A stretch of 6,899 nucleotides of DNA from a virus. Lineage: Duplodnaviria; Heunggongvirae; Uroviricota; Caudoviricetes. Position 1 is the first letter of the stretch. Every line of letters starts with the position of its first letter. The position numbers were made by a program, and so were the translations under genes. This document shows positions 1 through 6,899 of the stretch, piece after piece. The notes under the pieces were generated by a model that did no database searches, was not told where the DNA came from, and saw only the letters and a program-made list of their open reading frames with translations. The stretch is taken from IMG/VR virus record IMGVR_UViG_2537561710_000007; one strand, written 5' to 3'.

Positions 1-121
1 CCCAGGCTGAGAAATTTCCTGAACCTTTCTGATCAAGAGCGATGTTAATTTGTTCAATCATTTGGTTAGGAAAGCGGATGTTGCGGGTTGTTGTTCTGCG
101 GGTTCTGTTCTTCGTTGACAT
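1..121 (-). CDS. Partial small prophage protein, YlcI/YnfO-like (DUF3950 family); N-terminal 40 codons only, C-terminus lies beyond the left window edge
   Basis: Minus-strand ATG is the reverse complement of 119-121. Translation MSTKNRTRRTTTRNIRFPNQMIEQINIALDQKGSGNFSAW stays open to position 1. From memory it closely resembles E. coli prophage proteins YlcI/YnfO, which sit next to the terminase small-subunit homologs of cryptic lambdoid prophages. Not in the ORF track because it is truncated. No strong SD (upstream on minus strand: acggggcaacctca). Confidence 0.55.
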   Translation of the reverse strand, partial: MSTKNRTRRTTTRNIRFPNQMIEQINIALDQKGSGNFSAW

Positions 122-284
122 GAGGTTGCCCCGTATTCAGTGTCGCTGATTTGTATTGTCTGAAGTTGTTTTTACGTTAAGTTGATGCAGATCAATTAAT
201 ACGATACCTGCGTCATAATTAATTATTTGACGTGGTTTGATGGCGTAGATGCACGTTGTGACATGTAGATGATAATTATTATCA

Positions 285-300
285 TTTTGCGGGTCCTTTC
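285..300. promoter_or_regulatory. cosQ: Putative cosQ-like element upstream of cosN (needed for packaging termination in lambda)
   Basis: Segment gcgggtcctttccggcgatccgacaggttacg (289-320) nearly matches the last ~30 bp of the lambda right end as I recall it. In lambda, cosQ is a short element a few tens of bp upstream of the nick site. Exact boundaries are not determinable from sequence alone. Confidence 0.35.
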
Positions 301-310
301 CGGCGATCCG

Positions 311-342
311 ACAGGTTACGGGGCGGCGACCTCGCGGGTTTT
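311..342. promoter_or_regulatory. cosN: cosN, the terminase nicking site; 12-nt cohesive-end sequence GGGCGGCGACCT at 321-332
   Basis: Directly seen: acaggttacg|GGGCGGCGACCT|cgcgggttttcgctatttatgaaaattttccgg. This matches the junction of the lambda right end (…gatccgacaggttacg) and left end (gggcggcgacctcgcgggttttcgctatttatgaaaattttccgg…). It lies about 185 bp upstream of the terminase small-subunit start, as in lambda. Confidence 0.85.
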
Positions 343-369
343 CGCTATTTATGAAAATTTTCCGGGATC

Positions 370-380
370 CATGTCCGGTT
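370..380 (-). repeat. R-site-like repeat copy 1 (inverted): catgtccggtt
   Basis: Exact reverse complement of the 11-mer AACCGGACATG found at 428-438 and 458-468. Confidence 0.6.
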
Positions 381-427
381 TCTCTTCAAGTTAACTATAT
401 GAAAAATATAAAAACAGGTCTTCTGTG

Positions 428-438
428 AACCGGACATG
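428..438 (+). repeat. R-site-like repeat copy 2: aaccggacatg
   Basis: Exact 11-mer match to copy 3; 30 bp centre to centre from copy 3. Confidence 0.6.
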
Positions 439-457
439 AACAAAAAACAGACATGTA

Positions 458-468
458 AACCGGACATG
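458..468 (+). repeat. R-site-like repeat copy 3: aaccggacatg, inside an imperfect 18-bp palindrome aaccggacatgaccggtt (458-475)
   Basis: Exact 11-mer match. The 18-mer differs from its own reverse complement at two positions. Confidence 0.6.
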
Positions 469-515
469 ACCGGTTTTGTTGTGATTGTGAGGTGAGAGTT
501 TTTGCGAGGTGAGGA

Positions 516-1025
516 GTGGCTACGCAGACTGAAGTTGCCAGGCATTTAAGTCTGACCGATCGCCAGCTTCGCAGATTGCAGAAATTGCCGGGTGCCCCGA
601 TATCGAATAAGCGAGGGCAACTGGATCTGGATGCCTGGCGCGATTTTTACATATCGTATCTGAGGAGAAGTAAAAACGATGTGCCTGATGGCGATAGCGA
701 AGACGACTATGAGGAGAAATTGCTTATTGCCAGATGGGAACTGACAGCAGAACAGGCTGTTACACAGCAGTTAAAAAATGAGGTGTCAAAAGGAAAACTG
801 ATTGACACCGGGTTCTGTATTTTTGCCCTCAGTAAGCTGGCAATGGCGTTATCCAGTACGCTTGATTCCATCCCTTTATCCATGCAGCGACAGTTTCCTG
901 ATTTAACACCGCGCCATCTTGACCATCTGAAAACCCTTATTGCTAAGGGGGCAAATCAGTGTGCGCGGGCAGGGGATAAATTACCGGATTTACTTGATGA
1001 ATATATCAGAGCAACAACTGAATAA
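516..1025 (+). CDS. nu1: Terminase small subunit, lambda Nu1-like (169 aa), GTG start
   Basis: ORF 516-1025. GTG at 516 is the first start codon after an in-frame stop, preceded by gaggtgaggag. The C-terminal half (TGFCIFALSKLAMALSSTLDSIPLSMQRQFPDLTPRHLDHL…LPDLLDEYI) aligns with the lambda Nu1 C-terminus (TAFCTFVLSRIAGEIASILDGLPLSVQRRFPELENRHVDFL…IPGLLSEYI). The N-terminus (EVARHLSLTDRQLRRL) looks like a helix-turn-helix but has low identity to lambda Nu1. It sits directly downstream of cos and overlaps the large-subunit start. Confidence 0.85.
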   Translation: MATQTEVARHLSLTDRQLRRLQKLPGAPISNKRGQLDLDAWRDFYISYLRRSKNDVPDGDSEDDYEEKLLIARWELTAEQAVTQQLKNEVSKGKLIDTGFCIFALSKLAMALSSTLDSIPLSMQRQFPDLTPRHLDHLKTLIAKGANQCARAGDKLPDLLDEYIRATTE

Positions 1026-2925
1026 TATGATGAGCGCTGTCACAACTGCATTACAGCCCCTGATAAGGGCATTGCCGGTGACGCCAGTTGAATGGGCTGA
1101 TCAAAATTATTATCTGCCTAAAGAATCTTCATATGGTGAGGGCGAATGGAAAACGCTGCCATTCCAGATCGCCATCATGAACAGTATGGGGAATGATCAG
1201 ATCCGCACTGTTAATCTGATTAAATCTGCCCGTGTTGGCTATACAAAGATGTTGCTGGGGGGGGGCGGGTATTTTATTGAGCATAAATCCCGAAACAGTC
1301 TGCTTTTTCAGCCCACGGATTCTGCCGCTGAAGATTTTATGAAGTCTCACGTGGAGGCGACGATTCGGAACGTGCCATGCCTGAAAGACCTTTCCCCATG
1401 GCTGGGTCGTAAACATCGTGACAATACTCTCACGCTGAAACGCTTTTCATCGGGCGTCGGTTTCTGGTGCCTGGGCGGCGCTGCCGCCAAAAACTACCGT
1501 GAAAAATCCGTTGACGTGGTCTGCTATGACGAACTTTCCTCGTTCGAGCCGGATGTCGAAAAAGAGGGCTCGCCAACCCTGCTGGGGGATAAGCGTATTG
1601 AGGGGTCGGTGTGGCCAAAATCCATTCGCGGCTCGACGCCTAAAATCAAAGGCACCTGCCAGATCGAAAAAGCCGCTAACGAGTCGGCGCATTTTATGCG
1701 TTTTTATGTGCCCTGCCCGCACTGTGGGGAGGCGCAGTATCTGAAATTTGGCGATGAGTCCACGCCTTTTGGGCTTAAATGGGAGAAGGACAGCCCTGAA
1801 AGTGTTTTCTACCTCTGTGAACATCATGGCTGCGTGATCCATCAGTCTGAACTGGACCAGAGCAACGGGCGGTGGATCTGTGAAAACACGGGCATGTGGA
1901 CCCGTGACGGTCTGACGTTTTTCAGCGCCCGGGGTGATGAAATTCCGCCGCCGCGCTCCATCATGTTCCATATCTGGACGGCGTACAGTCCGTTCACCAC
2001 CTGGGTACAGATTGTCTATGACTGGCTGGATGCACTGAAAGATCCCAACGGCCTGAAAACCTTTGTGAACACCACGCTGGGCGAGACCTGGGAAGAGGCC
2101 GTGGGCGAAAAACTCGATCACCAGGTACTGATGGATAAGGTGGTGCGTTACACGGCGGCGGTGCCTGCCCGGGTGGTTTATCTGACGGCGGGCATTGACT
2201 CGCAGCGAAACCGTTTTGAGATGTATGTCTGGGGATGGGCTCCGGGAGAGGAAGCCTTTCTGGTGGATAAAATCATCATTATGGGGCGTCCTGATGAGGA
2301 AGAGACGCTGTTACGTGTGGATGCGGCGATCAACAAAAAATACCGCCATGCGGATGGCACCGAAATGACTATTTCCCGTGTCTGCTGGGACACCGGGGGG
2401 ATCGATGGTGAAATTGTTTATCAGAGATCAAAAAAACACGGTGTTTTCCGGGTGCTGCCGGTAAAAGGCGCATCTGTCTATGGCAAGCCGGTGATCACCA
2501 TGCCAAAAACCCGCAATCAGCGGGGCGTGTATCTGTGTGAAGTGGGAACGGACACCGCAAAAGAAATTCTCTATGCCCGTATGAAAGCCGATCCCTCGCC
2601 TGCGGATGAAGCCACGTCGTATGCCATCCGTTTTCCTGATGATCCGGAGATTTTTTCGCAGACAGAGGCGCAGCAACTGGTGGCGGAAGAGCTGGTGGAG
2701 AAGTGGGAAAAAGGAAAGATGCGTCTGCTGTGGGATAACAAAAAGCGGCGTAACGAAGCGCTGGACTGCCTGGTGTATGCCTACGCGGCATTACGTGTGT
2801 CCGTGCAACGCTGGCAGCTTGATCTGGCTGTACTGGCAAAATCCCGGGAAGAAGAGACGACCCGGCCAACCCTGAAAGAACTGGCAGCGAAGCTGTCCGG
2901 AGGAGTGAATGGTTACAGTCGCTGA
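997..2925 (+). CDS. A: Terminase large subunit, lambda gpA-like (642 aa): packaging ATPase and cos endonuclease
   Basis: ATG at 997 gives MNISEQQLNN…, matching the lambda gpA N-terminus (MNISNSQVNRL…). Homology runs the full length (VEWADxNYYLPKES, KSARVGYT Walker-A-like at residues 76-83, VVCYDELSSF Walker-B-like, GSPTLLGDKRIEGSVWPKSIRGSTPK, CPHCGE…YLCEH, WTAYSPFTTWVQIV, FVNTTLGETWE, TAGIDSQ, ICWDTGGID, KKRRNEALDC). The ORF track extends upstream to 940, but that extension has no counterpart in gpA. It overlaps the Nu1 end by 29 nt. Confidence 0.93.
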   Translation: MNISEQQLNNMMSAVTTALQPLIRALPVTPVEWADQNYYLPKESSYGEGEWKTLPFQIAIMNSMGNDQIRTVNLIKSARVGYTKMLLGGGGYFIEHKSRNSLLFQPTDSAAEDFMKSHVEATIRNVPCLKDLSPWLGRKHRDNTLTLKRFSSGVGFWCLGGAAAKNYREKSVDVVCYDELSSFEPDVEKEGSPTLLGDKRIEGSVWPKSIRGSTPKIKGTCQIEKAANESAHFMRFYVPCPHCGEAQYLKFGDESTPFGLKWEKDSPESVFYLCEHHGCVIHQSELDQSNGRWICENTGMWTRDGLTFFSARGDEIPPPRSIMFHIWTAYSPFTTWVQIVYDWLDALKDPNGLKTFVNTTLGETWEEAVGEKLDHQVLMDKVVRYTAAVPARVVYLTAGIDSQRNRFEMYVWGWAPGEEAFLVDKIIIMGRPDEEETLLRVDAAINKKYRHADGTEMTISRVCWDTGGIDGEIVYQRSKKHGVFRVLPVKGASVYGKPVITMPKTRNQRGVYLCEVGTDTAKEILYARMKADPSPADEATSYAIRFPDDPEIFSQTEAQQLVAEELVEKWEKGKMRLLWDNKKRRNEALDCLVYAYAALRVSVQRWQLDLAVLAKSREEETTRPTLKELAAKLSGGVNGYSR

Positions 2926-3115
2926 ACTGCAGGCGCTGCGTCAGGCGCGCCTTGATTTATTAACCGGTAAACGGGTGGTGTCTGTCCAGAAAGATGGTCG
3001 CAGAATTGAATATACGGCGGCTTCTCTGGATGAGCTTAACCGGGCGATCAATGATGCGGAGTCGGTACTGGGGACAACCCGGCGTCGCCGTCGTCCGCTG
3101 GGAGTGAGGTTATGA
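2909..3115 (+). CDS. W: Head-tail joining / head completion protein, lambda gpW-like (68 aa)
   Basis: ATG at 2909 with aggag at 2901-2905. Translation MVTVAELQALRQARLDLLTGKRVVSVQKDGRRIEYTAASLDEL… aligns with lambda gpW (…[24 protein letters not shown]…). Its start overlaps the terminase stop (2923-2925) and its stop overlaps the portal start. Confidence 0.9.
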   Translation: MVTVAELQALRQARLDLLTGKRVVSVQKDGRRIEYTAASLDELNRAINDAESVLGTTRRRRRPLGVRL

Positions 3116-4704
3116 AACGAACGCCTGTCCTGATTGATGTGAACGGCGTTCCGCTTCGTGAGAGTCTCAGCTACAACGGGGGCGGTGCAGGATTTGGCGG
3201 GCAAATGGCGGAGTGGTTGCCACCGGCGCAGAGTGCCGATGCGGCCCTGCTGCCCGCGTTGCGTCTGGGGAATGCCCGGGCAGATGATCTGGTGCGCAAT
3301 AACGGAATAGCGGCCAATGCGGTGGCACTGCATAAGGATCACATTGTCGGGCATATGTTTCTTATCAGCTACCGTCCGAACTGGCGCTGGCTGGGGATGC
3401 GGGAGACCGCAGCAAAAAGCTTTGTCGATGAGGTGGAGGCGGCCTGGTCGGAATACGCCGAAGGGATGTCTGGCGAGATCGACGTGGAAGGAAAACGCAC
3501 GTTCACGGAATTTATCCGTGAAGGTGTGGGCGTTCATGCGTTTAACGGCGAAATCTTTGTGCAGCCGGTCTGGGATACGGAAACCACGCAGTTATTCCGT
3601 ACGCGTTTTAAAGCCGTGAGTCCGAAACGGGTGGACACGCCAGGACACGGTATGGGGAACCGTTTTCTGCGGGCCGGGGTGGAGGTCGATCGATATGGCC
3701 GTGCCGTTGCGTACCATATCTGTGAGGATGATTTTCCTCGCTCCGGGAGTGGACGATGGGAACGGATCCCGCGTGAACTTCCCACCGGGCGTCCGGCCAT
3801 GCTGCATATTTTCGAGCCGGTGGAGGACGGGCAGACCCGTGGGGCCAACCAGTTTTACAGCGTCATGGAACGGCTGAAGATGCTCGATTCCCTGCAGGCA
3901 ACACAGCTTCAGTCGGCCATTGTGAAAGCCATGTATGCAGCGACGATTGAAAGTGACCTTGATACCGAAAAGGCCTTTGAATATATCGCCGGTGCGCCGC
4001 AGGGGCAGAAGGATAATCCGCTTATTAATATTCTGGAGAAGTTCTCCAGCTGGTATGACACGAATAACGTGACGCTGGGTGGTGTCAAAATTCCGCACCT
4101 TTTCCCCGGGGATGATCTGAAACTACAGACTGCGCAGGATTCAGACAATGGATTTTCGGCGCTTGAACAGGCGCTGCTGCGGTATATCGCCGCCGGTCTT
4201 GGCGTTTCCTACGAACAGTTGTCCCGTGATTACTCGAAGGTCAGTTATTCAAGTGCCAGGGCCTCTGCCAATGAGTCGTGGCGCTATTTTATGGGGCGGC
4301 GAAAATTTATTGCGGCCCGGCTGGCCACGCAGATGTTTTCCTACTGGCTGGAAGAGGCACTTCTTCGGGGGATTATCCGTCCGCCACGGGCGCGTTTTGA
4401 TTTTTATCAGGCGCGATCAGCCTGGTCACGGGCAGAGTGGATTGGTGCCGGAAGAATGGCCATTGACGGGCTCAAGGAGGTTCAGGAATCGGTGATGCGC
4501 ATTGAGGCCGGACTGAGCACGTATGAGAAAGAGCCGGCGCTGATGGGCGAGGATTATCAGGACATTTTCCGCCAGCAGGTCAGGGAATCTGCAGAGCGGC
4601 AAAAAGCCGGACTCTCACGTCCGGTGTGGATAGCGCAGGCGTATCAGCAGCAGATAGCGGAGAGTCGCAGGCCGGAAGAGGAGACAACACCCCGTGAGAC
4701 GTAA
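3112..4704 (+). CDS. B: Portal protein, lambda gpB-like (530 aa)
   Basis: ATG at 3112 overlaps the W stop as ATGA (3112-3115). Translation starts MKRTPVLIDVNGVPLRESLSYNGGGAGFGG…, which matches lambda gpB very closely over most of its length as far as I recall. Length is similar (lambda 533 aa) and gene order is conserved. Confidence 0.93.
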   Translation: MKRTPVLIDVNGVPLRESLSYNGGGAGFGGQMAEWLPPAQSADAALLPALRLGNARADDLVRNNGIAANAVALHKDHIVGHMFLISYRPNWRWLGMRETAAKSFVDEVEAAWSEYAEGMSGEIDVEGKRTFTEFIREGVGVHAFNGEIFVQPVWDTETTQLFRTRFKAVSPKRVDTPGHGMGNRFLRAGVEVDRYGRAVAYHICEDDFPRSGSGRWERIPRELPTGRPAMLHIFEPVEDGQTRGANQFYSVMERLKMLDSLQATQLQSAIVKAMYAATIESDLDTEKAFEYIAGAPQGQKDNPLINILEKFSSWYDTNNVTLGGVKIPHLFPGDDLKLQTAQDSDNGFSALEQALLRYIAAGLGVSYEQLSRDYSKVSYSSARASANESWRYFMGRRKFIAARLATQMFSYWLEEALLRGIIRPPRARFDFYQARSAWSRAEWIGAGRMAIDGLKEVQESVMRIEAGLSTYEKEPALMGEDYQDIFRQQVRESAERQKAGLSRPVWIAQAYQQQIAESRRPEEETTPRET

Positions 4705-6199
4705 TCTTTCACACATTATTGCCGCAGCATTCAATGAACCGCTGCTTCTGGAGCCCGCCTATGCGCGGGTTTTCTTTTGCGCGCTCGGGCGCGAGATGGG
4801 GGCAGCAAGTCTTTCGGTACCACAGCAGCAGGTACAGCTTGATGCTCCCGGAATGCTGGCTGAAACGGACGAGTACATGGCCGGAGGTAAACGACCGGCC
4901 CGTGTTTACCGGGTGGTGAACGGTATTGCTGTACTGCCGGTGACCGGCACGCTGGTGCACCGGCTGGGGGGTATGCGGCCATTTTCCGGAATGACAGGCT
5001 ATGACGGCATTGTCGCCTGTCTTCAGCAGGCAATGGCGGATAGCCAGGTGCGGGGCGTACTGCTGGACATTGACAGTCCGGGCGGGCAGGCCGCCGGCGC
5101 GTTTGACTGCGCTGACATGATTTACCGCCTCCGTCAGCAGAAGCCGGTCTGGGCACTGTGCAATGACACGGCCTGTTCTGCAGCCATGCTGCTGGCGTCG
5201 GCCTGCTCCCGACGGCTGGTTACCCAGACATCCCGTATCGGCTCCATTGGCGTGATGATGAGCCATGTCAGCTATGCCGGTCATCTGGCGCAGGCCGGTG
5301 TGGATATCACGCTGATTTACTCAGGGGCGCACAAGGTGGATGGCAATCAGTTTGAAGCCTTACCGGCAGAGGTTCGCCAGAACATGCAGCAGCGCATTGA
5401 TGCGGCGCGCCGGATGTTTGCCGAAAAAGTGGCCATGTTTACCGGTCTGTCTGTTGATGCCGTCACGGGAACAGAGGCCGCCGTTTTTGAAGGTCAGTCC
5501 GGCATTGATGCCGGGCTGGCGGATGAATTAGTCAATGCGTCGGATGCCATCAGTGTGATGGCCACGGCGCTGAACAGTAATGTCAGAGGAGGCACTATGC
5601 CGCAATTAACTGCAACGGAAGCCGCCGCGCAGGAGAACCAGCGAGTGATGGGGATCCTGACATGCCAGGAAGCGAAAGGACGTGAACAGCTTGCCACGAT
5701 GCTGGCAGGACAACAGGGCATGAGCGTTGAACAGGCCCGGGCGATTCTGGCCGCGGCGGCACCGCAGCAGCCGGTGGCATCCACGCAGAGTGAAGCCGAT
5801 CGCATTATGGCGTGTGAAGAAGCGAACGGTCGTGAACAACTGGCGGCAACGCTGGCGGCGATGCCGGAGATGACGGTGGAAAAAGCCCGCCCGATCCTGG
5901 CTGCTTCACCGCAGGCGGATGCCGGACCCTCACTCCGTGATCAGATCATGGCACTGGATGAGGCAAAAGGGGCTGAGGCGCAGGCTGAACAGCTGGCTGC
6001 CTGCCCGGGAATGACTGTGGAGAGCGCCCGGGCTGTGCTGGCTGCGGGATCAGGTAAGGCAGAACCGGTCTCTGCATCCACAACCGCCCTGTTTGAACGC
6101 ATCATGGCGAACCATTCACCGGCTGCGGTACAGGGTGGCGTGCCACAGACGTCAGCAGACGGTGATGCGGACGTGAAAATGCTCATGGCCATGCCATGA
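4694..6199 (+). CDS. C: Head maturation protease / scaffold fusion, lambda gpC-like (S49, ClpP-like serine peptidase domain plus C-terminal scaffold domain), 501 aa, GTG start
   Basis: N-terminal two thirds align with lambda gpC (AFNEPLLLEPAYARVFFCAL, NGIAVLPVTGTLV, SGMTGYDGI, GVLLDIDSPGG, GAFDCAD, KPVWALCND, LLASACSRRLVTQTSRIGSIGVMM, ITLIYSGAHKVDGN, TEAAVFEGQSGIDAGLADELVN). GTG at 4694 overlaps the portal end by 11 nt. The start codon choice is less certain than the gene call. Confidence 0.88.
   Translation: MRRNLSHIIAAAFNEPLLLEPAYARVFFCALGREMGAASLSVPQQQVQLDAPGMLAETDEYMAGGKRPARVYRVVNGIAVLPVTGTLVHRLGGMRPFSGMTGYDGIVACLQQAMADSQVRGVLLDIDSPGGQAAGAFDCADMIYRLRQQKPVWALCNDTACSAAMLLASACSRRLVTQTSRIGSIGVMMSHVSYAGHLAQAGVDITLIYSGAHKVDGNQFEALPAEVRQNMQQRIDAARRMFAEKVAMFTGLSVDAVTGTEAAVFEGQSGIDAGLADELVNASDAISVMATALNSNVRGGTMPQLTATEAAAQENQRVMGILTCQEAKGREQLATMLAGQQGMSVEQARAILAAAAPQQPVASTQSEADRIMACEEANGREQLAATLAAMPEMTVEKARPILAASPQADAGPSLRDQIMALDEAKGAEAQAEQLAACPGMTVESARAVLAAGSGKAEPVSASTTALFERIMANHSPAAVQGGVPQTSADGDADVKMLMAMP
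5597..6199 (+). CDS. nu3: Nested Nu3-like scaffolding protein (200 aa) from an internal in-frame start within the gpC-like gene
   Basis: ATG at 5597 is preceded by a strong SD (agaggagg at 5584-5591, about 5-nt spacing), in frame with the gpC-like ORF. In lambda, Nu3 is likewise encoded in the C frame from an internal start. The product begins MPQLTATEAAAQENQRVMGILTCQEAKGREQ…, comparable to the lambda Nu3 segment …NSRIMGILNCEEAHGREEQ…. Confidence 0.6.
   Translation: MPQLTATEAAAQENQRVMGILTCQEAKGREQLATMLAGQQGMSVEQARAILAAAAPQQPVASTQSEADRIMACEEANGREQLAATLAAMPEMTVEKARPILAASPQADAGPSLRDQIMALDEAKGAEAQAEQLAACPGMTVESARAVLAAGSGKAEPVSASTTALFERIMANHSPAAVQGGVPQTSADGDADVKMLMAMP

Positions 6200-6899: not shown

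Follow-up and report, generated by a model that had tools for sequence, protein, structure and literature searches.

The window, by which we mean the whole 6,899-nt stretch of DNA that was analysed, leads from the right end of a lambda-like phage genome through a cos region into two terminase genes, a set of head genes of the phage 21 type and a major capsid gene cut short by a fragment of host btuC (Table 1). Both terminase reading frames are intact. The cos region is a genuine member of the lambda family, and a chance match is excluded.

Table 1. Features of the window and their positions
Feature	Position	Strand	Remarks
YlcI/YnfO-family gene, 5' part	ends at 121	-	CDS at 19897-20121 of L001
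Lambda-like right-end module	1-320	+	95.9% identity to lambda over 1-365
cosQ heptamer, GGGTCCT	291-297	+	23 bp before the expected top-strand nick
cosN	316-337 (approx.)		partly symmetric; includes the 12-nt cohesive end at 321-332
cosN-to-cosB spacer	333-365	+	equals lambda bp 13-45
R3, CATGTCCGGTT	370-380	+	left-end bp 50-60; invariant in 44 variants
I1-like IHF site, TAACTATATGAAA	392-404	+	left-end bp 72-84; followed by an A/T-rich tract
R2, CATGTCCGGTT	428-438	-	inverted relative to R3; left-end bp 108-118
R1	458-475	- and +	exact copy at 458-468 (-) and overlapping one-mismatch copy CATGACCGGTT at 465-475 (+); left-end bp 138-155
TerS gene, 169 aa	516-1025	+	GTG start preceded by GAGGTGAGGA; terminase small subunit in RefSeq and PHROG
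TerL gene, 642 aa	997-2925	+	gpA ATPase and nuclease domains (Pfam GpA_ATPase, GpA_nuclease)
Phage-21-type head genes	2909-6583	+	mostly 97-100% identical to phage 21
gpW-like gene	2909-3115	+	
Portal gene	3112-4704	+	
S49 protease/scaffold gene	4694-6199	+	
Decoration protein gene	6236-6583	+	
Truncated major capsid gene	6641-6829	+	first 63 codons
Host btuC fragment	6830-6899	+	fused in frame to the capsid gene; 100% identical to O157 btuC

The 12-nt cohesive-end sequence GGGCGGCGACCT occurs once in the window, on the + strand and without mismatch, where about 0.04 matches with at most one mismatch are expected by chance. We aligned this region with the joined ends of lambda (NC_001416), phage 21 (OL657228) and PhiR12_1. 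The records of lambda and phage 21 both start at the same 12-mer (lambda bp 1-12), and cosN matches that of PhiR12_1. A reading made earlier from the sequence alone (the sequence-only reading) had placed a lambda-type cos at 283-365 with the cohesive end at 321-332, and on both points it was right: the stretch aligned significantly with the lambda termini, at 96.4% identity, with three differences, every one of which lies left of cosN and none in the cosQ heptamer. The 30 bp left of 321 contain one position different from lambda. The same stretch is 100% identical to 12 lambdoid phage records (e.g. 2H10, Turner and PhiR11_1; E = 4e-35), and in phage DE3 its counterpart falls under an annotated 'cos site' feature. 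That reading had also given the match to lambda as about 45 bp on either side of the cohesive end. On the right this was exact, lambda bp 1-45 being the same as window 321-365; on the left it was an understatement, because the window is lambda-like back to position 1. cosQ is annotated in phage 21 at 42902-42908 of its 42931-bp genome, with the sequence and spacing found in the window. In the segment between cosN and cosB lies the TATGAAAATTTTCCG element that Asadulghani et al. marked 'IHF' (PMC2669165, Fig. S8). Altogether, every feature of lambda-family cos regions that can be judged from sequence is present here: the cohesive end, cosQ, a cosB arranged R3-I1-R2-R1 and adjoining terminase genes of the Nu1/gpA type.

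Positions 1-6829 are ~100% identical to a prophage of E. coli O157:H7 (EDL933, Xuzhou21, 86-24 and many other strains). The EDL933 copy differs from the window at positions 5, 11 and 17 only; these lie at 6-nt intervals inside the minus-strand YlcI/YnfO-family gene, and other relatives differ at similar third-position-like sites. In the EDL933 prophage, holin, lysozyme and Rz-type genes precede cos and tail genes come after the head genes. Of the contexts that had been suggested, that of a prophage, with lysis genes upstream and tail genes downstream, was thus borne out, as was the orientation, with the right-end module left of 320/321 and the terminase, portal and head genes to its right. Further downstream the matching O157:H7 prophage carries espJ and an EspF-repeat gene (espJ/tccP prophage). 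From this gene content we take it to be CP-933U, the equivalent of Sakai Sp14.

The cos of Sp4/Sp14 and CP-933U has essentially the same sequence as the window. In 2009, Asadulghani et al. set the 'putative cos' of both Sp4 and Sp14 against that of lambda in an alignment and marked cosQ, cosN and one IHF site (PMC2669165), and the Sp14 small terminase printed in their Fig. S8 matches the TerS of the window, allowing for machine-read character errors. Because the sequence that they aligned is identical, the cos itself is already in the literature: the finding is real, correctly oriented and ordinary. Their alignment ends at the first bases of R3 and carries no description of the cosB repeats. 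According to the same study, Sp4 and Sp14 share an identical cos and Nu1, and the Sp14 terminase was proposed to package the terminase-defective Sp4; Sp14 DNA was not detected in particles of O157 Sakai (PMC2669165).

The similarity of the window to known phages changes along its length. Over 1-365 the identity is 95.9% to lambda and up to 98.4% to relatives, and the megablast matches to lambda and ~30 relatives all stop at query position 365. For 366-520 there were five matches among 50,697 phage records, all of them PhiR12 phages, at 91.6% identity. The alignment with the head genes of phage 21 begins at 1079, with no DNA homology before it. We considered whether 1079 marks an abrupt joint with phage 21 in the mosaic and rejected this; identity is below 60% up to 1120, 70-95% over 1121-1920 and mostly 97-100% beyond, so that it climbs gradually over ~1120-1920, and even beyond ~1921 a few 100-bp bins stand at 93-96%. 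Given lambda identity up to 365, a private middle segment and a phage 21 match thereafter, the window is, by sequence comparison, a mosaic of three parts: the right end, which is lambda-like and includes cosQ and cosN; a private segment comprising cosB, terS and the 5' portion of terL; and a head module of the 21 type. The gene order, cos-terS-terL-W-portal-protease-D-E, is that of lambda.

The private segment extends into terL. The first ~27 codons and the 5' third of this gene (997-1920) have diverged from phage 21, with identity rising from ~50% to 95%, and the first ~27 codons travel with the TerS gene. In lambda, the N-terminus of gpA has a role in binding TerS. The joint inheritance of the first TerL codons and terS is consistent with this role.

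The cosB of the window is built on an 11-mer, CATGTCCGGTT, present in three exact copies and one copy with a single mismatch; all four lie within 370-475 and none elsewhere in the window. By chance 0.2 matches are expected, and none of 200 shuffles reached four. The repeats and the IHF-like site stand almost where those of phage 21 do: the phage 21 annotation has R3, I1 and R2 at bp 50, 74 and 107 (R3 50-65, R2 107-122), and in the window they start at bp 50, 72 and 108. In architecture, therefore, this cosB follows the classical complex type nearly base pair for base pair. The layout and distances also agree with those of lambda, apart from R1: the third exact repeat (458-468) is oriented as R2, whereas R1 of lambda points the same way as R3, and the orientation of lambda R1 is found only in the overlapping imperfect copy. 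We measured 11 related complex cosBs, in which R3 lies at bp 49-51 and R2 at 106-109; the spacing between the two is 58 bp in ten and 57 bp in the eleventh.

The IHF-like TAACTATATGAAA has two mismatches to the consensus YAANNNNTTGATW and taken alone is not above chance; the consensus by itself is uninformative, because a scan of the whole window gave 38 matches against 43 expected. At the I1 position, however, sites with 0-1 mismatch were found in relatives from Klebsiella, E. coli, Salmonella and Citrobacter, with perfect matches to the consensus in the Klebsiella lineage and one E. coli lineage. Of the 11 complex cosBs, nine have the IHF-like site at bp 70-73, and L281 and L095 have it at bp 82.

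Some further observations concern the form of cosB. One IMG/VR contig (L088) lacks precisely the 30 bp that separate the R2 register from that of R1 (window ~428-457), the expected outcome of unequal crossing-over between two direct copies of AACCGGACATG; a similar route is said to have been proposed for the origin of the simple cosB of N15. In L263-L265, L303 and L096, IMG/VR and Logan contigs that encode distant TerS relatives, cosB is 'simple' as in N15, with one site of the R3 type, in some cases a tandem TTCCGG TTCCGG, ~25 bp ahead of the start of the terminase, neither I1 nor R2, and cosN sequences unlike that of lambda. A minus-strand ORF of 66 aa at 345-545 spans the whole cosB of the window and is called 'hypothetical protein' in several RefSeq genomes and in PhiR12_1. 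We rejected it as a gene, as it has no Pfam or PHROG match and overlaps the conserved cosB sites; it probably results from a false gene call in a protein-binding region.

In TerS, the Pfam Phage_Nu1 match is confined to residues 49-150, so the N-terminal part is not recognisably Nu1-like by sequence, and the N-terminal domain is unlike those of lambda, 21 and N15. In an alignment with the proteins of these three phages, the helix-turn-helix TQTEVARHLSLTDRQLRRLQK stands opposite KKQLADIFGASIRTIQNWQE of lambda, and the recognition helix (~residues 16-23) reads RQLRRLQK, compared with RTIQNWQE in lambda. An AlphaFold model based on 22 homologues (pLDDT ~82-84) predicted two helices (4-10 and 15-22), then a loop or wing, and a third helix (38-55). 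Fold searches returned MerR-type winged-helix proteins, excisionases and the lambda TerS/RppC complex (6hn7), all without significance. A winged helix-turn-helix of the gpNu1 type is plausible for the TerS N-terminus. A PDB sequence search with TerS gave chance matches only, and NCBIfam holds no family for either terminase subunit. In Shigella flexneri SFBU1023 and E. coli ECMA0423 (L008 and L009, ~1050-1810), the TerS gene is cut at ~codon 68 by the apparent end of an insertion-sequence transposase gene, and cos and the DNA-binding domain are gone, which is a further way in which prophage remnants lose cos.

Three independent lines, namely conservation, domain swaps and covariation, support the candidate role of the CATGTCCGGTT repeats as TerS-binding sites. 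For conservation, we compared 264 IMG/VR contigs encoding TerS, which provided 44 distinct upstream sequences. Among these variants cosQ and R3 showed no variation at all, cosN had singleton changes only, I1 was almost invariant, and R1 was kept in most; 63-72% of columns varied in the spacers 298-315 and 439-457, the higher figure belonging to 298-315, which lies beside cosQ.

Domain swaps were found in E. albertii NBRC 107761 and Escherichia sp. MOD1-EC7003 (L010 and L011, ~1170-1930). In both, a chimeric TerS joins an N-terminal domain of the N15/Monarch type, MAFLLNKSDMASSIGISVQAFDKWG, to a C-terminal half of the window type, and the cosB consists of GGTTGTTGTTT repeats in the R3-R2-R1 layout behind cosQ and cosN of the window type. 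The right-end sequence of the window is also present upstream of cos in MOD1-EC7003.

For covariation, we drew on Klebsiella, Salmonella, Citrobacter, Enterobacter, E. coli and metagenomes for TerS homologues 46-81% identical to that of the window and for the DNA upstream of their genes; because a protein-alignment locus search had returned 80 near-identical loci, the divergent homologues were queried singly. Where TerS residue 20 is Arg, the site always reads xxTGTCCGGTT (five domain classes, one of them from a distant clade in which its neighbours have Asn, Thr or Ser at this residue); where it is Asp, Asn, Thr, Ser or Lys, the site always reads xxxTTCCGGTT (~12 classes). There were no exceptions, in counts uncorrected for shared ancestry, and the switch arose at least twice. 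The covarying base is the one directly before TCCGGTT, bp 53 of the R site, which is G with Arg and T with the others. Residue 20 aligns with Asn21 of lambda Nu1, whose recognition helix is 17-24 (PMC9026076). The sequence of the cohesive end is not tied to the type of repeat: a relative from Citrobacter, for instance, combines R sites of the window type with the cohesive end GGGCGGCGTCCG of the N15 type. Together, the DNA-binding domain of TerS and the cosB repeats are a separate, co-inherited module.

As to sequence, only cosQ, cosN and the 33 bp that follow are lambda's, and cosB is of another type. The label 'lambda-type' therefore holds for the family to which this cos belongs and fails for packaging specificity, as both cosB (366-475) and TerS differ from lambda's. 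That this is nevertheless a cos of lambda specificity, which gpNu1/gpA would cut as their own site, is a reading to which we give little credence. It would account for cosQ, cosN and 33 bp beyond that are identical or nearly so to lambda, and cross-packaging has a precedent in the N15 terminase, which packages lambda DNA despite different repeats (PMC4669245). The identity to lambda, however, ends at 365, exactly where cosB starts; R sequences of the lambda type (CGTTTCC...) are absent from the window cosB, where CATGTCCGGTT stands instead; and the recognition helix of the neighbouring TerS is not that of gpNu1. Moreover, lambda and phage 21, which differ only in the cosB/TerS module, discriminate more than 1000-fold (PMC4669245).

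Nor do the other characterised specificities fit. Phage 21, the second specificity to be characterised, shares cosQ and the 12-nt end, with differences at a few positions just right of the cohesive end. Its R core, TC(A/G)TGTCGG, is the closest and resembles CATGTCCGG of the window, which has one extra C and a shifted register; its recognition helix, PRTIERWQS, is unrelated, and there is no nucleotide homology between phage 21 and the cosB, terS or 5' end of terL of the window. N15 and Monarch belong to the same cos family and have a TerS of the same length, and in natural chimeras a DNA-binding domain of their type is joined to the window-type C-terminal half; their R sequences (GGTTGTTGTTT) and helix (VQAFDKWG) differ from those of the window, and N15 has a simple cosB with R3 only. 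With cosB and TerS unlike those of lambda, 21 and N15, this is not a site of lambda specificity, and the module probably confers a packaging specificity distinct from all three. The example of lambda and 21, in which a difference in this module alone brings such discrimination, makes a distinct specificity likely; that of the N15 terminase and lambda DNA leaves room for cross-recognition.

In E. coli PICIs, too, cosQ and cosN are lambda-like and the adjoining cosB is not; such a satellite would take over the cosQ and cosN of its helper and have a divergent cosB read by Rpp. We regard this origin as next to impossible for the window. Reportedly, PICI cosBs lack repeated R sequences and have rpp as the next gene (PMC9026076), whereas the window has three repeats and an IHF-like site, with no rpp gene beside cos. 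The next gene encodes a full-length TerS with the Nu1 C-terminal domain, and it is followed by those for TerL, portal, protease and decoration protein, a complete terminase and head gene set.

Very probably, then, 291-475 is the complete cosQ-cosN-cosB of a lambdoid prophage of the CP-933U/Sp14 (and Sp4) type, with its own terminase encoded downstream, a separate specificity module and the mechanism proposed as follows. TerS dimers would bind R3 and the inverted R2 through their N-terminal winged helix-turn-helix, and a bend at the IHF-like site would bring R3 and R2 together, R1 being accessory. TerL would thereby be anchored on cosN and introduce nicks 12 nt apart, expected by analogy with lambda at 320/321 in the top strand and 332/333 in the bottom strand. 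This would leave the 5' overhang GGGCGGCGACCT, with packaging proceeding rightwards, and cosQ would act in termination, where the preceding genome ends. For the steps of binding, bending and cutting the model is that of lambda and phage 21, for which the scheme of docking, IHF bend, nicking and termination has been summarised (PMC4669245, PMC9026076).

Right of the head genes, the window parts from the known prophages. CP-933U/Sp14 is itself head-defective, its capsid gene being joined to a tail gene; in the window the capsid gene is joined to an internal part of btuC. The junction at 6829/6830 carries a 6-bp microhomology, GTGCTG, at 6824-6829. It was absent from 5426 complete E. coli genomes, and a 36-nt pattern across it had no match in GTDB representative genomes, IMG/VR or JGI metagenomes. 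Of the IMG/VR loci compared with the window, none was identical to it. O157 strain 8368 has the prophage and btuC on one strand at a distance of 268 kb, and pheT and ihfA stand between them, immediately upstream of btuC. The genes in this interval include essential ones, which a simple deletion joining the prophage to btuC would therefore remove; the junction may have arisen by a true rearrangement, or it may be a contig chimera or a constructed end. That the rest of the window is the left end of the phage genome, as the sequence-only reading had it, is thus true up to 6829 and not beyond.

A truncated prophage raises the question of whether the window holds a decayed relic, the cos-like sequence of a dead prophage that no longer functions. 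This is unlikely, if a shade less so than a lambda specificity. In its favour, the capsid gene is fused to btuC, and the nearest relative, CP-933U/Sp14, is head-defective, with no Sp14 DNA found packaged. Against decay, both terminase frames are intact with full domain matches, and the subsites are invariant or nearly so in the 44 variants while the spacers drift. Furthermore, cosQ, cosN, R3, I1, R2, R1 and TerS are identical to those of the PhiR12 phages, which were deposited as complete phage genomes; phages of a related Phi-R panel were used as infectious phages (PMC13190303). We therefore retain the reading of a complete cos with its own terminase. With its capsid gene cut and fused to btuC, the window copy cannot form capsids or virions of its own, and a prophage so truncated could use its cos only if another prophage in the cell, with the same specificity, provided terminase and heads in trans. 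For the window copy, the description of this site as the 'physical ends of the virion genome' would accordingly denote a latent property, potentially realised with such a helper.

The cosB type of the window is common: it was found at 1815 places in 1154 of 5426 complete E. coli genomes, with up to four per genome. Isolated phages with it are rare and amount to the five PhiR12 records. A literature search for cosB with O157 found nothing relevant; papers on specificity from the Feiss laboratory may mention this terminase group. We lean slightly towards the view that the CATGTCCGGTT cosB and the 'MATQxEVAxH' domain of TerS may constitute a fourth lambda-like packaging specificity, in which a rule linking residue 20 to bp 53 would hold and which could steer cross-packaging. 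A role in cross-packaging is possible because about one-fifth of complete E. coli genomes carry the type and O157:H7 has at least two copies.

For the prophage itself, cos fixes the map: its orientation, the expected start of the packaged genome at 321 and the position of the 21-type head module to the right. The cos and TerS shared by Sp4 and Sp14 are the published explanation for the packaging of a terminase-defective prophage. To this, the description of the cosB repeats and the covariation of residue 20 with base 53 add modestly, pointing to a common, uncharacterised specificity. If a fourth specificity exists, the module could set which defective, effector-carrying prophages are cross-packaged by which helpers, and the covariation would bear on how packaging specificity is encoded and switched.

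What the first reader, a model, noticed from the sequence alone, without database searches (positions are those of the whole stretch)
366..700. Conserved cosN but different cosB repeats and Nu1 DNA-binding domain: probable altered packaging specificity
Identity to the lambda left end stops at position 366, exactly where the lambda R3 site would begin. From there the window carries three copies of AACCGGACATG (370-380 inverted, 428-438, 458-468) in place of lambda R sites. The Nu1-like protein keeps a lambda-like C-terminal half, which in lambda contacts gpA, but has a dissimilar N-terminal HTH region (MATQTEVARHLSLTDRQLRRLQKLPGAP…). This is the pattern expected when cosB and its cognate small-subunit recognition domain are exchanged together, as in the known lambda versus phage 21 specificity difference. 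The repeat is a candidate recognition sequence for this terminase.
Basis: partly seen in the sequence, partly recalled or inferred. Interest (0 to 1): 0.6.

Follow-up and report, generated by a model that had tools for sequence, protein, structure and literature searches.

The report
Fourth lambda-type DNA packaging recognition site
This prophage has lambda's DNA-cutting site, but next to it are different repeated recognition sequences and a matching, highly diverged DNA-binding domain on the small terminase subunit; this is very probably an undescribed but common packaging specificity, working the same way as those of lambda, 21 and N15.

Summary
The window is identical to the lambda left end for bases 1-45 only (window 321-365). 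After that come three exact AACCGGACATG copies (370-380 inverted, 428-438, 458-468).

The small terminase (TerS, 516-1025) matches Pfam Phage_Nu1 only over residues 49-150. Its N-terminal domain is predicted to be a winged helix-turn-helix whose nearest solved structures are lambda TerS DNA-binding domains.

- In relatives from Klebsiella, Salmonella, Citrobacter and Enterobacter, TCCGGTT starts 53-55 bp from the cohesive end and inverted AACCGGA at 107-109, with an IHF-like site between. In Aeromonas, Pseudomonas and Azospirillum relatives TCCGGTT lies 46-62 bp from the end where cosQ is found, without the upstream inverted copy.
- These are the only invariant blocks in cosB.
- Prophages with a similar TerS C-terminal half and large terminase (TerL) but an N15-type or lambda/21-type N-terminal domain carry their own repeats at the same positions.
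- TerS residue 20 (Arg or not) tracks the base 5' of TCCGGTT (G or T) in 43 of 43 non-redundant pairs.

Same mechanism as lambda; new recognition sequence. The module is in 1171 of 5426 complete E. coli genomes, including O157:H7. Binding and packaging remain untested.

The parts
291..297 (+). cosQ (GGGTCCT), the packaging termination signal
   Evidence: Same sequence and same 30-bp offset from cohesive-end base 1 as in lambda. Invariant in 14 enterobacterial relatives and present in most distant relatives.
321..332 (+). cosN: the 12-base cohesive-end sequence GGGCGGCGACCT (base 1 = window 321)
   Evidence: Identical to lambda. Cleavage itself was not tested.
321..365 (+). Segment identical to lambda bases 1-45 (cosN plus the spacer up to cosB). 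A mosaic junction lies at 365/366.
   Evidence: Exact run of 45 bases. Window 1-365 is 96-98% identical to lambda, Turner and 2H10, and the match ends at 365.
370..380 (+). R3-equivalent TerS binding site CATGTCCGGTT (cohesive-end bases 50-60; conserved core TCCGGTT at 54-60)
   Evidence: Exact repeat. Invariant in 39 close variants. The core starts at base 53-55 in all 10 enterobacterial loci in the position table and is invariant in the 14-locus footprint.
392..404 (-). Candidate IHF site (I1 equivalent), TAACTATATGAAA on the + strand
   Evidence: 2 mismatches to WATCAANNNNTTR, the same quality and position as the corresponding lambda sequence TAACTTAATGTTT. Relatives L100, L101, L102 and L107 have a perfect consensus at this place (read by eye).
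428..438 (+). R2-equivalent site AACCGGACATG, inverted relative to R3 (bases 108-118)
   Evidence: Exact repeat. AACCGGA starts at base 107-109 in all 10 enterobacterial loci in the position table, always 54 bp after the R3 core. Near-invariant in close variants.
445..455 (+). Degenerate copy AAACAGACATG; probably not functional
   Evidence: 2 mismatches. These columns vary freely among close variants.
458..475 (.). R1-equivalent: exact copy AACCGGACATG (458-468, same orientation as R2) overlapping a 1-mismatch copy in the R3 orientation (465-475). Together they form the quasi-palindrome AAACCGGACATGACCGGTTT.
   Evidence: 458-468 is near-invariant in close variants. The 465-475 half is disrupted by an insertion in 5 of 39 variants. 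A third copy is present in only 4 of the 10 enterobacterial loci first compared (WIN, L001, L100, L105) and also in L246, so it is probably accessory, like lambda R1.
516..1025 (+). terS: small terminase subunit, 169 aa, GTG start
   Evidence: Pfam Phage_Nu1 67.9 bits over residues 49-150. PHROG 57 'terminase small subunit' matches full length. Annotated as terminase small subunit in RefSeq.
516..680 (+). TerS N-terminal DNA-binding domain (residues 1-55). Predicted winged helix-turn-helix: helix 4-10, recognition helix 15-22 (nt 558-581), wing 23-37, helix 38-54.
   Evidence: AlphaFold2 model of the domain, pLDDT 83. Top Foldseek hits are lambda TerS DNA-binding domains 7lw0_A and 6hn7_B (TM 0.59-0.72), identified as lambda TerS.
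997..2925 (+). terL: large terminase subunit (gpA homolog), overlapping the end of terS
   Evidence: Pfam GpA_ATPase and GpA_nuclease. Start taken from the PhiR12_1 annotation. 66% identical to lambda gpA; the first 380 aa are 84% identical to the phage 21 type.

Best explanation
Window 366-480 is the cosB subsite of a lambda-type cos site. It belongs to a packaging-recognition class distinct from lambda, 21 and N15.

Proposed mechanism (inferred by analogy with lambda):
- The N-terminal winged helix-turn-helix of TerS binds as a dimer to the R3-equivalent site (CATGTCCGGTT, 50-60 bp from the cohesive end).
- It also binds the inverted R2-equivalent site (bases 108-118).
- The two sites are brought together by an IHF-induced bend at the AT-rich site between them.
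- This anchors TerL, held through the TerS C-terminal part, to nick the unchanged cosN.
- The third copy (458-475) is accessory.

Recognition is centred on TCCGGTT. The base 5' of it (G here) is probably read by Arg20 of the recognition helix.

What is shown: the anatomy, the conservation, the positional constraint, the co-variation with the TerS domain, and the predicted fold.

What is inferred: binding, IHF dependence and packaging specificity.
For: Repeats are real and non-random.

Conservation among close variants. Among 39 distinct close variants, 5 of 33 repeat columns vary, against 64 of 102 other cosB columns (Fisher p = 2e-6).

Footprint. Across 14 enterobacterial loci the only invariant blocks in cosB are TCCGGTT, AACCGGA, and the near-invariant TG(A) of the IHF-like site (at most 2 of 14 loci differ).

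Fixed geometry. TCCGGTT starts at base 53-55 and AACCGGA at 107-109 in all 10 enterobacterial loci. This parallels lambda R3 (contacts at bp 55-63) and N15 R3 (bp 48-59) (PMC4669245, PMC9026076).

Unbiased 7-mer count. TCCGGTT is the most shared 7-mer upstream of terS, present in 16 of 22 loci with this TerS N-terminal type. The maximum over 200 shuffles is 6. It occurs in 1 of 6 control loci.

Distant relatives. Aeromonas phage phiARM81ld has CATTTCCGGTT at bases 52-62 and an exact inverted copy at 251-261 inside terS. This mirrors the N15 R3/rR2 layout.

Controls. Loci with N15/Monarch-type or lambda/21-type domains on a similar TerS C-half and TerL background carry GGTGGTTGTTGT or AGATCCGTTCTT repeats at the same positions.

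Amino acid/base covariation. Residue 20 Arg pairs with G, and other residues (N, D, S, T, K, E) pair with T, in 43 of 43 non-redundant helix/site pairs. This includes a separate lineage, L249.

Fold. The closest solved structures to the domain model are lambda TerS DNA-binding domains.

Viability. The same module occurs in records deposited as phage genomes propagated on laboratory strains (PhiR12_1 to PhiR12_5).
Against: - There is no binding or packaging experiment.
- Foldseek E-values are not significant (0.65-1.4), as expected for a 58-residue domain, and the hhalign probability against lambda/21-type domains is only 21%.
- The exact third copy has the R2 orientation, unlike lambda R1. The copy in the R3 orientation has a mismatch and is lost in some variants.
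- The IHF-like site in this window has 2 mismatches to the consensus.
- The covariation counts are not phylogenetically independent; at least two independent events are visible, not 43.
- The left half of the site (CATGTC) resembles the phage 21 R sites, so some cross-recognition with 21 cannot be excluded.
Confidence: 0.85

Rival explanations
1. This is the same mechanism but not a new specificity. The terminase and cosB share, or substantially overlap with, phage 21 specificity, because the sites share CATGTC and the equivalent helix position is Arg in both.
For: Phage 21-type cosB has CGTGTCGG at bases 53-60, inverted CCGACATG at 111-118 and CATGTCGG at 154. The window has CATGTCCGG at 50-58 and CCGGACATG at 110-118.

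The window's TerL is 84% identical to the 21 type.

Against: - The part of the site conserved across the whole family, CCGGTT, is absent from the 21 sites (TCGGTAC, TCGGACC, TCGGGCC).
- The extra C shifts the register.
- The DNA-binding domains are about 19% identical, and the hhalign probability is 21%.
Confidence: 0.1
2. The repeats are not terminase sites. They are operators for another regulator, or hairpin or terminator elements upstream of the late head operon.
For: The consensus scan flags 457-476 and 362-378 as weak terminator-like hairpins. A PerC-family regulator gene lies upstream in the O157 copy.
Against: - The sites keep a fixed distance from the cohesive end, not from the terS start codon, which varies from 144 to 195 bp.
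- They change with the TerS N-terminal domain type and with residue 20 of its helix.
- The hairpin at 457-476 is not conserved in relatives.
- The layout copies the experimentally defined lambda, 21 and N15 cosB layouts (PMC4669245).
Confidence: 0.03
3. The elements are a relic in a defective prophage. The sequence features are inherited, but this copy no longer packages DNA.
For: O157:H7 carries many defective lambdoid prophages. The terL of this window has an unusual G9 run coding GGGG where relatives have GVVG or GVAG. The 86-24 copy is annotated as frameshifted in several head genes.
Against: - All head ORFs in the window are intact.
- The repeats are under visible constraint among close variants.
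- The 96% identical module is present in the deposited phages PhiR12_1 to PhiR12_5.
- This rival concerns only this copy, not the nature of the element.
Confidence: 0.15

Closest known systems
Phage lambda cos and terminase (cosQ-cosN-cosB with R3-I1-R2-R1; gpNu1/gpA)
   Same: - cosQ, cosN and the first 45 bp are identical.
- The cosB layout matches: a site about 50-60 bp from the end, an IHF-like site, then an inverted site about 55-60 bp further on, then an optional third site.
- TerS has a predicted winged helix-turn-helix at the N-terminus and a Nu1-type C-terminal part.
- TerL is a gpA homolog.
   Different: - The repeat sequence is CATGTCCGGTT, against CGTTTCCTTTCT in lambda.
- The TerS N-terminal domain is not matched by the Pfam Nu1 profile and is about 15% identical in structural alignments.
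- The wing is shorter.
- The exact third copy is in the R2 orientation.
- Head proteins are only 54-66% identical (TerS C-terminal half 46%).
Phage 21 packaging specificity (gp1/gp2, R sites CRTGTCGG)
   Same: - cosQ and cosN are identical.
- The cosB geometry is the same: the R2 sites occupy the same bases, 110-118.
- The left half of the site, CATGTC, is shared.
- There is an Arg at the equivalent helix position (21 in phage 21; 20 here, by the hhalign register).
- TerL is 84% identical.
   Different: - The family-wide core CCGGTT is absent from the 21 sites.
- The DNA-binding domains are about 19% identical.
- The TerS C-terminal half is only 40% identical.
N15 / Monarch packaging specificity (simple and complex cosB forms; Feiss et al. 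2015, PMC4669245)
   Same: This family also has both forms. The complex form (R3-I1-R2, with or without R1) is found in enterobacterial prophages. The simple form (R3 just before terS, with an inverted copy about 200 bp downstream inside terS) is found in Aeromonas and Pseudomonas relatives.

N15/Monarch-type domains are found fused to the same kind of TerS C-terminal half as in this window.
   Different: The repeat sequence (GGTTGTTGTT in N15/Monarch) and the recognition helix are unrelated.
PICI cos sites read by Rpp-TerS heterodimers (Fillol-Salom 2019, PMC6739421; Murialdo and Feiss 2022, PMC9026076)
   Same: cosQ and cosN are conserved, with a different cosB read by a Nu1-like winged helix-turn-helix. 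RppC (6hlk) and lambda TerS in the complex (6hn7_B) are among the closest structural matches to the model.
   Different: Here the new recognition domain is part of the phage's own TerS, with a full set of head genes. It is not a separate hijacking protein on an island.

Membership tests
Lambda-type cos site | 12-base 5' cohesive-end sequence (cosN) related to GGGCGGCGACCT | tested here: met
   Identical 12-mer at 321-332. Actual nicking was not tested.
Lambda-type cos site | cosQ (GGGTCCT) about 30 bp upstream of the nick site | tested here: met
   GGGTCCT at 291-297, invariant in relatives.
Lambda-type cos site | cosB with repeated TerS sites: R3 about 50-65 bp from the end, R2 inverted, and R1 beyond | tested here: met
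   Copies at bases 50-60, 108-118 (inverted) and 138-148. The orientation of the exact third copy differs from lambda R1; a 1-mismatch copy in the lambda R1 orientation overlaps it.
Lambda-type cos site | IHF binding site (I1) between R3 and R2 | tested here: inconclusive
   392-404 has 2 mismatches to WATCAANNNNTTR, the same as the corresponding lambda sequence. Four relatives have a perfect match. No binding data.
Lambda-type cos site | TerS binds the R sites, and this is needed for accurate cosN nicking | not testable with these tools
   Needs EMSA or footprinting and cos-cleavage or packaging assays.
Nu1-family small terminase (Pfam PF07471) | Match to the family profile above the gathering score | tested here: met
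   67.9 bits against a cut-off of 30, but only residues 49-150 aligned to profile positions 62-163. The N-terminal 61 profile positions are unmatched.
Nu1-family small terminase (Pfam PF07471) | N-terminal winged helix-turn-helix DNA-binding domain of the gpNu1 type | tested here: inconclusive
   AlphaFold2 domain model, pLDDT 83, with helix-turn-helix-wing-helix topology. Best Foldseek hits are lambda TerS domains (7lw0_A TM 0.59; 6hn7_B TM 0.72, rmsd 2.5), but E-values are 0.65-1.4. hhalign probability 21%.
Lambda packaging specificity | R sites CGTTTCC(T/G)TTCT and recognition helix SIRTIQNWQEQ | tested here: not met
   No such sites after base 45, and the helix is TDRQLRRLQK.
Phage 21 packaging specificity | R sites C(A/G)TGTCGG and recognition helix DPRTIERWQSQ | tested here: not met
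   The sites share CATGTC but continue CGGTT rather than GG(N)CC. The N-terminal domain is 19% identical.
N15/Monarch packaging specificity | R sites GGTTGTTGTT and N-terminus MAVLLNKSDMA... | tested here: not met
   Absent from the window. Present in control loci L109 and L111.

The most novel reading that the evidence does not exclude
The family offers a natural, readable recognition rule. Arg at TerS residue 20 specifies G, and Asn, Asp or other residues specify T, at the base immediately 5' of TCCGGTT.

The same N-to-R and T-to-G difference separates lambda from phage 21 at the equivalent helix and site positions. This would mean the diverged domain docks in the same register as gpNu1.

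The family would then contain at least two mutually discriminating sub-specificities (ATG-TCCGGTT and AT/CT-TCCGGTT). Co-resident prophages in one E. coli genome that share a sub-type (median two copies per carrying genome) could cross-initiate packaging at each other's cos, mobilising defective prophages and adjacent host DNA.
Probability: 0.4. Interest if true: 0.55.

Novelty: new member of a known kind. Interest (0 to 1): 0.4.

Why it matters
Only three packaging specificities (lambda, 21, N15) have been documented among lambda-like cos phages. Feiss and colleagues noted that these do not show how far specificity swapping can go (PMC4669245).

This module is a further class with these properties:
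- Its DNA-binding domain is diverged beyond the Pfam Nu1 profile.
- It has a clearly defined site (TCCGGTT core).
- It exists in both complex and simple cosB forms.
- It ranges from Enterobacteriaceae to Aeromonas, Pseudomonas and Azospirillum.

It is present in about a fifth of complete E. coli genomes, often in several copies, including O157:H7. It therefore bears on which resident prophages can package or interfere with one another.

The Arg/G covariation gives a direct, cheap experiment on how a terminase reads its site. It is not a new mechanism.

Tried and rejected
- **Literature search for the motif** (CATGTCCGGTT, any position in a word). 13 papers were found; the 10 listed are unrelated to phage packaging. 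Searches for cosB with O157, and for the PhiR12 phage names, gave nothing relevant.
- **Reverse search from DNA to protein** (TCCGGTT, gap of 45-49, AACCGGA, in viral contigs). 22 of about 121 matches lay upstream of this TerS type, all with the 47-bp gap, and they added little diversity.
- **First viral-contig scan with the domain alignment.** It returned only 97-98% identical copies. These were useful for the constraint test but not for diversity.
- **Profile search of solved structures by sequence.** It found nothing meaningful. The relation to gpNu1 appears only at the fold level.
- **NCBIfam** has no model for this protein.
- **The 445-455 degenerate copy as a functional site.** Rejected, because it is not conserved.
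- **A foreign (non-Nu1) origin for the N-terminal domain.** Rejected as the leading reading. The best structural matches are lambda TerS domains, and the hhalign alignment puts the helix-turn-helix in register. The support is weak, however.

Full report
**What the window is**

The window is the cos junction of a lambdoid prophage. It holds the end of the lysis-side arm (1-320), cosQ (291-297), cosN (321-332), a non-coding stretch, and then terS, terL, W, portal, protease/scaffold and decoration genes.

It is 99.9% identical to a prophage of E. coli O157:H7 strain 86-24. Positions 340-700 are found in 1171 of 5426 complete E. coli genomes, usually in two copies. Among deposited phage genomes, only PhiR12_1 to PhiR12_5 carry the same module, at 96% nucleotide identity.

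**The observation**

Identity to the lambda left end is exact for bases 1-45 (window 321-365) and stops at 366. The whole of window 1-365 is 96-98% identical to lambda and its close relatives, and the match ends at the same point. There is therefore a sharp mosaic junction between cosN and cosB.

The lambda R3 core begins 7 bp further on, so 'exactly where R3 would begin' is approximate.

The 11-mer AACCGGACATG is exact at 370-380 (inverted), 428-438 and 458-468. Weaker copies lie at 465-475 (inverted, 1 mismatch) and 445-455 (2 mismatches). No shuffle out of 200 gives as many hits.

TerS (516-1025) matches Pfam Phage_Nu1 only over residues 49-150. Residues 73-164 are 46% identical to lambda Nu1, and the N-terminal part has no match.

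**Are the repeats under constraint?**

Among 39 distinct close variants from viral contigs, 5 of 33 repeat columns vary, against 64 of 102 other columns between 366 and 500 (Fisher p = 2e-6; the sequences are related, so this is indicative).
- The 445-455 copy varies freely.
- The 465-475 half-site is broken by an insertion in five variants.

**Relatives with the same TerS N-terminal domain**

Protein searches show a family beginning MATQxEVA. Its C-terminal half is also found joined to N15/Monarch-type (MAVLLNKSDMA) and lambda/21-type (MKVNKK) N-termini. I fetched loci from Klebsiella, Salmonella, Citrobacter, Enterobacter and a divergent E. coli variant.

| Feature | Finding |
|---|---|
| TCCGGTT start | base 53-55 from the cohesive end in every locus |
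| Inverted AACCGGA start | base 107-109, always 54 bp after the R3 core |
| Distance from cohesive end to terS start | varies from 144 to 195 bp |
| IHF-type site between the two (YAANNNNTTGATW) | perfect in four loci; 2 mismatches in the window, as in lambda |
| Third copy | present in 4 of the 10 loci first compared, and also in L246 |

A footprint across 14 such loci leaves few conserved blocks in cosB. TCCGGTT and AACCGGA are invariant. The TG(A) of the IHF-like site is near-invariant, with at most 2 of 14 loci differing.

**Distant relatives**

A genome scan found the same N-terminal domain in Aeromonas, Pseudomonas, Azospirillum and several metagenome-assembled genomes. Nine of these 13 loci have a lambda-like cosQ.
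- Most have TTCCGGTTCCGGTT or a close variant just upstream of terS.
- Aeromonas phage phiARM81ld has CATTTCCGGTT at bases 52-62 and its exact inverted copy at 251-261 inside terS.
- N15 has the same layout, with R3 at 48-59 and rR2 at 249-260 (PMC4669245).

An unbiased count shows TCCGGTT is the most widely shared 7-mer in the 150 bp upstream of terS. It occurs in 16 of 22 loci, against a maximum of 6 in shuffles, and in 1 of 6 controls.

**Controls**

Loci L109 and L111 have an N15/Monarch-type domain. Their TerS C-terminal half is 66-68% identical, and their TerL 84-86% identical, to the window. They carry GGTGGTTGTTGT at bases 48-60, its inverse near 108, and a third copy at 185.

L110 has a lambda/21-like domain, with a C-terminal half 71% and TerL 85% identical to the window. 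It carries AGATCCGTTCTT at base 53 and its inverse at 106.

None of the three has the CCGG motif.

Conversely, the loci whose N-terminal recognition helix (RQLRRLQK) and site (ATGTCCGGTT) match the window's, from Citrobacter and Enterobacter, have the more distant TerL (69%).

cosB and the N-terminal domain therefore travel together, and independently of the rest of the terminase.

**Fine covariation**

In 43 non-redundant combinations of helix and site, residue 20 is Arg exactly when the base 5' of TCCGGTT is G (7 cases). One of these, L249, is a lineage whose helix otherwise resembles the Pseudomonas group. Residue 20 is N, D, S, T, K or E when the base is T (36 cases).

The counts are not independent; at least two separate changes are visible.

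Residue 20 lies on the predicted recognition helix (residues 15-22). By the hhalign register it corresponds to lambda residue 21:
- Lambda has Asn there, with T at the matching site position (CGTT|TCC).
- Phage 21 has Arg there, with G (CRTG|TCGG).

This parallel is an inference resting on a weak alignment.

**The N-terminal domain**

Sequence similarity to lambda/21 domains is marginal (hhalign probability 21%, E = 0.001, helix-turn-helix in register).

The AlphaFold2 model of residues 1-58 (pLDDT 83) has the topology helix, turn, helix, wing, helix. Its nearest solved structures are:
- the lambda TerS DNA-binding domain 7lw0_A (rank 1, TM 0.59);
- lambda TerS in the RppC complex, 6hn7_B (TM 0.72, rmsd 2.5 over 59 columns);
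- excisionases, RacA, BldC and MerR-family regulators.

E-values are not significant, as is usual for so short a domain. I read it as a very diverged Nu1-type domain rather than a foreign one.

**Comparison with known systems**

The mechanism I propose is the lambda one. Dimeric TerS binds R3 and inverted R2 across an IHF bend and positions TerL on cosN (PMC4669245, PMC9026076).

Membership in the lambda-type cos family is met for cosQ, cosN and the cosB layout. It is inconclusive for IHF and untestable here for binding.

The lambda, 21 and N15 specificities are each not met at the level of site and helix.

The site shares its left half (CATGTC) and its R2 position with phage 21, and TerL is of the 21 type (84%). 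Partial cross-recognition with 21 is therefore the main rival. The family-wide core CCGGTT is missing from the 21 sites, which argues against it.

**Novelty**

The protein is annotated as a small terminase subunit everywhere, and PHROG 57 covers it. I found no paper describing this cosB or its motif in the searchable library. The library lacks most subscription journals, so an earlier description cannot be excluded.

It is a new member of a known kind: a further recognition class of lambda-type terminases. It is common and has a clean natural covariation that invites a simple experiment.

Noticed in passing
window 1257-1265 (in terL): There is a run of nine G, coding GGGG, just after the KSARVGYT segment. 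More than 70 related loci have GVVG or GVAG here. Three related loci differ from the window by one G: two viral-contig loci have ten G and L112 has eight. The strain 86-24 copy (L112) is annotated as frameshifted. This is either a slippage-prone tract or a source of assembly errors.
   Followed up: partly
window 365/366: There is a sharp mosaic junction. Window 1-365 is 96-98% identical to lambda, Turner and 2H10. To the right, the head genes are only 54-66% identical to lambda at protein level, while TerL is 84% identical to the phage 21 type. The conserved cosQ-cosN block looks like a recombination linker between the lysis and head modules.
   Followed up: partly
window 457-476: The third site is a quasi-palindrome, AAACCGGACATGACCGGTTT: two half-sites 11 bp apart in inverted orientation. 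The consensus scan also flags it as a weak terminator-like hairpin. The palindrome is not conserved in other genera and is broken in 5 of 39 close variants.
   Followed up: partly
L004 (phiARM81ld) 52-62 and 251-261; L007; L009: Aeromonas and Pseudomonas members have a 'simple' cosB: one site just before terS, plus an exact or near-exact inverted copy about 172 bp into terS. This independently mirrors the R3/rR2 arrangement described for N15.
   Followed up: partly
lambda bases 41-47 (L002); window 361-365: Lambda itself has TCCGGTT at bases 41-47, in the spacer before its own R3. The window's identity to lambda ends inside this motif (TTCCGG|GATCC). This may be chance, a microhomology used in recombination, or a relic site.
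   Followed up: no
window 1-121, minus strand: The start of a minus-strand gene, MSTKNRTRRTTTRNIRFPNQMIEQINIALDQKGSGNFSAW..., runs off the left end of the window. It is annotated as a YlcI/YnfO family protein in the O157 copy.
   Followed up: partly
window 345-545, minus strand: A 66-aa ORF lies across cosB. In PhiR12_1 a shorter minus-strand 'hypothetical protein' CDS is annotated over the same non-coding stretch (equivalent to window 345-467). Some O157 RefSeq records also list 'hypothetical protein' for 340-700, where others say terminase small subunit. Given the repeat structure, an ORF here is most likely a spurious call.
   Followed up: no
window 4694-6199: The gpC (S49 peptidase/scaffold) homolog is 62 residues longer than lambda C. 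By eye it contains three repeats of about 35 residues (…EAKGREQLA…VEQARAILAA…) in its C-terminal part. Tandem Repeats Finder did not detect them at the DNA level.
   Followed up: no

Follow-up and report, generated by a model that had tools for sequence, protein, structure and literature searches.

Three copies of a lambda-type scaffold core motif, matching the Tri boxes of phage 21, in the protease/scaffold gene of an E. coli O157:H7 prophage

The window analyzed here, by which we mean the whole stretch of 6,899 nucleotides, holds the leftmost part of a head operon of the lambdoid type, in which the genes for the small and large terminase subunits, a W-like protein, the portal protein, a gpC-like protein (4694-6199), and a D/shp-like decoration protein are followed by the first codons of the major capsid (E-like) gene. 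Positions 1-6829 matched an E. coli O157:H7 prophage, e.g. that of EDL933, with 100% identity, and positions 1079-6829 were 96.0% identical to the head operon of phage 21, in which no match was found for the first 1078 nt of the window. The head genes in the window are those of a lambdoid prophage of E. coli O157:H7 that resembles phage 21. Because the major capsid gene is interrupted, the prophage itself is probably defective, and the scaffold protein may therefore have no role in this genome. Rfam, promoter, and terminator scans gave nothing relevant within or close to the repeat that is the subject of this work.

The gpC-like gene, which is the homologue of phage 21 gene 5, was taken from the list of open reading frames; it occupies 4694..6199 on the plus strand, starts with GTG, and encodes 501 aa comprising an S49 protease and a scaffold domain. 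It matched PHROG 53 ("head maturation protease") with E=9.7e-228, and its S49 peptidase domain (PF01343, E=2.8e-35, 122 bits against a cut-off of 24.9) covers aa 146-293 (5129..5572, plus strand). Ser162 and Lys214 align with Ser166 and Lys218 of lambda gpC, which we take to be the catalytic residues. By homology, the gene encodes an S49 prohead protease, and it has the make-up of a lambda-type gpC/Nu3 gene, as the S49 (ClpP-like) serine peptidase domain is N-terminal, the gene follows the portal gene and precedes those for the decoration and major capsid proteins, and the core motif R-I-M..EAKGRE..LA..PGMTVE.A..ILAA occurs in the C-terminal part three times. The first-pass annotation of the window had assigned a repeat to the Nu3-like scaffold region of a gpC/Nu3-type gene, and both the N-terminal S49 domain and the flanking portal and decoration genes bear this out.

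Nested in the same frame is a Nu3-like scaffold ORF (5597..6199, plus strand), the homologue of phage 21 gene 6, which encodes 200 aa (20.5 kDa, pI 4.6, 23% Ala). A Shine-Dalgarno-like GAGGAGG can be read from the sequence at 5586..5592 on the plus strand, 4 nt 5' of the internal ATG, and both phage 21 records (M81255.1 and OL657228.1) annotate a ribosome-binding site at the matching place and the nested ORF as gene 6 or scaffolding protein. The internal start M302 (ATG 5597) aligns with lambda M309, reading GGTM here and GGRM in lambda, and since lambda has 131 aa from M309 to the end, the earlier estimate of a nested scaffold of about 200 aa against 131 in lambda was correct. By analogy with Nu3 of lambda and gene 6 of phage 21, the C-terminal 200 residues would also be made separately from the internal start as a scaffolding protein. 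Minus-strand ORFs that overlap the region (e.g. 5494-5805 and 5941-6192) were without support and were taken as by-products of the GC- and Ala-rich coding strand.

Three successive repeat units were delimited on the plus strand, namely unit 1 (aa 314-358, ENQRVMGILTCQEAKGREQLATMLAGQQGMSVEQARAILAAAAPQ, 5633..5767), unit 2 (aa 367-408, EADRIMACEEANGREQLAATLAAMPEMTVEKARPILAASPQA, 5792..5917), and unit 3 (aa 414-455, LRDQIMALDEAKGAEAQAEQLAACPGMTVESARAVLAAGSGK, 5933..6058), which overlap the "Tri1 box", "Tri box", and "Tri3 box" of phage 21, respectively. Unit 1 has extra residues past R-[VI]-M (VMG/IMG), as does the single unit of lambda, and unit 3 has KGAE in place of the otherwise conserved KGRE. 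When the units were compared by Smith-Waterman local alignment (BLOSUM62) against 2000 composition-preserving shuffles, units 1 and 2 scored 100 (z=17.1), units 1 and 3 scored 83 (z=11.7), and units 2 and 3 scored 97 (z=14.8), and none of the 2000 shuffles reached the observed score for any pair. The three units proposed in the first-pass annotation are therefore highly significant (z=11.7-17.1), and all four stretches that it had listed, including a partial fourth, are in frame with the 501-aa ORF at 4694-6199. Its details needed some correction. The quoted peptides were true in-frame translations, but those of units 1 and 3 did not have the length of their coordinates, as nt 5636-5764 encode 43 aa (N315-P357) where 44 were quoted, and nt 5936-6049 encode 38 aa (to G452) where 40 were quoted. 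Likewise, the consensus pattern that had been written for all three units fits unit 2, but not unit 1, which has six residues instead of three between R-V-M and E-A, nor unit 3, which begins Q-I-M.

The copies are old, as is indicated jointly by their divergence in protein and DNA, by their codon usage at identical residues, and by the failure of a DNA-based repeat search. The 35-aa cores of the units (nt 5654-5758, 5804-5908, and 5945-6049), which align without gaps, share 54-60% of their residues and 58-66% of their nucleotides in pairwise comparison, and the same codon was used at only 8-9 of the 19-21 identical residues. Tandem Repeats Finder reported nothing on 5400-6300, so that the repeat is visible in the protein only. 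Both the nucleotide identity of the cores and this empty output agree with the earlier view that the repeats had diverged at the DNA level and do not stem from a recent duplication.

The same triplication is already annotated in phage 21. The GenBank record of the phage 21 head operon (M81255.1) contains three repeat_region features in gene 6, the Nu3 homologue, each described as "function unknown; putative", and with a coordinate offset of +122 from M81255 to the window, the "Tri1 box" (M81255 5542-5645) falls on window positions 5664-5767 inside unit 1, the "Tri box" (5682-5792) on 5804-5914 inside unit 2, and the "Tri3 box" (5823-5936) on 5945-6058 inside unit 3. The three tandem regions in gene 6 that make up the phage 21 triplication are thus all found here. 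Judging from this correspondence, the triplication is not new, but is the same feature as the Tri boxes, which have been in a GenBank record for decades. The record presumably goes with Smith and Feiss 1993 (Gene), and no discussion of the Tri boxes was found in the accessible literature.

PHROG 8399, a family of 131-aa "head scaffolding protein" members, matched three separate stretches of the protein, and a profile built from the three units retrieved 457 proteins at E<=0.001 from 1.84 billion representative proteins. Among the 150 profile matches listed, 56 proteins had at least 350 aa; 55 of these 56 carried one unit and a single one carried three, and the end of the last unit lay a median of 52 residues from the C-terminus across all 56. 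The unit profile also recovered lambda-like proteins of 439 aa with one match at 357-400. These matches show the unit to be the core that S49 protease-scaffold proteins of the lambda type have conserved. Among the closer relatives, the copy number ranged from 1 to 4. One protein (P0027) has four units, of which units 2-4 are closest to one another, another (P0020) has a clean fusion of units 1 and 2, and three more (P0016, L019, and L039) have lost part of unit 2 through an internal deletion. Near-identical loci in IMG/VR had three units in 76 of 80 cases; this search for related loci returned only near-identical prophages, which are informative on copy-number polymorphism and not on diversity. 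Searching for homologous proteins with the scaffold yielded mostly fragments of near-identical E. coli proteins. In a phage collection, 20 records, from E. coli phages and Gifsy-1, matched the 200-aa query over 80% or more of its length, all without a unit-sized gap and 19 of them in one piece; the tblastn search used here missed lambda itself, presumably owing to the low-complexity filter and the shortness of the match. Because nearly all relatives have one unit and the closer ones have 1-4, the triplication is an expansion, specific to one lineage, of a motif that is widely conserved as a single copy. Lambda points in the same direction: as had been stated in the first-pass annotation, its Nu3 has one unit plus a remnant, and the alignment shows the core from residue 364 and then LDRLMQG, so that the three units here, followed by the same short remnant, represent an expansion. 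The opposite outcome, in which lambda and its relatives would share the same three units, was not what we found, since relatives have mostly one.

When the units of E. coli 21-like and Salmonella Gifsy-like proteins were compared, they grouped by position and not by protein (1 with 1, 2 with 2, and 3 with 3), and the nearest neighbor of unit 1 in every protein compared, the single unit of lambda included, was another unit 1. The triplication therefore predates the split between the E. coli 21-like and Salmonella Gifsy-like proteins. In comparison with Gifsy-1, the tail had the highest non-synonymous divergence (pN 0.52), and pN was 0.14 for unit 1, 0.19 for unit 2, 0.26 for unit 3, and 0.21 for the protease domain, while synonymous sites were saturated (pS about 0.7). 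As the values of the units lie near that of the protease domain, purifying selection acts on all three units about as strongly as on the enzyme, and it is the tail that evolves fast. Taken together, we consider it close to certain that the repeat is real, that it equals the Tri boxes, that the number of units has expanded with respect to lambda and most relatives, and that all three copies are conserved.

Behind unit 3 lies the C-terminal tail (aa 456-501; 6059..6196, plus strand), which is the least conserved part of the protein, with an amino acid identity of 0.28 to Gifsy-1 at the pN of 0.52 given above, and in which the confidence of the AlphaFold model was low. It contains ALFERIMANH (6086-6115), in which a partial fourth unit had been proposed. 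Taken alone, FERIMAN (6092-6115) had no significance as a repeat, with z of about -0.2 against units 2 and 3 and -1.2 against unit 1. Its register, however, is supported, because a 15-nt motif recurs at 5797, 5938, and 6094 with spacings of 141 and 156 nt, and because the lambda equivalent of FERIMAN is LDRLMQG, which is found roughly 50 aa past the start of the single lambda unit. The proposal thus holds for its register and not for its significance, and ALFERIMANH may be what is left of the first helix of another unit.

Structure prediction was carried out for the scaffold and for a single unit. AlphaFold modeled the 200-aa scaffold (24-sequence alignment) with pLDDT of 75-80 in the units, low values in the linkers and the tail, and a pTM of 0.26, and therefore without a fixed arrangement of the units. 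A single unit (32-sequence alignment) was modeled with pLDDT of 81.5 and pTM of 0.58 as three helices with a short turn at the conserved EAKG. Each unit is accordingly predicted to be a small, generic three-helix bundle, and the bundles would be strung like beads on Pro/Gln/Ala-rich flexible linkers. A PDB sequence search with the 200-aa scaffold returned only a chance match (E=1.3), and Foldseek with the whole-scaffold model found nothing in the PDB at E<=0.001. Medina et al. (2011, J Mol Biol 412:723) describe purified lambda gpNu3 in their title as intrinsically disordered; thus, the predicted bundle may be absent in the free protein, perhaps forming only when a partner is bound.

Yeast two-hybrid experiments and a literature compilation report interactions of lambda Nu3 with C, E (the major capsid protein), and B (the portal), as well as self-interaction (PMC3224144). 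Because of these interactions, and because the unit is the only strongly conserved element of the Nu3 type and has a charged EAKGRE turn, we tentatively suggest, at something short of even confidence, that the unit could be the contact module of the scaffold for the capsid protein and/or another scaffold chain. In such a mechanism, the unit would dock on the inner side of the major capsid protein, on another scaffold chain, or on both, it may fold only upon binding, and three units on flexible linkers would make the scaffold multivalent. As gpC has the same C-terminus as the scaffold, the same units would also tether the protease and carry it into the prohead. The best explanation overall, which we hold to be moderately probable, is that of a prophage S49 protease/scaffold gene with three ancient copies of the core motif, which we infer to be a contact module. 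A more specific version, which we would put forward only as a rather doubtful conjecture, is that the unit is a capsid-recognition element that folds on binding, and that the valency and reach of the scaffold are determined by how many units it has (1 in lambda and 2-4 in natural relatives). If this were true, the 1-to-4 series in T=7 head systems that are homologous in other respects would be a test bed for relating scaffold valency to nucleation rate, fidelity, and protease loading in the assembly of the procapsid. That the repeat number affects assembly is speculation. Three units may not be strictly required, because natural variants exist that lack all or part of unit 2.

Other explanations of the units should also be weighed. 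One is that they are modules for self-association of the scaffold (dimerization or oligomerization), and that the variable C-terminal tail contacts the capsid protein. The tail evolves much faster than the units (amino acid identity to Gifsy-1 of 0.28 against 0.60-0.79), as would be expected if it co-evolved with its own capsid protein, and in several other phages, such as P22, the scaffold binds the coat protein through its extreme C-terminus. A Nu3-Nu3 interaction is indeed reported for lambda; however, the same two-hybrid study also reports a Nu3-E interaction, which is unmapped (PMC3224144), and three such modules in tandem would tend to polymerize. We regard self-association as the role of the units in place of capsid binding, with the tail as the capsid contact, as rather unlikely.

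It is also conceivable that the extra copies are largely redundant, with one unit working as in lambda, and units 2 and 3 being a spacer or a tolerated duplication. This would suit the single unit of most family members, the loss of the conserved Arg of KGRE in unit 3, and the natural alleles in which units 1 and 2 are fused (P0020) or unit 2 is partially deleted (P0016, L019, and L039), but these alleles may stem from decaying prophages. It would also suit the major capsid proteins of phage 21 and lambda, which are 62% identical and of equal length, so that nothing suggests that the shell changed with the expansion. Nevertheless, all three units have kept the motif even though synonymous divergence between the phages of E. 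coli and Salmonella is saturated, the pN values of the units resemble that of the protease domain, the units are positionally orthologous and have thus long been kept, and no unit-sized gap was found in any of the 20 phage-collection records that matched at least 80% of the query. In view of this constraint, redundancy seems improbable to us. Finally, we can dismiss as very improbable the idea that the similarity only reflects low-complexity sequence rich in Ala, Gln, and Glu, which might be suspected from the 23% Ala of the region and is already refuted, or that the unit is a helix-hairpin-helix DNA-binding motif, for which Pfam HHH gave a weak match over unit 3, at 13-15 bits (E=0.018-0.093) below the 24-bit gathering threshold, and for which the structure searches gave no specific match.

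The repeat carries little weight as a discovery; however, the Tri boxes can now be recognized as additional copies of the motif by which scaffold domains of the lambda type are defined. What this work adds is the family-wide picture of copy number, the positional orthology of the units, the constraint on each of them, and a predicted fold. In enterobacterial prophages, the motif appears in 1-4 copies, and the constraint on all three copies is older than the separation of the phage lineages of E. coli and Salmonella. The natural copy-number variants make the function of the Nu3 core motif, which is unmapped in lambda, approachable by experiment.

Among known systems, the closest is gene 5/6 of phage 21 (gp5 protease and gp6 scaffold; complete genome OL657228.1, 2022), with 98.6% nucleotide identity over the whole gene, the same internal start and ribosome-binding site, and 10 amino acid differences in 501, of which only A373V is within a unit. 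Nothing of substance differs in the gene, although 4 of the 10 substitutions are in the tail, where phage 21 has FEHFMAN and the window FERIMAN; the difference lies in the surrounding prophage, with its unmatched first 1078 nt and its interrupted capsid gene. Lambda gpC/gpNu3 (NC_001416, gene C 4418-5737) is alike in gene order, in the S49 protease domain, in the core motif with a remnant past it, and in an internal start at the aligned position (M309, against M302 here), and the core of its unit is 54-60% identical to each of the three cores here. In contrast to the three units of the window, lambda has a single unit (35-aa core from residue 364), which is separated from M309 by a low-complexity segment of about 50 aa that is absent here, and its scaffold has 131 aa from M309 against 200 aa; the nu3 start of the lambda RefSeq record (5132, 201 aa) is another start than M309. 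The gpC homologue of Salmonella phage Gifsy-1 (STM2605.Gifsy1, 498 aa) has three units in the same order that are positionally orthologous, with unit amino acid identities of 0.60-0.79, and its protease domain is about 70% identical, whereas its tail is only 28% identical and has a different end. The scaffolding protein of P22 offers a functional analogue only, since its coat-binding helix-turn-helix domain is, like a unit, small, helical, and located C-terminally in an internal scaffold, with no sequence or significant fold match to the units. The P22 scaffold has one coat-binding domain, which is basic and stands at the very C-terminus, whereas the pI values of the units here (4.6-6.4) range from acidic to near neutral, and the units are repeated and followed by a 46-aa tail. 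With these differences in mind, the P22 domain is a plausible analogy for how a unit might dock on an HK97-fold capsid protein.

Natural copy-number alleles of the repeat in the gpC-like gene (window 4694-6199) are present among close relatives, including three related proteins (P0027, P0020 and P0016) and two related IMG/VR loci (L019 and L039). P0027 carries four units, of which units 2-4 are mutually 82-92% identical, while P0020 has two and is a clean recombinant of unit 1 and unit 2 (equivalent to window 5633-5767 and 5792-5917). The remaining three, P0016, L019 and L039, have in-frame deletions of unit 2, each of them partial. The scaffold coding region also holds two minus-strand matches to the pattern TTGYN6TTGY, at window 5602-5615 and 5836-5849. 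The equivalent sites in the complete phage 21 genome (OL657228.1) are labeled 'CII binding site', a label that reflects this pattern alone, and the sites are putative.

For the lambda scaffold, there are two conflicting annotations of the start. RefSeq (NC_001416) gives nu3 as 5132-5737, starting at 5132 and encoding 201 aa, whereas phage 21 gene 6 and the ATG at window 5597 both align at their starts with M309 of lambda gpC, from which the product is 131 aa.

At the left end of the window, the first 45 bases of lambda, which start at its left cohesive end, are found with 100% identity at window 321-365, and apart from these bases, window 1-1078 showed no match to phage 21 or lambda DNA. The small terminase gene (window 516-1025) lies inside this unmatched stretch, and as judged from these DNA comparisons the packaging-specificity region is mosaic relative to the remaining head operon. 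At the right end, the final ~79 bases (window 6821-6899) match chromosomal btuC, which encodes a vitamin B12 ABC permease, at 98.7%, and not the major capsid gene, and the identity of the O157:H7 prophage with the window runs only to 6829. Thus, at its right end the window joins a capsid-gene segment, ~190 nt from the 5' end of that gene, to btuC. In strain CDC#03-98, the sole genome with both positions listed, the prophage and btuC are ~290 kb apart. The junction may have arisen by rearrangement or deletion, or may be an artefact of assembly.

The EDL933 prophage (NZ_CP008957.1) is 100% identical to window 1-6829, and its locus 9641-9904 extends past window 6829. The major capsid gene is annotated there as a pseudogene whose C-terminus is missing, directly followed by tail genes. 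Accordingly, the prophage bearing the scaffold gene is probably defective.

Just after unit 3 (window 5933-6058), the C-terminal tail of the gpC-like protein differs from phage 21 gp5 by L466M, R469H, I470F and P484A, so that this cluster (aa 465-484, window 6086-6145) holds 4 of the 10 amino-acid differences between the two proteins; where phage 21 has FEHFMAN, the window protein reads FERIMAN.
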